DNA of 64,000 bases from Alphaproteobacteria bacterium (GTDB lineage Bacteria > Pseudomonadota > Alphaproteobacteria > JAAXGF01): contig CAUVXB020000001.1 in the NCBI GenBank assembly GCA_963555825.3, positions 480,001 through 544,000 of the forward strand, in the 5' to 3' direction. The position numbers and the translations under genes were made by a program. The notes beneath the pieces were generated by a model that worked only from the letters and a program-made list of their open reading frames with translations, was not told the DNA's origin and did not search any database. Positions 1 through 64,000 of this stretch are shown here, in pieces. Numbering within the stretch: the stretch's first letter is position 1; every line of letters starts with the position of its first letter.

Positions 1-73
1 GCGCGCGCAGCAGCGCCATTTCCCCGGCGGTGAAGTCGCGGCCGTAATAACGGCACTCGATCGCGCCGGTCAC
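1..73 (-). CDS. N-terminus of a probable DUF4338 (DruA-like) protein, runs off the window
   Basis: GTG at 71-73 overlaps the IS66 transposase stop (GTGA). Reads MTGAIECRYYGRDFTAGEMALLRA, resembling the RYxGRxF start of DUF4338 proteins. Confidence 0.5.
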   Translation of the reverse strand, partial: MTGAIECRYYGRDFTAGEMALLRA

Positions 74-2733
74 GCCGGCGCCATGAGTTCGCGCCTGCGC
101 TCCTCGCTCATCGACCATGGCAGCCACGGCGACAGGTCGTCCGGTGGTTTGCGATCGTTCTCCGCGCACGCTGCGAGCCACGTGTCCAGCCAGCTCAGGA
201 TGTCGATGCCATTCATCGAGAGCGTGCCCACCACCGAGTACATGATCGCCGTGAACCTGGCGCCGTCCTCGCTGTCGGAACCGAACGACAGCCGTCGCCC
301 TATGGCCGGACCTCGTAACAATCTTTCGGCGCGATTGTTATCCAGAGGCACCTGCGGGCGGTCGACGAACACGCTCAGCCCTTCGCGATGGTTCAGCAGC
401 GAGCGCAGCGCCCTGCCCTGGCGCGCCTGGTCCGGCAGGCCGGCCAACTCCCGGGCGGCCTCCGCGAACAGGCCGTCGAGCGCCGCCTTCAACGCGCCCT
501 GCGCCGCGTCGAACGCCGGCGTCTGGCGCTTGATCACGGGGTCGTAATGAGCCAACCTCGCCTCGTTCAGGCGGTAGACCGACGCGATCCGCTCGATCCA
601 TCCCTGGCACCAGTCCGTCAGTCTCACCTGGCCGGCCGCGCACTCGACAAAATCGCGGCGCATATGGGACCAACAGAATGCAAGGGTCACTTTGCCCTCG
701 CGAAGGCGAGCGAGTCGCTTGTAGGCGCTATAGCGATCGCAGACGATGACCGTGTCGAGGAGAGCGTCGCCGAACAGCTTCTGCGCCGCCTCGGCGCTGC
801 GCGAGGGGTCGATATGGAAAGAGACCGCGTCATTGCTGACCGAGACCCACAGCCAGGCGCGGCTCGAGCGGTCTTCCCCGCGAAGTTCCTGGACGCGCCA
901 GCTGGTCTCGTCGGCATGGCGCAGCGCCGCCTTGTTCTGGTGCGCAAGGATCGCCTCGGCCAGCGGCTCGAGCAGCGGCACGAACCGCTTCAGGCTGTCG
1001 GCCAGCGTCCCCGGCGAGACCGTCAGCCCTTGGGCGGACATCCACGCGGCAACGCGGTGCACGGGGCGGAAGCAGGCACAGTGCTCGAACAGGAAGCGTG
1101 CCCAGAAGCTGGTCCCGTAGAGCGTCCTGGGGAACAGCCGCGGCACCGGGGGCGCCGACACTTCCATGGGCGACGACGCGCACTCGCAGGTCCGGCGCCA
1201 GCGCGGACGGCGGATCACGCGCTTGTAGGCCTTGACCTCGATCTCGACGAGGGTGGATTCCTCGGCGCCGTTCGGCGCATAGGGCTGCCCGCACCGGCCG
1301 CAGACGCACGCATCCGGCGGCGGGTTGTGCTCTTCGGTGCGCTCATCGAGCCCGGGCCGCTGGGTGCGGCCGTGGCCGGGCGCGCCGCGCTGCTGGCCGC
1401 GCTTGTGTTCCGAGCCCGGCTTGTCCTGCTGCTCGCTCTTGCGGCCGTAGAGCGCCCTCGACAGCACCGCCCCGGTCGCACGAAGCCTCTCAAGCTGGAC
1501 TTCCAGCGTCTCGATCCGGTTCCGCGACGTCTTCGCGCCCTTGCGCAGGCGGGCGTTCTCCCGGGACAGCGACTTGATCGTAGCCTTCTGGCGCCGCGAC
1601 CTTCGCAGAGCCCTGCGGAGATCGGCGTCTGCAACGGACAGCGACTTCGACAACGTCTTCCTGACCGCTCGAAGCCCGGCAAGCTCGGACTCGAGTGCCT
1701 TCCTGATCGCGCGAAGCTTGGCAGGCTGAACCTCCAGCGCCGCTTTCCGGGTCTCCAACTTCCGCATGGTCCTGCGCAGACGGCCGTTGTCCTTGCGCAG
1801 CGCCTCGATCGTCGTCTTCTGGCGCCGCGATCGCCTCAACGCCGCGCGCAGTTGAGCAGCCTCGTCGGACGGCAGCTTCGACAGCGTCGCCCCGGCCGCC
1901 CGAAGCTTGGCGAGCCGGGCCTTCAACTTCTCCTTACCGGCTTTGGACACCTCCAGGGCATGGCGCAGCCAGAAAACCTCGTCGGACAGCGACCGGGCGC
2001 GGGCCTCGGCGTCGCCCAGTATCCTCACCTCCCGGTGGAGCCGAAGGGACTCGCTGGACAGCTTCTTCGCGGTCTCCCTGATGCGCTCCGTCCTCTCCTT
2101 CTCCTGGTCGAGGCGCGTGTTCAGCCGGGCGTTCTCCTTGTCCCGCCGGACCACCTCCTTGTCGAGCCGGCGGAGTTCCGTGCGAAGCGACCTGACGGTC
2201 TCCTTCTGGTCCGGGGAAGGCTCCAGGACGGTGCGCCGCCGGGGCGGAGCGGGCCACGGCCCGGTCGCGCCCTCACGGGCCTTCGATGCCGCCAGGGCCT
2301 TGCGCAGCCGGGCGTTCTCCTTGCGCAGCGCCCCGGCCGTATCGAAGGCCGACGCGATGCCGGCTTCAGAAAGGAGCGTCTCCAGGCGCGCCACTTCCGC
2401 CTGCAAGGACGGCACGTCCCTTGCCGTGCGGCGGGCTTCCTTCGTCTCTTCGACGGCCTCACTCAGCCTGCGCCGGCAGGCCTTGAACCGAGACTTCCAC
2501 GAACCGCCATCGCTGCGGGCGGCCACTTCCGCCCAGCGCAGCTCTTCCGCGCGCGCTTCGGCCGCGTCCGCCCGCGCCCGTTCCCGCTCACACTGTGACC
2601 GCCAGTCGCGCGGCGCGTGCTCCGGCACCGACACGGGGGACAACCGGACCCCGCCATTACCCTCGACCAGCGTCAGGTTGGTGCCAAAATCCTCGTCCAG
2701 AACCACCATGCGCACGACGATAGCGCATGGCAA
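70..2733 (-). CDS. IS66-family transposase (TnpC-like) with a long N-terminal coiled-coil extension
   Basis: Motifs LYGRKSE, CxxCG zinc finger, HADETSW, CWSHMRRDF, DNNRAERLLR. Start codon uncertain. Confidence 0.9.
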   Translation of the reverse strand: MPCAIVVRMVVLDEDFGTNLTLVEGNGGVRLSPVSVPEHAPRDWRSQCERERARADAAEARAEELRWAEVAARSDGGSWKSRFKACRRRLSEAVEETKEARRTARDVPSLQAEVARLETLLSEAGIASAFDTAGALRKENARLRKALAASKAREGATGPWPAPPRRRTVLEPSPDQKETVRSLRTELRRLDKEVVRRDKENARLNTRLDQEKERTERIRETAKKLSSESLRLHREVRILGDAEARARSLSDEVFWLRHALEVSKAGKEKLKARLAKLRAAGATLSKLPSDEAAQLRAALRRSRRQKTTIEALRKDNGRLRRTMRKLETRKAALEVQPAKLRAIRKALESELAGLRAVRKTLSKSLSVADADLRRALRRSRRQKATIKSLSRENARLRKGAKTSRNRIETLEVQLERLRATGAVLSRALYGRKSEQQDKPGSEHKRGQQRGAPGHGRTQRPGLDERTEEHNPPPDACVCGRCGQPYAPNGAEESTLVEIEVKAYKRVIRRPRWRRTCECASSPMEVSAPPVPRLFPRTLYGTSFWARFLFEHCACFRPVHRVAAWMSAQGLTVSPGTLADSLKRFVPLLEPLAEAILAHQNKAALRHADETSWRVQELRGEDRSSRAWLWVSVSNDAVSFHIDPSRSAEAAQKLFGDALLDTVIVCDRYSAYKRLARLREGKVTLAFCWSHMRRDFVECAAGQVRLTDWCQGWIERIASVYRLNEARLAHYDPVIKRQTPAFDAAQGALKAALDGLFAEAARELAGLPDQARQGRALRSLLNHREGLSVFVDRPQVPLDNNRAERLLRGPAIGRRLSFGSDSEDGARFTAIMYSVVGTLSMNGIDILSWLDTWLAACAENDRKPPDDLSPWLPWSMSEERRRELMAPA

Positions 2734-2834
2734 ATCGCGTTACCAGCAGAAAGACAGCACCTTGTGGGGCCTCGCCTCAACGTGGGAGATGCGCTTGACG
2801 GGACCCATTCCACGGCCTGAACGAACGCTTACCC

Positions 2835-3830
2835 CTGGCCGGCCTCGGTGAGCCACCGCGCGTGACATTGCGGCGGCGAATGGTGCAGGCGCTGGTCCAT
2901 ATGGCCATGGCGGACTATGAGAGGTGGTACGTCTTCGCCCACAGCCAGGGCACCGTGCTCGCCTTCAACGGCCTCATGGAGACCGGGAACACCCTGCCGA
3001 ACTATCTCGACGAAGCGCATTGGACCGCGGCCAAGGACGAGATCGGGGGCAGGGCGCCGACGCGCCTATCCGACGAAGACGCGGGCGACATGATGCCGAC
3101 CCGCCCGGCCTGGCTGGCGCGAGACGACATCATCGACCGCCAGAAACTGTTCGCCGGGCTTGCCGGCTTCATGACCTACGGCTCGCCGCTCCATAAGTTC
3201 GCTGTGCTGTGGCCGGCGATCGTGCCGTTGAACAACGACGAGACCGTGTTCCGGGACGACTTCGAGTGGATCAACGTCTACGACGCCACGGACCCGGTGG
3301 CCGACCGTCTACAATACTTCGGACCCGAGTCGCCGTCCGGCCCCGCGCCGCAGAACGTCTCCTACAAGGCGGGCGGGGTGCACTTGCTGAGCCACATCAA
3401 GTATCTGAGCTTCAAGGCGAAGCGACGCGATAGGCTCGTCAACGTGGTGGCGAGCTGGCTTACCAAGGGCGGGCGCTTCTCGCGACCGGCGCCGTCGGGT
3501 TGGCGCTGGCCGTCGGCCGGATTGACCCGCGTGTACGACTTCGCCCGCTATGTCATGTGGATCGTTCTTGGCCTGGTCCTCGCGGCCATTCTGGGGCTTT
3601 GGTTCGGCCTGTTGGTGGACGCCGTCAAAGAGGGGATCGCCGATGTCCCCCTTGTCGGTAACTGGTTCGGTTGGCTGGTCGGCACGCTTCGCGAATGGAT
3701 CGGCGCCACGAGCGATGCCTTGCAAATCCCACTTTGGCTGGTGAAATCCGTGTTCTACATCATCGGGGCGGCGCTCGCCGTGTTCATCGCGGGGCTCGGG
3801 CGAAAACTGCGACACTGGTCCCCTAAGTAA
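2835..3830 (+). pseudogene. 5'-truncated alpha/beta-hydrolase-like membrane protein
   Basis: AHSQG nucleophile-like motif, TYGSPL, C-terminal TM helices. The frame is open back to the IS66 end. Confidence 0.6.
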
Positions 3831-3980
3831 GGAGCCGGAGACGCCGCAAGCCTGATTCCGTCGGCGATCCTCGTAGTGCATTCCGGTTTAATTCCGGTTT
3901 GAGTCAGGCATCAAATCCCCGAAATTCCATCGCTGGAACTCGGGTGTCGGATAGACGCAAGGCGAAATGGACGACGCGGC

Positions 3981-4667
3981 TCACCCGCTGTCGCGTTGCG
4001 CGGCGGTGCGGTAGCCCAGGCGGACGGCGCTGATCGCCATGCCGACGGCGGCCTGGGTCGGGTCGACGACGGGGATCGCGAGGGTGTCCTCGAGCCGATC
4101 CCGGTAGCGCGCCATGCCGGCGCAGCCCATGATCACCGCGTCGGCGCCGTCGTCGTCCTTGAGCGCGCGGCCGACTTCGATCATGCGCGAGAGCGTGACG
4201 CCCTCGTCGGCGAGTTCGGTGACGCCCAGGCCGACCGACCGGCCGCCGGCGAACCGGCTCTCGAGGCCCATCGCCCGGACGAAGCGCCGCTGGCGCCCCA
4301 GCGAGGTCGCGAGGATGGCGACGATGCCGAAGCGCTCGCCCAGCGTGAGCGCCGTGGCGATGCCCGATTCGGCGATGCCGAGGACGGGCTTGCGTGTCGT
4401 CTCGCGCGCCGATTGCAGGCCGGGGTCCGAGAAGCAGGCGATGACGAAGGCCGACGCGCGGTTGTCCTGCGCTTCGACCAAGCGGCAGAGCGGCCCGATG
4501 ACGCCGTCGACGTGGCGCTGGCTTTCGATGCCGGGTGGGCCCTCGGCCAGCGTCAGGCAGTCGATCTCGGGGCCGCCGTCGAAGCGCAGGTGGTCCAACG
4601 CGGCGTCGATGCCGTCGGTGACCTCCTGCGAGGAGTTCGGGTTGATGACGACGATGCGCTCGCCCAT
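3981..4667 (-). CDS. Asp/Glu/hydantoin (allantoin) racemase family protein
   Basis: VINPNSS, IACFSDPG and MGCAGM two-cysteine motifs. Confidence 0.9.
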   Translation of the reverse strand: MGERIVVINPNSSQEVTDGIDAALDHLRFDGGPEIDCLTLAEGPPGIESQRHVDGVIGPLCRLVEAQDNRASAFVIACFSDPGLQSARETTRKPVLGIAESGIATALTLGERFGIVAILATSLGRQRRFVRAMGLESRFAGGRSVGLGVTELADEGVTLSRMIEVGRALKDDDGADAVIMGCAGMARYRDRLEDTLAIPVVDPTQAAVGMAISAVRLGYRTAAQRDSG

Positions 4668-4671
4668 GATC

Positions 4672-5532
4672 TCACGCCTCCGCTTGGCTCTTCGCGGCGG
4701 GTGCCAGGTCATAGACCCGGTAGCCGCAGGCCTCGTTATACCCCAAACGGCGATAGATTTTGTTCGACGTCGGATTATCGACGTCGGCGAACAGCGCGCA
4801 CCAGTCGACGCCGGCGTGAAGCAACTCGCCGGTCAGCCGTCCGACCGCGGCCGAGGCGTAACGCCTGCCGCGCAACGCCGGCGGCGTCCAGACCGGCGCG
4901 ATACGCGCGCCCTCCTTGGTGACGTATCGGAAGCAGACCATCGAGACCGGTGCGCCGGCGTCCTCCCACAAGTAGACCAGGCCGCGGCGCAGCATGCCGG
5001 CGGCGGTGCCTCGCGCGGCGCTGCGTTCGTGTTCCTCGGCCTCGATCTCGTCGTAGAACGCAACGTAGGCGTCGGCCACCCAATCGGCGTCCGTATCGGT
5101 CGCCGCGCGCAGCGTGCCGGGAACGCCGTCCGGCGCGATCGCCTCGCGGGTCGCGTAGAGTGTCATGGCTGTCGCCGGGGTGGCTGTCCCGCCGGTCGCT
5201 GCGCGCCACGCCTCGGCGAAGGCGTCGGCCATGTTGTCGAGCCCGAGCATGCCCGACACCGGGAGGCCGGCCTCCAAGACTCCGGCGATCAAGCTCGGGA
5301 TCGCCGCCGCGTCGCCGGCCGACAGCAGCAGTTTGAAGGGCGGCGTCATCACGGCGGCCAGACAAGGCCGGTTGCCGCGGTCGACGGTGAGCAGCAGGAC
5401 GTTCGTCTTGGGCTGCGCCTTGAGGCCGCGGATCAGGCCGAGGATGACGTTGTTCTCGAGCGCGTTGTCGGCCAGGAACGGCCCGGCGTAGCGCTCGAAC
5501 GCCGCCACATCGTCGAACCGAACGCAGTCCAT
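4672..5532 (-). CDS. GNAT-family N-acetyltransferase
   Basis: VWTPPALRGRRYAS acetyl-CoA motif and NPTSNKIYRRLGY. Confidence 0.85.
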   Translation of the reverse strand: MDCVRFDDVAAFERYAGPFLADNALENNVILGLIRGLKAQPKTNVLLLTVDRGNRPCLAAVMTPPFKLLLSAGDAAAIPSLIAGVLEAGLPVSGMLGLDNMADAFAEAWRAATGGTATPATAMTLYATREAIAPDGVPGTLRAATDTDADWVADAYVAFYDEIEAEEHERSAARGTAAGMLRRGLVYLWEDAGAPVSMVCFRYVTKEGARIAPVWTPPALRGRRYASAAVGRLTGELLHAGVDWCALFADVDNPTSNKIYRRLGYNEACGYRVYDLAPAAKSQAEA

Positions 5533-5551
5533 CAGGCTTTGCGTCCCGGCC

Positions 5552-6490
5552 TCACTCGGGCGGCGGCTCGGCGCCGGTCTGTTCGGTGATCAGGCCGTAG
5601 TGCTCGATGCGCCGGTGCGCGGCGAAGTCGAAGATCGTCTCCTTGCCGAAGGCGCAGGCGTCCAAGTCGCAATCGGCGACGATCAGCTCGTCGCCGAGCG
5701 TGCGGGCCTGGGCGACGATCTCGCCGGCCGGCGAGACGATGCACGAGCCGCCCATCAGCTCGTAGCCGTCCTCGCTGCCCGCCTTGGCGACGCCGATGAC
5801 CCATGTCGAGTTCTGATAGGCGCCGGCCTGCATCGACATCTGATTGTGGAACATGCGCAGATGTGCCGCCTCGTCCGACTGCGAGTTGCCCGTCGGCGTG
5901 TTGTAACCGAGCACGACCAGTTCGACGCCTTGGAGACCCATGACGCGGTAGGTCTCGGGCCAGCGTCGGTCGTTGCAGATGCACATGCCGACGATGCCGC
6001 CGAATTCGCGCCACACCGGGAAGCCCAGGTTGCCGACCTCGAAATAACGCTTCTCTAAGTGCTGGAAGTCGCGCTCGGGGTCGAACTCGGCGTGGCCCGG
6101 CAGGTGCACCTTGCGGTACTTGGCGACGATCTCGCCCGACTTGTCGACCAGGATCGCGGTATTGTAGCGGTGCGTCTCGCCGTCCTCGTGGATCAGCTCG
6201 GCATAGCCGAGATGGAAGCCCATGCCGTACTCGACGGCGCGGTCGAACAGCGGCTGGGTCGTGTTCGACGGCATCGAGGACTCGAACCACTGGTCGACCT
6301 CGTCCTGATCCTCCATGAGATAGCGCGGGAAGAAGGTGGTCAGCGCCAGCTCGGTGAAGACGATCAAGTCGCAGCCCTTGGCATGCGCCTTGTCCATCAG
6401 CGCGAGCATGCGCCCGACCACCACCTCGCGGCCCTCGGCCTTCTGGATCGGCCCCATCTGCGCCGCGCCGATGGTGATGTTCCTGGCCAT
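5552..6490 (-). CDS. N-carbamoyl-D-amino-acid hydrolase (nitrilase superfamily)
   Basis: FTELALTTFFPR, YRKVHLPGH, ICNDRRWPE (E-K-C triad). Confidence 0.92.
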   Translation of the reverse strand: MARNITIGAAQMGPIQKAEGREVVVGRMLALMDKAHAKGCDLIVFTELALTTFFPRYLMEDQDEVDQWFESSMPSNTTQPLFDRAVEYGMGFHLGYAELIHEDGETHRYNTAILVDKSGEIVAKYRKVHLPGHAEFDPERDFQHLEKRYFEVGNLGFPVWREFGGIVGMCICNDRRWPETYRVMGLQGVELVVLGYNTPTGNSQSDEAAHLRMFHNQMSMQAGAYQNSTWVIGVAKAGSEDGYELMGGSCIVSPAGEIVAQARTLGDELIVADCDLDACAFGKETIFDFAAHRRIEHYGLITEQTGAEPPPE

Positions 6491-6584
6491 ATCGCTCACG
6501 TGATTGTTGGCGTTAAGGGCGGCGATGGTGGCAGGATTTGTGGGAGGGGGCAATAGCCGCACGCGACCGACCGACCGGCCTAAT

Positions 6585-7631
6585 TCAATCTTCGCGCGGG
6601 ACACCCGCCGGATCGGGGATCCAGCTTTTCTTCACACCGTCGTATTCCACGCCGGGGTTGCCGCTGACCGTGGTGCGCCACATCAGGCGATCGTGTCGGG
6701 TCGCGTCGAACCATGTCGCCGCATGCACCAGCGAGCGATTGTCGTAGATCACGATATCGCCGGCGTCCCAGTCGTGGGCGTAGGTGAAGCGCGGCTGGGT
6801 GAGATGCGTCATGAGCTCGTAGAGCAGCGCCGCGCCGGCGCCGTCCGGACCGGGCGCCATGCCGGCGAAGGGTCCGTCGATCCAGTCCATCTGGCCTGCT
6901 TCGCACAGATAGAGCGCGGGCTTCCCGGTCACCGGGTGGACCCGCACGACGGGCTGGCGCTGCGGCCGCTCGTGCGGCTCGAGGCTGTCCGGCGCCTCGC
7001 CCGCCCGCACCGCCGATTCCGAGCGCCCGGAATAGGGCATGACGTGGATGCCCACGAGGCCCTCGATGCGCGCCTTCAATGCCGGCGGCAGGGCCTCGTA
7101 GGCCGCGGCGCCGTCGGCGTAGAGCGTCTGCCCCTGCCCCTTGGGCGCCGGGGTCACGGCATAGAAGAGCGACAGGTCGGGCGGCGGCCGCCGGAAGCTC
7201 TGGTCGGTATGCCAGCCCCGGCGGTGCGGGAACCGGGTCGGCAGGCCGCCATCGGCGGTGCGCGGCGGGTCCGGGTGCGGCGGCGGCATCTGGTTGGCCG
7301 GCGCCATGTTCGAGATGACGAGGATTTCGGCCACGCTCTCGTGCAGCTTGGTCTTCTCCGTCAGGGTCTCGTGATAATTCTCGACCTCGGGACCGAACAG
7401 ACGGCTCAGCCGCACCAGCAACTCGGGCTGTTCGGTTATCCCCTGCATCGCCGGCACCAGCAGCAAGCCTTGCGAGGCGTGGAGCGCACGCGGCAACAGC
7501 TCGGGCTCGGCCTCCGCCGCGGCGACCGCCGCGCGGGCGTCGGGCGCGCCCGTGAAGCGCGCGACGCGACCGAAACTCGCGCCCGCCAGGGGCCCGAACT
7601 CGAAGCCGCCGTTTGCTACAGGGTTCGGCAC
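6585..7631 (-). CDS. TauD/TfdA Fe(II)/2-oxoglutarate dioxygenase
   Basis: WHTDQSF, HPVTGKPALY, YDNRSLVH. The real start is near 7631 (GTG); the longer ORF-track call overlaps the upstream gene. Confidence 0.85.
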   Translation of the reverse strand: MPNPVANGGFEFGPLAGASFGRVARFTGAPDARAAVAAAEAEPELLPRALHASQGLLLVPAMQGITEQPELLVRLSRLFGPEVENYHETLTEKTKLHESVAEILVISNMAPANQMPPPHPDPPRTADGGLPTRFPHRRGWHTDQSFRRPPPDLSLFYAVTPAPKGQGQTLYADGAAAYEALPPALKARIEGLVGIHVMPYSGRSESAVRAGEAPDSLEPHERPQRQPVVRVHPVTGKPALYLCEAGQMDWIDGPFAGMAPGPDGAGAALLYELMTHLTQPRFTYAHDWDAGDIVIYDNRSLVHAATWFDATRHDRLMWRTTVSGNPGVEYDGVKKSWIPDPAGVPRED

Positions 7632-9658
7632 AGCCTGAGTGCGTCGTAGACCGCCGCGGCGATGTTGCGCGACGCGACGCAGTCGCCGATGCGGTAGAGC
7701 TCGTACGCGCCGCCGGCGTTCCGGTCGGCCGGTTGCCGTGCCCCGGCGAGCAGCGCGTCGATGTCGGTGACGCCCAGATTGCGCGCCTCGCCCGTGAGTT
7801 CGTGGAAGATCGCGTCGGCCGGCCGGGTGCCGTGCTCGACGACGATCTGGTCGGTCTCCTCCTCGGTGGTCTCCTTGGTGGCCAGATTCTCGAACACCGC
7901 GACCAACCGGTTGCCGGCCTTGGCGACGCGCAGCAATTGCCGGTCGAAGCGGCAGGGGATGTCGAGCTCGTAGAACCGCTTCTTCCAGACGAAGCGCTCG
8001 GCGTAGGACATCTCGGGCGTCAGCGCGTCGTCGATCGCGACATAGCTGACCGGCCGGCCCGCCATCGCCAGGCGCTCGGCCGCGGTCGCCGCCGCGTGGC
8101 GCCCGGTGCCGTCGTAGACGATCACTGCGCCGCTGCCCGCGGCCTCGCCCGTCAGTGTCTCCCAGGGGTCCGCGACATGCTCGCGGCCGTCGAGCCAGTC
8201 GAGATCGGGGACGCCGCCGGTCGCGACGATGACGACGTCGGCATCGAGCGCCCGCACGTCGTCGGGCCCGGCGAAGACGTTCATCCGGACGTCGACGCCG
8301 AGGCGGTCGAGTTCGAGTGCCCGCCAATCGGCGATGGCGATGACGTCCTTGCGCCAGCTCGCCGCCTGCGCAAGCCGGAGCTGGCCGCCGAGCTGCGTCG
8401 CGGCTTCCAAGAGCGTGACGTCGTGGCCGCGCTCGGCAGAGACGCGAGCCGCCTCGAGGCCGGCCGGCCCGCCGCCGACAACGACCACGCGGCGCGCGGC
8501 GCCGGCGCGTTCGATGTCGTGCGCCACGATGGTCTCGCGGCCGGTCGCGGCGTTGTGGATGCAGACCGGCCGGTGCTCGCTCATGCAATGCGTCATGCCG
8601 ACGCAGGGGCGGATATGCGCTTCCATGCCGGCTTCGAGCTTACGCACGATGTGGGGGTCGGCGATATGCGCGCGGGTCATCGCCACCATGTCGAGAAAGC
8701 CCTCGCGGATGGCGTGGCGCGCGGTCGCGATGTCGATGATGCGCGTGGCGTGGAAGACCGGCAGCGACACCTCGCGTTTGAATGCGGCGGCCATGTTGAG
8801 CCAAGGCGCGATCGGCGACGCCATGCCGGGCATACAGTCGATAGCGAGGCCGCGCGGGGTATCCGTGCTGCCGTAAATGGCGTTGAAAAAATCGATCAGC
8901 CCGCTCGCCTCGAACGCCCGACCGATCTCGACGCAGTCGTCGAAACCGAGGCCGCCGGCAGTGTTCTCGTCGACGGCATAGCGCAAGCCGACGACGAAGT
9001 CGTCGCCGACGCGGCGCCGAATTTCCTCGTGTACCATCAGCGGAAAGCGACAGCGGTTGGCCAGCGAGCCGCCGAAGCGGTCTGAGCGCTGGTTGGTGAC
9101 GGGCGACAGGAACTGGCCGATCAGATGGCTGCTGGCGAGCGTCTCGATGCCGTCCAAGCCGCCCTCCTTGCAGCGCAGAGCGGCGGCGCCGAAGGCCGCG
9201 ACGACGCGCGCGATGTCGTGCTCGTCCATCTCGCGGGCGAACGAACGGTGCAGTGTTTCGCGGCTCGGCGACGCGGATATCACCGGCAGCCAGTTGTCGG
9301 CGTAAGCGTTGCCGCGCCTGCCGAGATGGGTGATCTGGCACATCAACGCCGCGCCGTGGCGGTGCATGCGCTCGGAAAATTGCTGCAGATAGGCGATGCA
9401 CGCGTCGTCGCCGACATTGAGCTGCCCGAAGGTATCGGGGCTGTCCGGCGCGACGTACGACGAGCCGCCGAACATCGAGAGCGCGATGCCGCCCTTCGCT
9501 TTCTCCTCGTGGTAGCGTTGGTAGCGTGCCGCCGGCATGCCGCCGTCGAGCAGGCCGCAGGCATGGCTCGTGCTCATGACCCGGTTCTTGAGCGTCAGAT
9601 GCTTGAGCCGGAACGGCCGAAGCAGGGGGTCGACCGCGCTGTCGCCGCCAGTGCTCAT
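7616..9658 (-). CDS. NADH:flavin oxidoreductase (OYE family), StcD/DgcA-like N-demethylase
   Basis: LKHLTLKNR, QFLSP.TNQR.D.FGGSLANR, Cys cluster CVGMTHC..CIHN, GGGPAGLEAA. Confidence 0.85.
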   Translation of the reverse strand: MSTGGDSAVDPLLRPFRLKHLTLKNRVMSTSHACGLLDGGMPAARYQRYHEEKAKGGIALSMFGGSSYVAPDSPDTFGQLNVGDDACIAYLQQFSERMHRHGAALMCQITHLGRRGNAYADNWLPVISASPSRETLHRSFAREMDEHDIARVVAAFGAAALRCKEGGLDGIETLASSHLIGQFLSPVTNQRSDRFGGSLANRCRFPLMVHEEIRRRVGDDFVVGLRYAVDENTAGGLGFDDCVEIGRAFEASGLIDFFNAIYGSTDTPRGLAIDCMPGMASPIAPWLNMAAAFKREVSLPVFHATRIIDIATARHAIREGFLDMVAMTRAHIADPHIVRKLEAGMEAHIRPCVGMTHCMSEHRPVCIHNAATGRETIVAHDIERAGAARRVVVVGGGPAGLEAARVSAERGHDVTLLEAATQLGGQLRLAQAASWRKDVIAIADWRALELDRLGVDVRMNVFAGPDDVRALDADVVIVATGGVPDLDWLDGREHVADPWETLTGEAAGSGAVIVYDGTGRHAAATAAERLAMAGRPVSYVAIDDALTPEMSYAERFVWKKRFYELDIPCRFDRQLLRVAKAGNRLVAVFENLATKETTEEETDQIVVEHGTRPADAIFHELTGEARNLGVTDIDALLAGARQPADRNAGGAYELYRIGDCVASRNIAAAVYDALRLCRTL

Positions 9659-9888
9659 GTCGTGCGTCGTCCTCCAGGGTACCGAGGCGTCGTGGTCGGC
9701 TGCCTCGGTCTTGCACCGGTATTACTTACACGAACCGCTCCTCCTTTGCCGCCGCATTCTCGACCCGGAGCGGACAAACGGTCGATCATTCGATTCGGTA
9801 TGCATTCACCGATCGGCGGCAGATGATTGCGGCCGCACCGACCGAGTGCCAACGGCCTCGGAAGGAGTCCGCGCCGCCGACCCGGCGC

Positions 9889-10527
9889 TCAGTCGACGAG
9901 TTCGAAGCGCTGCTGGACGGGGTCGTAGATGTGCAAGGAGCAAGAGCGGATGTCGATGTACCAGCCGTGCAGGTGAAGCCGCCTGTCGCTGACCCGCTCG
10001 CGAATGGCCGGGAAGGTCATCAGATTCTCGAGCGAGACGAGTACCGCGCTTTGCTCGCAGGCGCGGGCCTTTTCGTCCTCCGACGCGTTGGGCATGGTGC
10101 CCTGGACCCGAAGGTAGGCAGAACGGACGAGGCTCATCCAAGGCAGCACGAACTGGCTGCCCTCGCTTCCCTCGCCCGTCTTCGCGAACATGGAACGGAT
10201 GCCACCGCAGTGGGCGTGGCCAAACACGATGAGGTGCCCGACCTCCAGATGCTCGACCGCGTACTCCAACGCGGCGCTGGTGCCGTGATACTGGCCGTCC
10301 CGCTCGTCGGGCGGCACCAGGTTGGCGACATTGCGGACGACGAACAAGTCGCCGGGATCGGCCTGCAGCACCGTGGCCGGATCGACCCGGGAATCGGAAC
10401 AGGCGATGAGGGCCACCTTGGGATTCTGGCCCCGGTCCACAAGCGCCTCGTAGGTGGCGCGCTTCTCTTCGAATCCATCGTCGCGAAATTTCTTGAAACC
10501 GGCGGTGAGCTTGGCAACGGAATCCAT
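9889..10527 (-). CDS. beta-class carbonic anhydrase
   Basis: CSDSR, RNVAN and HAHCGG zinc ligands. Confidence 0.93.
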   Translation of the reverse strand: MDSVAKLTAGFKKFRDDGFEEKRATYEALVDRGQNPKVALIACSDSRVDPATVLQADPGDLFVVRNVANLVPPDERDGQYHGTSAALEYAVEHLEVGHLIVFGHAHCGGIRSMFAKTGEGSEGSQFVLPWMSLVRSAYLRVQGTMPNASEDEKARACEQSAVLVSLENLMTFPAIRERVSDRRLHLHGWYIDIRSCSLHIYDPVQQRFELVD

Positions 10528-10729
10528 GGTCCTACGTTTCTCCAGATGACACTCGGTATCGGCCCCGATGGTAGTCGAACCGACCCGCGCTGGAAATCAT
10601 CAACCGCCCGCCCGGCCCCATGGCATGGAATTGGTCGGCCCGAGGGTGCAGCAGTCCACGTCGACCGGGCGGGCATCGAGTGGTATGCTCAAATCCTCGG
10701 ACCAATGATGGCTTGAACCGACTCTCGAG

Positions 10730-11197
10730 GTGAGCAAAATGCATCGTTCCATTGCCGCGCTTGTGTTTGGCCTTGGTCTCTTCGTCACGGCGTGCGGCAG
10801 CAGTACCGGCGATCGTACGCTGTCGGGCGCGGGGATCGGCGCCGGGATCGGCACGATTGTCGGCGCCGTTACCGGGCTTTCCCTGCTCGAAGGCGCGTTG
10901 ATCGGGGCCGCCGCCGGTGGCCTGACCGGCGCGCTGACGACCGAGGACGCGGTCAATCTTGGCGACCCGATCTGGGCATCGGACTCGGGCGACGCGAACG
11001 GCACCGCGGTCAGCCAGATCCAGGCCGGGCTGACCGAGCTGGGCTACCAACCCGGCCCGATCGACGGCACCATGGGTTCGCAGACCGGCGCGGCGATCCG
11101 CGCCTACCAGCGCGACAACAAGCTGCTTGTCGACGGCCGCCCGACCTACCAACTCGCGCAGCACATCGACGGCCAGCTCCGGGCCGCCAGCGGATAG
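10730..11197 (+). CDS. lipoprotein with a glycine zipper and a peptidoglycan-binding domain
   Basis: Lipobox VTAC, GAGIGA repeats, LGYQPGPIDG.MG..T..AIRAYQ. Confidence 0.85.
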   Translation: MSKMHRSIAALVFGLGLFVTACGSSTGDRTLSGAGIGAGIGTIVGAVTGLSLLEGALIGAAAGGLTGALTTEDAVNLGDPIWASDSGDANGTAVSQIQAGLTELGYQPGPIDGTMGSQTGAAIRAYQRDNKLLVDGRPTYQLAQHIDGQLRAASG

Positions 11198-11452
11198 CGG
11201 GATCGCCGAGACGGTTGCTCGTTTGGCGACGACAACCAGGCGTTCGGGCGAGGCCTAGGGCAAGCCGGCTCGTCGTGCTGGCGCGCGCTCGCGCGCGAAC
11301 AACAGACGTCCACTCGGCCGCTGTCGGCGAGCGGCAGACAACGGCGCGGTCGAGGCGCGGCGACGGCGCGCCACGCCAGGCTCGTGACCCGATTATCTTG
11401 ATTGAAAACAATGTGATACACTACGGAACTCGCGCTTCCTACGGGGCTCGCC

Positions 11453-12325
11453 ATGGCTTGGCGATGGCTACACCACAGCATCCTCTTTCTCACGGTGGGC
11501 TTATGGCTCGCGGGGTGCAGCAAATGCACGACGACGGAATGCCTGGATGCCCCCAATTTACCGGCAGACAAGACGGCGAGTATTCAGGGTTACGTGCCGC
11601 TTTTGCACGGCACACCGTTCGGTGAAATCGTCAAGATCGAGTATATCGACGAGAAGCTCCATAGCTCGTTGAAGTACGGTAACGAGGCGCGTGTCCTGCC
11701 CGGCATCCATAGCATTCAACTGTACAATTGCTCTTCTTGGGGGCCGGTTCTCTTCGGTGACCGTACGTGCCTGCAAGAATACAGGACGCTAATAACATTC
11801 AACTTGAAAGCCGGACATTCATACGACGCGTTCAGTGATGGTGATGGCCAGTTCTGGATCGTCGACACCGATAGTGGCGCGGTGGTCGTCGGCGAGACAC
11901 CGCCGGTCGATGTGGCGGCCTATGAGTTGTTGCCCGAGCATGAGCCCGGCGACGACGCATCCACGCTGGATCAATTTCTGCCGCTTGCCAATGAGGGCAA
12001 TGCCACCGCTCAGAACATCCTCGGCAGGTTGTACGTCACCGGCGAGGTCGTTCCGCAAGATTACGCCGAAGCGGTCAAGTGGTTTCGCCTGGCCGCCGAG
12101 CAGGGCCATCGCGGCGCCATGAAAACGCTCAGCTTCTTGTACTGGGGTGGCGAGGGCGTCGCGCGCGACTACGTCGAGGCCTACATGTGGTACAGCCTCG
12201 CCGCGACCCTGGGCAACGAGCCGACGCGCGACGCGCGCGACGTGATCGCCGGGGCGATGTCGCCCGCCCAGATCGCCGAGGCCGAACGGCTGGCGCGCGA
12301 GTGGCTGGAGGTGCACGCGGAGTGA
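11453..12325 (+). CDS. Sel1-repeat lipoprotein
   Basis: Lipobox LAGC; Sel1 motifs AQNILGRLY..G..VPQDYAEAVKWFRLAAEQG. Confidence 0.8.
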   Translation: MAWRWLHHSILFLTVGLWLAGCSKCTTTECLDAPNLPADKTASIQGYVPLLHGTPFGEIVKIEYIDEKLHSSLKYGNEARVLPGIHSIQLYNCSSWGPVLFGDRTCLQEYRTLITFNLKAGHSYDAFSDGDGQFWIVDTDSGAVVVGETPPVDVAAYELLPEHEPGDDASTLDQFLPLANEGNATAQNILGRLYVTGEVVPQDYAEAVKWFRLAAEQGHRGAMKTLSFLYWGGEGVARDYVEAYMWYSLAATLGNEPTRDARDVIAGAMSPAQIAEAERLAREWLEVHAE

Positions 12326-12494
12326 CGCTGTCTGGATGTGCGCCCCCGTATATCAGCGCATCATGCCTGCGTTGCGCGCGACAGCAGATCTTGGCGCGCG
12401 GTCATCGGCACAGCCGCTTTTACCCTACGCGGACATCGGCAACATCGCGCACTCCGTGTGCTAACGTACCCGCCACCGCTCTCATCCACCGGGA

Positions 12495-13397
12495 ATGCAG
12501 CTAAGCATGTTCACCCGTCGGACACTGGCGCTCGTGTTTGCCATCCTGTGGCCGTGGTCCTCAAGCCTGCACGCCCAGTCCGAGGCGTTGATGGAGGCCT
12601 ACCGCCAGGGCGAAACCCTCTACCATGCGGGCCAATACGAGCAAGCCATCCCGCTCTTTCGTAAGGCGCTTGAACTCGGTGAGCAGGAGTTCGGCCCTGA
12701 GCATCCCACGACGGCGGCCTTGCTGAACAGCCTGGCCCTGCCGTACGAAAAGCAGGGCCGCTACGAGGCGGCGGAGCCGCTCTACAAGCGGGCGCTGGCA
12801 GTGCGAGAGAAGGTTCTCGGGCCGGACCATCCCGATGTCGCCACGAGCCTCAACAACCTCGCCGTGCTGTACGGTGACCAGGGTCGCTACGAGGCGGCGG
12901 AGCCGCTCCACAGGCGGGCGCTGGCCATCCGGGAGAAGGCTCTCGGGCCGGAACATCCCCATGTCGCCCTAAGCCTCAACAACCTCGCCGCGCTGTACTT
13001 AGCCCGGGGCCGCTACCAGGCGGCAGAGCCGCTCTACAAGCGGGCGCTGGCGATCCGGGAGAAGGCTCTCGGGCCGGAACATCCCCATGTCGCCCTAAGC
13101 CTCAACAACCTCGCCGCGCTGTACTTAGCCCGGGGCCGCTACCAGGCGGCAGAGCCGCTCTACAAGCGGGCGCTGGCGATCCGGGAGAAGGCTCTCGGGC
13201 CGGAACATCCCGATGTCGCCGCGAGCCTCAACAGCCTGGCCCTGCTGTACAAAAGGCAGGGTCGCTACGAGGCGGCAGAGCCGCTCTACAAGCGGGCGCT
13301 GGCAGTGCGAGAGAAGGTTCTCGGGCCGGACCATCCCTCGGTCGCCCTAAGCCTCAACAACCTCGCCGTGCTGTACTACACCCAGGGTCGCTACGAG
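12495..13397 (+). pseudogene. secreted TPR-repeat protein (42-aa kinesin-light-chain-type repeats), truncated by IS256
   Basis: Signal peptide, then 126-bp tandem repeats encoding GPxHPxVAxSLNNLA. Breaks mid-repeat at the IS256 end (13398). Confidence 0.85.
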
Positions 13398-13415
13398 GAG
13401 CTATAACCGAATCTT

Positions 13416-15216
13416 GACGGGGCGGTAAAAAGTCGATTCCTCATGAGAGTCGGCTGGATTATAATTGTGCATGTTTACTTTACGCGACCGACGGACTGGG
13501 GAATTGTTTGATCGCTGGTCCGATTTCGGGGACAAACGTCGGCGCCTGATGGAGCAATCCTGGGCCGGGGTTTTTCGGAACCATCTGCTTGTCGAACTTC
13601 CGGTTGACGATCTTTGCCGTCACCTTGATGAACGCATGGGCCGACCATCGAAGGATCTACACGTTGTCATCGGGGTCTTGCTTTTGCAGCAGCTGCACGA
13701 TCTGAGCGATGCAGAGACCGTCGAGGCCCTGGCCTTCAATATGGCGTGGCACTATGCCTTGGACGTGCGCAGCGAAGCGGACAGCTATTTCTGTGAGAAA
13801 ACCCTGCGCAACTATCGCCGTCTGTTTATCGAACAAGGTCTCGATGAATTGCTGTTCCGGTGTTTGACGGATCGGCTGGTGCAGGGGTTCTCTGTCGATA
13901 CCAGCCACCAACGCATGGATTCGACGGCCCTTCGTTCGGCAATGCGGGCGCTGACACGACTTGGTATCGTTGTTGAGAGCATCTCGAAGTTTGCCCGTGA
14001 GCTTGAGCGATATCATCCCGGTCTGCACGAGCAGATCAGCAAGGAGGTGATCCGCCGCTATGTCGATCGCGAGGGTAATGGCGCGTTCGCGAATACGGCG
14101 CCGAGTGTTTCAAAACGGCGCCTCGGCGAAGCGGGTCAGTATCTCCTAGCCCTGGTGCTGCAATTCCGTGACACGGCGGCGGCAAAGCTTTCCAGTTTTG
14201 CGATCCTGGAGAGGGTTCTGCGCGATCAGTTCGAGATCGTTGATGATGAGTATGGCGATCGTGACGCAACGCGCGCCGCGATTCGAGATCCAAAGGATGT
14301 GCCGTGCGATACCGTCGGCAATCCGGCCGACCCGGACGCGAGCTACAACGCGCACAAGGGTCAAGGATACATGGCGCAGATCGTCGAAACCTATTGTGAA
14401 GATGTCAGTAACGAGGCGGTTGCCGCGACACCGGACCTCATCACCCACGTGGAGGTCCACAAGATGACGGTGCATGACGGCCATCGCTTAGCCGATGCGC
14501 TGGATGATCTGAGCGAGCGCGCGCTGACGCCGGCGGTGATGCTGGGTGATTCACATTACGGTTCCAGTGACAACATGGCTCTGACGCGCGAACAGAACAT
14601 CAATCTCGTGGCGCCCGCACGACCGCCGAAAGGCGCCGTCTCGGGACGGTTGACGTTGGAGGATTTCACTCTCAACGAAGAAGGCTTGGTCTTGCGCTGT
14701 CCCAATAACGTCGAACCGGTTTCAGCCTCGCTCGCCAAAGCCAAGCTGCAGGCCCGTTTCGACCTCTCCATCTGCCAAAAATGTCCCGATATACTGCGAT
14801 GTCCCGTGCAGGCGGCCAAGCGTGACGGCCAATTTTCCCGCTTTCAATATACCCCGGCCAGGGCTGCCAACCAAAAGCGCCGGCTTTATGAACAAAGCGA
14901 TGCCTTCCGCAACGTCTACAGATGGCGGGCCGGCATAGAAGCGACCATGTCGCGATTAAAGTACCAGATGAACCTGGCTCACCTACGCATTCGCGGCATG
15001 CCGGCCATGCGCTACGTGGTCAATCTGCGTGCCCTCGGCCTCAATATCCGACGCTGCGCGGCAATCGCACCATAAAAAACGAAGCCAAGGAGAAGCCAAG
15101 GGTAGGTAATATCAGGTTTTATCCACCAGCAACGCGGAGACAGGCAAATATTCTTCACCGAACCGCAAAGACCTGTACAAGCACGCCATCGGCCAACAAC
15201 TTTTTATCGCCCCGTC
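13416..15216 (+). mobile_element. IS1182-like element, copy 1 (intact, 1801 bp)
   Basis: TIRs GACGGGGCGGTAAAAAGT / ACTTTTTATCGCCCCGTC; 7-bp TSD GAATCTT at 13409-13415 and 15217-15223. Confidence 0.9.
13471..15075 (+). CDS. IS1182/IS5-like DDE transposase
   Basis: DUF772-like GRPS..LLLQQLHDLSD, MDST, GDSHYGS, Cys cluster, YRWRAGIEATMS. Confidence 0.88.
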   Translation: MFTLRDRRTGELFDRWSDFGDKRRRLMEQSWAGVFRNHLLVELPVDDLCRHLDERMGRPSKDLHVVIGVLLLQQLHDLSDAETVEALAFNMAWHYALDVRSEADSYFCEKTLRNYRRLFIEQGLDELLFRCLTDRLVQGFSVDTSHQRMDSTALRSAMRALTRLGIVVESISKFARELERYHPGLHEQISKEVIRRYVDREGNGAFANTAPSVSKRRLGEAGQYLLALVLQFRDTAAAKLSSFAILERVLRDQFEIVDDEYGDRDATRAAIRDPKDVPCDTVGNPADPDASYNAHKGQGYMAQIVETYCEDVSNEAVAATPDLITHVEVHKMTVHDGHRLADALDDLSERALTPAVMLGDSHYGSSDNMALTREQNINLVAPARPPKGAVSGRLTLEDFTLNEEGLVLRCPNNVEPVSASLAKAKLQARFDLSICQKCPDILRCPVQAAKRDGQFSRFQYTPARAANQKRRLYEQSDAFRNVYRWRAGIEATMSRLKYQMNLAHLRIRGMPAMRYVVNLRALGLNIRRCAAIAP

Positions 15217-15304
15217 GAATCTTGTGTACGGCGTTGAAATGAAGGCGGCGTATCCTGGTGATTGTTGATGTCACCACTTGAGCTAAGCCAAGGAAGGATA
15301 CGCC

Positions 15305-16549
15305 ATGAAAGAGAATACCGTTGTTGCTTTTCAAAACCCATCTGATTTTCAGAAAGATCCGTTGACGGAAGTCCTACAAGCTGGAGCTCGCGAGTTGTTG
15401 GCCCAAGCCGTTGAGGCCGAGGTCTCCGTGTTTTTGGGTAGCCATGCGGCGCTTGTTGACGCCGCCGGCCGCCGCCGGGTTGTCCGCAATGGATATCTGC
15501 CGGAACGCTTCATCCAGACCGGGATCGGCCCGGTGAGCGTGCGCCAACCCCGTGTGCGGGACCGGGGGGACGGCGCCATCCGCTTCACGTCGGCGATCCT
15601 GCCGCGCTATCTGCGCCGCGCCAAGAGCCTGGAAGACCTTTTGCCATGGCTGTATCTGAAGGGCATTTCCACCGGCGACTTCGGGGAAGCCTTGGCGGCG
15701 CTCCTGGGGAGCTCCGCGCCGGGGCTTTCGGCCTCCACGATCACCCGGCTGAAAGAGGTCTGGGGGGTTGAGGCGGAGCGCTGGCAACGGCGCGACCTCA
15801 CGGCCAAGCGCTACGTCTATTTCTGGGTGGACGGCATCTATTTCAGCGCCCGCATGGAGGAAGAGAAGCAGTGCATCCTGGTGATCGTCGGGGCCACGGA
15901 CAAGGGACAGAAGGAACTGATCGCCATCGCCGACGGCTATCGCGAAAGTGAGCAGTCCTGGCTCGAAGTTCTGCTCGATCTCAAGCGGCGCGGCCTTGAA
16001 ATGGGTCCGCAACTGGCGCTCGGCGACGGCGCGCTCGGCTTCTGGAAGGCGCTCCGCCAAGTCTACCCAGGCGCCCGCGAGCAACGCTGCTGGGTTCACA
16101 AGACGGGCAACGTCTTGAACAAGCTGCCCAAGGGTCTGCAAAAGAAAGCCAAGGGGCGCCTGCAAGACATCTGGATGGCCGAAACCAGGAAGGATGCCGA
16201 GAGCGCCTTCGACTTCTTCCTGGAAGCCTACGGGCCGAAGTACGACAAGGCCGCGGCCTGCCTGGCCAAGGACCGCGACGTCCTGCTGACGTTCTACGAC
16301 TTCCCCGCCGAGCACTGGAAGCATGTACGCACGACCAACCCCATCGAGAGCACGTTCGCCACGGTTCGTCTGCGCACCTACCGGACCAAGGGCTGCCTGT
16401 CGCGCAAGACGGCGATGGCCATGGTCTTCAAACTATGCCAGTGCGCTCAGAGAAAATGGAGAAAACTCGATGGATCGAACCATCTCGCCGAGATCATTCG
16501 CGGCGTCAAATTCGTAGATGGAGAACGCCAGGATCGCGCCGCCGCATGA
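15305..16549 (+). CDS. IS256-family (Mutator-like) transposase
   Basis: VRNGYLPER, LYLKGISTGDF, WVDG, GDGALGFW, QRCWVHK, RTTNPIES. Confidence 0.95.
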   Translation: MKENTVVAFQNPSDFQKDPLTEVLQAGARELLAQAVEAEVSVFLGSHAALVDAAGRRRVVRNGYLPERFIQTGIGPVSVRQPRVRDRGDGAIRFTSAILPRYLRRAKSLEDLLPWLYLKGISTGDFGEALAALLGSSAPGLSASTITRLKEVWGVEAERWQRRDLTAKRYVYFWVDGIYFSARMEEEKQCILVIVGATDKGQKELIAIADGYRESEQSWLEVLLDLKRRGLEMGPQLALGDGALGFWKALRQVYPGAREQRCWVHKTGNVLNKLPKGLQKKAKGRLQDIWMAETRKDAESAFDFFLEAYGPKYDKAAACLAKDRDVLLTFYDFPAEHWKHVRTTNPIESTFATVRLRTYRTKGCLSRKTAMAMVFKLCQCAQRKWRKLDGSNHLAEIIRGVKFVDGERQDRAAA

Positions 16550-16569
16550 TCAGCCCATACACAACTTTT

Positions 16570-18100
16570 GACGGGGCGGTAAAAAGTTGTTGGCCGATGG
16601 CGTGCTTGTACAGGTCTTTGCGGTTCGGTGAAGAATATTTGCCTGTCTCCGCGTTGCTGGTGGATAAAACCTGATATTACCTACCCTTGGCTTCTCCTTG
16701 GCTTCGTTTTTTATGGTGCGATTGCCGCGCAGCGTCGGATATTGAGGCCGAGGGCACGCAGATTGACCACGTAGCGCATGGCCGGCATGCCGCGAATGCG
16801 TAGGTGAGCCAGGTTCATCTGGTACTTTAATCGCGACATGGTCGCTTCTATGCCGGCCCGCCATCTGTAGACGTTGCGGAAGGCATCGCTTTGTTCATAA
16901 AGCCGGCGCTTTTGGTTGGCAGCCCTGGCCGGGGTATATTGAAAGCGGGAAAATTGGCCGTCACGCTTGGCCGCCTGCACGGGACATCGCAGTATATCGG
17001 GACATTTTTGGCAGATGGAGAGGTCGAAACGGGCCTGCAGCTTGGCTTTGGCGAGCGAGGCTGAAACCGGTTCGACGTTATTGGGACAGCGCAAGACCAA
17101 GCCTTCTTCGTTGAGAGTGAAATCCTCCAACGTCAACCGTCCCGAGACGGCGCCTTTCGGCGGTCGTGCGGGCGCCACGAGATTGATGTTCTGTTCGCGC
17201 GTCAGAGCCATGTTGTCACTGGAACCGTAATGTGAATCACCCAGCATCACCGCCGGCGTCAGCGCGCGCTCGCTCAGATCATCCAGCGCATCGGCTAAGC
17301 GATGGCCGTCATGCACCGTCATCTTGTGGACCTCCACGTGGGTGATGAGGTCCGGTGTCGCGGCAACCGCCTCGTTACTGACATCTTCACAATAGGTTTC
17401 GACGATCTGCGCCATGTATCCTTGACCCTTGTGCGCGTTGTAGCTCGCGTCCGGGTCGGCCGGATTGCCGACGGTATCGCACGGCACATCCTTTGGATCT
17501 CGAATCGCGGCGCGCGTTGCGTCACGATCGCCATACTCATCATCAACGATCTCGAACTGATCGCGCAGAACCCTCTCCAGGATCGCAAAACTGAAAAGCT
17601 TTGCCGCCGCCGTGTCACGGAATTGCAGCACCAGGGCTAGGAGATACTGACCCGCTTCGCCGAGGCGCCGTTTTGAAACACTCGGCGCCGTATTCGCGAA
17701 CGCGCCATTACCCTCGCGATCGACATAGCGGCGGATCACCTCCTTGCTGATCTGCTCGTGCAGACCGGGATGATATCGCTCAAGCTCACGGGCAAACTTC
17801 GAGATGCTCTCAACAACGATACCAAGTCGTGTCAGCGCCCGCATTGCCGAACGAAGGGCCGTCGAATCCATGCGTTGGTGGCTGGTATCGACAGAGAACC
17901 CCTGCACCAGCCGATCCGTCAAACACCGGAACAGCAATTCATCGAGACCTTGTTCGATAAACAGACGGCGATAGTTGCGCAGGGTTTTCTCACAGAAATA
18001 GCTGTCCGCTTCGCTGCGCACGTCCAAGGCATAGTGCCACGCCATATTGAAGGCCAGGGCCTCGACGGTCTCTGCATCGCTCAGATCGTGCAGCTGCTGC
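16570..18100 (-). mobile_element. IS1182-like element, copy 2, 5' part lost at an IS3-like insertion
   Basis: Near-identical reverse complement of copy 1; preceded by AACTTTT of the IS256 IRR. Confidence 0.9.
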
Positions 18101-18166
18101 TGAGTCGGACCCGATTTCCTTGGACACAGAATTGGCTTAATCGAAGTGTCCAAGGAGGACCGGAAC

Positions 18167-18577
18167 ATGACCGACAATTTTGAGAACAAAGTTGCTGTTG
18201 ATGGGCCTGTGGTAAACGAGGGCGAGCTTGGCTCGTCCACGTTTTCCCCGGGCCAGGTTTCGCCGGCAGGCCCTCTGGGACTTGGCCAGCGGTGGACGGT
18301 GACGCGCAAGCGTGAGGTTGCCCTGCGGCTTTTGCGTGGCGAGCCGGTGGAACTTTTGTCGCGGCAGTTGGGCGTGGAGATTTTCCGGCTCGAGCAGTGG
18401 CGTGAGAAGGCGATCGCCGGGATCGATGCCTCGCTCAAGGAACGCAAGGGCGATCCGGTGAAGGCGGAACTGGACATCGCCATGAAGCGGATCGGGGAGT
18501 TGATCATGCAGGTGGAACTGCTGGAGGCCAAGACGGAGACGTCCGGCCCTTTGGGGCGGCGGAGGTCGCGGCGATGA
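18167..18577 (+). CDS. IS3-like OrfA (HTH plus coiled coil)
   Basis: RBS AAGGAGG; RKREVALRLLRGE..LSRQLGV. ATGA overlap with orfB. Confidence 0.8.
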   Translation: MTDNFENKVAVDGPVVNEGELGSSTFSPGQVSPAGPLGLGQRWTVTRKREVALRLLRGEPVELLSRQLGVEIFRLEQWREKAIAGIDASLKERKGDPVKAELDIAMKRIGELIMQVELLEAKTETSGPLGRRRSRR

Positions 18578-19485
18578 GTGCCGCCACCTCTCCCGGCACG
18601 GGTTTGGCCTACGGCCTCCAGCGGGTCTGTGCGGCCTGGGGTTTTGCCCGTTCCTCGTTCTACGCCATGAAATCCCGGCAGCAGGCCACCGCTGAGCGCC
18701 CACCAGCAAAGCGCCGGGGACCGAAGCCCTCGATCTCGGACGAGGCTCTGCTGGTGGCCATCGAGGCCGACCTGGAGGCATCCCCCTGGGAGGGCGAGGG
18801 ACACCGCAAGGTCTGGGCTCGGCTTCGGGTCTGTCGTGGCATCCGTGTTTCCCGCAAGCGGGGGCTCCGGGTGATGCGCGAGAACAACCTGCTCTCGCCC
18901 CATCGCTGCCGCCGCCGTGGCGGAAATCCCCATGTCGGTGAGATCATCACCCATGCCCCCAACCTCATGTGGGGCACGGACGGCGTTCGGGTGTTCACGG
19001 TGGACGACGGCTGGGGCTGGATATTCACCGCCATCGAGCATTGGAACGCCGAGTGCGTCGGCTGGCATGTGTGCAAGCGAGGCGACCGCTTCGCCGCCCT
19101 TCAGCCGATCTCCATGGGGCTTGCGAGGCTGTATGCCTCGACCTCCGCCGGTGCGGCGCGGGGGCTGGCCTTGCGGATGGATCACGGCTCCCAGTATCTG
19201 TCGGACCACTTCACCAACCAGATCAAGTTCTGGGGCATCCAGCCGTCCTACGCCTTCGTCGAACAGCCCCAGACCAACGGCGTCGCCGAGAGGTTCAATC
19301 GCACGCTCAAGGAACAGATCATCCATGGCCGCATCTACCGCAACATCGCGGAGCTGCGGAACGCCGTCCGCGGGTTCGTCGAACAGTACAATGCCCAGTG
19401 GATCGTGGAGAAGAACGGCTACCTGAGCCCCGCTCAAGCTCGTCAGGCGTGGCACACCGCGATGTCACTCAGGCCCGCCGCATGA
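18574..19485 (+). CDS. IS3-like OrfB integrase-core (rve) transposase
   Basis: WGTDG, MDHGSQY, NGVAERFNRTLKE. Confidence 0.9.
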   Translation: MSAATSPGTGLAYGLQRVCAAWGFARSSFYAMKSRQQATAERPPAKRRGPKPSISDEALLVAIEADLEASPWEGEGHRKVWARLRVCRGIRVSRKRGLRVMRENNLLSPHRCRRRGGNPHVGEIITHAPNLMWGTDGVRVFTVDDGWGWIFTAIEHWNAECVGWHVCKRGDRFAALQPISMGLARLYASTSAGAARGLALRMDHGSQYLSDHFTNQIKFWGIQPSYAFVEQPQTNGVAERFNRTLKEQIIHGRIYRNIAELRNAVRGFVEQYNAQWIVEKNGYLSPAQARQAWHTAMSLRPAA

Positions 19486-19568
19486 GACAAACTTGTGTCC
19501 AAGGAACCGGGTGCGATACAATTGTCTGCTCAGCCCTAGAATCCAGACGTTGGCGACTCAAGCACACG

Positions 19569-19826
19569 GCGTCCGCTTTCGAGCAGAAAGCCGACATGGA
19601 ACGTCTTGTCCCGCGATTCAGTGTCTCTAAGGTCTGCTAACGAGCGGGAAGCGGACGTTGCCGCTCAGCCTCACAAGCAGACCTCAAGCGATCTCGTCGC
19701 CGACGTCCGCTTCGGAGCGGTAAGCAGACGTAAATCGCGCACCTTCCGAAATTGGCGGCAGGTACGTCTGCTTCCGAGCAGAAAGCGGACCTCGCGGCGT
19801 GGGCCGCCTAATGTCTGCAAATAGCC
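19569..19826. repeat. cluster of REP-like palindromes GTCYGCT-N11-AGCRGAC
   Basis: Units at about 19571-19595, 19632-19656, 19703-19731 and 19764-19792, plus one split by IS1182 (19810-19826 + 21511-21527). Confidence 0.75.
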
Positions 19827-21510
19827 CAGACTGTGTAAGAACGTTTGCTGCGTGATCTGTACGGCGCGTCTTTGGCTTCGATGATCCGTCGCGGCGGGTA
19901 TTCCGGGATTAAGGATTTTCGCCACTCGTGCGGACCTGTCGGCCGGCTGGCGCCGGTGTGAGCTGCGATTTGGCCGGATATGGGCGCAATTTGCGGCGCA
20001 GAGAGGCCTATGCGGTCCTCATCGCCGCGATCAGCGGGTCGATGCCCGTGATGTTCATGACGCGCTTGAGATTGTAGGCCAGCACGTGCAGGGCCATCTC
20101 GGTCCTCACCCGTTTCAGCGTCTTCGTCTGGAAATGCGTCGCGCCCATCCAGGACTTGATGGTGCCGAAGGGATGCTCGGCCGTCTCGCGCCGCCGACGC
20201 ATCGCCTCCGGGTGCTCGTCGAGCCGCCTCTCGACGGCCTCGAGAACATGCTCGTGCTGCCAGCGGGTGATGCGGCGCTGCTTGGCCGTGGTGCAGCGAT
20301 GCTTGATGGCGCATCCCTGACAGGCGTTGGTCCAGTAGCGCCGCATGCTCAGCCCCCTCTCCTGGCTGGTGAAGCGGTAGACCAAACGCTCGCCGGCCGG
20401 GCAGCGATAGACATCGTCGGCGGCCAGATAGACGAAGTCCTGTTTGCCGAAGCGGCCCTTGGCCTTGGCTCCAGAGGTCAGCGGCTTAGGCAATGTGACG
20501 GTGATGCCGGCCTCATCGCAGGCCAGAATCTCCTTGCCGTTGTAGTAGCCGCGATCGGCAACGACATCCAACTCGTCGGTCTCCAGAGCCGCCTTGGTCC
20601 GCTTCGCCATGGCTGAGAGCTGGGCGCGGTCGGTGCCCTGATTGGTCACCTCGTGGGCGACGATCAGGTGGTGCTTGGTGTCGACGGCGGCCTGAACGTT
20701 GTAGCCGACCACGCCGGAACCCCGGCCGCTCGTCGCCATCGAGCGGGCATCGGGATCGCTCAGAGAGATCTGCTGGTCCGGGCTCGCACGCCGCTCGACT
20801 TCAAGCGCCTTCAGGCGCCGCATCTCCTGCTTGAGGATCGCGATCTTGTCGGCCAGACGAGTCGTCTTGGTCGTGCGCGCCAGCGACGGCTCTTGCCGGT
20901 CGGCGCTGTCCAACTGGTCCAGATAGCGCGCAACGCTCTCCTCGATCTGCGCCACCCGCCGCGCCATCTTGGCCCGCGTGAAGTTCCTGTCCCGGCTGTT
21001 GACCGCCTTGAACTTCGAGCCATCGATCGCCACGCTCGCCTCGGCGAACAGCCCGAGTTGCCGGCACAGCGCGACGAACCGGGCGCAGACCTTGCGGATC
21101 GCACGGCCGTTGTCCTTGCGGAAGTCGGCGATCGTCTTGTGATCCGGCGCCAGCCGGCCGACCAGCCACATCACTTCCACATTGCGCCCGGCCTCCCTCT
21201 CGAGCCGACGGCTCGACTGAACCCGGTTGAGATAGCCGTAGATGTAGAGCTTCAACAAATCGCAAGGATGATAGGCCGGCCTGCCGGTCGCCAGCGGCTC
21301 GACCCGGTCGAACCCGAGGCCGCCAAGATCGAGCTCATCGACGAAGACGTCGATCGCCCGAACCGGGTTGTCGTCGCCGATCCAGTCTTCCAGGCGCTCC
21401 GGAAACAACGTGCCCTGGCTGCGATCGACACCCTCGACAAAACGCTTCATCAGACCCTCCCGCCAAAGCACGAGAGAATCATAACACCATCGACGTTTTT
21501 ACACAGGCTG
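19827..21510 (-). mobile_element. IS1182-family element
   Basis: IRs CAGACTGTGTAAGAACGT / CAGCCTGTGTAAAAACGT; 4-bp TSD AGCC. Confidence 0.9.
20008..21450 (-). CDS. IS1182-family transposase
   Basis: GRPAYHP, SSRRLE, PDHKTIADFR, IDGSK, ADRGY, EHPFGTIK. Confidence 0.95.
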   Translation of the reverse strand: MKRFVEGVDRSQGTLFPERLEDWIGDDNPVRAIDVFVDELDLGGLGFDRVEPLATGRPAYHPCDLLKLYIYGYLNRVQSSRRLEREAGRNVEVMWLVGRLAPDHKTIADFRKDNGRAIRKVCARFVALCRQLGLFAEASVAIDGSKFKAVNSRDRNFTRAKMARRVAQIEESVARYLDQLDSADRQEPSLARTTKTTRLADKIAILKQEMRRLKALEVERRASPDQQISLSDPDARSMATSGRGSGVVGYNVQAAVDTKHHLIVAHEVTNQGTDRAQLSAMAKRTKAALETDELDVVADRGYYNGKEILACDEAGITVTLPKPLTSGAKAKGRFGKQDFVYLAADDVYRCPAGERLVYRFTSQERGLSMRRYWTNACQGCAIKHRCTTAKQRRITRWQHEHVLEAVERRLDEHPEAMRRRRETAEHPFGTIKSWMGATHFQTKTLKRVRTEMALHVLAYNLKRVMNITGIDPLIAAMRTA

Positions 21511-21597
21511 AGCCAAGAGCAGACATTCCGCCCCTCTCGAAGCACATGGATTTTCGACCTCCCAGAAGATAGCCTACCGCTATAGGGGGGACTGCTA

Positions 21598-21738
21598 ATG
21601 GAACGCCGTTTGGCCGCGATCCTGTCCGCCGACGTGGTCGGGTATAGCCGGCTCATGGAGGCCGACGAGGAAGCAACGATCCGTGTACTGAGCGAATGCC
21701 GCCAGGTCATCGACGAGCTAGTCGCAAACCATCATGGC
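21598..21738 (+). pseudogene. class III adenylate/guanylate cyclase N-terminus, truncated by IS21
   Basis: MERRLAAILSADVVGYSRLMEADEEAT...HHG, followed directly by the IS21 end. Confidence 0.85.
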
Positions 21739-22147
21739 TGAGAACGGCAGAGCAATAATCCCTCACTGAAGCGGCCGGTCGATCCGGCTGCGGCGGACCA
21801 AAATGGGACCGCGTATAGCCTTCTGTCAGGGTTGCTCTGACTGGAAGGCGGGGGGGATGTATCGGGTGGAGTTGTACGCACGGGTTCGGTGGGCGTGTCA
21901 TGTCGAGGGGATGAGCACCCGCGAGGCCTCGCGGGTGTTTGGTGTAGACCGCAAGACGGTCCGTAAGATGCTGTCGTTCTCGGTGCCGCCAGGGTATCGC
22001 CGAAGCGCGCCGCCGAGGCGGCCAAAGCTGGGTCCGTTCACGGGAATCATCGATCGGATCTTGGAAGACGATCGGACCAGCCACCGCAAGCAACGGCACA
22101 CTGCGAAGCGCATCTTCGACCGCCTCCGGGACGAGTACGGTTTCACG
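21739..22147 (+). mobile_element. IS21-family left-end fragment (5' part of istA)
   Basis: TGAGAACGGCAGAGCAATAATCCC end; istA start MYRVELYARV at 21857; inverted copy of 25833-26241. Confidence 0.85.
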
Positions 22148-22338
22148 TGTCAATGGCGGAGCAAAAAGGGACCACCTCGGCGGTGTAAGAAGGGACCGCT
22201 TGGCGGCTGCGGGCTTGTCCCCGTAGTCCACGGGAGGGCCCCGCGCGCGACGCGGCGTGCCCTCAACAGGCTGACGCGGCGGCGCGCGCGGGAGGGACCT
22301 GTGGGCCCACGGGGTCAAGCGTGGGCTGGGTGGTCGGT

Positions 22339-23103
22339 TCAGTTAGCAGTCGGGGTTTGACGCCTGCGGCTCTGGTTGAGCCTGTAGCTGTCACCGTTCA
22401 TCTCGAGGATGTTGACGTGGTGGGTGAGGCGATCGAGGAGCGCGCCGGTGAGGCGCTCGGAGCCGAACACCTCGGTCCATTCGTCGAAGGGCAGATTGGT
22501 GGTGACCAGGGTCGAGCCCCGCTCGTAGCGTTGGCTGAACACCTCGAACAACAGCTCGGCGCCGGTCTTCGACAGCGGCACGAAGCCGAGTTCGTCGACG
22601 ATCAGAAGCTTGTAGGTGGCGAGCTTCTTCTGGAACCTCAGCAGCTGCTTGTCATCGCGGGCCTCGATGAGTTCGTGGACCAGCGCGGCGGCGGTGATGA
22701 AGCCGACCGAGAGGCCCTTCTGGCAGGCCGCCAGGCCGAGACCGAGGGCGATGTGGGTCTTGCCGGTCCCACTGTTGCCGAGCGCGATGAGGTTCTCGCG
22801 GCGCTCGATGTACTCGCAGCGGGCCAGCTCCAGGACCAGCGCCTTGTTGAGCGAGGGGATGACCTTGAAGTCGAAGCTGTCGAGGCTCTTGACCACGGGG
22901 AAGCGCGCCGCCTTGATGCGCCGCTCGACCATGCGGCGCTCGCGGTCGATCAGCTCGAGCTCGGCGAGTCTCAACAGGTAGCGGACGTGATCGACGCCTT
23001 CCGAGGCGCACTGCCGGGCGATCTTGTCGTACTCGCGCAGGAAGGTCGGCAGCTTCAGCGTCTTGAGGTGGTGGGCGAGCAGCACTTGCGGTGTGTCGGT
23101 CAT
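22339..23103 (-). CDS. istB: IS21 helper ATPase IstB
   Basis: Walker A GNSGTGKT, Walker B LLIVDELG, LLDRLTHH. Confidence 0.93.
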   Translation of the reverse strand: MTDTPQVLLAHHLKTLKLPTFLREYDKIARQCASEGVDHVRYLLRLAELELIDRERRMVERRIKAARFPVVKSLDSFDFKVIPSLNKALVLELARCEYIERRENLIALGNSGTGKTHIALGLGLAACQKGLSVGFITAAALVHELIEARDDKQLLRFQKKLATYKLLIVDELGFVPLSKTGAELLFEVFSQRYERGSTLVTTNLPFDEWTEVFGSERLTGALLDRLTHHVNILEMNGDSYRLNQSRRRQTPTAN

Positions 23104-23859
23104 GCGCCGAGCCCCGACAGCAGGCTCATGTACGACTTGGCGGACGTCATCGCGACCCGGGCGCGCGGCAGATACGGATAGACGTCGAGGTTGAGCCTGG
23201 GCGGCCGCCGCTCGATGCGGCACAGTACCAGGTGCTTCACCGCATCAAAGCCGATTGCGCCGAGCCGCAGGGCGTCGCCGACCGCACCCTCGACCTCCTC
23301 GAGCCGGAAGGTCTCCAGTAGACGGAGCACCTGGACGTACTCGCGCTTGCCTGCCTTGCCCATACGAGCTTCGAGGAGCCGCCGCAGAGTGATGAAGGCC
23401 TCGGGCAGGTCCCAGCCCGCCAATGGCGCGGCCTGGTCGAGGGCGCCGATCTTCTGCTCGATCAAGGGCAGGTAATGCAGCGGGTCGAAGATCAGGTCCT
23501 CGCTGTCGTAGGACCGGCGGTGCCGGGCGATCACCTCGGCCCCGCAGCTGATCACCACCTCATCGACGTAGCCCCGGATGAGCACCTCACGGTGGCCGTA
23601 GGCCACGGGCACGGAATAGTCGTTGCTGCGGTAACGCACCAGCGACAGCGAACTCGCCCGTCCAGGGCGCTTATCGCAGGCATCATAGGGAGCAGGCGGC
23701 AATGGCAAGAGAACTTGACGATCCCGCTCGAGACGCTCGCCGATGGTCTCCTTATATGAGGCGTTTGCTGTCAAGGTGGATTTAATCTACGCCACATGAT
23801 CGTCTCTTCCATTGGTTATGGCTTTGTATCCAGGGCGGGTCTTGCGATGAGTTCCGTGT

Positions 23860-24010
23860 TTCGTGCGAGTGATCGCATCACCTTATATCCGGCAGCTCCG
23901 ATCCGGCTTGCCACAATGCTGTATACATGGACCATCACAGGACGGGGATGGGACTAATCTTGTGGACGGCACCTTCGCCAAGGAGACATGCAGTCACACA
24001 TCCAACCTGC
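23860..24010 (-). ncRNA. putative bridge RNA / seekRNA (boundaries approximate)
   Basis: Guides GTCTCCTTG (23979-23987) and CCACAAG (23959-23965) match the target GGTCTCCTTGTGGC. ACAGCAT (23916-23922) and ATATAAG (23882-23888) match the circle junction ATAGCATCTTATAT. Confidence 0.75.
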
Positions 24011-24068
24011 CAACAAGCGTTCCCATCGGGGAATGAAGCCCGTTAGAACGCTGAGCTGATCCGCAGTC

Positions 24069-25202
24069 CTATTTGACGACAGCACCCACCGGGATCAGCC
24101 CGGTTTCCAGATACCGCCAAAGCGCGATCGCCAGTTTGCGGGCCAGGGCGACGATCATGACGCGCCTGATGCGCCCCTTCTGACCTTGGGTGCGGTCATG
24201 GAACCACTGGGTCAGAGCGCTATCGGGTTGATGGCGGACCCAAAGCCATGCGGCTTCGATCATGGCAACCCGTGCCAGCCGATTGCCCGCCTTGGAGATG
24301 CCTTGGCTGCGGCGCCCGTCGCCGCTGTCATAGGCACTGGGCGTGATCCCGATATAGCTTGCCACCTGTCGGCGATTGGCGAACTGGCGATAATAGACTT
24401 CCCGTGCGAGCGTCGTGGATAAGGCCGGGCCGAGGCCCTTTAAGCGCAGCAGCTGGTGACGCTTGCTTTCCGTGGCCACACACGGTGTCGGCGCTTGATC
24501 ACGCTCACGCTCGACCTCGACGATCTGCGCTTGGACCTGGGCCAGTCTCGCGATCTCCCGCGCGATCTCGCGGCCGAGACGGTCCGGCAGGGGTCGGCCG
24601 TCTCCGGTGACCAGCGCCGCCGGTGTCAAGGTCTTGTAGCGCGCCTTGACATTGATGCCGCGAATGCCCTGACCGAATAGCAGACCCTTGATCCGGTTGA
24701 TGTGGGCGGTTCGCTCGCGGACCAATCGGTCACGTTCCCGATGAGAGCGGCGAAGGTCCTCCTCCGCGACGCTCGGAATCACCACCATGGAGCAGACATG
24801 ACGCTCGCCGCGGCACCAGGCGATCAGCGTATGAAGAATATTCTCGACATCGATGCGGTCGGTCTTCACCCGCCGCGCCCGGCGGTTGACCCGCAAGCTG
24901 GCCGGCTCCATGACCAGACACTCGATGCCGCGCTGCTCGAGGAACCGCGCCAACCAGAAGCCGTCGTAGCCGGCCTCGTAGCACAGCGTTATCGTCGGCG
25001 TTCGACCCGTCACCTTGACCACCCGGTCCCGCGCCGCGTCCAGCTTGGCCATCAGTCCTTCAGCGTCGCCGCCCTTGATCGGATGCAAGCTCGGATTGCC
25101 CCGCCCCGGAGCCTGGATCGCCAAAAGCCAGCTGTTCTTGCTCAACTCCAGTGCCGCATAAATAGCGTGTTCATTGGAGGTCGATACCGGAAACTGTGCC
25201 AT
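24069..25202 (-). CDS. IS110-family recombinase/transposase
   Basis: RuvC-like E-E-D-D (ALELSK, CYEAG, KTDRID); SAYDSG..ISKAGN; ALARKL. Confidence 0.93.
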   Translation of the reverse strand: MAQFPVSTSNEHAIYAALELSKNSWLLAIQAPGRGNPSLHPIKGGDAEGLMAKLDAARDRVVKVTGRTPTITLCYEAGYDGFWLARFLEQRGIECLVMEPASLRVNRRARRVKTDRIDVENILHTLIAWCRGERHVCSMVVIPSVAEEDLRRSHRERDRLVRERTAHINRIKGLLFGQGIRGINVKARYKTLTPAALVTGDGRPLPDRLGREIAREIARLAQVQAQIVEVERERDQAPTPCVATESKRHQLLRLKGLGPALSTTLAREVYYRQFANRRQVASYIGITPSAYDSGDGRRSQGISKAGNRLARVAMIEAAWLWVRHQPDSALTQWFHDRTQGQKGRIRRVMIVALARKLAIALWRYLETGLIPVGAVVK

Positions 25203-26241
25203 CGTGTCGCTCCTTCTGATCGAGGTTGAAATAAGCGAAGGAGCTTGAGGCTGCGTCCTTCAGCCTCATAGCATCTTGTGGCCCCGCAGCCGCGCCGCCT
25301 GGCGCCGGCGGCACTGTTCGGCGAGAGCATCGTTGAGGGCCGCGAAGCTCTCGGCACGCGGGACGGGGACCAGGAAGTTCCGCCGGATGAAGCCGACCAG
25401 TCCCTCGACCTTGCCCTTGTCGTTGCCCTTGCCCGGCCGGCCGAACCTGTCCTCGAACAGATAGTGGGACTGAAGCTCCGTGAAGACGCGCGTTCGCTGC
25501 CGCTTCCCATCGCCCAGGATCCGGGCAACCGCCAGCTTGGTGTTGTCGTACAGGATGGATCGGGGGACGCCGCCGAAGAAGGCAAACGCCGCGTTGTGGC
25601 CATCGCAGAATGCTTCGGTCGTCTCCGCCGGATAGGCCGCAACAAAGCAACCATCACTGTGGGGAAGGTCGAAGGCAAGGAAGTGGATCTTCCGTAACGC
25701 GCCGCCGATCACCGCCATCGCTTCGCCGAAGTCCGCCTGGGCGTGACCGGGGGAATGGGAGAGTGGCACGAACACCTCACGCGACCGAAGCCCCTGCTCA
25801 CGAACGTAGTCCTTCACGATGGTGTAGCCGCCCGTGAAACCGTACTCGTCCCGGAGGCGGTCGAAGATGCGCTTCGCAGTGTGCCGTTGCTTGCGGTGGC
25901 TGGTCCGATCGTCTTCCAAGATCCGATCGATGATTCCCGTGAACGGACCCAGCTTTGGCCGCCTCGGCGGCGCGCTTCGGCGATACCCTGGCGGCACCGA
26001 GAACGACAGCATCTTACGGACCGTCTTGCGGTCTACACCAAACACCCGCGAGGCCTCGCGGGTGCTCATCCCCTCGACATGACACGCCCGCCGAACCCGT
26101 GCGTACAACTCCACCCGATACATCCCCCCCGCCTTCCAGTCAGAGCAACCCTGACAGAAGGCTATACGCGGTCCCATTTTGGTCCGCCGCAGCCGGATCG
26201 ACCGGCCGCTTCAGTGGGGGATTATTGCTCTGCCGTTCTCA

Positions 26242-26376
26242 ACCGACTGACAACATGCGATAATTCGTAGCCCCCCGGCGCACATTCCCTGTTATTTTGC
26301 ATTATTTCCCTGTAAATCGGGGGTTATCAGGGAATTTGGCCGGAGACGGGTTCGCTCCAGACTGGCTCCACCACCA
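26242..26376 (+). repeat. partial copy of the TTCCCTG-rich element at 50975-51203
   Basis: Shares TTTCCCTGTAAATCGGGGGTTATCAGGGAATTTGGCC.GAGACGGGTTCGCTC.AGACTG; cut on the left by IS21. Confidence 0.75.
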
Positions 26377-27425
26377 ATTATATCAATGGGTTATGTGAAT
26401 AATCCAAGAGATCAAAATTTATCAGGTAGCAAATAGGTAGCAGTAGCTTGGGTATCGCGGTGTCGGCGAACCAGTCCCTTGGGTCGGTGAAAACGTAGTA
26501 AAACGATGCTGTAGCCGGGAACTGAGGAACCGGTGACATCCGATGATCCGGTCGCGATCCGATATGACCAGAAAGGGTGCGCAAATCGTCCCTGTCCCAT
26601 CGCCCAACTGACGGGGAATGGCGTCTAGGGAAGGAGACTCGGTATGGGTTGTGTCGGTACGAACGGAGCCATACCAGGGACTCGGTGACATCGCGGCGTG
26701 CGAGACCAATCAAGCCCCTTACGATGTCAATCGGGTCGAAGCCAAATCACATTGTGATGGCCTCCGAGGCTCTCGAAGGTCGGACATCACTGATCCAGCA
26801 TCGCTCGGCACGGGGAAAACCTTGCCGGGTGATACGAGGCCCATGGGTGGTGGTGCCGGCGCAAATCGGGGGTCATGTCGTCGGCGCGCGCCACGTTCAA
26901 TCATTCGTCCACGAAACTGTGGAGCGTGCATGGTGGTCGATTTGGGCCGCCGCACCCGCGTGTGTCGACGAGCCGCCTGCCTGCCCAAATCGCGGTCCAT
27001 GACAAACCACGTGCGTCGATCCGACCGTGTGAATTTGCAACGGATAGTCAAAGGCCGGCCCCATAAAGCCAGTCCGCTCCCAATCTACATGGTCGTGATG
27101 TCGGGCGTCGGCTAGCCGGCCGCGCTGTTCCGCCGCCACCTCTCGGGCCACCACTCCAAGTTGTGCACGAGTTCCGGGCAAAAAGTCCGGCCAAACACGT
27201 GCGGTCGTTTACCCGCTTCGCAAATTTTCAGAAAAATAGCGCTCTCTACGCCTTGGTCGGCAGTTTTGCAAGTCAGCGGAATTGCCGCCCCCTCCGCGCA
27301 CTACGCAACCGAGTGTGGAGAAATCGATGCTCGCCCGTCGAAATTTTCCGAATTAACCTGTATTTTCTCACGCTGAGCCATTGCTGCAGGAAAGTATGCA
27401 AGCTGATATCATTACCATCAATTAA

Positions 27426-28588
27426 TACCAACGGCACTAATTATTGACCTGAAATCGCCCAATCTCTCATTCCGATGGACATGATCGTCTCGGGCTGGTC
27501 GATTAGTTTGTTCCAGGCTTGGCAACCGGCCTCGATGATGGCGTCGTAATCTTCGAAGACGCGGTTAGAGAGCCAATTCTGGCGGAGGTATTGCCAGATG
27601 TTCTCGACCGGGTTCAGCTCGGGCGAGCGCGATGGCAGCAGGATGATGGTGAGGTTCTTGGGGACCTTGAGCTGGTCGGTGCTGTGCCACCCGGCGCGGT
27701 CCATCAGGACGACGCCATGGGCCTTGGCGGCGACGTTGCAGCTGATCTCGTCGAGATGCATCTGCATGGCGGCTGTGTTGGCGAAGGGGAGCATGAGAGC
27801 GGCACCCTTGGCTCCCATGGGACAGATTGCGCCAAAGAGGTAGGCGTTCGTGTAGCGCTGATCGGCGGGCAGGCGTGGCCTTGTTCCCTTCTTCGCCCAA
27901 ATGCGCACACGCCCGTTCTTCTGTCCCAGCCTGGCCTCGTCTTGGAACCAGATCTCGACCCGCTTGGTCTTGGGCAGACCGGCTAGGTGGGCAGCGAGCG
28001 TGCGGGGGAAGTTTTTTTGAACGCCTCGATCACCCGCTGGTCCTGCTTGGGGTGCTGCGGCCGGGCGCTGATGTGGGAGAAGGACAGCGCGACGAGAAGG
28101 TCGGAGATCGCCCGCTCGCTATAGATCACGCCAAAGCGTTCTTCGATCACCCGTTTCAGGTCAACCCGCCGCCAGCGAACCACACCGTCAATCTCTGGAT
28201 CGGGGCCCGTTTCGACGATCACCGACAGTTCGCCCATCTGCTCGTCGGTCAAGAGCCGGGGGCGGCCCGCACCGGGACGGTTCTTCAAGCCGTCTGCCCC
28301 TTCATCGTTGAAGCGGTGCGCCCAGTCTCTCAGCGTCTGGCGATCCATGCCGCCGACCTTAGCGGCTTCCGCTCGGCTCATGCCGTCGTAAACCGCCGCC
28401 AAGGCCAAAAGCCGGCGAACTTGGCGGGGATCGCGACTGTGCTTGGCCAAACACCGGAGCTCAATGCTGTCGTAGTCGTCCCGAAGAGCAATGCATACTG
28501 ACATGGCGAATCTCCTTCGCCAGCCTTGAATCACATCCAGCCCAAAAAGGGAATCCCTTGCGAGTCAGAATTTTGCGCCGTTGGTATA
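27426..28588 (-). mobile_element. IS630-family element
   Basis: IRs TACCAACGGC / GCCGTTGGTA; two ORFs joined at an A7 slippery site. Confidence 0.9.
27441..28504 (-). CDS. IS630 transposase (programmed frameshift at 28012-28018)
   Basis: HTH ORF 27983-28504 ends FKKTSP; second frame has MDRAGWH and SPELNPVENIWQ. Confidence 0.88.
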
Positions 28589-29711
28589 AGTCGCTGACTA
28601 TCTGAACCCGCATTTCCCAAGTATCGTCGATATTCAGTGCGGCGAGAAGGCGATTCTGCTATAAGAATCATGAAGTTGTAGCATACATGGAGCGGCGGAT
28701 ATGGCACACCCGATGGGTGAATCGAAACCGGGGTGCCTTCGGGTCGTTTTTGACTGTCGATTGAAGCTTGAATTCCACGGTTCCAAGATCACCTCTGATG
28801 CCGGGTTGCTCGCCTACCGGGAGCTTGACGATGCCCTCGGCCTGACTGAGATGGCCGAGGGTGTTTTCCAGGACAGCCGTACCGGCAAGAACGGATGGCA
28901 CGGCATGACGGGGCAGTTCCGTCAGTCGGTGTTTGGTCGCCTTGGTGGTTATGAGGACGTAAACGACGCCGGGCGTCTCGGACGTGATCCTGCCATGCGG
29001 TGGATTGTTGGTGGCAAGGCCGTCGAAAGACAGGCTGCATCCACCAGCCAGATGGGACGGTTCGAGACGGAGCTTCTGGCGACCGATGCGAACATTGAAG
29101 TTCTGGCCGACATGAACGGGGCGTGGATCGACAAGGTTCATGACCGCCGCCCACCGAAGATGATCGTGCTCGACATGGACAGTTCCGTCAGCCCGACCCA
29201 TGGCGAGCAGCAAGGCACGGCCTATAACGGCCATTTCGGCTGCACCTGCTATCACCCGTTGTTCGTGTTCAACCAGTTCGGCGATCTGGAGCGGTGTTCC
29301 CTTCGCCCTGGCAATGTCCACAGCGCCGACGGTTGGCGTGAGGTTCTGGAACCGGTCGTTGAGCGTTATCGGGAACGGAACCTGCGCCGCTACTTCCTAG
29401 GGGACGCCGCCTTTGCCGCACCGGACATCTACGAGTTCCTGGAAAGTGAGGGTTTTCTCTACGCGATCCGGTTGCCGAAGAACCAAATTCTTCAGGAAAG
29501 CATTGCCCACCTGCTGACCCGCCCCGTCGGTCGTCCGCCGAACCATGTGCGGCGCTATTACGCCAGCTTCAGCTATCAGGCTGGAAGTTGGGACAGGAAG
29601 CGGCGCGTGGTGGCCAAGGTGGAATGGCACCCCGGCGAGTTGTACCCCCGCGTCGGCTTTATCGTCACCAACCTGTCGCGGCCCGCCGAACGGGTGGTGG
29701 CGTTTTATAAT

Positions 29712-30406
29712 GGGGCTTACAAAGAAGGGTTGACGGCTGGATCGAATTCCGCCGGTGCTTATGCCTGCTACTTGACGGGCTTCCTTAGTAGGGACACGGT
29801 GCGGGGATGTGGAAATCACCCGCTTTTGTCTTCGCCTTCGCAGGGGTTGTGCTCTTGGTGTCTCTCCCTGAGGTCCCCTCGCAAATTCGTGCATTGGCGG
29901 AGGCTCTGGGCGTGACCGGCGCAGAGTGGCATTGGTGGAACTATGCAGGGGTTCTGCTTGCCCTATTCCTCATGCTGCTTTCGTCTTATCCGGCGTGGAA
30001 GTGGGTAACCAAGAACGCCAGAATCAGGATTGAGCCGCCACCGTCGCCTCGTGACATCATCCTCCTCATTACAATAGCCGTCGCGTTTGTGGGGATCGTT
30101 GCCCTGTTTCTGACAACCGACTGGTCTAAGCCCATCTACGTGTGGAAACATCCTAAATTGACCTTAGACGAGCAAATTCAGGTGAAGGCGAAATGTCGGA
30201 TCGCCGCGTATGACGCGATCGGTGCGGGCCGAGGTGGTCTTAGGGACCCTACTTCCGTAGCCCGAAGCAATTACGTGAGGGATTGCCTGACCATCAAGGG
30301 ATTCACATTTATAGAAGTCCGAGAAAGCGACGGCCAATCATGAAACCGATCCTCGACCCCAAGCGCGACCTTGTGCTGGAAATGTCAACCCTTCTTTGTA
30401 AGCCCC
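29712..30406. mobile_element. non-autonomous mobile cassette (695 bp), possibly IS1595-type ends
   Basis: Perfect 23-bp TIR GGGGCTTACAAAGAAGGGTTGAC; 8-bp TSD TTTATAAT; no transposase. Confidence 0.88.
29807..30343 (+). CDS. hypothetical membrane protein (cassette passenger)
   Basis: Three hydrophobic segments plus a C-terminal domain with two cysteines; fills most of the cassette. Confidence 0.7.
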   Translation: MWKSPAFVFAFAGVVLLVSLPEVPSQIRALAEALGVTGAEWHWWNYAGVLLALFLMLLSSYPAWKWVTKNARIRIEPPPSPRDIILLITIAVAFVGIVALFLTTDWSKPIYVWKHPKLTLDEQIQVKAKCRIAAYDAIGAGRGGLRDPTSVARSNYVRDCLTIKGFTFIEVRESDGQS

Positions 30407-31132
30407 TTTATAATCACCGTGGGACAGCGGAGCAGTACATCAAGGAAGGCAAATACGCCATCAAGTGGACCCGGCTGTCATGCAGCAAGTTCCGCAACAA
30501 CGAGGTTCGGCTCCAGCTTCACGCCCTGGCCTACAATCTGGGCAACTTCATGCGGACGCTTGCGTTGCCGAAGGAGGTGGAACACTGGTCGCTGACCACG
30601 CTACGGGAGAAGCTGGTTAAGATCGGGGCCAAAGTTGTCCGCCATGGCCGTTATGTCACGTTCCAATTAGCCGAGGTCGCCGTGTCGAAAAGCTTGTTCC
30701 AGAAAATCTTGGCCTTGATTGATGATCTACGCCGAAGCCCCGTCCCGGCGTAGGCCGAGGAAATTGACGGCAAGGTGGAAAAGACAGGAGAGGTGTGTCT
30801 GGATGACGACAAATTTGGCCAAATGGGCTTCCAACAACGGCCAAATCATCAAATCGGGGCTGCCGAATGACCGCAGAGCGAAATTCCTTCCATCGGTGTT
30901 CGGGTTCGCCTACGATTTGCTCCGATACGAATGCTATCTGGGAAATATCGGCTGCTACGAGTTATGTATGTTGCGTCCGGGTTCATCCGAAGGCGCGGGG
31001 ACGATGAACAAGCGGACGGAAGTAGCCGGCCGAGCGCGCCGGGCGTCGAGTCGCGTCACAGCGTGCAAACCGGCTTCGCGTGAACGCGATGAACCGTCAT
31101 CGCCGTCGGAACAGCAGGACGAGGAGGCCAAG

Positions 31133-33484
31133 ATGAGCATCGAACATCGCGCGCGGCCCAAGCTGCTCGAACCCGGCCTGCTGCCCTTCGTGCCGGGGCT
31201 CGAACGCCACCGCGCGCCGGGCGGCGGCGCCTGCGTCGTTTCGCTCGCGCCGGGCGACGAGATCGCGCTGACCGACCACGAGGGTTGCCAGCGCTGCGAG
31301 GTCGTCGTGCTGGGCGCCGATGGCGGCGAGGATTTCGGCGCGCTGGGCCTCGACGCGCGTGAGCCGGCGAGCGGGCTCGCCGCGCTGGCCGGCGGGGCCA
31401 GCGACGACGGCCGAATGATTTCGCAGGCGCTCAAGGCGGCCGGACTCGAGCCCAGCACGGTCAACGCGTCTGTGTTGTTCGGCGACGGTACACCGGCGGG
31501 CGAGACCGCCTCGTTCACCGCCGATCGGGCCGCGTTGTGTATCGTCGTCGCGCCGGGCGGGCCGATGCGGGTCGACCAACAGGACCCGCCGACGGCGATA
31601 CGGGTCACGGTGCAGCGCGCCACGGTCGACCCCGGGATCGAGCGGCCGCTGCCGCCGCCGTTGGCCGATCCGCGCCTCGACAGCCGGATCCGAAAGGCGA
31701 CCGCCCAGGCCTACGAGGTCAAGGCTGGCGAATTCATCCAGGTGATCGACGTCGACGGCCGCGAGTGTTCCGACTTCCAGGCGTTTCACCGCGGCGACCT
31801 CGAGCGGGGTGTCGTCAGCGAACTCGACGCCACGACGACGCGCTATATCATGGGCGCGCTCTATCCGGGACCCGGCCTGTTCTCGAAATTCTACGACGAG
31901 GCGCAACGGCCGCTCGTCGAGGTCGTCCGCGATACCTGCGGCCGGCACGATACCTTCGGCCTCGCCTGCACCGCCAAGTATTACGAGGACATGGGCTATC
32001 CGGGCCACGTCAACTGCTCGGACAACTTCAGCGCGGCGCTGGCGCCATACGAGATCGCGCCGCGCAAGGGCTGGATGGCAATCAACTTCTTCTACAACAC
32101 GGTGGTTGATCCGGCGACCAACCGCATCTCCTTCGACGAGCCGTGGTCGCGTCCCGGCGATTACGTGCTGATGCGCGCGCTCACCGATTTGGTGTGCATC
32201 TCGTCGGCATGCCCGTGCGACATCGACAATGCCAACGCGTGGAACCCGACCGACATCCACGTCCGGGTCTATCCGGAAAAGAACGTCTTCTCCAAAGCGA
32301 TTGCATACAGAATGACCACAGATGCCGAACCTCAACTGACGCGCGAGACCGCGTTCCATGCGCGGACCTCGGAGCTCACGCGAAATTTCGTCGAATACAA
32401 CGGCTACTGGCTGGCGAAGAGCTACACCAACCACGGCGCCGTCGCCGAGTACCACGCCTGCCGTGAAGGCGCGGTGGTCATGGACCTCTCTGCGCTGCGC
32501 AAGTTCGAGGTGCACGGCCCCGACGCCGAGCAGCTCCTACAGCACACGCTGACGCGCAACGTGCTGAAGATCGCCGACGGCCAGGTCTCCTATTCGGCGA
32601 TGGTCAACGAGACCGGCGGCATGCTCGACGACGGCACGCTGTTCCGCCTCGGCCACGACAACTTCCGCTGGATCGGCGGCTCGGACTACGGCGGCATCTG
32701 GCTGCGTGAGCAGGCGGAAAAGCTGAGCCTCAAGGTGTGGGTCAGGAATTCGACCGACCAGCTTCACAACCTCGCGGTCCAGGGGCCGAAGAGCCGCGAC
32801 ATTCTCAAAAACGTCGTCTGGACGCCGCCGGCCCAGCCGTCGGTCGAGAAGCTCGGCTGGTTCCGCTTCGCGATCGGCCGAATCGGCGACCACAACGGCA
32901 CTCCGATCGTCGTATCTCGGACCGGCTATACCGGCGAGCTGGGTTTCGAGATCTGGTGCCATCCCAAGGACGGCCCCGATGTGTGGGACGCGGTCTGGCA
33001 GGCGGGCGAGCCGCACGGCCTGATGCCGATGGGCCTCGACGCGCTCGACATGCTACGCATCGAATCCGGGCTGATTTTCGCCGGCTACGAGTTCGACGAC
33101 CAGACTGACCCGTTCGAGGCCGGCATCGGCTTCGCCGTGGCGTTGAAGGCCAAGGCCAACGATGATTTCGTCGGCAAGGAGGCGCTGATGCGCCGCAAGG
33201 AGCACCCGAGCCGCGTACTCGTCGGCCTCGAACTCGAGGGCAACGAGGCGGCGGCCAACGGTGATTGCGTCCACGTCGGGCGCAGCCAGATCGGCACCGT
33301 AACCTCAGGCATGCGCTCGCCGATCCTGCGCAAGAACATCGCTCTCTGCCGCATCGCGGTAGAGCACGCCACGCTCGGCACCGCGGTCGAAGTCGGTAAA
33401 CTCGACGGCCACCAAAAACGCATTCCCGCCACCGTCGTCCGCTTCCCCTTCTACGATCCCGAGAAATCGCGCGTCCGCGCTTGA
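31133..33484 (+). CDS. tdm: DUF1989 + GcvT protein, trimethylamine N-oxide demethylase-like
   Basis: RBS GAGGAGG; RHDTFGLAC..YYEDMGYPGHVNCSDNF and SACPCDID; GcvT motifs SRTGYTGELGFE and PFYDP. Confidence 0.75.
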   Translation: MSIEHRARPKLLEPGLLPFVPGLERHRAPGGGACVVSLAPGDEIALTDHEGCQRCEVVVLGADGGEDFGALGLDAREPASGLAALAGGASDDGRMISQALKAAGLEPSTVNASVLFGDGTPAGETASFTADRAALCIVVAPGGPMRVDQQDPPTAIRVTVQRATVDPGIERPLPPPLADPRLDSRIRKATAQAYEVKAGEFIQVIDVDGRECSDFQAFHRGDLERGVVSELDATTTRYIMGALYPGPGLFSKFYDEAQRPLVEVVRDTCGRHDTFGLACTAKYYEDMGYPGHVNCSDNFSAALAPYEIAPRKGWMAINFFYNTVVDPATNRISFDEPWSRPGDYVLMRALTDLVCISSACPCDIDNANAWNPTDIHVRVYPEKNVFSKAIAYRMTTDAEPQLTRETAFHARTSELTRNFVEYNGYWLAKSYTNHGAVAEYHACREGAVVMDLSALRKFEVHGPDAEQLLQHTLTRNVLKIADGQVSYSAMVNETGGMLDDGTLFRLGHDNFRWIGGSDYGGIWLREQAEKLSLKVWVRNSTDQLHNLAVQGPKSRDILKNVVWTPPAQPSVEKLGWFRFAIGRIGDHNGTPIVVSRTGYTGELGFEIWCHPKDGPDVWDAVWQAGEPHGLMPMGLDALDMLRIESGLIFAGYEFDDQTDPFEAGIGFAVALKAKANDDFVGKEALMRRKEHPSRVLVGLELEGNEAAANGDCVHVGRSQIGTVTSGMRSPILRKNIALCRIAVEHATLGTAVEVGKLDGHQKRIPATVVRFPFYDPEKSRVRA

Positions 33485-33583
33485 GCCGACGGGTGACCCG
33501 CGCCGTGGCGATCCGGGCCAAGCACGCCGAGGAATGCGCGTTCAGGTCAACTCTATCACCGACCTCGAATGCCATTTTCGCGC

Positions 33584-33751
33584 TCACGTTTCCGCGATCA
33601 ACCGCGCGTCATTGGCGGGGTTCTTGAGTGGTGAGGTGTCGTAGGCGCTGTTGCCGATCACCAGCGCCACGCGCGGCTCGGGCGTCGTTGCGGCCAGCAC
33701 AGGCCCGACGAAAGCTAGGAGTAGGATCGTGGCGAAAACGTAACGGCGCAT
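33584..33751 (-). pseudogene. secreted caspase-like (peptidase C14) N-terminal remnant
   Basis: Signal peptide then RVALVIGNSAY...LKNPANDA, followed by a stop. Confidence 0.75.
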
Positions 33752-33778
33752 TGGGTGCTCCCTAGGCCGGAGAGTTTA

Positions 33779-34156
33779 TACCAACGGCACTAATTATTGA
33801 CCTGAAATCGCCCAATCTCTCATTCCGATGGACATGATCGTCTCGGGCTGGTCGATTAGTTTGTTCCAGGCTTGGCAACCGGCCTCGATGATGGCGTCGT
33901 AATCTTCGAAGACGCGGTTAGAGAGCCAATTCTGGCGGAGGTATTGCCAGATGTTCTCGACCGGGTTCAGCTCGGGCGAGCGCGATGGCAGCAGGATGAT
34001 GGTGAGGTTCTTGGGGACCTTGAGCTGGTCGGTGCTGTGCCACCCGGCGCGGTCCATCAGGACGACGCCATGGGCCTTGGCGGCGACGTTGCAGCTGATC
34101 TCGTCGAGATGCATCTGCATGGCGGCTGTGTTGGCGAAGGGGAGCATGAGAGCGGC
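33779..34156 (-). mobile_element. IS630 3' fragment (same element as 27426-28588)
   Basis: Matches 27426-27803; cut by the next IS. Confidence 0.9.
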
Positions 34157-35465
34157 TGTCATTCCTGAAAACCCCATCTGGCACAGGTTTCCGCCCCGTC
34201 GGCGCGTTCGAGACCACCGCCGAGGAAGAGATCGACGGTCAATGAGCGCGCGTGCCGGGCAGATGGGGGTTTCGCCGATTTGAGCTGGCCGGCGCAACGC
34301 CCCGCATGGGATTGGCCCGTGGACGCCCAGTGGGCGCCGGCGTTCATAGCAGAAGGATAGGTTCGGATCAGGCCGCCAGCCGTGCGTAACGGTGATGGAG
34401 CCCGCCGACCTGGGGGAACGCGACGATCTTCCCGGCACCGACGGGCTGGACCGGTCGCCCGTCGGGTGCGTCCTTTCCCAGCGACAAGTGCGTACGAGAC
34501 CGGTGGTAGTACGCGAGGTACGACGCGAGGATCCGCCGAAGGTGCCACTCGTTGAGGACGATCACGTGGTCCAAGCACTCTCGCCTGATGGACCCGATCA
34601 CCCTTTCCGCAAACGGATTCTGCCAAGGCGACCGTGGGGCGATTACGACCTCCTCGATGCCCATGGCTAAAACGCGAGCACGAAACACGCCACCGTATAC
34701 GCTATCGCGATCCCGGATCACGTAGCGTGGTGCCGTGTCCCACGGGAAGGCTTCGCGGATCTGCTGTGCCACCCACGCCGCGGTCGGGTTTGCCGTCACG
34801 GCGAAATGCACGATCCGCCGGCGCTCATGATGGAGCACGACGAAGGCGAAGAGGAGACTGAACGTCGCCGTCGGCACTACGAAGAAGTCGATCGATGCGA
34901 GACAGCCCACATGGTTCCGGAGAAAAGTCCGCCAGGTTTGCGAGGGTGGCTTCCGATGGCGTTCCATGTACTTGGACACCGTGGCCTCCGACACCTCGAT
35001 CCCCAGTTTCTTGAGTTCGCCGTGGATCCGGGGAGCGCCCCAGAGCGGGTTCTGCCGGCTCATCCGTCGAATAAGGTCGCGAACCTCGCGCGGAACCGGT
35101 GCCCGCCCTCCTCTCCGCCGCGACTTCCAGGCCCAGAACAAGCGGAATCCCTTGCGGTGCCAGGTGATTACCGTCTCGGGCCTCACGATCACAAGCGTGG
35201 CCCGCCAAGCCGGCCAAAGCCGAGAGAGCAACACCCAGAACAGACGATCCACCGAATGGAGCGACGGTCGCGACGAGCTTCGCTTCATCGTGGCGAGTTG
35301 CTGGCGCAACGCAAGGACTTCCAACTGGAGCGCTACGCGGCTGCGGAGGGTGTCACGGAGAGTGGCCAGGATGAGAAAAGTTGTCGTTCGCATACCGGAG
35401 AAGCTATCCGGCGTTCAGCGGAAATACCAAGGATTCTGTGCGGTACGAGGTTTTCAGGAGGGACA
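34157..35465 (-). mobile_element. IS481/IS3-like single-ORF element
   Basis: IRs TGTCATTCCTGAAAACC / TGTCCCTCCTGAAAACC; unrelated truncated ISs on both flanks, no TSD. Confidence 0.8.
34368..35393 (-). CDS. integrase-core-domain transposase
   Basis: NPLWGAPRIHGEL, IDFF, RDRD, AERVIGSIRRE. Confidence 0.88.
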   Translation of the reverse strand: MRTTTFLILATLRDTLRSRVALQLEVLALRQQLATMKRSSSRPSLHSVDRLFWVLLSRLWPAWRATLVIVRPETVITWHRKGFRLFWAWKSRRRGGRAPVPREVRDLIRRMSRQNPLWGAPRIHGELKKLGIEVSEATVSKYMERHRKPPSQTWRTFLRNHVGCLASIDFFVVPTATFSLLFAFVVLHHERRRIVHFAVTANPTAAWVAQQIREAFPWDTAPRYVIRDRDSVYGGVFRARVLAMGIEEVVIAPRSPWQNPFAERVIGSIRRECLDHVIVLNEWHLRRILASYLAYYHRSRTHLSLGKDAPDGRPVQPVGAGKIVAFPQVGGLHHRYARLAA

Positions 35466-36461
35466 GCCGTCGTCGAGCGCCTTCAAGACCAACCGTGAGT
35501 GGTAGCCCTTATCGGTCACACATTCGGCCGGATCTTCGGCCGTCGGCGCCACATCCACCGCCTCGAGGTTTGCCTCGGCCGCCGCCAGGGTCTTGGGAAG
35601 CGTTGTCGTATCGCCCTCGTCGGCCGGGTGCAGCTCCGCCGCCACCACCGCGCCGGTGTCCAGATCCACCGCGTGCTCGGGCTTGTAGGCCAGGTGCGTG
35701 GTGCCGTCCTTCATCTTGGCGATCTTGGCCTCGGGGTCGCTCCTGGAAACCCAGTCCTGGTTCGAGAGCTTCTTGCCCTTGCGCTTGCGGTCCAGACGCG
35801 CCAGGTCCTCAGCCGTGGGTGTCTCGATACCGCTCTCCTGGGCCAAGCGCTCCAGCATCCCCCGGTAACCCTCGCCCGTGTCCCTCCGCACGATGTTGCG
35901 CAGCGCCGCGTTGGCCTCCATGGTCGAGGCATCCACCCCGATGCGCTCGCCCTTCACCAGACCCGCCTCGGCGATCAGCGCCAGGACCCAGTCAAACACC
36001 GCCGTGTGGACTTCATGGGGCAGGCGCGCGCGGGTCCGTGACAGCCAGGAATGGTCCGGCACCCGTTCCCGCCTCTCCAACAGCAGGAACTCCCGTAGCG
36101 ACAGGGAATCCGAGCACCGCCACTCCAGCCCACGCTCAGAGTCGATACCCTCGAAGTAGCCCACCAGGTGCATACGGAAGTAGCGCCCGGGTGGCACCGA
36201 AGGCGCCCCCATCCTGGCCGCGTAATAGGGCTGGCAGACCGCCTCGGCGAAGCCGTCGAAGCCGCCCTCGATCAGTACCAACTGCAGGCGGTCGTAAAAT
36301 ACATGACCTGGCGAGCGCGGCATCTCCGACCAGCTCACCATCAAGTCCCCCTGACGATCCTTCTGCTGTCCCATCGCCATCAGCGAACCCCCCTTCAGGC
36401 CAGGACACCAGAGAATCAGACCATGCCGACTTCGTCCAGGGAAGACTTCGTCAACGGGCTG
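35466..36461 (-). mobile_element. truncated IS1182/IS5-like element (relative of 49342-50802)
   Basis: End CAGCCCGTTGACGAAG next to TTAA; transposase from 36380 cut at 35466. Confidence 0.85.
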
Positions 36462-36832
36462 TTAACGGGGGGCCGGGATCCAGATTGATCCTGTCGATTT
36501 CCAGAGCCGCAACCTTGAATAATGGATTTGCAGGATTGTTCGATTGTGGTGGTTGTCTTTGCATCTCGACTGCGGTCCTACAGACAGGTTCCAGCCCAAT
36601 AACCTCAAGTTGCCTAGACCGAGATTCCGCGGATGACGATATGCGGTCGCCGGTAGCGTAGCAAATATGGCGGTTGAAGGCGAATCCGGTCCTGATCCGG
36701 CAGTCTGCATAGCGATCACCCTCTTTGTCGAGCCGATTGGGCGATCAAAAGCCCTGACAGTGACCTTTTCGCGCTGTGAGAGCGTACCCCGGCGCACGCC
36801 GCACACACCCGTCCTGTCGAGCAATTTGGATG

Positions 36833-37190
36833 CTACTGGATCGGCGATCCAGGCGGGACCGTCTCCGAGGTTCGAGTTAGGCGACCGTCGCGTGACGTAG
36901 TCCGGCCCGGCGGCCTTCTCCCGGCATCGGCGAACAAGCTCAGGGCGAACCAGTCCTTGAAGCGGGCGATGTCCTTGCGCGTGCCCTCGAACGCCAAGCG
37001 CTCGGCGCGCGAGGCGGCGCGGATCGTGTCGTGGCCGAGCCGTATTTCGGCCAGCACGCGGACCGGCGCCGAGACGTAAAGGTCGACGTCGAAGCCCGGG
37101 TCGCGCATGCACAAGTCGGCCTCGCCGCGGTCGAAGACCAGCCAGTAGCAGCGCTTGATGGCCGGCACGCCCTGGGACTTGAACCACTTG
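36833..37190 (-). pseudogene. C-terminal remnant of an HxlR/SCP2-type regulator
   Basis: YWLVFDRGEADLCMRDPGFDVDLYV...WFALSLFA; no HTH part present. Confidence 0.6.
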
Positions 37191-37250
37191 GTTAGGCACC
37201 GCGCACCGCTATGTGGCGGCCAAACTCGCGGCGGGCTACCTGTCCTCACG

Positions 37251-38240
37251 TCACTTGCTCGCCAGGAAGGTCTCGGCCGGGCGTTCGTGGCCCGAGGGCA
37301 GGGGGGCTGAGGGATTGGCGATCCAGGCGGCGACGTCGCCGAGCACGACGGCCGCGTCGAGATCGCGCAGCAGCATGTGATAGCCGGCCGGATAAATCGC
37401 CACGCGGTGCGGCGCGGCGAGCCGCTTGAGCATCGCGTAGGTCGGTTCCTTGGGCACCAGGTCGTCGTGCTCGCCGTAGAGCACCAGCGTCGGCACGGCC
37501 GTGATCCGCGGCGCCGCGTCGAAGGCGGCGTCCATCAGGTTGACCAGGCCGTAGATCGCGTCGATGCGCGTGTGCTTGATGGTCGCCGGATCCTTGGCCA
37601 GCGCGATCAGCATCTCGCGGTTGTCCGATGGCCTGATGCCGAGGCCGCGGCCGGTCACCGTCTTCCACGGCACGGTATGGGCGCTGAGCCACAGACCGGC
37701 GCGATAGAACGGGTTCATCGACTGCCAGCCCCAGACGGCGGGCGCGACCAGCACCATGCCGTCGATCTCGGGTGGATCGGCGCCCGCCATCAGCACCATC
37801 GCCGCGGCGCCGCCCATGCTTTCGCCGACGATATAGAGCGGCACGCCGGGGTGCGCCGTCCGCGCCAAATCGAGCGCTGTGCGCAGATCATCGACCATCG
37901 TCTCGATGCCCGGCCACAGGCCGTGGTGCGCGGTCTCGCCGAAGCCCCTCTGGTCGTAGGCATACGTCGTGATGCCGTCGGCCGCCCAGGCTTCAGCCGG
38001 TACCACGAAGGCGTTCGAGTAGTCGTTGAAGCCGTGCAGCGCGACGACCACGGCGCGTGGCTTGCCGTCGGCCGTCCACAGCCTGAGCGGCAGGCGCGCG
38101 CCGTCGGCGGCACGCAGGTGATCGGCCGCCAGCACCGGCGCCATGATGGCGGGTCCGGCCGCCTCGATGCGTGGCGCGCAGGCGCCGAGCGCCAGCAGAG
38201 TGGCGGCGATTACTACCAAGGAGCAGTGATAAAGACCCAT
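37251..38240 (-). CDS. lysophospholipase/monoglyceride-lipase-family lipoprotein
   Basis: LHGFNDY, DQRGFG, GESMGG, YHMLLRD; lipobox LGAC. Start ambiguous (38240 or 38528) because of the MITE. Confidence 0.85.
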   Translation of the reverse strand: MGLYHCSLVVIAATLLALGACAPRIEAAGPAIMAPVLAADHLRAADGARLPLRLWTADGKPRAVVVALHGFNDYSNAFVVPAEAWAADGITTYAYDQRGFGETAHHGLWPGIETMVDDLRTALDLARTAHPGVPLYIVGESMGGAAAMVLMAGADPPEIDGMVLVAPAVWGWQSMNPFYRAGLWLSAHTVPWKTVTGRGLGIRPSDNREMLIALAKDPATIKHTRIDAIYGLVNLMDAAFDAAPRITAVPTLVLYGEHDDLVPKEPTYAMLKRLAAPHRVAIYPAGYHMLLRDLDAAVVLGDVAAWIANPSAPLPSGHERPAETFLASK

Positions 38241-38474
38241 AGAGACGGCTTGCCGTGGTTCTCGGCTAGGCGCGCCCGTCGCGGCGATGCAGCGCATCGC
38301 GAGACGGGCGCAACGACGACCGAGAGCCTCGGCAAGCCGCCCTTCGGGTCGCGTCCGCTTATCGCCGGAGGGCGTCAGGAAGCCTAGCCGATGCGCTGCA
38401 TCGCCCGCGGCTCCCTTCCTACCCGGCGAAAAGCGGACGCGATCTCTATGGATCTTTATCACTGCTCCTTGGTA
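38214..38474. mobile_element. MITE 1
   Basis: 33-bp IR CTACCAAGGAGCAGTGATAAAGAYCCATAGAGA (1 mismatch), TA at both ends. Confidence 0.8.
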
Positions 38475-38578
38475 GACAGCCCTCGCCCAAGCGGCGCGGC
38501 GCGTGTTGGCTGCGATTCGGATCGACATGGCGGCGCGAGTATGGGGCACGGCCATGCGGGTGTCACTCGCCCTCGATG

Positions 38579-38863
38579 CCCTCGCCAGGAGCCTATCCGA
38601 GAATTTTGAACAGCCTGCACCGTCTTTTCAAGGTCTTGGGCAAGGATGGCGTCGCGTCGTGATGCTGTGAGCATCACGAGCGGCGGCAGACGCTGTCCCA
38701 AGGCCTTGAAAAGGCGGCCCTTCGGGTCGACCTGAGACGCGCGATTGCGGCGTCGCGGCGGCTCGACGATGCCCAGGCATCGCCTGCGCCACCGCTCCTA
38801 GCACTCGCACGTCTCAGGTCGATGCAGGCCATTCAGGATTCTCGGATAGGCTCCTGGCGAGGG
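38579..38863. mobile_element. MITE 2
   Basis: 41-bp IR CCCTCGCCAGGAGCCTATCCGAGAAT..TGAA..GCCTGCA; internal GCCCTTCGGGTCG shared with MITE 1. Confidence 0.78.
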
Positions 38864-38917
38864 AGCTTGTCCGTGGTCCTTGCGGGCCCCATATCTGGGG
38901 TCTATGGTGCCCGCCCC

Positions 38918-39745
38918 GTGACACAACATTCCCTTCCTTCGACCGCCTTTGCGGTGACGCCGCGCCAGCGGCCTGTCGAGCGCGCCAACTGGTACGGCGC
39001 ATGGACGCTGTTCCGCAAGGAGCTCCGGCGCGTCCTCAAGATGCCGGGCTTCACGGTGTTCGCGCCGATCGTCACGGCGGTGTTGTATCTCGCCGTGTTC
39101 ACGATCGCCTTCGGCGGCGATGTGCGCGGCGCCGGCGGCACGGCGCTCGCCGACTTCATGGCCCCTGGACTGGTCATGATGGCGATCGTCAACGCCGCAT
39201 TCCTCAACACCTCGGCCAGCGTGCTCGAAGGCAAGATGAACGGCACGATCGCCGATCTTCTCATGCCGCCGCTGAGCCCGCTCGAGGTCGTGCTCGGCCT
39301 CGTCGCCGGCGGCGCCTTCACCGGATGTCTGGTCGGCCTGGGGCTCGTCGTCGTCATGCAACCCTTCGTGCCGCTCACGCCCGAACAGCCGGTCCATGCC
39401 CTTCTGTTCGCCGTTGCCGCGTCGTCGGCGATGGCGATGGCGGGGCTGATCACCGGGCTGTGGGCGCGGACATGGGACCATCTGGCGGCGGTCGCGAGCT
39501 TCACGGTGATGCCGCTCGCCTTTCTCTCGGGCGCGTTCTATTCGATCGAGCGGCTGCCCGCCGCTTGGCAGGTGGCGAGCCAGTTCAACCCCATCTTCTA
39601 TATGGTCGACGGCTTCCGCTACGGCTTCATTGGATTCGTCGACGGCTCGCTGGCGCTCGGCTTCGGTGTCTTGACGGCGCTCAACCTCGGCCTCGGGCTG
39701 GTCTGCTATCGACTGGTCGCCACCGGCTACAACATGAAGCAATGA
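38918..39745 (+). CDS. ABC-2 type permease (YadH-like)
   Basis: FMAPGLVMM, PLAFLSGAFYS, NPIFYMVDGFRYGF. Confidence 0.88.
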   Translation: MTQHSLPSTAFAVTPRQRPVERANWYGAWTLFRKELRRVLKMPGFTVFAPIVTAVLYLAVFTIAFGGDVRGAGGTALADFMAPGLVMMAIVNAAFLNTSASVLEGKMNGTIADLLMPPLSPLEVVLGLVAGGAFTGCLVGLGLVVVMQPFVPLTPEQPVHALLFAVAASSAMAMAGLITGLWARTWDHLAAVASFTVMPLAFLSGAFYSIERLPAAWQVASQFNPIFYMVDGFRYGFIGFVDGSLALGFGVLTALNLGLGLVCYRLVATGYNMKQ

Positions 39746-40614
39746 GCGCGCCGATGGTCGCCGAAACTCATACCGCCGGTGCCACCGCCGCCGAGCCAAT
39801 CGATACGATGCTCGACCGGCCGCTGGTCTGCCACCGCTTCGAGAGCGGTGAGATCAATTGGTACGGCGCCTGGACGCTCTACCTCAAGGAGGTCTTGCGC
39901 TTCCTCAAGGTGCCGACGCAGACGGTGTTTGCGCCGATGGTGACGGCGCTGCTGATGCTGACCATCTTCTCGCTGGCGCTCGGCCGCGCGCTGCGCGAAA
40001 TGGGCGGTGTGCCGTTCCTCGAGTTCCTGGCGCCCGGCCTGATCATGATGGCGATGATCCAGAGCGCCTTCTCGCATACCTCGTCGAGCCTGGTGATCGC
40101 CAAGATCCAGGGCAATATCGTCGATCTGTTGATGACGCCGCTGGCGCCCAGCGAATTCGGCCTCGCCATCGTCGCCGGCGGTATGACGCGGGCGCTGATT
40201 GCCGGCACGGCGCTGTGCCTCGCCATGCAGTTCTTCGTCGACGCCGTGCCGCAGCATCCGGCGGCGGTGCTGTTCTTCGCCCTCACGGGGGCGTCCTCGA
40301 TGGCGCTGTTGGGCCTGATGGGCGGCATCTGGGCCGAAAAGTTCGACCACATGTCGGCGGCGACCAACTTCGTCATCACGCCGCTCGCCTTCCTCTCGGG
40401 CACGTTCTATTCGGTCGATCGTCTACCCGGCGTCTGGCACACGATCAGTCAGATCAATCCGATCTTCTATATGATCGACGGCTTCCGTTACGGCTTCACA
40501 GGCAACGCCGACGGTTCGCTCGCGATTGGCGTGACCGTCATGATCGTCGTCAACGCGGGCCTCTGGCTCGGTTGCCACCGCATGCTGGCGACCGGCTACA
40601 AGCTCAAACCCTGA
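39742..40614 (+). CDS. ABC-2 type permease (YadH-like), tandem paralog
   Basis: ATGA overlap with the previous gene; same motifs. Confidence 0.9.
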   Translation: MSAPMVAETHTAGATAAEPIDTMLDRPLVCHRFESGEINWYGAWTLYLKEVLRFLKVPTQTVFAPMVTALLMLTIFSLALGRALREMGGVPFLEFLAPGLIMMAMIQSAFSHTSSSLVIAKIQGNIVDLLMTPLAPSEFGLAIVAGGMTRALIAGTALCLAMQFFVDAVPQHPAAVLFFALTGASSMALLGLMGGIWAEKFDHMSAATNFVITPLAFLSGTFYSVDRLPGVWHTISQINPIFYMIDGFRYGFTGNADGSLAIGVTVMIVVNAGLWLGCHRMLATGYKLKP

Positions 40615-40642
40615 TCCTTGGTATAAACCCTCGAGGCGCGTC

Positions 40643-41644
40643 ATGCAGCTCTCCCGATTTCCGCGTGTCCGGCTCGCCCATCTGCCGACGCCGCTCGAAC
40701 CGCTCGCCGCGCTGACCAAGCATCTCGGCGGCCCGCGCATCTATGTCAAACGCGACGACTGCACGGGCCTCGCGCTGGGCGGCAACAAGACGCGCAAGCT
40801 CGAGTTCCTGATGGCCGATGTCTTGGCCGAGGGCGCCGACACGGTGATCACCTGCGGCGGCGCGCAGTCGAACCACGTGCGCCAGACCGCGGCCGCGGCG
40901 GCCAAGCTGGGTCTCAAATGTGCGCTCATCCAGCAGCAGGCGGACCCATGGGACGAGCCGGGCTTCACCGAGACCGGCAACATGCTGCTCGACCGCCTGC
41001 TCGGCGCCTCGTCGCATCCGGTGGCGACCGAGAACGACCGGGCGGCCGGCATGGAAGCGCTGGCCGAGGAACTGCGCGGCCAGGGCGCCAAGCCCTATGT
41101 CATTCCGGGCGGCGGATCGAACGCGCTCGGCGGGCTCGGCTATGTCGGCTGTGCACTCGAGATCATCGAACAGGCCAACGCGATGGACATCGCCGTCGAT
41201 GCCATTGTGCTGGCGACCGGCGGCGGCGGCACCCAGGGCGGGCTGGTTGCCGGGCTGGTCGGCGCCAACAGCGGCATCCGGGCGATCGGCATTGACATCG
41301 ACGCCGAGGGCGACGCGGTCGCCGACCGGGTCCACGCGGTCGCGCAAGGCAGCGCCGAGCTGCTCGGCATTCGGGGCGGCGTGCCGCGCGACGACATCGT
41401 CGTCGAGTACGGCTACGCGGGCGAGGCCTATGGCGTGCCGACCCCCGGGATGGTCGAGGCGGTCAAGCTGCTGGCGCGCATCGAGGGGCTGATCCTCGAC
41501 CCGTCATACACCGGCAAGGCGATGGCCGGGCTGATCGATCTGGTGGCCAAGGGGCGTTTCACGAAATCCGACACGGTGGTCTTCATCCACACCGGCGGTA
41601 TGCCGGCGTTGTTCGCCTACCGCTCGGTCTTCGACGAGAGTTAG
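40643..41644 (+). CDS. D-cysteine desulfhydrase / cysteate sulfo-lyase family PLP enzyme
   Basis: KRDD..GGNKTRKLE, QSNH, LDPSYTGKA, HTGG. Confidence 0.9.
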   Translation: MQLSRFPRVRLAHLPTPLEPLAALTKHLGGPRIYVKRDDCTGLALGGNKTRKLEFLMADVLAEGADTVITCGGAQSNHVRQTAAAAAKLGLKCALIQQQADPWDEPGFTETGNMLLDRLLGASSHPVATENDRAAGMEALAEELRGQGAKPYVIPGGGSNALGGLGYVGCALEIIEQANAMDIAVDAIVLATGGGGTQGGLVAGLVGANSGIRAIGIDIDAEGDAVADRVHAVAQGSAELLGIRGGVPRDDIVVEYGYAGEAYGVPTPGMVEAVKLLARIEGLILDPSYTGKAMAGLIDLVAKGRFTKSDTVVFIHTGGMPALFAYRSVFDES

Positions 41645-41645
41645 C

Positions 41646-42488
41646 GTGCCGCTCGACGTCCGCCAATTGTCGCCGACGCTCGGCGCCGAGATCACCGGCG
41701 TCGACCTTGCCGGGCCGCTTTCCGACGACGACTTCGCGCGCATCCGGCAGGCGCATCTCGACCATTGCGTCGTGGTCTTCCCCGACCAGCATCTGACGCC
41801 CGTTGAGCACATCGCCTTCTCCCGGCGCTTCGGTGCGCTGCACATCCACATGCTCGAGCAGTATCTGATGGACGGCCACCCCGAGCTGCTGGTGCTGTCG
41901 AACGTCAAACGCGACGGCCGCGCGATCGGTATCGAGGACGCCGGGCGCTACTGGCATTCCGACGTGACCTACGAGGAAGTGCCGCCGCTCGGCTCGCTGC
42001 TCTACGGCGTCGAGGTGCCGCCCGCCGGCGGCGACACCTGGTTCGCCAACATGTACGCCGCCTAGGACGCGTTGGACGCAGCGATGAAGGCGCGCCTCGC
42101 GGGCCTGCGCGCCGTACACCGCTACAACATCGACCGCCAGCGCCGACAGCGAGGCGCAATCAAGATCACCGAGGAACAGGCGGCCAGGATCGACGAGGTC
42201 GCACACCCCGTCGTGCGCACCCATCCCGAGACCGGGCGCAAGGCGCTGTACGTCAACCCGGGTTTCACCATCGGCATCGACGGCATGGCCGAGTCAGAGA
42301 GCACCGCGTTGCTCACTCAACTGTTCGGCCACATGGACGATCCGGCGTTCCACTACCGCCACGTCTGGCGGCCGCGCGACCTGGTGTTCTGGGACAACCG
42401 CTGCGTCATGCACCGCGCGACTGACTACGACCCGGACCACACCCGCCACATGCTGCGCACCACCGTTGCGGGCGACCGGCCGTTCTAA
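41646..42488 (+). pseudogene. TauD-family dioxygenase with one in-frame TAG (42063-42065)
   Basis: WHSD...MYAA*DAL...HPETGRKALY, WDNRCVMH, all in one frame. Confidence 0.85.
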
Positions 42489-42585
42489 GTTCGATCGGCA
42501 ATCAGGCACCACAAAACCGTCAACCTCATAATGGTGTCTGACATCTTTCCGAGCTATTCCAAAAGGGACTGTTTCGAGGCACCAC

Positions 42586-45006
42586 TCAACCGCGCAGTCG
42601 AGCGCCCTCCGGGTCGAACGGCGCTTCGTTCAGCAGCCGCGCCCGGTGGGGCAGGCCGAGGATGGCGACATCGTATGCGCCGCCCGCCTCGATATGGTCG
42701 TTCGCAATGACGCCCAGCGCCAGCGACTTGCCGACGGTATGGCCATAGGCGCCCGAGGTCACCTGGCCGACCGGCGTGCCATCGGGCAAAAAGATCGGCT
42801 CGCCGCCAGAGGCGTCGGCGGTGGTCGCGTCGACATCCAGCATGACGAGCCGGTAACGCGGCGTCTCGTCCTTGATCGCGAAATAGGCGTCGCGGCCGAG
42901 AAACTCGGGCTTGTCGAGCTTGATCAGACGGTCGAGGCCGACCTCCTGCGGCCAGTACTCGGGCGAATATTCGCGGCCCCAGCTGCCATAGCCCTTCTCG
43001 ATGCGCAGGGAGAGCAGCGAGCGGCCGCCGACCGGGCGGACGCCGAGATCGGCGCCGGTCTCCAGCAGCGCGTCCAAGAGAGCGACCTGATCGGCTTCGT
43101 CGACATAGACCTCCCAGCCGAGATCGCCGGTGAACGACACCCGAACGGCGACCGCGTCGATACCCGCGACCGTCATGCGGCGCGCGCGCATGAAGCGGAA
43201 GCCGTCGTTCGTGAGGTCCTCGTTGGTCAGCCGTTGCAGCAATTCGCGCGATTTCGGCCCGGCGACGTTGAAGCCGGCGCAGGCGTCGGTCAGCGAGCGC
43301 ATCGTCACGCCGTCGGGTTTCTCGACCATGTTGAAGAAGCGCGCATGGTAGCGTTCGGCCATGCCCGAGCCGATCATCCTGAAGTCGTCTTCGCCGAGCT
43401 TGGAGATGGTGAAGTCGCCGGCGATGCCGCCGCGCACGCCCAACAGCGGCGTCAGGCAGGTCCGCCCGACCTCCTTGGGCACATGGTTGGCGACGACCCG
43501 GTCGAGCCAGTCGGCGGCGCCAGGCCCCACAACCTCGTATTTGGCGAAGTTCGAGACGTCGATGATGCCGACGCCGTCGCGCAGGGCGTGGCATTCGGCG
43601 GCCACCGCGTCGAACCAGCTCTGGCGCTCGAAGCCGTATGCGTCCTTCGGCTCGACACCCTCGCCGGCGAACCACAACGGGTGCTCCCAGCCGTAGTTGA
43701 GACCGAACACTGCGCCCAACGCCTTCTGGCGCGCGTACGCCGGCCGCATCCGGGTCGGGCGTCCGGCGTCGCGCTCCTCATAGGGGAAGTGGATCTTGAA
43801 GCGGTGCGAGTAGCAGTCCAGCGCGCGCGCCTTGGTGAAGCTCTTGGTCGCCCAATCGCCGTAGCGCGCCAGGTCCCAGGGAAACAGATCGAGCTCCGGC
43901 TCGCCCTCGACGACCCACTGGGCGAGCAGCAGGCCGAGCCCGCCGGACTGGGAAAACCCGGGAATGATTCCGTTGCAGCAAAAATAGTTCCTGAGCTCGG
44001 GCACCGGGCCGAACAGCGCGGAGGAGTCGGGCGACCAGATCATCGGGCCGTTGATGACCCGCTTGATGCCGGCATCGGCCAGCACGGGGACGCGCGCGCA
44101 GGCGCGTTCCACGTAGTCCGCGATGCGGTCGAGATCGTCGGGCAGCAGTTCGTGGCCGAAATCCATCGGCGTGCCGTCCTCGGCCCAGAACCGCCCGTCG
44201 CGCTCATAGGCGCCGACCAGCAGGCCGAGACCTTCCTGGCGCAAGTAGTATTCGCCGTCGCGATCGGCGAGCGACGGCAGGCGGCTGCCGTGCTCGGCGA
44301 TTTCGGGGATCGTCTCGGTGACGAAATACTGATGCTCCATGGTCATCAGCGGCAGCTCGAAGCCGGCCATCGCGGCGACCTCGCGCGCCCAAAGACCGGC
44401 CGCGTTGACGACCACCTCGGCGTGGATGGTTCCGGCGGGGGTCGCGACGTCCCAGCCGCCGTCCGCTCGCTGGGTCGTCGCCGTCACCGGTGTGAAGCGG
44501 TGAATTTCGGCGCCCATCGCGCGCGCGCCCTGGGCGTAGGCGTGGGTGACGCCCGAGGGATCGACATTGCCGCCGTCGGGCTCGAACATGATGCAGCGGG
44601 TGCCGTCGAAATCGACCAGCGGGTGAAGCGCTTCGGCTTCGCGGCGGCTCACCTCATGGAATTCGACGTCGAAGTACTTCGCCTTGGCGACCTGGAGGCG
44701 AAGCTGGTGCTCGCGATCCGGCGTCTGGGCCATGTACAACATGCCCGGCTGATAGATGCCGCAGCTTTGGCCGGTTTCGCGCTCCAGCTCGGCGTAGAGC
44801 TTCATCGTGTAGTACTGCAGCTTCGACAGGTTGTTGTTGTCGTTCAGCCCGTGGATGCCCGCCGCGGCGTGCCAGGTCGAACCCGACGTCAACTCGTCGC
44901 GTTCCAACAGAACGACATCCTTCCAGCCCAGCTTGGCGAGGTGGTAGAGGATGCTGCAGCCGACCAAACCGCCGCCGATGACGACCGCCTGCGCGTGGCT
45001 TTTCAT
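42586..45006 (-). CDS. dimethylglycine-dehydrogenase-like FAD/GcvT protein
   Basis: GGGLVG, SGSTWHAAA, RVSFTGDLGWE, LRIEKGY. Confidence 0.88.
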   Translation of the reverse strand: MKSHAQAVVIGGGLVGCSILYHLAKLGWKDVVLLERDELTSGSTWHAAAGIHGLNDNNNLSKLQYYTMKLYAELERETGQSCGIYQPGMLYMAQTPDREHQLRLQVAKAKYFDVEFHEVSRREAEALHPLVDFDGTRCIMFEPDGGNVDPSGVTHAYAQGARAMGAEIHRFTPVTATTQRADGGWDVATPAGTIHAEVVVNAAGLWAREVAAMAGFELPLMTMEHQYFVTETIPEIAEHGSRLPSLADRDGEYYLRQEGLGLLVGAYERDGRFWAEDGTPMDFGHELLPDDLDRIADYVERACARVPVLADAGIKRVINGPMIWSPDSSALFGPVPELRNYFCCNGIIPGFSQSGGLGLLLAQWVVEGEPELDLFPWDLARYGDWATKSFTKARALDCYSHRFKIHFPYEERDAGRPTRMRPAYARQKALGAVFGLNYGWEHPLWFAGEGVEPKDAYGFERQSWFDAVAAECHALRDGVGIIDVSNFAKYEVVGPGAADWLDRVVANHVPKEVGRTCLTPLLGVRGGIAGDFTISKLGEDDFRMIGSGMAERYHARFFNMVEKPDGVTMRSLTDACAGFNVAGPKSRELLQRLTNEDLTNDGFRFMRARRMTVAGIDAVAVRVSFTGDLGWEVYVDEADQVALLDALLETGADLGVRPVGGRSLLSLRIEKGYGSWGREYSPEYWPQEVGLDRLIKLDKPEFLGRDAYFAIKDETPRYRLVMLDVDATTADASGGEPIFLPDGTPVGQVTSGAYGHTVGKSLALGVIANDHIEAGGAYDVAILGLPHRARLLNEAPFDPEGARLRG

Positions 45007-45128
45007 GTGGTTGATTTCCTGGCTCGCACCATCTCGAGGCCGAGCACCTCGCCCCAGAACCGCGACGTGGCGGCGAGATCGGGCGTGTAGAGAAAGATGA
45101 TCTGTTCGCTGATCGGCGGGTGGCTCAT
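45003..45128 (-). pseudogene. VOC/glyoxalase N-terminal remnant
   Basis: IIFLYTPDLAATSRFWGEVLGL. Confidence 0.55.
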
Positions 45129-45219
45129 GGCGTGTGTCCTGGGTGACGGGGTATCGCTTCGGTGGCGCGACACTACAAGTCGGGCCCGAGACGGCGCAAG
45201 CGCCGGCGGGTGGCGGCGT

Positions 45220-45843
45220 TCAGCTCTCCTTGAGCTGTTCCTCCAGCTCCGCCACCGCGCCGTCGCGGCGGTGGTAGCCCATCTTCTCGACCATCTCCTT
45301 GGCCTTCGCCCAATGCTCGCGTGCCTTGGGCTGATCGCCCATCGCGACATACAGCCGCGCGTACTCCAAATGCTCGTCGGCTTGGTGCAGCCGCATCCCC
45401 CCGCGCTCGGCGATCAGCATAGCTTCATTGAGGTCCCACCGCGCCTGGTCGAAATCACCCCGCACCCGATGCAACGTCGCCCGCGTCAAGAGGCCACGGG
45501 GTAGCTCATGCTGTATGCCTGCCTGCGGGATGCCGACCACAGCCTCGTCCAAGTGCTCGGCAGCCTTCGAGAAATCGCCTATGCCTTGTTCCTGCGCCTC
45601 AGCTAAATGGGCGCGCCCCAGCGTCAGATGATCCAGCGCGATGTCTATGAGGCTGCCACCAAATTTTACTTCTAATTCCAGCGTCTGACTGGCTCGCTTT
45701 TGCACCTCTTGGTGCCTCCCCCGCTCCAGAAGCAGGTCGCAGTACTGAAAGCCTCGTAACGAATAGAGGAATCGAAACCTCGGCTGCAGCTCTTTTTGAA
45801 TCACCTCGGCCTCGCGAAAGAGTTCTTCGGCTTCGGCTGCACG
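45220..45843 (-). pseudogene. TPR-like C-terminal remnant of a large (STAND-type?) protein, cut at an IS256 end
   Basis: LYSLRGFQYCDLLL...IALDHLTLGRA...MRLHQAD; frame open up to the IS junction. Confidence 0.65.
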
Positions 45844-47150
45844 GAGCTATAACCGAATCTTGACGGGGCGGTAAAAAGTTGTTGGCCGATGGCGTGCTTG
45901 TACAGGTCTTTGCGGTTCGGTGAAGAATATTTGCCTGTCTCCGCGTTGCTGGTGGATAAAACCTGATATTACCTACCCTTGGCTTCTCCTTGGCTTCGTT
46001 TTTTATGGTGCGATTGCCGCGCAGCGTCGGATATTGAGGCCGAGGGCACGCAGATTGACCACGTAGCGCATGGCCGGCATGCCGCGAATGCGTAGGTGAG
46101 CCAGGTTCATCTGGTACTTTAATCGCGACATGGTCGCTTCTATGCCGGCCCGCCATCTGTAGACGTTGCGGAAGGCATCGCTTTGTTCATAAAGCCGGCG
46201 CTTTTGGTTGGCAGCCCTGGCCGGGGTATATTGAAAGCGGGAAAATTGGCCGTCACGCTTGGCCGCCTGCACGGGACATCGCAGTATATCGGGACATTTT
46301 TGGCAGATGGAGAGGTCGAAACGGGCCTGCAGCTTGGCTTTGGCGAGCGAGGCTGAAACCGGTTCGACGTTATTGGGACAGCGCAAGACCAAGCCTTCTT
46401 CGTTGAGAGTGAAATCCTCCAACGTCAACCGTCCCGAGACGGCGCCTTTCGGCGGTCGTGCGGGCGCCACGAGATTGATGTTCTGTTCGCGCGTCAGAGC
46501 CATGTTGTCACTGGAACCGTAATGTGAATCACCCAGCATCACCGCCGGCGTCAGCGCGCGCTCGCTCAGATCATCCAGCGCATCGGCTAAGCGATGGCCG
46601 TCATGCACCGTCATCTTGTGGACCTCCACGTGGGTGATGAGGTCCGGTGTCGCGGCAACCGCCTCGTTACTGACATCTTCACAATAGGTTTCGACGATCT
46701 GCGCCATGTATCCTTGACCCTTGTGCGCGTTGTAGCTCGCGTCCGGGTCGGCCGGATTGCCGACGGTATCGCACGGCACATCCTTTGGATCTCGAATCGC
46801 GGCGCGCGTTGCGTCACGATCGCCATACTCATCATCAACGATCTCGAACTGATCGCGCAGAACCCTCTCCAGGATCGCAAAACTGAAAAGCTTTGCCGCC
46901 GCCGTGTCACGGAATTGCAGCACCAGGGCTAGGAGATACTGACCCGCTTCGCCGAGGCGCCGTTTTGAAACACTCGGCGCCGTATTCGCGAACGCGCCAT
47001 TACCCTCGCGATCGACATAGCGGCGGATCACCTCCTTGCTGATCTGCTCGTGCAGACCGGGATGATATCGCTCAAGCTCACGGGCAAACTTCGAGATGCT
47101 CTCAACAACGATACCTGTATCGCACCCGGTTCCTTGGACACAAGTTTGTC

Positions 47151-48062
47151 TCATGCGGCGGGCCTGAGTGACATCGCGGTGTGCCACGCCTGACGAGCTT
47201 GAGCGGGGCTCAGGTAGCCGTTCTTCTCCACGATCCACTGGGCATTGTACTGTTCGACGAACCCGCGGACGGCGTTCCGCAGCTCCGCGATGTTGCGGTA
47301 GATGCGGCCATGGATGATCTGTTCCTTGAGCGTGCGATTGAACCTCTCGGCGACGCCGTTGGTCTGGGGCTGTTCGACGAAGGCGTAGGACGGCTGGATG
47401 CCCCAGAACTTGATCTGGTTGGTGAAGTGGTCCGACAGATACTGGGAGCCGTGATCCATCCGCAAGGCCAGCCCCCGCGCCGCACCGGCGGAGGTCGAGG
47501 CATACAGCCTCGCAAGCCCCATGGAGATCGGCTGAAGGGCGGCGAAGCGGTCGCCTCGCTTGCACACATGCCAGCCGACGCACTCGGCGTTCCAATGCTC
47601 GATGGCGGTGAATATCCAGCCCCAGCCGTCGTCCACCGTGAACACCCGAACGCCGTCCGTGCCCCACATGAGGTTGGGGGCATGGGTGATGATCTCACCG
47701 ACATGGGGATTTCCGCCACGGCGGCGGCAGCGATGGGGCGAGAGCAGGTTGTTCTCGCGCATCACCCGGAGCCCCCGCTTGCGGGAAACACGGATGCCAC
47801 GACAGACCCGAAGCCGAGCCCAGACCTTGCGGTGTCCCTCGCCCTCCCAGGGGGATGCCTCCAGGTCGGCCTCGATGGCCACCAGCAGAGCCTCGTCCGA
47901 GATCGAGGGCTTCGGTCCCCGGCGCTTTGCTGGTGGGCGCTCAGCGGTGGCCTGCTGCCGGGATTTCATGGCGTAGAACGAGGAACGGGCAAAACCCCAG
48001 GCCGCACAGACCCGCTGGAGGCCGTAGGCCAAACCCGTGCCGGGAGAGGTGGCGGCACTCAT
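47151..48062 (-). CDS. IS3-like OrfB transposase
   Basis: Same protein as 18574-19485. Confidence 0.9.
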   Translation of the reverse strand: MSAATSPGTGLAYGLQRVCAAWGFARSSFYAMKSRQQATAERPPAKRRGPKPSISDEALLVAIEADLEASPWEGEGHRKVWARLRVCRGIRVSRKRGLRVMRENNLLSPHRCRRRGGNPHVGEIITHAPNLMWGTDGVRVFTVDDGWGWIFTAIEHWNAECVGWHVCKRGDRFAALQPISMGLARLYASTSAGAARGLALRMDHGSQYLSDHFTNQIKFWGIQPSYAFVEQPQTNGVAERFNRTLKEQIIHGRIYRNIAELRNAVRGFVEQYNAQWIVEKNGYLSPAQARQAWHTAMSLRPAA

Positions 48063-48469
48063 CGCCGCGACCTCCGCCGCCCCAAAGGGCCGGACGTCTC
48101 CGTCTTGGCCTCCAGCAGTTCCACCTGCATGATCAACTCCCCGATCCGCTTCATGGCGATGTCCAGTTCCGCCTTCACCGGATCGCCCTTGCGTTCCTTG
48201 AGCGAGGCATCGATCCCGGCGATCGCCTTCTCACGCCACTGCTCGAGCCGGAAAATCTCCACGCCCAACTGCCGCGACAAAAGTTCCACCGGCTCGCCAC
48301 GCAAAAGCCGCAGGGCAACCTCACGCTTGCGCGTCACCGTCCACCGCTGGCCAAGTCCCAGCGGGCCTGCCGGCGAAACCTGGCCCGGGGAAAACGTGGA
48401 CGAGCCAAGCTCGCCCTCGTTTACCACAGGCCCATCAACAGCAACTTTGTTCTCAAAATTGTCGGTCAT
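48059..48469 (-). CDS. IS3-like OrfA
   Basis: Same protein as 18167-18577. Confidence 0.8.
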   Translation of the reverse strand: MTDNFENKVAVDGPVVNEGELGSSTFSPGQVSPAGPLGLGQRWTVTRKREVALRLLRGEPVELLSRQLGVEIFRLEQWREKAIAGIDASLKERKGDPVKAELDIAMKRIGELIMQVELLEAKTETSGPLGRRRSRR

Positions 48470-49341
48470 GTTCCGGTCCTCCTTGGACACTTCGATTAAG
48501 CCAATTCTGTGTCCAAGGAAATCGGGTCCGACTCATCAACAACGATACCAAGTCGTGTCAGCGCCCGCATTGCCGAACGAAGGGCCGTCGAATCCATGCG
48601 TTGGTGGCTGGTATCGACAGAGAACCCCTGCACCAGCCGATCCGTCAAACACCGGAACAGCAATTCATCGAGACCTTGTTCGATAAACAGACGGCGATAG
48701 TTGCGCAGGGTTTTCTCACAGAAATAGCTGTCCGCTTCGCTGCGCACGTCCAAGGCATAGTGCCACGCCATATTGAAGGCCAGGGCCTCGACGGTCTCTG
48801 CATCGCTCAGATCGTGCAGCTGCTGCAAAAGCAAGACCCCGATGACAACGTGTAGATCCTTCGATGGTCGGCCCATGCGTTCATCAAGGTGACGGCAAAG
48901 ATCGTCAACCGGAAGTTCGACAAGCAGATGGTTCCGAAAAACCCCGGCCCAGGATTGCTCCATCAGGCGCCGACGTTTGTCCCCGAAATCGGACCAGCGA
49001 TCAAACAATTCCCCAGTCCGTCGGTCGCGTAAAGTAAACATGCACAATTATAATCCAGCCGACTCTCATGAGGAATCGACTTTTTACCGCCCCGTCAACT
49101 TTTGACAATAGCTCAGTCGCGGCATGAGGTACCCTGACCGCGGGGCGGCGCATCGCCGCGCTCAGCGGGGCGCGGGCAAGTGCGGTTGCTGGCAAGAAAC
49201 GCTAGCCGGGGTCGCGCGGCGTTCTTGGAAACCTGATGATCTCGGCGTCATGCGTGGCGGTCACCAACGGCGACGATTCCTCGGGCCCATCGTCATTCGA
49301 AAGCTCAGTCGCCTGCACAGCGGTCAGCGGAAGGACGTTAA

Positions 49342-50802
49342 CAGCCCGTTGATTAAGTGGCTTTTTCCGGCTCTCACTCCCAGATGAGGAATGCGGCGGC
49401 GAAAACCGTCTGGCCGCTTTGCGAGACCCCCAGTGCGACCAGCATGGCCCCGGTGGGCGTGAGCAGCACGAAAATACCGCCATATCCGCCCGCCACGGCC
49501 TCGCGCGGGGTGCCGGCGCCGATGAGTTGGCGCATCAGCAACGATAGGTTGTGGCCGGCGACGTGGAGCAGGTATCGCTTGTGCACGTTCTCGCGGCCCC
49601 GAAGCCAGGTCCGGCGCATGCCGCCGCGATCGAGGTTGTGGGCGAAGGAGCGCTCGACGATCTCGGCGCGCAGCTTGAAGGCTTGCTTGGCCACCCCCGA
49701 TAACAGCCGGGTCCGGTTGTTGGTGACCGCGCGCCGCGCCGCCTCGTCGCCGCGCCAGCGCGCGAAGCCCTTCTGCTTGGGCTCGGCGATCCGGGTCTTC
49801 CACGGGCCGTTGTCCAAGGCCTTCAAGACCGCCCGTGAGTGATAGCCTTTGTCGGTCACACATTCGGCCGGGTCCTCTGCCGTCGGCGCCGCGTCAACGC
49901 TCGCAAGGTTCTCCTTGGCCGTCTCCAACGTTTTGGGAAGCGTCGTCGTGTCGCCCTCGTCGGCCGGGTGCAGCTCGGCGGCCACCACCGCGCCGGTGTC
50001 CAGATCCACCGCGTGCTCGGGCTTGTAGGCCAGATGCGTCGTGCCGTCCTTCATCTTGGCGATCTTGGCCTCGGGGTCGCTCTTCGAAACCCAGTCCTCG
50101 TTGGAAAGCTTCTTGCCCTTGCGCTTGCGGTCCAGACGCGCCAGGTCCTCGGCCGTGGGCGTCTCGATGCCGCTCTCCCGGGCCAGGTGCTCCAGCATCT
50201 CCCGGTAGCCTTCACCCGTGTCGCGCCGCACGATGTTGCGCAGCGCCGCGTTGGCCTCCATGGTCGAGGCATCCACCCCGATGCGCTCGCCCTTCACCAG
50301 ACCCGCCTCGCCGATCAAGGCCAGAACCCAGTCGAAGACCGCCGCGTGGACTTCATGGGGCAGGCGCGCGCGGGTCTTCGACAGCCAGGAATGGTCCGGC
50401 ACCCGCTCACGGCTCCCCAGTCGCAGGAACTCCCGCAGCGACAGGGAATCCGAGCAACGCCACTCCAGACCGCGCTCTGAGTCGATGCCCTCGAAGTAGC
50501 CCACCAGGTGCATGCGGAAATAGCGCCCGGGCGGCACCGAGGGCGCGCCCATCCTGGCCGCGTAATAGGGCCGGCAGCTCGCCTCGGCAAAGGCGTCGAA
50601 GCCGCCCTCGATCAGCACCGACTGCAGGCGGTCGTAAAACACATGACCCGGCGAGCGCGGCATCTCCGCCCAGCCCACCATCAAGTCCCCCTGACGATCC
50701 TTCTGCTGTCCCATCGCCATCGGCGAATCCTCCGGTCAAATCAGAACATCAAAGAATCAGACCAGGCCGCTTGCGTCCAGTGCCGACTTCGTCAACGGGC
50801 TG
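49342..50802 (-). mobile_element. IS1182/IS5-like element (intact)
   Basis: IR CAGCCCGTTGA at both ends; TTAA TSD. Confidence 0.9.
49374..50720 (-). CDS. IS1182/IS5-like transposase
   Basis: GAPSVPPGRYFR, PDHSWLS, VDAS, TDKGY, VERSFAH. Confidence 0.92.
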   Translation of the reverse strand: MAMGQQKDRQGDLMVGWAEMPRSPGHVFYDRLQSVLIEGGFDAFAEASCRPYYAARMGAPSVPPGRYFRMHLVGYFEGIDSERGLEWRCSDSLSLREFLRLGSRERVPDHSWLSKTRARLPHEVHAAVFDWVLALIGEAGLVKGERIGVDASTMEANAALRNIVRRDTGEGYREMLEHLARESGIETPTAEDLARLDRKRKGKKLSNEDWVSKSDPEAKIAKMKDGTTHLAYKPEHAVDLDTGAVVAAELHPADEGDTTTLPKTLETAKENLASVDAAPTAEDPAECVTDKGYHSRAVLKALDNGPWKTRIAEPKQKGFARWRGDEAARRAVTNNRTRLLSGVAKQAFKLRAEIVERSFAHNLDRGGMRRTWLRGRENVHKRYLLHVAGHNLSLLMRQLIGAGTPREAVAGGYGGIFVLLTPTGAMLVALGVSQSGQTVFAAAFLIWE

Positions 50803-50974
50803 TTAAGGTTGCCTCTGCGCTTGAGCCGCCAAAGTCTGGATTCGGGGGCTTAGCAGACCGTGACAATAATCTTCAATGGGTAGTCTCGGCACTGATCATT
50901 GGCACACGCGATGCTCACCGGCCCGACATTGCTGCCAAATCAGCGAAGTTCGGTACAGGTTGATACGAGCCGGG

Positions 50975-51203
50975 GATTTGAACCTGCGGCAATTCCCTGA
51001 TACGTCGAATAAATACCCTGTTCTGCCTTTTGAATTCCCTGTTCCAATGTTTAGGGAATTTGCCGGTAACTGGCTGACAACATGCGGTAATCCGAAGCGT
51101 ACCGGCAAGCGTTCCCTGTTATTTTGCGAAATTTCCCTGTAAATCGGGGGTTATCAGGGAATTTGGCCAGAGACGGGTTCGCTCTAGACTGCGTCCACCG
51201 CCA
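50975..51203 (+). repeat. TTCCCTG-iterated non-coding element ending in a tRNA-3'-like motif
   Basis: About five direct (T)TCCCTG and two inverted AGGGAATTT motifs; ends GGTTCG...CCACCGCCA; partial copy at 26242-26376. Confidence 0.65.
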
Positions 51204-51292
51204 TCCGTCTCCGCCAACGCTTCGGCGGGATGTATCCGCGGTCCTAGATCGGAGGCGGATGTCACGCCGTAGCTTTAGCGAAGGCGGACCAA

Positions 51293-51532
51293 ATGCACTA
51301 CGTCTACATTCTCGAAAGCATTGCCGACCCTGGCCGCTATAACGGTGACTCGACAACCGATCTCGACCGACACATCGAGGAGCACAATTCCGGAAAGTCC
51401 AGCCATACCGCCAAACTCGCGCCCCGGACACTTGCCACATACGTCGCTCTTTCAGATCGAGCCGAGGCGTTTCGCTTCGAACGGCACCTCGAATCGGGTT
51501 CTGACCGGGCCTTCGCGAAGAGACACTTTTGA
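51293..51532 (+). CDS. small GIY-YIG nuclease-family protein (degenerate)
   Basis: YVYIL..Y..STTDL..EHNSG...A.RFERHL.SGS.RAF. Confidence 0.7.
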   Translation: MHYVYILESIADPGRYNGDSTTDLDRHIEEHNSGKSSHTAKLAPRTLATYVALSDRAEAFRFERHLESGSDRAFAKRHF

Positions 51533-51632
51533 ACCCGTCGCATTCGGTTGCGTGTGCAGAGACGGATTCGCTCGCGACTGCCCCATCGCCACAATTAAGC
51601 TGTTGTTGTAAAAGAGTTTTCAAGGTTGCGGG

Positions 51633-51941
51633 GTGATCAAGGGCGACGAGTTGGGCATCGGCTACCGCCACGTGCCACACGACCGGGCGTTCACCAACCA
51701 CCAAGTCCCGCTGACGCAAGGTTCGGCGTATTACCTGTTCGGTGACGGGCCGGTCGATCAGGTCGGTGGCGACAAGCGCCGCGCCTTCGGCAAGAAGCGC
51801 ATCATCGCTCTGCTCGAAGAACGTCTTGGCCGACCGCTCGCCGAGCAGCGCGACGCCATAACGGCGGCCTTCAACGCGTATCAGCGCGACGAGATCCGGC
51901 GCGATGACGTCGCTATGGTCGGTTTCGTGCCGTTCGACTGA
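51633..51941 (+). pseudogene. SpoIIE/PP2C phosphatase C-terminal remnant
   Basis: YLFGDG.VDQVGG.K...FGKKR...RRDDV. Confidence 0.65.
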
Positions 51942-52300
51942 GCGGCGATTGCAACGGGCGGGCCGCGTGGCAAAGGCGACCGTGACAATTCGATACAATC
52001 TGCGACACGGCTGACAAACGTGGTCGACGGCGTGGCGCTATATTATTCACACGAGGCACGCGATGGCGTCGGCGGATGGCGATTTGCACCCTGTCCCAAA
52101 ATCCGGCGCGGCGTTTCGGATGCATTGAGCGAGCGGGAAAGGCTAGGGGTCATGACGATGAGAACCGCGATATCGACCTGTCTTGCATTCTCCGGTCATC
52201 GTCATTTCCGCGCTCGCCGCGCGGGTCTTCGCCCGCGGGTTCGTCTCGGTGGTCATGTCGTTGGGCAAGCGTCTGGCGCAGGACACGTGGCCGATCGAAG

Positions 52301-52790
52301 ATGATCGCGGGTAGGTGGAACGTCGAGCGCAGGCAAGTGCGTACGAACGTCGGTGGCCGATCTTCGGCGATGTTCGCCGCCAAGGCGGCGGGTAGGGCCG
52401 TGATGAAGCCCAAGCTCGGCCTCCACGCGTCGAACGGCACGCTGTTTCTGGCCAGCGCCGGCGCGTTTTGGACACGCCAGCTTACGGCGGCGTCAAGTGG
52501 CTCGGCGTCGCCGGCAACGACCAGCGGAACCTGCCTCATATCGCCGGCCTGGTCCTGCTCAACGACGTCTAGACGGGTATGCCGGTCGCGGCGATGGACG
52601 CGCGCTGGATTACCGGCGCGCGCACCGCGGCCGATCACCGTCGTCGCGGCGCGGCGGCTGGCGAGGGCCGATGCGGTGTCGATCGGCTTCGTCGCCTGCG
52701 GCGTGCAGGTGCGCGCCCATCTCGCGGCGCTCGGGCCCAGCTATCCGATCACGCGTGTTCGCGCGGCGTATCGGCCAGGTCCTCGCGCTG
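52301..52790 (+). pseudogene. ornithine cyclodeaminase/mu-crystallin family pseudogene
   Basis: Pieces GVKWLG, LVLLNDV*TGMP, MDARWITGARTAA, GFVACGVQ spread over frameshifts. Confidence 0.7.
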
Positions 52791-52919
52791 TAGCCGATCC
52801 GATCCTTGGTACTAGGGCAAAAAAATTCGCCTCGCGTCGGGGAACGCGAGGCGTCGGAGGTATACTCTGGGGGAGAGTACGCCGGATGGGGTGAATCCGG
52901 CGGCTGCGTATGCGGCTTC

Positions 52920-53147
52920 TTACGAGCCCTCGCTGTCTGCTAAATCGACGGTCGTGACCATGGGGGTGCGGACGTAGACCGTGTACTTGCCCGAAGGCTC
53001 CTGATAGGGAACCGAGACGATCGCGTTTGCGGGGCGAACCGTCGTGCGGGCGGTGTCGTTGCCGGTCGGGCCGAACGCCAGGGCGCCGACGCCGAGCAGC
53101 CAGATGCCGAACAGGGAGGCGGTGATTTTGAAGGTTTTTCCGGTCAT
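52920..53147 (-). CDS. small exported hypothetical protein
   Basis: RBS AAGGA, N-terminal hydrophobic segment. Confidence 0.5.
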   Translation of the reverse strand: MTGKTFKITASLFGIWLLGVGALAFGPTGNDTARTTVRPANAIVSVPYQEPSGKYTVYVRTPMVTTVDLADSEGS

Positions 53148-53360
53148 GTCCGTCAGTCCTTCTCTAATCTTCAGGTTTCCGTCTCAACCCTGTCGGGCGT
53201 TGTTGCGGTCGCTTTCTTGTCTCGTGGTTTCTGTCGTTGGCATGGATGTAGGTACGCCGAGGTCGTTGCGAAACGCAAAACGTTCGCCGAATCTTGATGC
53301 AGACGGGTTGCCTATCAAATTCACCGCGGATATTTGAAGCGGAATCGCCGAATCGGGCAC

Positions 53361-53810
53361 TCAGCCCTGTTCGAGAAGCTTCTTCAGCGCGTTGAGCGCG
53401 CGCATCGCCTCGACGATGCGTTCCTCGATGCGCGCCTGCTCGATATGGTCGATGCGGCCGTCGTCGGCGAGCGACTCGGCGACCTCGCGCATCACGTCGG
53501 AGGCGTGCAGCACCGTGCGTTCGGCCTGGATACGGGCGCTTTCCGCTTGATCGCCCTGGCCGACGTCGTCACGTGGCACGGCGGTGAAGGCGGTGCCGTC
53601 GAGCAGATAGTCGGCGAGCCGTGAATCGGGCACCGCGCGCAACAGCTCGCGCGCTTCGTCGGCGCTGAAGCGCACGCGGCCGTAAATGCGCGAATAGAGA
53701 CTCTGTTCCTTGAGACCGAGCGTCGCCGCGACGTCCTTCACGCTGCCGCGCTCCTCGGCAATCAAGAGCGTGTAAACGAGGTTGGTGAACTCACTCAATT
53801 TGTCGGCCAT
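53361..53810 (-). CDS. phage CII-like (CP76) HTH regulator
   Basis: HTH VKDVAATLGLKEQSLYSRI; C-terminal LADDGRIDHIE. Confidence 0.6.
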   Translation of the reverse strand: MADKLSEFTNLVYTLLIAEERGSVKDVAATLGLKEQSLYSRIYGRVRFSADEARELLRAVPDSRLADYLLDGTAFTAVPRDDVGQGDQAESARIQAERTVLHASDVMREVAESLADDGRIDHIEQARIEERIVEAMRALNALKKLLEQG

Positions 53811-53926
53811 GCCGCCATGCCCCCCGGGTCGCCGCATCCTACCCGGCAAGGGCCCCGCCTACAAACCCCAAGCGCGGGGCGTGCCGCCAGCGTATGATTT
53901 GGCTGCGAGTCCGCGGGAGGCGCTGC

Positions 53927-54805
53927 ATGAAGAACGAAGAAGGCCGGATCGACGTCGACGGCCACCGGGTCTGGTACCGGCGCGTCGGCGAGCGCGGCGT
54001 GCCGCTGCTTCTGCTGCACGGCGGGCCCGGGGCCGGCCACGACTATCTCGAACCGCTCGCCGGCCTGGCCGAGAGGCGCGCGGTGATCTTCTATGACCAG
54101 TTGGGTTGCGGGCGATCGGACCAGCCCGACGATCCGTCGCTCTGGCGCATCGAGCGCTTCGTGCGCGAGGTCGATACCGTTCGCGCCGCACTCGGCCTGG
54201 ACCGGGTCCATATCCTCGGCCAATCCTGGGGCGGCTGGCTCGCCATCGAATACATGCTGAGCGCGCCCAAGGGCGTCGTCGGTCTGGTGCTCGCCAGCAC
54301 CTCGGCGAGCATCCCTGAGTTCGTCGACGAGGCGTGGCGCCTGATCGGCGAGATGCCCGACACGATCGGCGAGACGATTCGCCATCACGAGGCCGCCGAC
54401 GAATACGACCACCCCGATTTCGTCGCCGCGCTCGAGGCGTTCTACAAACGCCACCTCTGCCGGCTCGATCCCTGGCCCGATGCGCTCGAGCGCTCGGGCA
54501 AGAACCTCGAAGCGGGCGGCGGCCACACGGTCTACAACACGATCAACGGGCCGACCGAGTTCACGGTGACTGGCGAGCTGAAGGACTGGGACCGGATCGA
54601 CCGGCTGGGCGAGATCACCGTGCCGACGCTGATCACTGTCGGCCGCCACGACGAGATCACGCCGGCCTGCGCCGAGACCATTCACCGCGGCATCGCCGGC
54701 TCGCGCGTGGTGGTCTTCGAGGACAGCGCGCATTGCGCCCACCTCGAGGAGACCGAGGCCTATCTCGAGATCGTCGGCGCGTTCCTGGCCGAGGTCGATC
54801 CGTAG
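53927..54805 (+). CDS. proline iminopeptidase / L-amino acid amidase family hydrolase
   Basis: HGGPG, YDQLGCGRS, GQSWGG, GRHDE. Confidence 0.9.
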   Translation: MKNEEGRIDVDGHRVWYRRVGERGVPLLLLHGGPGAGHDYLEPLAGLAERRAVIFYDQLGCGRSDQPDDPSLWRIERFVREVDTVRAALGLDRVHILGQSWGGWLAIEYMLSAPKGVVGLVLASTSASIPEFVDEAWRLIGEMPDTIGETIRHHEAADEYDHPDFVAALEAFYKRHLCRLDPWPDALERSGKNLEAGGGHTVYNTINGPTEFTVTGELKDWDRIDRLGEITVPTLITVGRHDEITPACAETIHRGIAGSRVVVFEDSAHCAHLEETEAYLEIVGAFLAEVDP

Positions 54806-54819
54806 GGGAGGGACCCAAG

Positions 54820-55707
54820 ATGCTGCCGACACACGGTCGCTACGCGTATTCCAACATTACCAAGCGGGCCGACTACGATTGGCCCGGCGGCAAGCGCCTG
54901 GCGGTCTATGTCGCGCTCAACATCGAGGCGTTCGGGTTCGGCGTCGGCAAGGGCGCGGCGATCGCGCCGCCCGATCAGGCGCAGAGCCATTCGATCTTTT
55001 CGTGGCGCGATTACGGCAACCGGGTCGGCATGTGGCGCCTGTTCGAGATGTTCGACGCGCTCGATTTCCCGATCGAGGCGCAGATGAACACGGCGGTCTA
55101 CGAGCTGGCACCCGACATACCCGAGAAGCTGCGCGCGCGCGGCGACGAGATGCTCGGCCACGGCGAGACCAACTCCGACGAACAACACCATCTCGGCGAG
55201 ACCGAAGAGCGTGCCTTGATCGAGCGCGTGACCGCGACGATCGAGAGCCACGAGGGGCGCCGGCCGGTCGGCTGGATGAGCCCGTGGCTGTCGAACTCGG
55301 ACGTCACGCCGGATTTGCTGCAGGAGGCCGGCTACCGCTATTTCATGGACTGGACGATGGACGATCAGCCGGTCTGGATGAAGACGCGGGGCGGGCGCAT
55401 CCTCGCCATGCCCTATCCGATCGAGGTCAACGACACGCGCGGCATCGTCTGGTACCGCCATTCGGCCGACGAGTTCGCCGACATGATCGTCGACCAGTTC
55501 GACGAGATGCTCGAGCAGTCCCGCGGACAGCCGCTGGTCTGCCCGATCTCGCTGCACCCCTTCGTCGTCGGCCGGCCCTACAGGATCAGACGGCTGCGCC
55601 GCGCCTTCGAGCACATCGCCGCGCATCGCGACGCCATCTGGCTGACCCGCCCCGGCGACATCTGCGCCCACATCGAGAGCCTGCCCGAGGGCGTCGTCCC
55701 GGGGTAA
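54820..55707 (+). CDS. polysaccharide-deacetylase family protein (PuuE-like)
   Basis: WPGGKRLAV, RDYGNRVG, GHG, LHPFVVGRP. Confidence 0.85.
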   Translation: MLPTHGRYAYSNITKRADYDWPGGKRLAVYVALNIEAFGFGVGKGAAIAPPDQAQSHSIFSWRDYGNRVGMWRLFEMFDALDFPIEAQMNTAVYELAPDIPEKLRARGDEMLGHGETNSDEQHHLGETEERALIERVTATIESHEGRRPVGWMSPWLSNSDVTPDLLQEAGYRYFMDWTMDDQPVWMKTRGGRILAMPYPIEVNDTRGIVWYRHSADEFADMIVDQFDEMLEQSRGQPLVCPISLHPFVVGRPYRIRRLRRAFEHIAAHRDAIWLTRPGDICAHIESLPEGVVPG

Positions 55708-55735
55708 CCCGCTGTGAGATCGAGGCTGTTTTGTA

Positions 55736-56992
55736 TCAGCTCTTGCCCTGGCCGGGCTCGGTCGCGTTGACCAGCGCGGCCATGTTGCCGTAGGGGTGGC
55801 GGTTCTCGTGCATCAGCTGGTGCGCCTCGCCGATCTCGTCGAACGAGAAGGTGTTCGAGAGGCACGGGTCGATCTTGCCGTCGATGACGAGGCGGTTGAC
55901 CGCGGCGGCCTGCTCGTCGTTCGACAGGTGGCTGCCCTGGAAACGCTTCTGGCGCATCCAGTGATAGCGCAGGTCCAGCGTCACGTTGTAGCCGGTGGTG
56001 CCGGCGCAGATGACGATCATGCCGCCGGTCGCTGCGACGAAGCCCGAGGTCGGCAGCGTCGCCTCGCCGGGATGCTCGAAGACGATGCGCGGGCTAATCC
56101 GCTCGCCGCAGGCCTCCCAGATCGCCTTGCCGAAGGCGCGCGCGCCCTTGGACCAGTCGCCGTATTCGGCGCTTTCGGTGCCGGGCATAGCGCCCCAATG
56201 CGAAAAATCGCTGCGGTTGATCACGCCTACGGCGCCGTGATCGAGGCAGAATTGGCGCTTGTCCTCGTCCGAGACGACGGCGATCGGTCGGCCGCCCTGG
56301 GCCGCGGTGATCTGCAGCGCCATCGAGCCGAGCCCGCCGGCCGCGCCCCAAACCAGCACCACGTCGCCGGCCTCGACGACGTTGGGCGGCCAGCCCATCA
56401 GCATGCGGTATGCGGTCGAGGCGCATAAGAGGTAACAGCCGGCTTCCTCCCAGCTCAGGTGCTTGGGCTTGGGCTGGCATTGGTGCGACTGGGCGCGGGC
56501 GAACTGGCAATAGCTGCCGTAGTTGGTCTGGTAGCCCCAGATACGCGTCGATTCGGCGAGCATCGGGTCGCGGCCGGCGAGGACCCACGGATCTTCCGGC
56601 TCCCACCAGCCGCTGTGGACGACGACCTCGTCGCCGATCGCGACGTTGTCGACCTCGCCGCCGATCGCCCAGACGATGCCCGAGCAATCGCTGCCGCCGG
56701 CGTGGAAGTCTTCCGGCTCGCCCTTGCGCTGGCGGTCGGCGATGACGTCGACCGGAATGCCGAGCGCCGCCCAGACGTTGTTGTAGTTGATGCCGGTCGC
56801 CATGACATAGACCAGCACGTCCTTTGGGCCGATCTCGGGCGTTGGGATGATCTCGCGCTGCCAGGCGTCGCGCGGCTCGCCGAAGCGGTCCTGGCGGACC
56901 AGGAAGGCGTGCATCTTCTCGGGCACGTCGCCGAGCGCCGGGCGCTCGCCGAGATCGCAGATTTCCATTTTGTCGTTTCTCCCCAAGTTCAT
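55736..56992 (-). CDS. ccr: crotonyl-CoA carboxylase/reductase
   Basis: [37 protein letters not shown]. Confidence 0.88.
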
Positions 56993-57030
56993 CGCCTGGA
57001 CGGCCGCGCCACGTTATGCCCAAGCCACAC

Positions 57031-58455
57031 TCAAGGGTCAACGAATGATGTGCGCATCGCGTCCCTGAGCGTCTCGACGTCGCGGCCGAGGTTGCGCAAG
57101 TCTTCGACCGGCGGGAAAGCCTCGCGCACCGTGGCGAGGAAATCGTGCAGCGGCGCCGCCGGCTCGCGGTCTTGCGACCAGAGCACCTGGCTCGCTACCG
57201 CGGCGAGGATGGCGAGGCAGGTGTCGAAGCTGTCGGCAATTTCGCCTTCCTTCTCGTAGGCATAGAAGCTCGGCAGCAGAATGTCGCTCTGGGCGTTGCC
57301 GACGTCGTCGACCGGCATCAAGGTCGGCCGCGCCAGGTCACGCGCCTTGCGGGCGAACCAGGCATGCGTACTGGTCAAGGGGTGGGTGTTGTGGTCAGGT
57401 GCATAACGCCAGCCGGCTTCCGAACCGACGATATCGGGATGGTGCAGCTTGACCACGTGGCGGCCGCTCAAGACGGCGAGCTCGGCCCAGGCGAAGCCGA
57501 TCGCGTCGATCGCCCAGTAGGGCGCACAGTCGTGAAAACTGCCGTTCGACAAGACGCGCCCCAAGGGATGAGCGTCGTCAGGCGCCAGGTACAGCGGATT
57601 GTCGCCGGGTGATTGCAGCGCCGCCTCGGCAATCTCGACTGCTTGGGCGAGCACACGGTGCGCCTGGGCCAGCACGCGCGGCACGATACGCCAACTGACC
57701 GGCGCCTGATAAGCGCGCCGGTCCTCGCGGTCGGCGCCGTCGAGGTTTACGTTGAGGCGCGCCAGCGCCGCCTTATCGTGGGGGTTGGCCCAGATCTCGG
57801 CGAGCGCCATGTCGTAGGCCTCCAACGGCGCGCGGCAGGCCTCGATCGACAATGCGAAGACGCGGTGCGCCAGCGCGAGCCGGCGCTCGGCCCGCAGCGC
57901 CGTGTCGGCCACGAGCGCGGCGGTGCAGGGCGCGCCGTTGACCAGCGAGCCTGAGTCCTTCTCGGCGCGGCCTTCGCCGATCAGATGGCCGAAGACGGCG
58001 TTGAGCGGCTCGACCTCGCCAGAAGCGATTTGGCCTTCGAGGGCGACCTCGGGGAGTGCGCGGCCGTCGAGCATGGCGGCGACCGCCTCGACGATATCGG
58101 GGCTGACCGCGGCATGGCCGGAGACGAAGCTGGCGAGCCGTGCGAAGACGATGCCGCTCACGACACGGCCGGGCAGCCGCCGGCCGAGGCCGATACCGAG
58201 CGAGTAGGGTGGCAGCTCGGCCTGTTTCCGACGGCCTTCGGCGTCCAAGCGGGTTTTCGCCTTGTCGCCGTAACCGGTGGTCACGCCGTATATCGGATCC
58301 GCCGGGTCGCTCGCGACCAGGCGCATGAAGTCGGCGCGCGAGCCTTCGATGCGCGAACGGCCTTGCGGTCCGACCGCCACGGGCTCGGCCTGCCACGCTA
58401 CGCGCCGGAAATTTTCCAGTGTGAAATCGGCCAGCGAGTCGATGGTCAGCGTCAT
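57031..58455 (-). CDS. divergent aromatic-amino-acid ammonia-lyase (HAL/PAL family)
   Basis: IYGVTTGYG, MIO tripeptide ASG, LVNG, DNP, SNGSFH. Confidence 0.8.
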   Translation of the reverse strand: MTLTIDSLADFTLENFRRVAWQAEPVAVGPQGRSRIEGSRADFMRLVASDPADPIYGVTTGYGDKAKTRLDAEGRRKQAELPPYSLGIGLGRRLPGRVVSGIVFARLASFVSGHAAVSPDIVEAVAAMLDGRALPEVALEGQIASGEVEPLNAVFGHLIGEGRAEKDSGSLVNGAPCTAALVADTALRAERRLALAHRVFALSIEACRAPLEAYDMALAEIWANPHDKAALARLNVNLDGADREDRRAYQAPVSWRIVPRVLAQAHRVLAQAVEIAEAALQSPGDNPLYLAPDDAHPLGRVLSNGSFHDCAPYWAIDAIGFAWAELAVLSGRHVVKLHHPDIVGSEAGWRYAPDHNTHPLTSTHAWFARKARDLARPTLMPVDDVGNAQSDILLPSFYAYEKEGEIADSFDTCLAILAAVASQVLWSQDREPAAPLHDFLATVREAFPPVEDLRNLGRDVETLRDAMRTSFVDP

Positions 58456-58586
58456 CGTTCATTCCCTCTTGCTGTTGGCTTGCACGATACGCCGAAATCT
58501 GGCCATCGGCACGCCAACGCATGGCCCGCCGCGATCTTCTGCGCTAGGTTCACGCAAGTGAGGTTCAAAGGGCGAGGACAAAAGCC

Positions 58587-59399
58587 ATGACCGAGGTATC
58601 GAGCAGCGCGACCGTCGATCTCGAACAGGCGATCCGCGTCGAGCGGGACGGTCCGATCGCGACCGTCCTGTTCGACCGGGCGGCCAAGCTCAACGCCTTC
58701 ACCGAGGCGATGTGGCGCCGCCTCGGCGAGACGGTCGACGCGCTGTCGGCCGACGACGACGTGCGCTGCGTCGTCTTGCGCGGCGACGGCGATCGCGCCT
58801 TCTCGGTCGGCGCCGACATCGGCGAGTTCAAGGAGACGCGGCACAGCGCCGAACGCGCCATGGAGCATTCGCGCCGGGGGGCGCGCTCGATCGAGTCGAT
58901 CCTCGAGTGCCGCCATCCGGTGGTCGCGTCGATCTCGGGCTATTGCGTCGGCGGCGGGCTGGAAATCGCGGCGTGCTGCGATCTGCGCATCTGCGGCGAA
59001 TCGAGCCGCTTCGGCATCCCGATCAAGCGGCTCGGGCTGACCGTGCAATACGCCGACCTCGAGGTGCTGCTCGAGCTGATCGGCCCGTCCAACGTCAAGG
59101 AAATCCTCTTCGAGGGACGCATCCTGGAGGCCGCCGAGGCCAAGGCGATGGGGCTGGTCAACCGCATCGTGCCCGACGCCGACGTCGTCACCGAGAGCTA
59201 CGCGACGGCGGCGCGCATCGCCGAGGGCGCGCCGCTCGCCGCGCGCTGGCACAAGAAGTTCATCCACCGCCTGCGCGACGCGACGCCGCTGACCGACGAG
59301 GACCACCGCGAGACATACGCCTGCTTCGACACCGAGGACTTCCGGACCGGCTACCAGGCCTTCCTGGCCAAGCGCAAACCCGAATTCGAGGGCCGCTGA
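58587..59399 (+). CDS. enoyl-CoA hydratase/isomerase family protein
   Basis: AFSVGADI, GYCVGGGLEIA. Confidence 0.9.
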   Translation: MTEVSSSATVDLEQAIRVERDGPIATVLFDRAAKLNAFTEAMWRRLGETVDALSADDDVRCVVLRGDGDRAFSVGADIGEFKETRHSAERAMEHSRRGARSIESILECRHPVVASISGYCVGGGLEIAACCDLRICGESSRFGIPIKRLGLTVQYADLEVLLELIGPSNVKEILFEGRILEAAEAKAMGLVNRIVPDADVVTESYATAARIAEGAPLAARWHKKFIHRLRDATPLTDEDHRETYACFDTEDFRTGYQAFLAKRKPEFEGR

Positions 59400-59400
59400 G

Positions 59401-60624
59401 ATGACCGAAACGACAGCGACCGGCGGCCCGCTCGCGGGTCTACGCGTGATCGAGATGACCCATATCATGGCCGGCCCGACCTGCGGGCGCATGCTCGCCG
59501 ACATGGGCGCCGAGGTCATCAAGGTGGAGCGCGCGCCGATGGGCGACCGGATGCGCTGGGACTCGACCGACGAGGACGACATCGGCGGCCAGCCGGCGAG
59601 CTTCATGATGGTAAACCGCAATAAGCGCGGCATCGCCATCGACCTCAAGACGGTCGAGGGCAAGGCGATTCTCCACCGCCTGCTGGCCGACGCCGACGTG
59701 CTGGTCGAGAACCACAAACGCGGTACGCTCGACCGCCTGGGCTTCGGTTACGAGACGCTGCACGAGAAGAATCCCGGCCTGATCTATTGCGCGGTCAGCG
59801 GGTTCGGCCGGACCGGGCCCTATGCCGACCGTGGCGGCCTCGACCTGATCACCCAGGGCATGAGCGGCTTGATGAGCGTGACCGGCGAGGGGCCCGACCG
59901 GCCGCCGCTGAAATGCGGCTCGCCGATGACCGACATCGGCGCCGGCATCCTCGGCGCCATGGCGGTGTGCGCCGCCTTGCACCACCGCGCGCAAACCGGC
60001 GAGGGGCAGATGGTCGACACCTCGCTGTTGGAGGCCGGCGTCACCTTCACCTACTGGCAGTCGGCGCTGGTTCTTGCCGGCGCCCCATCACCCGGTCGCA
60101 TGGGCACCGCGCATCCGCTGGATTCGCCGTACCAGGCCTACCAGGCGAAGGATGGCTGGCTGACCCTGGGCACCGCGAGCGAGGCCCAGTGGCGCGGCCT
60201 CTTGGACGTGCTTGGCCTGCCCGAGCTGGCCGACGATGCGCGTTTCGTGAATACCGCCAGCCGCATGAACAATCGGTTCGAGCTCGAGGCGCTGTTCAAC
60301 GAGCGCTTCCGAGAAAAGACTCGCGCCGAATGGCTGGACTTGCTCGACGACGCCGGCATCCCGTCGGGCCCGGTGCTCGAGATCGGCGAGATGCACGACG
60401 ACCCGCAGGTCCGCGCGCGCGAGATGGTCGTCGCGGCGCCGCATTCGACACTCGGCGACGTCGAGACCATCGGCTGCCCGGTCAAGTTTTCGGCCACTCC
60501 GGCGGTCGTGCGCAAGGGCGCGCCGTTGCTCGGCGAAGACACCCGTGACATCCTGCGCGGCTGCGGCTACGACGATGCCGAGATTGACCGGCTCGCGGCG
60601 CAACAGGTTATAGTTGCGGCATGA
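59401..60624 (+). CDS. family III CoA-transferase (CaiB/BaiF)
   Basis: LADMGAEVIKVE, NRNKR, SGFGRTGP. Confidence 0.92.
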   Translation: MTETTATGGPLAGLRVIEMTHIMAGPTCGRMLADMGAEVIKVERAPMGDRMRWDSTDEDDIGGQPASFMMVNRNKRGIAIDLKTVEGKAILHRLLADADVLVENHKRGTLDRLGFGYETLHEKNPGLIYCAVSGFGRTGPYADRGGLDLITQGMSGLMSVTGEGPDRPPLKCGSPMTDIGAGILGAMAVCAALHHRAQTGEGQMVDTSLLEAGVTFTYWQSALVLAGAPSPGRMGTAHPLDSPYQAYQAKDGWLTLGTASEAQWRGLLDVLGLPELADDARFVNTASRMNNRFELEALFNERFREKTRAEWLDLLDDAGIPSGPVLEIGEMHDDPQVRAREMVVAAPHSTLGDVETIGCPVKFSATPAVVRKGAPLLGEDTRDILRGCGYDDAEIDRLAAQQVIVAA

Positions 60625-60666
60625 GATGCCGGGGTTGAGCGAGACCGTGAAGGGGCGGGGGGCAGC

Positions 60667-62583
60667 ATGACAGGGCGATTCGACGATATTTTCACGCGTT
60701 CGCTGGCCGATCCGGAAGGATTCTGGGGCGAGGTCGCCGAGACCGTCCACTGGAACAGGCGTTGGGACAAGGTGCTCGACGACAGCAATCCGCCGTTCTA
60801 CCGCTGGTTCGTCGGCGCCGAGGTCAACAGCTGCTACAACGCCCTCGACCTCCACGTCGAGACCGGCCGCGCCGACCAGGCGGCGCTGATCTACGACAGC
60901 CCGGTGACCGGCACGGTGCGCAGCTACACGTACCGCGAGCTGCGCGACGAGGTCGCCCTGTTCGCCGGCGTGCTGGCCGACCAGGGCGTCGGCAAGGGCG
61001 ACCGGGTGATCCTATACATGCCGATGGTGGCCGAGGCGGCCATCGCCATGCTCGCCTGTGCCCGCCTGGGCGCGGTGCATTCGGTGGTGTTCGGCGGCTT
61101 CGCGGCCAACGAGCTCGCCGTGCGCATCGACGATTGCACGCCCAAGGTCATCGTCTCGGCGTCCTGCGGCGTCGAGGTCAACCGGGTGATCGCCTACAAG
61201 CCGCTGCTCGACGAGGCGATCCGCCTCGCCAGCCACAAGCCCGACGGCTGCATCATCCTGCAGCGGCCGATGGAACCGGCGACGATGGAAGCCAGCCGCG
61301 ACGTCGACTGGGCCGACGCGGTCGCCGCCGCGAGCCCGCGCGACTGCGTGCCGGTCGGCGCCAACGATCCGCTCTACATCCTCTATACCTCGGGCACGAC
61401 CGGCGAGCCCAAGGGCGTGGTGCGCGACAACGGCGGCCACATCGTCGCGCTCAAATGGACCATGACGAACATCTACGGCGTCGCGCCGGGCGAGGTCTAT
61501 TGGGCGGCCTCCGACGTCGGCTGGGTGGTCGGCCACTCGTATATCGTCTACGCGCCGCTGTTCAACGGCAACACGACCATCCTCTACGAGGGCAAGCCGG
61601 TCGGCACGCCCGACGCCGGCGCCTTCTGGCGCGTCATCGCCGACCACAAGGTGGCGGCGATGTTCACCGCGCCGACCGCGTTCCGCGCGATCAAGAAAGA
61701 GGACCCCGAGGGCAAGCTGATCGGCGATTACGACCTGTCGAACTTCCGCACCCTGTTCCTCGCCGGCGAACGCACCGACCCCGACACGCTGCACTGGGCC
61801 GAGGACAAGTTGGGCGTGCCGGTGATCGACCACTGGTGGCAGACCGAGACCGGTTGGTCGATCTGCGCCAACTGCATCGGCATCGAGCCCTTGCCGATCA
61901 AGGAAGGCTCGCCGACCAAACCGGTGCCGGGTGTCGACGTGCGCGTGCTCGACGAAGCGGGCAACGAGGCCAAACCCGGCGAGATCGGCGCGCTGACCAT
62001 CAAGCTGCCGCTGCCGCCGGGTACCTTCACCACGCTGTGGGGCGCCGACCAGCGTTTCATCGATTCCTACATGGCGCATTTCCCGGGTTACTACGAGACG
62101 GCCGACGCTGGCTTCATCGACGAGGACGGCTATGTCTTCGTCATGTCGCGCACCGACGACATCATCAACGTCGCCGGCCACCGCCTGTCGACCGGTGGGA
62201 TGGAAGAGGTGCTGGCGGCGCATCCGGACGTCGCCGAATGCGCCGTGGTCGGCGTCGCCGACCAACTCAAGGGCCAGCTGCCGGTCGGCTTCCTGGTGCT
62301 TAGCGCGGGCGTCGATCGCGACCACGCCGAGATCGTCGCCGAGGTCATCGCCATGGTTCGCAAGCGGATCGGACCGGTCGCCGCGTTCAAGTCGGCGGCG
62401 GTCGTCGCGCGGCTGCCCAAGACGCGCTCGGGCAAGATCCTGCGCGGCACGATGCAGAAGATCGCCGACTGCGAGGACTACAAGATGCCGGCGACGATCG
62501 ACGACCCGGCGATCCTCGACGAGATCGCCGAAGCGCTCACCGGCATCGGCTACGCCGGCGCGCGGAGCGCCGCCGCCGACTGA
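60667..62583 (+). CDS. prpE: propionyl-CoA synthetase
   Basis: YTSGTTGEPKG, DHWWQTETG, LPKTRSGKILR. Confidence 0.85.
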   Translation: MTGRFDDIFTRSLADPEGFWGEVAETVHWNRRWDKVLDDSNPPFYRWFVGAEVNSCYNALDLHVETGRADQAALIYDSPVTGTVRSYTYRELRDEVALFAGVLADQGVGKGDRVILYMPMVAEAAIAMLACARLGAVHSVVFGGFAANELAVRIDDCTPKVIVSASCGVEVNRVIAYKPLLDEAIRLASHKPDGCIILQRPMEPATMEASRDVDWADAVAAASPRDCVPVGANDPLYILYTSGTTGEPKGVVRDNGGHIVALKWTMTNIYGVAPGEVYWAASDVGWVVGHSYIVYAPLFNGNTTILYEGKPVGTPDAGAFWRVIADHKVAAMFTAPTAFRAIKKEDPEGKLIGDYDLSNFRTLFLAGERTDPDTLHWAEDKLGVPVIDHWWQTETGWSICANCIGIEPLPIKEGSPTKPVPGVDVRVLDEAGNEAKPGEIGALTIKLPLPPGTFTTLWGADQRFIDSYMAHFPGYYETADAGFIDEDGYVFVMSRTDDIINVAGHRLSTGGMEEVLAAHPDVAECAVVGVADQLKGQLPVGFLVLSAGVDRDHAEIVAEVIAMVRKRIGPVAAFKSAAVVARLPKTRSGKILRGTMQKIADCEDYKMPATIDDPAILDEIAEALTGIGYAGARSAAAD

Positions 62584-62924
62584 TCAGACGCTAAGCGCCA
62601 TGCCGTCGTGGCCGGGGTCGGCGCCGCCCGGCCACGCCCTTTCGTTGATGCGGATGCCGTGGATGGCGGCAAATGTCGCTAGCAATTAGCTTGGCGTTGC
62701 CTGCCGGATGACCGAGGCGGTCGCGCCGGAGCGTCAATTTTCCTTTCGACCAGAGAATATACCTATACAATACCTAAAGGTTGTTCGCCAAATTGTAGAA
62801 TCTTGCTCGAACCTTGTAATCGCGTGCTGTTCGGGTCTGCCAAAATGTCGATCGCTTGAATCGCGTTGGCGGACGAGCCGAGTCATTGCGAACGTGAAGC
62901 AATCCTTGAGACGGGAGAGAGCGT

Positions 62925-63310
62925 ATGGTCGCGAATTGGGAGGGGAGTATCGTTTCCTTTCCTATGGTGGTCGTTCGGCCAAAGACAGCCGAGGAAATCG
63001 CGGCGATCATTGGGAATACGGATGACTATCCTTCGCCCGTGCGCGCCGTGGGTTCGAACCACTCGACGACTCATTGCGGAGTCGCCGACAAGGGCACCCT
63101 AATCGAAATGTCCGCGTTCCAGGACGTCAGGATTGACAAGCAAAACATGACAGTTACCGCGGGGGCGGGTGCGCTTTACATAGACGTTGCGCATAAGCTC
63201 GCTCAAGAGAACCTGCAGTTCTACGTCAACGTCGAACTTGGGAACCTGAGCGTTGGCAGTGCTGCGTGCGGTGGCACCAAGGATGCTTCAATGCCCGGGG
63301 ACGACGAGGG
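62925..63310 (+). pseudogene. FAD-binding oxidase (gulonolactone-oxidase-like) N-terminus, truncated by IS256
   Basis: NWEG, VRAVGSNHS, VTAGAG, LSVGSAACG. Confidence 0.7.
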
Positions 63311-63401
63311 GGATGTATTTGTTGAAACTTTGAATTAGGGTGGCGTTGCTTCCCCTGAGCCGTAGGCTCGGGGTGCTTAAACCAAGAAAGGAAGCAACAC
63401 C

Positions 63402-64000
63402 ATGAAGACGACTACCACATCCGCGACCGCGCTGGCCAGTGCGGCGAATGTTCACGCCCTTGTTAAAGAGGCCTTTGACGCGGTCGGGGCGAGCTTTGAG
63501 CGGTTCTGCCTGATGGCTGGCATTGAAAGCCTGACACAGATGCTGGGAGAAGACGTGGACACGCTTGCGGGTGGGCGATATGAGCACCGTCCAGACAAGC
63601 CTGGCTACCGATGGGGTCAGGCCAAGGCGCAGGTTGGGTTCCATGGGGGCAAGATCGAAGTTGATCGCCCGCGTGTCCGCAACAAGGCGACGGGTAAAGA
63701 GATGACGCTGCCGAGTTGGGAAGAGATTGCCGCTGGCGGCTTTCTCGATCAGTGGGCCGTGAACCTGATGGTGATGAACGTCGCGACCCGACAATTTGGC
63801 CGGGCGGTGCGCCTGCCGGAAGCCCGGGTTCCGGCACAAGTTGGCAGCGGGCTTTCAAAGTCTGCGGTCTCACGTCGCTTCAAGGCCCTGACGCAGGCGC
63901 ATTTCAATGATTGGATGGGGTCCGATCTGTCCGAGCACGACATCATTGCGATCCAGATCGACGGACTGCATCTGGACGATCGCCTATTGATGATCGGAGC
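63402..64000 (+). CDS. IS256-family transposase of a second type (partial)
   Basis: Not in the ORF track. Reads MKTTTT...SFERFCLMAG...GGKIEVDRPRVR...SKSAVSRRF...IQIDG. IS end lies near 63310. Confidence 0.85.
   Translation, partial: MKTTTTSATALASAANVHALVKEAFDAVGASFERFCLMAGIESLTQMLGEDVDTLAGGRYEHRPDKPGYRWGQAKAQVGFHGGKIEVDRPRVRNKATGKEMTLPSWEEIAAGGFLDQWAVNLMVMNVATRQFGRAVRLPEARVPAQVGSGLSKSAVSRRFKALTQAHFNDWMGSDLSEHDIIAIQIDGLHLDDRLLMIG

Follow-up and report, generated by a model that had tools for sequence, protein, structure and literature searches.

The window, the whole 64,000-nucleotide stretch of alphaproteobacterial DNA analyzed here (positions 480,001 to 544,000 of contig CAUVXB020000001.1), carries three copies of an insertion sequence, ISA, next to terminal inverted repeats (IRs) of an IS256-family element, IS256-A. 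A search with the ISA terminal inverted repeat (TIR) pattern GACGGGGCGGTAAAAAGT, allowing up to 3 mismatches, returned 13416, 15216, 16570, 45862, and 49096, the same five ends that the first-pass annotation had placed (5 observed vs. 0.03 expected; none of 100 shuffles reached 5). Insertion of IS256-A has cut a host gene, a TPR-repeat ORF (12495..13406, + strand) that was taken from the ORF list and has TPR-like units visible in its sequence. The 18-bp tip of the left IR of IS256-A (13398..13415, +) consists of GAGCTATAACC+GAATCTT, of which the final 7 bp are the left target duplication of ISA copy 1 (13416..15216, +), an intact 1801-bp element with its transposase ORF at 13465-15075 (536 aa). 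The right duplication (15217..15223, +) is again GAATCTT and continues into GTGTACGG, giving a clean 7-bp duplication within an IS256-type left IR. The remainder of IS256-A (15217..16569, +) holds this inner left IR, a transposase ORF (15305-16549, 414 aa), and the inner right IR, CATACAC+AACTTTT. ISA copy 2 (16570..18100, − strand; ISA positions 271-1801) sits in this right IR, beginning directly after that sequence. At 18100 it is truncated by an IS3-like element (18101..19520, +) of 1420 bp with two ORFs and rve domains, which lies outside the targeting system.

Copy 3 (45862..49096, −) has a different arrangement. Its right end adjoins an 18-bp tip of the IS256-A left IR (45844..45861, +), and its left end adjoins an 18-bp tip of the right IR, AACTTTT+GACAATAGCTC (49097..49114, +), without matching 7-mers. 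This copy had been described as adjoining IS256 IR sequence, which it does. It does not lie inside a whole IS256: the two 18-bp tips are present, but the body is missing. It also carries a nested 1420-bp IS3-like element (47116-48535) with a 14-bp duplication, TCAACAACGATACC.

ISA has 18-bp TIRs, with 1 mismatch between the ends in copy 1, and encodes a 536-aa DDE-type transposase in one ORF per element, which is kept in 26 of the 27 full copies in its own genome. Pfam domains PF05598 (residues 59-130), PF01609 (325-524), and PF13751 (425-531), all above gathering scores, follow the IS1182-family order, an N-terminal DUF772 and then a DDE_Tnp_1 / DDE_Tnp_1_6 catalytic region. IS1182 (NF033551) was the best-matching NCBIfam family, with ISNCY (62 bits) and IS5 (58 bits) as runners-up. 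The alignment covered the full length of the model (positions 31-487 of 488). The initial label of IS1182-like is a fair one, although the score of 173.9 bits did not reach the cut-off of 270. Annotated IS1182-family transposases borne on plasmids are 27-28% identical to ISA. Only DDE families appeared among the Pfam and NCBIfam matches, IS110 being absent; within ISA, there was no complementarity to GAGCTAT beyond chance. A search by sequence gave no solved structure for a relative of the transposase.

The host element was assigned with similar tools. The IS256-A transposase matched Pfam Transposase_mut (199 bits) and NCBIfam IS256 (NF033543; 320 bits, cut-off 150). The intact element measures 1375 bp; among 15 intact copies, 12 have a 9-bp duplication and 1 has an 8-bp duplication. 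It shows the ∼26-bp IRs, the conserved subterminal block, and the 8-9-bp duplications of the IS256 family, in which subterminal TGT-type motifs have been described as a feature (PMC7780238). Uninterrupted IRs occur 25 times genome-wide as GAGCTATAACCGAATCTTGTGTACGG and 29 times as GAGCTATTGTCAAAAGTTGTGTATGG (counting a near variant). The IR sequences rebuilt in the first-pass annotation are thus real, and in both, the 7-bp target occupies nucleotides 12-18 from the IS256 tip, as had been proposed.

We then considered ISA ends across the whole 6.04-Mb genome (65% GC). BLAST located 37 left and 39 right ends, which, with the exception of one insertion, all lie at the 18|19 junction of IS256-type IRs. 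A regular-expression census of 74 ends gave 39 on the tip side, 32 on the inner side, and 3 others, the latter being the inner side of a look-alike site and a degraded copy. The ends form 34 paired copies, 33 of them in IS256 IRs, and 6 lone ends. The exception is a single-copy look-alike site, GAACTATATCC+GATCATC; IS256 transposase genes are absent within 2.5 kb of it. A landing position fixed relative to the IS256 tip had been claimed from the window copies; it holds genome-wide, and the outcome named as refuting it, a majority of copies in non-IS256 flanks, did not occur. Occupancy differed among IRs, with ISA in 13 of 38 A-left, 14 of 43 A-right, and 10 of 15 C-left tips. The IS256-C right IR, GAGCTATGTCC+GAAAGTT, was never used (0/16; Fisher test of C-left vs. 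C-right, p=6.8e-5, a value that overstates independence because ISA copies within one genome are kin). The target motif described below fails to account for this unused IR, and elsewhere insertions do occur in closely similar tips, some of them having G at position 8.

The structure of copy 3 recurs. Three tip-ISA-tip products are present in the genome, copy 3 among them, and tip-IS-tip arrangements are also found in L040, L045, L053, L058, L120, L121, L132, and L148. At C1:883113-888067, both IRs of one IS256 hold direct ISA copies. With precursor and product both present, paired insertions followed by recombination probably cause loss of the IS256 body. This recurrence could instead mean that tip-ISA-tip is a vehicle, in which two 18-bp IS256 tips let the IS256 transposase move ISA in trans, much like a MITE with cargo. 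A copy on a Microvirga plasmid fits such movement, being flanked on the outside by direct repeats of 9 bp, as long as those of IS256. However, no outer repeat surrounds the three own-genome cases, and deletion between direct ISA copies, for which the precursor exists, accounts for both the structure and the retained 9-bp repeat. We consider the vehicle unlikely.

The ISA target motif is GAG[C/A]TAT, followed by four bases (usually ending in C) and then the duplicated 7-mer RAAWSTT; it is asymmetric. One genome, G041, separates this motif from IS256: it holds 31 near-full ISA copies at 98-99% identity, and an IS256-A query found 0 transposase matches. GAGCTAT matched at 5 or more of 7 bases at exactly -18 in 13 of 59 unique flanks (background 0.94%, p=1.3e-14, likewise overstated by kinship). 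An offset scan peaked at 18 with 13 matches, against 4 at 17, 3 at both 11 and 7, and no more than 1 elsewhere. The strong motif is present in only ∼13 of 30 insertions, and in G041, it is a preference and not a requirement.

Relatives of ISA preserve this pattern. Those in the genome collection (71-88% identity) are located in GAGCTAT-type tips. Among metagenome relatives (45-86% identity), GAG[CA]TAT matched at 6 or more of 7 bases at -18 in 23 of 66 unique flanks, and a further 18 of the 66 were inner-IR-like; a scan of offsets 9 to 25 gave 0 matches outside -18 except 1 at 20. In 55 unique tip-like 18-mers, positions outside the selection were biased (C11 in 38/55, R12 in 54/55, A13 in 50/55, and T17 in 52/55). 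The same target is thus kept in metagenomes down to ∼50% transposase identity, in outside material that consists mostly of metagenome-assembled genomes and short contigs, where repeat misjoins are possible. The enrichment at -18 in both G041 and the metagenome relatives bears out the proposal that GAGCTAT is read at fixed spacing. The accompanying GTGTA flank is not required, since the IS256-C type has GGTGA at that place and non-IS256 sites show no conservation on that side.

The first-pass annotation had also allowed that IS256 ends are recognized through their bound transposase, which would recruit ISA and make the motif only a proxy. Nearly all own-genome copies do lie in IRs belonging to elements whose transposase genes are intact and 100% identical, and the unused C-right IR is unexplained by the motif alone. 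Capture by protein is nevertheless disfavored: ISA reached ∼31 copies in G041, with the motif at -18, where the query found no IS256-A-type transposase. Moreover, the two IS256-C IRs, presumably bound by one transposase, differ in use (10/15 vs. 0/16), IS256 types whose transposases are only 70% identical both have IRs used by ISA, and one insertion lies in the single-copy look-alike site. We regard such recruitment as quite improbable. ISA is thus a facultative specialist and not an obligate hyperparasite, because it multiplied in G041 without a detected IS256-type transposase and because a single IS256 type can have one IR used and the other not.

We also weighed whether one or a few ancestral IR insertions were spread passively by IS256 transposition of the composite. 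The 9-bp outer duplication is kept in 7 of the 11 composites with readable outer flanks, and three 100% identical ISA copies of one right-end variant have the same right junction. Also in its favor, an ISCth4 (IS256 family) junction in which one TIR had been cut down to 14 bp still integrated in vitro, more slowly (PMC7780238). Against this, ISA occurs in both orientations (14 tip|L..R|inner vs. 15 inner|L..R|tip) and in four IR sequence types, with each of six class-by-orientation combinations populated. The same or near-identical ISA haplotypes are shared among IR classes and between orientations, and a single class can contain divergent ones. A single ancestral insertion, which the first-pass annotation had listed as a refuting case, is therefore excluded, and passive carriage as the sole cause is contradicted by the spread over classes and orientations and by the haplotype distribution. 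Insertion at this position extends to further IS256 types, to other genomes, and to distant relatives, and ISA multiplied in G041 without detectable IS256, leaving carriage from even a few insertions a very slim prospect. Random insertion followed by survival, in which insertions elsewhere are lost and harmless ones in IS ends persist, has in its favor that IS ends are neutral and the genome is crowded with ISs. However, only one base position of the IR is used. The rest of the 1375-bp IS256 and the 79 IS3-like copies of the genome, where insertion would do equally little harm, yielded no ISA ends, and the fixed-spacing motif persists in G041 without detectable IS256; we hold this account to be extremely improbable. 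Misjoined repeats in this highly repetitive genome have almost no chance of having produced unreal junctions, given perfect 7-bp duplications in 24 of the 27 full ISA copies, the same junction types in several assemblies of other organisms, and contigs from 4 public runs (3 studies) that break off or run on exactly at 13416 and 15216, with filled and empty IS256 IRs both seen.

Very probably, then, ISA belongs to an uncharacterized IS1182-like clade and is an autonomous DDE insertion sequence whose own transposition machinery picks targets by DNA sequence. The ISA transposase itself would read the motif, needing neither IS256 transposase nor a guide RNA. Two staggered cuts bracket the 7-mer, and it is duplicated. 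The motif makes up the outermost 18 bp of the IRs in one IS256-family subgroup, where ISA lands in either orientation; because of this correspondence and the 65% GC of the genome, IS256 ends are almost the only good sites. Insertion would separate the terminal 18 bp from the conserved subterminal GTGTA/GGTGA block, and the IS256 end should thereby be crippled; immobilization of the host element, as proposed in the first-pass annotation, is plausible. An IS256 with ISA at one end only may still be mobile, because the ISCth4 junction tolerates one short TIR. Where both IRs hold direct-orientation copies, homologous recombination would remove the IS256 body and leave tip-ISA-tip. A wider proposal, to which we give somewhat less than an even chance, is that the whole IS1182-like clade is a specialized IS256 parasite. 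Its DDE transposase alone, without guide RNA or helper protein, might read an ∼18-bp asymmetric motif at fixed spacing and integrate there, and the clade might naturally restrain IS256 expansions through split ends and body deletion after paired insertions, with tip-framed ISA perhaps moved by IS256 transposase.

ISA preys on another mobile element and is a clear example of such a relationship in nature. The relationship persists across deep divergence and many habitats, has visible effects in split IRs, lost IS256 bodies, and rearrangements, and bears on what limits IS expansions in symbiont-like genomes. The rule of motif, spacing, and duplicated 7-mer is defined enough for a plasmid assay and testing with purified protein. 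For annotation, two signatures become recognizable: a 1.8-kb insert 18 bp from an IS256 tip, and an IS1182-like element flanked by orphan 18-bp tips.

The best-known strict site-specific cases rely on helper proteins or guide RNAs, and strict site choice by a plain DDE insertion sequence is unusual. IR targeting by insertion sequences is already known; the literature searches turned up no published account of IS1182-family members specific for IS256 IRs. IS1397 and ISKpn1 target REP/ERIC sequences. Together with ISPpu9, an IS110-family element, they resemble ISA in being confined to repeated genomic sequence, but their targets are host repeats and not mobile-element ends; ISPpu9 has been described in REP sequences (PMC12288879). 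Within the IS1182 family, ISPse1 is reported to make a 4-bp duplication (PMC3281130). The ISA duplication is 7 bp, ISPse1 being the one IS1182 member compared.

Two systems come closest. IS231A, of the IS4 family, is said to have been linked to the ends of Tn4430 in work by Hallet et al. from 1991 and 1994 and by Mahillon et al. from 1987. Its best natural site lies in the Tn4430 terminal IR, within a loose bent-DNA consensus that is widely used elsewhere too. Both IS231A and ISA are DDE elements with a target preference (for IS231A, sequence and shape) and a best site in the terminal IR of another transposon; the IS231A pair joins IS4 to a Tn3-family element, whereas ISA represents a different family pair, with its site kept clade-wide to ∼50% identity. 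IS4321 and IS5075 reportedly insert at a fixed position in the 38-bp IRs of Tn21-family transposons, as found by Partridge and Hall in 2003. They do so in a single orientation and are not known to make a target duplication. The IS1111 group of the IS110 family, to which elements of this kind belong, is described as having a DEDD transposase, subterminal repeats, and target choice by a seekRNA, in a source that also discusses the IS4321 target logo (PMC11187229). ISA is like IS4321/IS5075 in using one fixed point inside another element's terminal IRs and in being found almost only there, but it shows neither the DEDD transposase, nor signs of RNA guidance, nor the single orientation: ISA, a DDE element bounded by terminal IRs, duplicates 7 bp of its target, is found in either orientation, and has no guide-like complementarity to the target.

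A search with the terminal inverted repeat (TIR) pattern of ISA, the 1801-bp IS1182-like element, recovered all five ends that the first-pass annotation had reported in the window, at 13416, 15216, 16570, 45862, and 49096 (five matches against a chance expectation of 0.03). Copy 1 (13416–15216, 1801 bp) has 18-bp TIRs and a single 536-codon ORF. It is flanked by GAGCTATAACC+GAATCTT on the left and GAATCTT+GTGTACGG on the right, a 7-bp duplication within a 26-bp IS256 terminal inverted repeat (IR), whose outer 18 bp we call the tip. The adjoining IS256-family transposase gene (15305–16549) scores 320 bits in NCBIfam (cut-off 150) and carries the Pfam domain Transposase_mut. Copy 2 (16570–18100) begins immediately where the inner half of that IS256 element's right IR ends and is cut at 18100 by an IS3-like element. 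Copy 3 (45862–49096) contains a nested copy of this IS3-like element and is bounded by 18-bp IS256 tips, one left and one right; there is no IS256 body, and the 7-mers flanking the copy differ. In the window, both IS256 tips interrupt ORFs with TPR-like repeats (12495–13406, plus strand; 45220–45804, minus strand), and long near-identical internal repeats are found in the TPR-like ORF at 12800–13400.

The IS3-like element (18101–19520 and 47116–48535; 1420 bp) has two ORFs with rve domains and scores 150 bits against NCBIfam IS3, slightly below the cut-off of 160. Among its 79 full copies genome-wide, 46 have flanking direct repeats of 14 bp, 7 of 15 bp, and one each of 5 bp and 2 bp; the other 24 have none. 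Target duplications in the IS3 family are 3–5 bp; by that norm, repeats of 14–15 bp would be very unusual. Behind the element, at 19540–19830, lies a series of short, similar GC-rich units resembling hairpins (GTCCGCTT..GAGC.GAAAGC.GAC), which may be a REP-like repeat.

We then tabulated the flanks of ISA across the genome from which the window comes (6.04 Mb, two contigs, 65% GC). BLAST found 37 left and 39 right ends. In a regex census of 74 ends, 39 adjoin an IS256-type tip and 32 an inner IR half, in agreement with the proposed fixed insertion position in IS256 IRs; the other three are the far side of a single look-alike site and a degraded ISA copy, itself also in an IR. The 34 paired copies comprise 14 with the left end tipward, 15 with the right end tipward, 3 with a tip on both sides (tip-ISA-tip), 1 degraded copy, and 1 in the look-alike site, so that non-IS256 flanks are far from the majority. 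A perfect 7-bp duplication surrounds 24 of the 27 uninterrupted copies (two others are end-decayed and one is recombinant), and the ORF is kept in 26 of the 27 full copies. The insertions fall into four IR sequence types: the left and right IRs of the host element type IS256-A, the left IR of a second type, IS256-C, and a single GAGCTATACCC+GAAAGTT. The IS256-C left tip also begins an 84%-identical variant.

Occupancy is 13/38 for A-left tips and 14/43 for A-right tips, with no difference between the two, and 10/15 for C-left against 0/16 for C-right (Fisher p=6.8e-5, a guide only, as the copies are kin). The never-occupied C-right IR (GAGCTATGTCC+GAAAGTT+GGTGACG; e.g., G000 C1:1813211+1378) remains empty despite its fit to the motif described below, and it holds a second GAGCTAT at positions 26–32.

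Survival bias as the source of this placement is contradicted by the absence of ISA ends both from other parts of IS256 and from all 79 full IS3-like copies of this genome. Passive carriage of ISA by IS256 is contradicted by the distribution of ISA haplotypes. One near-identical haplotype is shared by A-right and A-left IRs (A-left in both orientations); a second is shared by A-right and C-left (C-left again in both orientations); and haplotypes 15–24 changes apart coexist within single IR classes. The sharing of near-identical haplotypes across IR classes and orientations argues for true targeting over one ancestral insertion carried along.

Independent sequencing runs also bear on the boundaries of the element. 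Among the matches listed, ISA words occur in at least 20 runs from 13 studies, several of these runs being labelled sponge metagenome. In four runs from three studies, 13416 and 15216 are the exact points at which contigs end or run on. Among the loose contig ends are the empty left IR, where GAGCTATAAC immediately precedes 15216, and other IR junctions at the ISA left end (e.g., TTGTCAAAAG and TCACCAACTTTC). These contigs support the ISA boundaries, short of long-read proof. Whole ISA is also present in contigs from RNA libraries, where its presence is no sign of transcription.

The ISA transposase carries the Pfam domains DUF772, DDE_Tnp_1, and DDE_Tnp_1_6. IS1182 is its best NCBIfam family, aligned end to end, which bears out the label IS1182-like; because the score of 173.9 bits is below the cut-off of 270, we would not file ISA as a member of IS1182. 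Annotated IS1182-family transposases borne on plasmids share only 27–28% identity with it, and the 120 matches listed from a large protein collection (56–99% identity) bear generic names only. No solved structure was matched in a profile search at E up to 1.

A DNA search of the genomes of 40 relatives gave no match to ISA beyond its own genome, and a protein-level scan of one genome per species yielded 53 ISA-related loci. At least seven assemblies, with the labels Rhodospirillales, Paracoccaceae, Amylibacter, and Alphaproteobacteria, carry ISA at 98–99% identity, and a Thermodesulfobacteriota MAG has a fragment (all among loci L009–L060). Such sequence identity across labels of different alphaproteobacterial families, together with the fragment, points to very recent horizontal spread. 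An IS256-family transposase lies within 1.5 kb at only 10 of the 53 loci. At 71–88% identity, relatives are flanked by GAGCTAT-type tips or inner IR halves. One of them, 71% identical and plasmid-borne in a cultured Microvirga strain, has a tip-IS-tip structure enclosed by a 9-bp direct repeat (ATGGAGTGG).

Metagenomes were scanned separately with an alignment of 13 sequences, which kept 80 loci; 44 of them, at 45–86% identity, were analysed for flanks. We anchored the ends on the conserved TIR, as automatic IR detection over-ran into the target's palindromic AA..TT, and located them in 41 of the 44 loci (66 unique flanks). GAG[CA]TAT was present with at least six of seven bases at position -18 relative to the ISA end in 23 of the 66, and at the other offsets from 9 to 25 in none, save one at offset 20. 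Of the remaining flanks, 18 resemble inner IR halves, 6 adjoin another copy of the IS, and 19 fit none of these. The other 36 loci (L159–L194, 39–45% identity) have different TIRs (GATG...CGTAAAAAGT type) and stand outside this count; no GAGCTAT-type flanks were seen among them. Across the 55 unique tip-like 18-mers collected from every source, positions on which we had not selected were also biased: C11 in 38, R12 in 54, A13 in 50, T17 in 52, and T18 in 39. Head-to-tail tandem ISA copies exactly 7 bp apart (e.g., by GAATCTT) occur in other genomes and metagenome relatives (L012, L044, L059, L128, L129, L155) and are absent from the window's genome; they could be a second insertion at a regenerated half-site or a tandem-dimer intermediate.

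The first-pass annotation had left two options for what ISA recognizes, a DNA motif or ends bound by IS256 transposase. The comparison we consider decisive is with a genome rich in ISA, Amylibacter sp. MAG OZ250147.1 (G041), which has 31 near-full copies at 98–99% identity and gave no match to the IS256-A transposase query. Here, GAGCTAT was found with at least five of seven bases at exactly -18 in 13 of 59 unique flanks (background 0.94%, p=1.3e-14); an offset scan counted 13 flanks at 18 and 4 at 17, offsets 11 and 7 had 3 each, and no other offset exceeded 1. A 7-bp duplication with matching 7-mers is found in just 12 of the 30 copies examined (L085–L114), and certain flanks turn up more than once, paired with different partners (e.g., L108 and L111), which together indicates many ISA-mediated rearrangements in G041. 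A motif of GAG[C/A]TAT, four bases, and the duplicated 7-mer RAAWSTT is strongly favored over transposase-bound ends. The GTGTA flank, previously taken as part of what is read, drops out: IS256-C has GGTGA where IS256-A has GTGTA, and G041 flanks show no conservation beyond the 7-mer on the far side, so the inner block is not read.

Beyond the recurrent IS256-type tips and the two single occupied sites, the window's genome contains just 11 matches to the relaxed motif, none of which carries ISA. At the look-alike site that ISA does occupy (GAACTATATCC+GATCATC), no IS256 transposase lies closer than 2.5 kb. The ISA and IS256 transposases show no similarity indicative of a shared DNA-binding domain (BLASTP E=6.3). 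We found no guide-like complementarity between ISA and its targets and nothing in ISA matching GAGCTAT; the sole match of the guide search was the 9-mer AAAAGTTGT, common to the ISA right end and the IS256-A right IR, where chance gives about four 7-mer matches per target. With about 31 copies in G041 and no IS256-A transposase match there, the idea of ISA as a hyperparasite holds as a facultative specialization and fails as an obligate one.

For IS256, an ISA insertion divides the IR into its terminal 18 bp and a subterminal block. Of the 32 IS256-A elements whose core is exact, both ends are intact in 15 (1375 bp; 8–9-bp duplication in 13 of the 15), ISA occupies at least one IR in 16 (both IRs in 4), and 1 has another lesion. 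An outer 9-bp duplication is retained in 7 of 11 IS256-ISA composites with readable outer flanks. Separately, in one IS256-A copy (G000 C2, near 2546370, minus-strand scan), a tandem CACAGAGA-type repeat takes the place of the first bases of the left tip. For the IS256-family element ISCth4, bp 1–14 and bp 15–26 are both reported to contribute, and a junction with one 14-bp TIR retained integration at a slower rate (PMC7780238). On the basis of those data, loss of IS256 mobility is likely when both IRs carry ISA and uncertain when only one does.

Recombination between direct ISA copies in both IRs, an arrangement seen in an IS256-A at C1:883113-888067, would delete the IS256 body and leave tip-ISA-tip. 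Three loci, including copy 3 of the window, have this expected structure. The outer duplication is kept at none of the three, and one joins the tips of two IS256 types; therefore, exchange between different elements also occurs.

The census, G041, and the relatives together confirm an IS that targets IS256 IRs and support the targeting interpretation. A literature search found no description of IS1182-like elements in IS256 IRs, with supplements and ISfinder outside its range and a database note possible. ISs that insert into another transposon's IRs form a known functional kind, exemplified by IS4321/IS5075 (Tn21-family IRs) and IS231A (Tn4430 ends). Unlike IS4321/IS5075, which are DEDD elements with a seekRNA, ISA is a DDE element that uses both orientations and makes a duplication; from IS231A, it differs in the families involved and in the clade-wide conservation of its targeting.

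Follow-up and report, generated by a model that had tools for sequence, protein, structure and literature searches.

We report that an insertion sequence lying within a 64,000-nucleotide stretch of alphaproteobacterial genomic DNA (hereafter the window) is very probably an intact member of the IS110 family with an IS1111-type layout, whose insertion would be guided by a bridge RNA, or long seekRNA, encoded in its own right end. This reading draws support from the anatomy of the element and its protein family, from guides that match the empty target site and the element's own ends, and from covariation across relatives together with a conserved RNA fold. That the RNA is transcribed, processed and bound by the protein, that a circular intermediate forms, and how recombination proceeds chemically are inferred by analogy with characterized elements. 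The mechanism itself is already known as the published bridge RNA/seekRNA architecture in its IS1111-type layout, of which the element is a well-supported new example.

Boundaries, ends and copies of the element

The element occupies positions 23754-25274 of the window on the minus strand (1521 bp), with boundaries set by comparing empty with occupied sites and by contigs from RNA libraries that skip 1524 bases. It is flanked on both sides by CTT (AAG on the element strand), a 3-nt repeat with one copy at the right end (23751-23753), containing the presumed core AG (CT on the plus strand), and the other at the left end (25275-25277). Read on the plus strand, the right junction at 23745-23761 is GGTCTC-CTT-ATATGAGG and the left junction at 25265-25283 is CTCATAGCAT-CTT-GTGGCC; on the transposase strand the left end begins ATGCTATGAGG at 25274 and the right end terminates in GCCTCATAT at 23754. 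Among relatives of the element AG is the sole constant part of the left junction, and one subgroup always takes position three of the junction repeat from the donor on the left and from the target on the right.

Non-coding DNA is distributed unequally around the transposase gene, with 315 nt downstream compared to 72 nt upstream (25203-25274, minus strand). Subterminal inverted repeats of 8 bp lie at 25263-25270 in the left end (TATGAGGC) and at 23755-23762 in the right end (GCCTCATA), 4 nt and 1 nt in from the respective tips; Durrant et al. 2024 (PMC11208160) give 7-17 bp for such repeats in IS1111 elements, placing those of the window near the short end. The genome carries 11 full-length copies at 100% identity, distributed over six kinds of site, which argues for recent movement.

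The istA target and other insertion sites

The element interrupts the istA gene of an IS21-family element, separating an N-terminal part (25275-26177, minus strand, within an ORF at 25266-26177), with a weak rve match of 29.3 bits that falls under the 32.6 cut-off, from a C-terminal part (23100-23753, minus strand) that matches PF22483 at 5.9e-22. After istA comes istB (22339-23223; IstB_IS21 at 9.1e-71), and the continuity of istA across its two parts is shown by empty sites. The first-pass annotation had named an empty site in istA as the natural target of the element, and both the site and its gene are borne out by the genome: the 25 nt to the left of the site run into CAAGGAGACCATCGGC, the uninterrupted istA, 68 times and into CAAG followed by the element end nine times (77 in total), and moving the 25-mer by one base gives 69 empty and nine occupied sites (78). 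In addition, RNA-library contigs from four runs join position 23750 directly to 25275, skipping the 1524 bases of the element.

Five other insertion sites in the genome all take the form yyAyAAG/(AAG)GAGAC. At three of them (GAGACAT..) the match to the predicted RNA lengthens to 10 nt, compared to 8 nt for the right half of the istA site. The left guide, in turn, matches istA at seven of seven positions, whereas at four of the five other sites this word carries a single mismatch.

These differences bear on a possible, if on balance rather unlikely, explanation in which istA is not a favoured target at all and a single insertion has spread passively, as a composite IS21 mobilised in trans by intact IS21 copies, so that the nine occupied istA copies would represent one event. 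Consistent with such a history, all nine share an identical site and an identical orientation, the IS21 copies in the genome are nearly identical and very numerous, making mobilisation in trans plausible, and the right half of istA gives the shorter of the two RNA matches. However, the left guide fits istA better than most of the other sites, and, as 68 further copies of the same target are on offer, repeated insertion guided by the RNA would be an equally simple account. No IS21 sequence differences were found that separate occupied from empty copies, a comparison that is uninformative on composite spread. The nine istA copies need not equal nine independent insertions.

A predicted bridge RNA with target and donor guides

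The right end is predicted to encode an RNA of approximately 180 nt on the same strand as the recombinase gene (23828-24010, minus strand; covariance model score 196.3 bits, E 3.4e-48). Its terminal helix P0, formed by 24005-24010 with 23835-23840, would enclose a target-binding stem-loop and a donor-binding multi-loop. All of the words named in the first-pass annotation are present.

Within the target-binding loop (23946-24003, minus strand), whose guides vary with the flanks in relatives, the stem P1+P2 pairs 23992-24003 with 23946-23955 on the minus strand and shows compensatory changes. The enclosing stem previously proposed at 23947-23955/23992-24002 falls within it and is as described, with GGATG..GACT paired to AGTC.CATCC. 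From 5' to 3' on the minus strand, this stem surrounds the 5' target guide GTCTCCTTG (23979-23987), the hairpin P3 with sequence GGCGAAGGTGCC (23968-23979) and the 3' target guide CCACAAG (23959-23965), and the two guides, which overlap by 4 nt, match both strands of the target from opposite sides of an internal loop. The complement of the transposase-sense strand (GUCUCCUUG) lies 5' of the complement of the other strand (CCACAAG), an order retained in all relatives. We propose that the 5' side of the loop (GUCUCCUUG) would pair with the transposase-sense strand across the right half-site and core (CAAGGAGAC), and the 3' side (CCACAAG) with the opposite strand of the left half-site and core. 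In 40,000 random sequences, generated from a first-order Markov model with matched length and composition, both target words never occurred in this order within 60 nt (0/40,000), compared to 80 sequences with the 8-mer alone and 837 with the 7-mer alone.

The donor-binding multi-loop (23843-23939, minus strand), whose guides vary with the element ends, is closed by helix D1 (23926-23939 with 23843-23858, minus strand) and contains, all on the same strand, the 5' donor word ACAGCAT (23916-23922), the hairpin D2 (GGCA..TGCC, 23891-23912), the 3' donor guide ATATAAG (23882-23888) and a small hairpin D3 (23865-23876). Here AGCAU would pair with ATGCT, the five bases that open the left end. AUAUAAG would pair across the final bases of the right end and the core, on their opposite strand. 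The donor loop had earlier been read as ACAGCAT, a GGCA..TGCC stem and ATATAAG, together matching both donor strands; words and stem are present, but ACAGCAT pairs over only 5 nt (AGCAU/ATGCT) because its C mismatches ATAGCAT, so that the pairing part of the 5' word is the short AGCAT.

No match to Rfam 15 was obtained for positions 23000-26000 at E <= 1, and thus no curated family covers the predicted RNA. When the 313-nt non-coding end is folded in full, it performs no better than shuffles (z = +0.79), and the window's own RNA, taken as a lone sequence, adopts a different fold. In helices P0 and D1b this RNA has A.C mismatches that are absent from relatives, with the D1b pair restored in one of the 11 copies.

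The element is also covered by contigs from four metatranscriptome runs of one study; assembled contigs of this kind cannot give strand, ends or level and may include DNA. In all four runs the contigs were deeper across the non-coding end and the 3' portion of the gene than across its 5' two-thirds, a difference from which no conclusion is drawn, since contig depth cannot measure expression and DNA may contribute to it.

The recombinase and the state of the element

The transposase, or bridge recombinase, gene (24069-25202, minus strand) is an open reading frame of 377 aa identified by both Pfam and NCBIfam. Two Pfam domains lie above their cut-offs, DEDD_Tnp_IS110 (PF01548, 1.1e-09) at the N-terminus and Transposase_20 (PF02371, 1.6e-16) at the C-terminus, and the NCBIfam model NF033542, "IS110 family RNA-guided transposase", is matched at 204.4 bits against a cut-off of 140, with residues 15-368 aligned to nearly the full length of the profile (1-341 of 343). 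The acidic tetrad E19, E76, D115 and D118 aligns with the D, E, D and D of IS4321, IS5708 and ISPsy16, and is invariant in 10 diverse relatives. Residue alignments therefore uphold the earlier reading of the first catalytic residue as E rather than D: across the subfamily the DEDD motif has Glu (Glu19 here) in place of its first Asp, and the literal D is missing. Glu19 occurs without exception in the relatives examined, many of which are present in several copies per genome, and is therefore no defect peculiar to this element.

In the C-terminal region, S293-G294 is invariant and aligns with the T-G of IS4321 and the S-G of IS621 and ISCro4. The surrounding motif reads G-I-T-P-SAYD-S-G in the window and G-L-x-P in most relatives, compared to the IS1111 form GL-P----S(t)G; the looser IS110 motif G--P----SG fits the protein of the window equally. 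At 377 aa the protein exceeds the 330-350 aa given for IS1111-group transposases by Siddiquee et al. 2024 (PMC11187229), a description rather than a strict criterion, and its relatives are of similar length to it.

These features allow an alternative to be weighed in which the bridge-RNA architecture is genuine but the element has by now become damaged or almost inactive in this genome, its copies being relics of a past burst. Candidate causes would be the Glu that takes the place of the first catalytic Asp, the mismatched pairs in two helices of the RNA, or the absence of a promoter when integrated. The unoccupied state of 68 of the 77 identical target sites is in keeping with this idea, as are the A.C mismatches in P0 and D1b. 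Furthermore, no promoter-like site scored in the integrated copy, and the circle junction is missing from the RNA-library contigs. The first-pass annotation had given this junction as ATAGCAT-CTT-ATATGAG; its two ends are confirmed, but the junction is deduced from those ends, and no such joint was found in the contigs of the four runs from one study, which may include DNA. However, identical full copies in six kinds of site point to recent movement, Glu19 is shared with multi-copy relatives, and IS110-family elements are reported (PMC11187229, PMC11208160) to depend on a promoter that forms only in the circle. By analogy with those elements, the sequence TTGACA (23769-23774, minus strand), which lies 15 nt from the right end and is kept in close relatives, is a possible -35 box of a promoter forming only where the circle ends are joined. 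We thus regard a crippled element as unlikely and an intact one as the better description. A single terminator-like hairpin extends across the left junction on the plus strand and is regarded as chance.

Guides and structure covary across relatives

The assignment of guide function also draws on the behaviour of the RNA in related elements from other genomes. For 11 representative relatives with different targets, the longest cognate words between target guides and flanks summed to 151, compared to a mean of 89.0 (sd 8.1) when guides and flanks were paired by permutation, with none of 100,000 permutations reaching 151. The matching words lie at fixed distances from the donor hairpin, and they vary in step with the flanks among proteins that remain 83-89% identical. 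Differences between the window and individual relatives were only modestly enriched at the 15 guide positions (p 0.0012 to 0.46 in seven pairs). In one relative (L036) the target-binding loop is present twice, in tandem.

A similar dependence was found at the donor loop. The 3' donor word occurs in four variants (ATATAAG, ATATGAG, ATACGAG and ATGTGAG) and equals the right-end terminus of its own locus in 36 of 42 distinct rows. Left ends of relatives were located by pattern search and within-genome copy comparison, a search by the subterminal repeat word having been unsuccessful at most loci, and the 5' donor word tracks them in the combinations AGCAT/ATGCT, AGGAT or GGGAT/ATCCT, and GGAAT/ATTCC. 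In several groups this pairing has a central mismatch (GGAAT or GGCAT against ATACC), and in relatives L098 and L100 a 5' donor pairing was not found.

To describe the RNA as a whole, a covariance model of 184 positions and 42 pairs was used. At E <= 0.01 it found 75 matches in 81 sources; almost all of these are full length and lie shortly after the transposase stop, on the transposase strand. Over 56 distinct rows 88.8% of cells pair, compared to 35.5-40.2% when partners are slid by 1-3 columns, both-side changes occur in 35 of the 42 pairs and none of 500 shuffles reaches any of these measures, pair counts that are biased towards the proposed fold in that the model-based alignment was fitted to that structure. 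Separate minimum-energy folds of relatives again gave the two-module architecture, and RNAalifold on 11 close relatives recovered P0, P1, P2, P3, D2 and D3 while missing D1. Given a MAFFT alignment of the full set of 25 sequences, RNAalifold returned the invariant hairpins only, because one subgroup was misaligned, and in a simple search for covarying helices any signal was drowned out by chance helices rich in G and U. Folding and covariation across homologs, which the first-pass annotation had put forward as a check on its reading, therefore came out in its favour, with compensatory changes in 35 of 42 pairs and agreement among the folds of relatives.

That the protein itself chooses the target, with the 3' non-coding region acting as a 3' UTR or regulatory sequence and the words being captured remnants of targets or ends, is highly improbable given that guide words change with flanks beside a largely constant protein, that they occupy set positions within a fold that compensatory changes maintain, and that both target strands are represented as in published systems.

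Relationship to known systems and proposed mechanism

The earlier attribution of a bridge RNA/seekRNA architecture of the IS110/IS1111 kind is sustained by guide-flank, donor guide-end and structural covariation together with the protein family. The element shares with the IS110 family both domains, four acidic positions, the Ser-Gly pair and an RNA complementary to target and donor strands, and with the IS1111 group the longer downstream non-coding region with its RNA, the subterminal repeats and the guide order. Membership of the IS1111 group is thus supported by architecture (3' non-coding region, 8-bp subterminal repeats and guide order), as read from the sequence.

Comparisons with characterized elements draw on Siddiquee et al. 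2024 and Durrant et al. 2024. ISEc11, ISPa11, ISKpn4 and ISPst6 are IS1111-group seekRNA elements (PMC11187229) and resemble the window element in their long non-coding region downstream of the transposase gene, their subterminal inverted repeats, the overlap of guide matches in the target and the natural re-targeting of relatives; the longer form of their RNA is 145-170 nt, compared to approximately 180 nt predicted here. Donor-end guides are not described in the available part of that paper. The window element differs from ISEc11-type elements in its Glu for the first Asp and in its IS21 istA target. ISEc21, of the IS110 group, naturally targets a site inside an IS3-family transposase gene, at the DDE codons (PMC11187229), and the targeting of IS genes is therefore already known; its non-coding region lies upstream, its guide order is opposite and its target is IS3 rather than IS21.

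IS621 and ISCro4 are bridge recombinases with bridge RNA (PMC11208160; PDB 8wt6, 9t56). Likenesses comprise a two-module RNA with target and donor loops, one guide per strand in each and the core overlapped, a core of CT on one strand, and a RuvC-like domain joined to a domain with a conserved Ser. In contrast, the RNA lies in the right end here and in the left end there, and the guide order is reversed. Donor-binding nucleotides of the window RNA lie in a multi-loop, as PMC11208160 notes for many IS1111 orthologues. With a family profile the C-terminal half aligns to both solved proteins, IS621 and ISCro4 (E 6e-16 and 9e-14), whereas the N-terminal domain is too diverged from them for a significant sequence match. 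Homology to the IS4321 transposase, however, is full length (hhalign probability 98.2%, E 2.7e-14, 323 columns), with approximately 24% identity to IS4321/IS5075, IS1111-group elements annotated on plasmids. The catalytic positions and S/T-G line up, with Asp and Thr-Gly in IS4321 compared to Glu and Ser-Gly in the window's family, which also has an insertion of approximately 15 residues after the first strand.

By analogy with IS621, ISEc11 and ISEc21, the element would be excised as a circle joining its right end, core and left end, and the RNA-bound recombinase would unite this circle junction with the target GCCAC-AAG-GAGACC. Strand exchange would then occur at the AG/CT core, leaving the element in one fixed orientation.

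Significance

The element does not reveal a new mechanism, and NCBIfam NF033542 already labels its protein an RNA-guided transposase. More tentatively, and with considerable doubt, its relatives could constitute a distinct large bridge-recombinase lineage of approximately 375-390 aa, with a ~15-residue insertion, an invariant Glu ("EEDD"), an RNA scaffold of its own in which a target stem-loop and a donor multi-loop are enclosed by a terminal helix, and a core usage perhaps unlike that of IS621. A literature search for IS110 transposases described as "EEDD" returned no paper, nor was related work found among the matches listed, and istA as the target of a bridge-RNA IS110 element was absent from titles and abstracts among the matches listed. 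Members of the lineage may already be present in the published supplementary trees of PMC11187229, or in Supplementary Table 5 and the extended-data figures of PMC11208160. If the lineage is real and active, it would provide a third scaffold for programmable recombination beside the IS621-type and ISEc11-type. The element itself may be a ready candidate programmable recombinase, as the first-pass annotation proposed.

Together these analyses provide a clean natural example of RNA-guided recombination, in which empty (68 copies), occupied and off-consensus sites are found in one genome, and dozens of relatives show natural re-targeting by guide-word changes alone. The element is thereby well suited to working out how guides operate in the IS1111-type layout, which has received less study than that of IS621, including the lengths of the four guides, how far mismatches and G.U pairs are tolerated and what the core contributes, and it allows the function of Glu at the first catalytic position to be tested.

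Insertion site and element boundaries

The forward strand of the window reads GGTCTC-CTT-ATATGAGG at 23745-23761 and CTCATAGCAT-CTT-GTGGCC at 25265-25283 (coordinate check). The element proper occupies 1521 bp on the minus strand (23754-25274) between CTT flanks at 23751-53 and 25275-77; the span of 23751-25277 in the first-pass annotation correctly located it, with both CTT repeats counted in. Its sole long ORF (24069-25202, minus strand) encodes the 377-aa transposase. The element splits an IS21-family istA gene running in the same direction, for which ORF and domain searches placed the N-terminal part at 25266-26177, the C-terminal part at 23100-23774 and the following istB at 22339-23223. 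Just past istB come a 5' fragment from a further istA copy, oppositely oriented (21803-22360, plus strand), and a gene for a 487-aa DDE transposase (20008-21471, minus strand; domains DUF772 and DDE_Tnp_1_6), which place the element in a nested insertion-sequence cluster.

The genome holding the window (G000, window at C1:480001-544000; 6.04 Mb, 2 contigs, 65.3% G+C) carries 11 full-length copies of the element at 100% identity, 2 truncated copies and some fragments, with exact 20-mers of the left and right ends occurring 14 and 12 times, respectively. The 25-mer at the left of the insertion point has 77 occurrences: 68 continue into CAAGGAGACCATCGGC (uninterrupted istA) and the other 9 into CAAG plus the left end of the element, nine copies that may be independent insertions or may have spread with IS21; moving the 25-mer by one base gives 69 empty and 9 occupied sites out of 78. 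Setting uninterrupted against occupied occurrences yields the empty site GCCAC-AAG-GAGACC, the same as had been proposed for the other strand, and leaves 68 perfect istA targets still empty in this genome. Contigs from four RNA-library runs, from which strand, ends and level are not readable, likewise join 23750 to 25275 and skip 1524 bases. Besides istA, five further site kinds were found; their left side is always yyAyAAG, and the right side is AAGGAGAC in the four that have the right end present.

The target IS21-family element itself (22339-26177 in the window) is present in some 77-78 near-identical copies in 6.04 Mb, an unusually heavy load of a single insertion sequence. Two istA sites hold partial copies of the inserted element: in one (L148, G000:C1:1251381-1251557) the RNA region is a 3' fragment starting within the target-binding loop, with the normal right flank still adjoining, and in the other (L149, G000:C2:1500099-1500265) it carries internal deletions.

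Guide words and RNA fold

Downstream of the transposase stop codon the minus strand presents, in order, GGATG-TGT-GACT (within 23992-24003), the 5' target guide GTCTCCTTG (23979-87), a hairpin GGCGAAGGTGCC (23968-79), the 3' target guide CCACAAG (23959-65) and AGTC-C-CATCC (23946-55). Past this target loop follow the 5' donor word ACAGCAT (23916-22), a hairpin GGCAAGCC..GCTGCC (23891-23912) and the 3' donor word ATATAAG (23882-88). As first proposed, the two target words address both strands of the insertion site: GUCUCCUUG is complementary to the transposase-sense strand CAAGGAGAC, CCACAAG is itself transposase-sense sequence and hence complementary to the opposite strand, and both words cover the AAG repeat. 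Among 40,000 random sequences matched in first-order composition, none contained both target words in the right order within 60 nt.

Minimum-energy folds of single relatives (e.g. L025, L028, L029, L043 and L049) share one architecture, consisting of a hairpin directly past the stop codon; a terminal helix pairing GCGGGT with ACCCGC; a target stem-loop of two stacked helices, an internal loop holding both guides and a distal hairpin; and a donor module in which a long helix closes a junction that carries an invariant hairpin, a small second hairpin and both donor words. Applied to the window together with 80 loci (304,075 bases), a covariance model (184 positions, 42 pairs), built from an 11-sequence alignment with a structure that we assigned, returned 75 matches at E <= 0.01. 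Almost all of these are full length and lie immediately 3' of the transposase gene on the same strand, and they extend to relatives of 47% identity. The sole match in the window lies at 23828-24010 on the minus strand (196.3 bits), and the whole genome contains 15.

Covariation across homologs, which the first-pass annotation had put forward as a check, supports the fold. Among 56 distinct rows, standard pairs occupy 88.8% of cells, compared with 35.5-40.2% when partners are slid by 1-3 columns, 35 of the 42 pairs show changes on both sides, and none of 500 shuffles reached any of five measures; because the alignment was fitted to the model, these pair counts lean towards the proposed structure. 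Compensatory changes in the target-loop stem (P1 and P2) were already apparent in an RNAalifold run on a plain MAFFT alignment.

Two helices of the RNA in the window, the terminal one and the one closing the donor module, contain A.C mismatches. Among the eleven copies, one at a non-istA site (L137, G000:C2:3498359-3498541) departs from this RNA by a single C-to-T change (CACGGA to CATGGA), through which the donor closing helix regains an A-U pair. The same genome also holds two divergent RNA relatives with other guide words (L150, G000:C2:2829430-2829631; L151, G000:C1:1793931-1794129), and the 3' donor word of L151, CATAAGAG, is seen again downstream at a right-end-like terminus CCCTCATAAGAG. 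Weaker second model matches on the opposite strand near the main element (L052:3283-3472 and L046:2954-3139, both minus) suggest that further members of the family adjoin it or are nested with it.

Target guides follow the flanks across relatives

A scan of one genome per species identified 409 encoded relatives, of which the best 80 loci (47-89% identity) were kept. In alignments of the regions past the stop codon and ahead of the start codon, the scaffold is conserved while the two target words vary, and their variation tracks the DNA outside the element. The guide GTCTCCTT accompanies the right flank AAGGAGAC in the window, GTCCGCTT accompanies AAGCGGAC in L022, L025, L028 and L032, and GGTAGCTT accompanies AAGCTGCC in L024, with one G.U pair. 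The 3' words equal the left flank (CCAAAAG in L025, GGTAGAG in L026, GGTAAAG in L028, CCCAAAG in L031 and CAGAAAAG in L033), and other subgroups pair CGAAACCC with GGGTTTCG, ATACGATT with AATCGT, CTCGAC with GTCGAG and GAGAACCC with GGGTTCTC. When 11 representatives were scored guide against flank, the longest exact words of the cognate pairings summed to 151; permuted pairings had a mean of 89.0 (sd 8.1), and 0 of 100,000 permutations reached the cognate value, bearing out the target-guide reading. Two rows are weak: the cognate score of L024 equals its best non-cognate score, and the right flank of L035 has no match to its presumed guide.

One relative (L036) carries a tandem pair of target-binding loops (2350-2441 and 2485-2666) before a single donor module; the 3' guide CCGTGGAG of the first loop matches the actual left flank TCGTGGAG of the same copy, and the second loop is similar to that of L039 (CCCGGAG). 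Judged from sequence, this arrangement may represent a natural RNA with two targets or an intermediate in retargeting. In L022, L023, L025 and L032 the target resembles an inverted repeat, with left flank GTCCGCTT.. and right flank ..AAGCGGAC about 20 nt apart. This target of the closest relatives suggests that the ancestral target may have been a hairpin-forming repeat, in which case the window element may have moved onto its non-palindromic site by a few changes in its guides.

Donor guides, element ends and core

Among closer relatives, donor words and ends are both invariant and so uninformative on co-change. More distant groups have four versions of the 3' donor word (ATATAAG, ATATGAG, ATACGAG and ATGTGAG), and the version present recurs downstream as the right-end terminus (..CTCATATAAG, ..CCCCATATGAG, ..CCTCATACGAG or ..CCTCATGTGAG) in 36 of 42 distinct rows, the misses including AAA-for-AAG junctions or contig ends. 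Boundaries obtained independently, by comparing copies within genomes, agree with these termini. The 5' donor word pairs AGCAT with the left end ATGCT, AGGAT or GGGAT with ATCCT, and GGAAT with ATTCC (L062); GGAAT or GGCAT matches ATACC at 4 of 5 positions, and no match to the left end was found in L098 and L100. With these matches, support for the donor reading is good at the right end and moderate at the left. Of the two donor words first annotated in the window, ATATAAG stood in full, being identical to the final bases of the right end followed by AG, whereas only the AGCAT of ACAGCAT is complementary to the left end.

The direct repeat in the window is AAG, and the left junction in relatives is TAG, GAG or AAG, so that the invariant part is AG alone (CT on the opposite strand, the same as for IS621). 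Most independent copies within the subgroup L043-L057 (e.g. L049:1080-2740) have AAG at the left junction and AAA at the right; the third position thus travels with the left end and the right flank, which hints at the place of strand exchange. From these junctions we infer that the core is AG, and that the neighbouring A would be a coincidence of this target.

A glutamate at the first DEDD position

The transposase matches PF02371 (1.6e-16) and PF01548 (1.1e-09, N-terminal 60 residues uncovered). Against NCBIfam NF033542, 'IS110 family RNA-guided transposase', it scores 204.4 bits where the cut-off is 140, its residues 15-368 covering profile positions 1-341 of 343. At least 7,997 database proteins match it at E <= 1e-5, and the named plasmid relatives are distant (IS4321/IS5075, ~24% identity). 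Both MAFFT and hhalign (98.2% probability, E 2.7e-14) align ALELSK with GIDLGK, which puts Glu19 in place of the first Asp, as the first-pass annotation had noticed; the remaining key positions are E76, D115, D118 and S293-G294. Glu19 is invariant in 10 diverse relatives and present in 120 of 120 close homologues among the matches listed, and a pattern search recovered it in 55 of 67 ORFs, the other 12 falling outside the pattern and none showing Asp. A literature search found no published description of an EEDD variant for IS110 or transposases, an absence that is not proof.

Possible expression of the guide RNA

No promoter-like site scored inside the integrated copy. A TTGACA (23769-74) that lies 15 nt from the right end and is kept in close relatives could supply the -35 box of a promoter that the left end would complete in a circular form; circle-formed promoters are reported for ISEc11 and ISEc21 (PMC11187229) and for IS621 (PMC11208160). 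Alternatively, transcription might read through from istA, which has the same orientation.

Discussion

Every architectural feature of the window element fits the IS1111 type, in agreement with its initial reading as a bridge RNA/seekRNA element; the exceptions are protein length and distance from named members, and the assignment rests on architecture. Durrant et al. (PMC11208160) report predicted bridge RNAs in 93% of IS1111-group elements. Siddiquee et al. (PMC11187229) describe seekRNAs of 70-100 nt and 145-170 nt shown experimentally, an order in IS1111-type elements with the top-strand match on the 5' side of the bottom-strand one, and the targeting of IS3-family transposase genes by ISEc21. 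The window element is a new example of an already known kind of RNA-guided insertion sequence, its modest novelties being the Glu19 lineage and the istA target, and its genome is unusually convenient in offering empty, occupied and off-consensus targets together.
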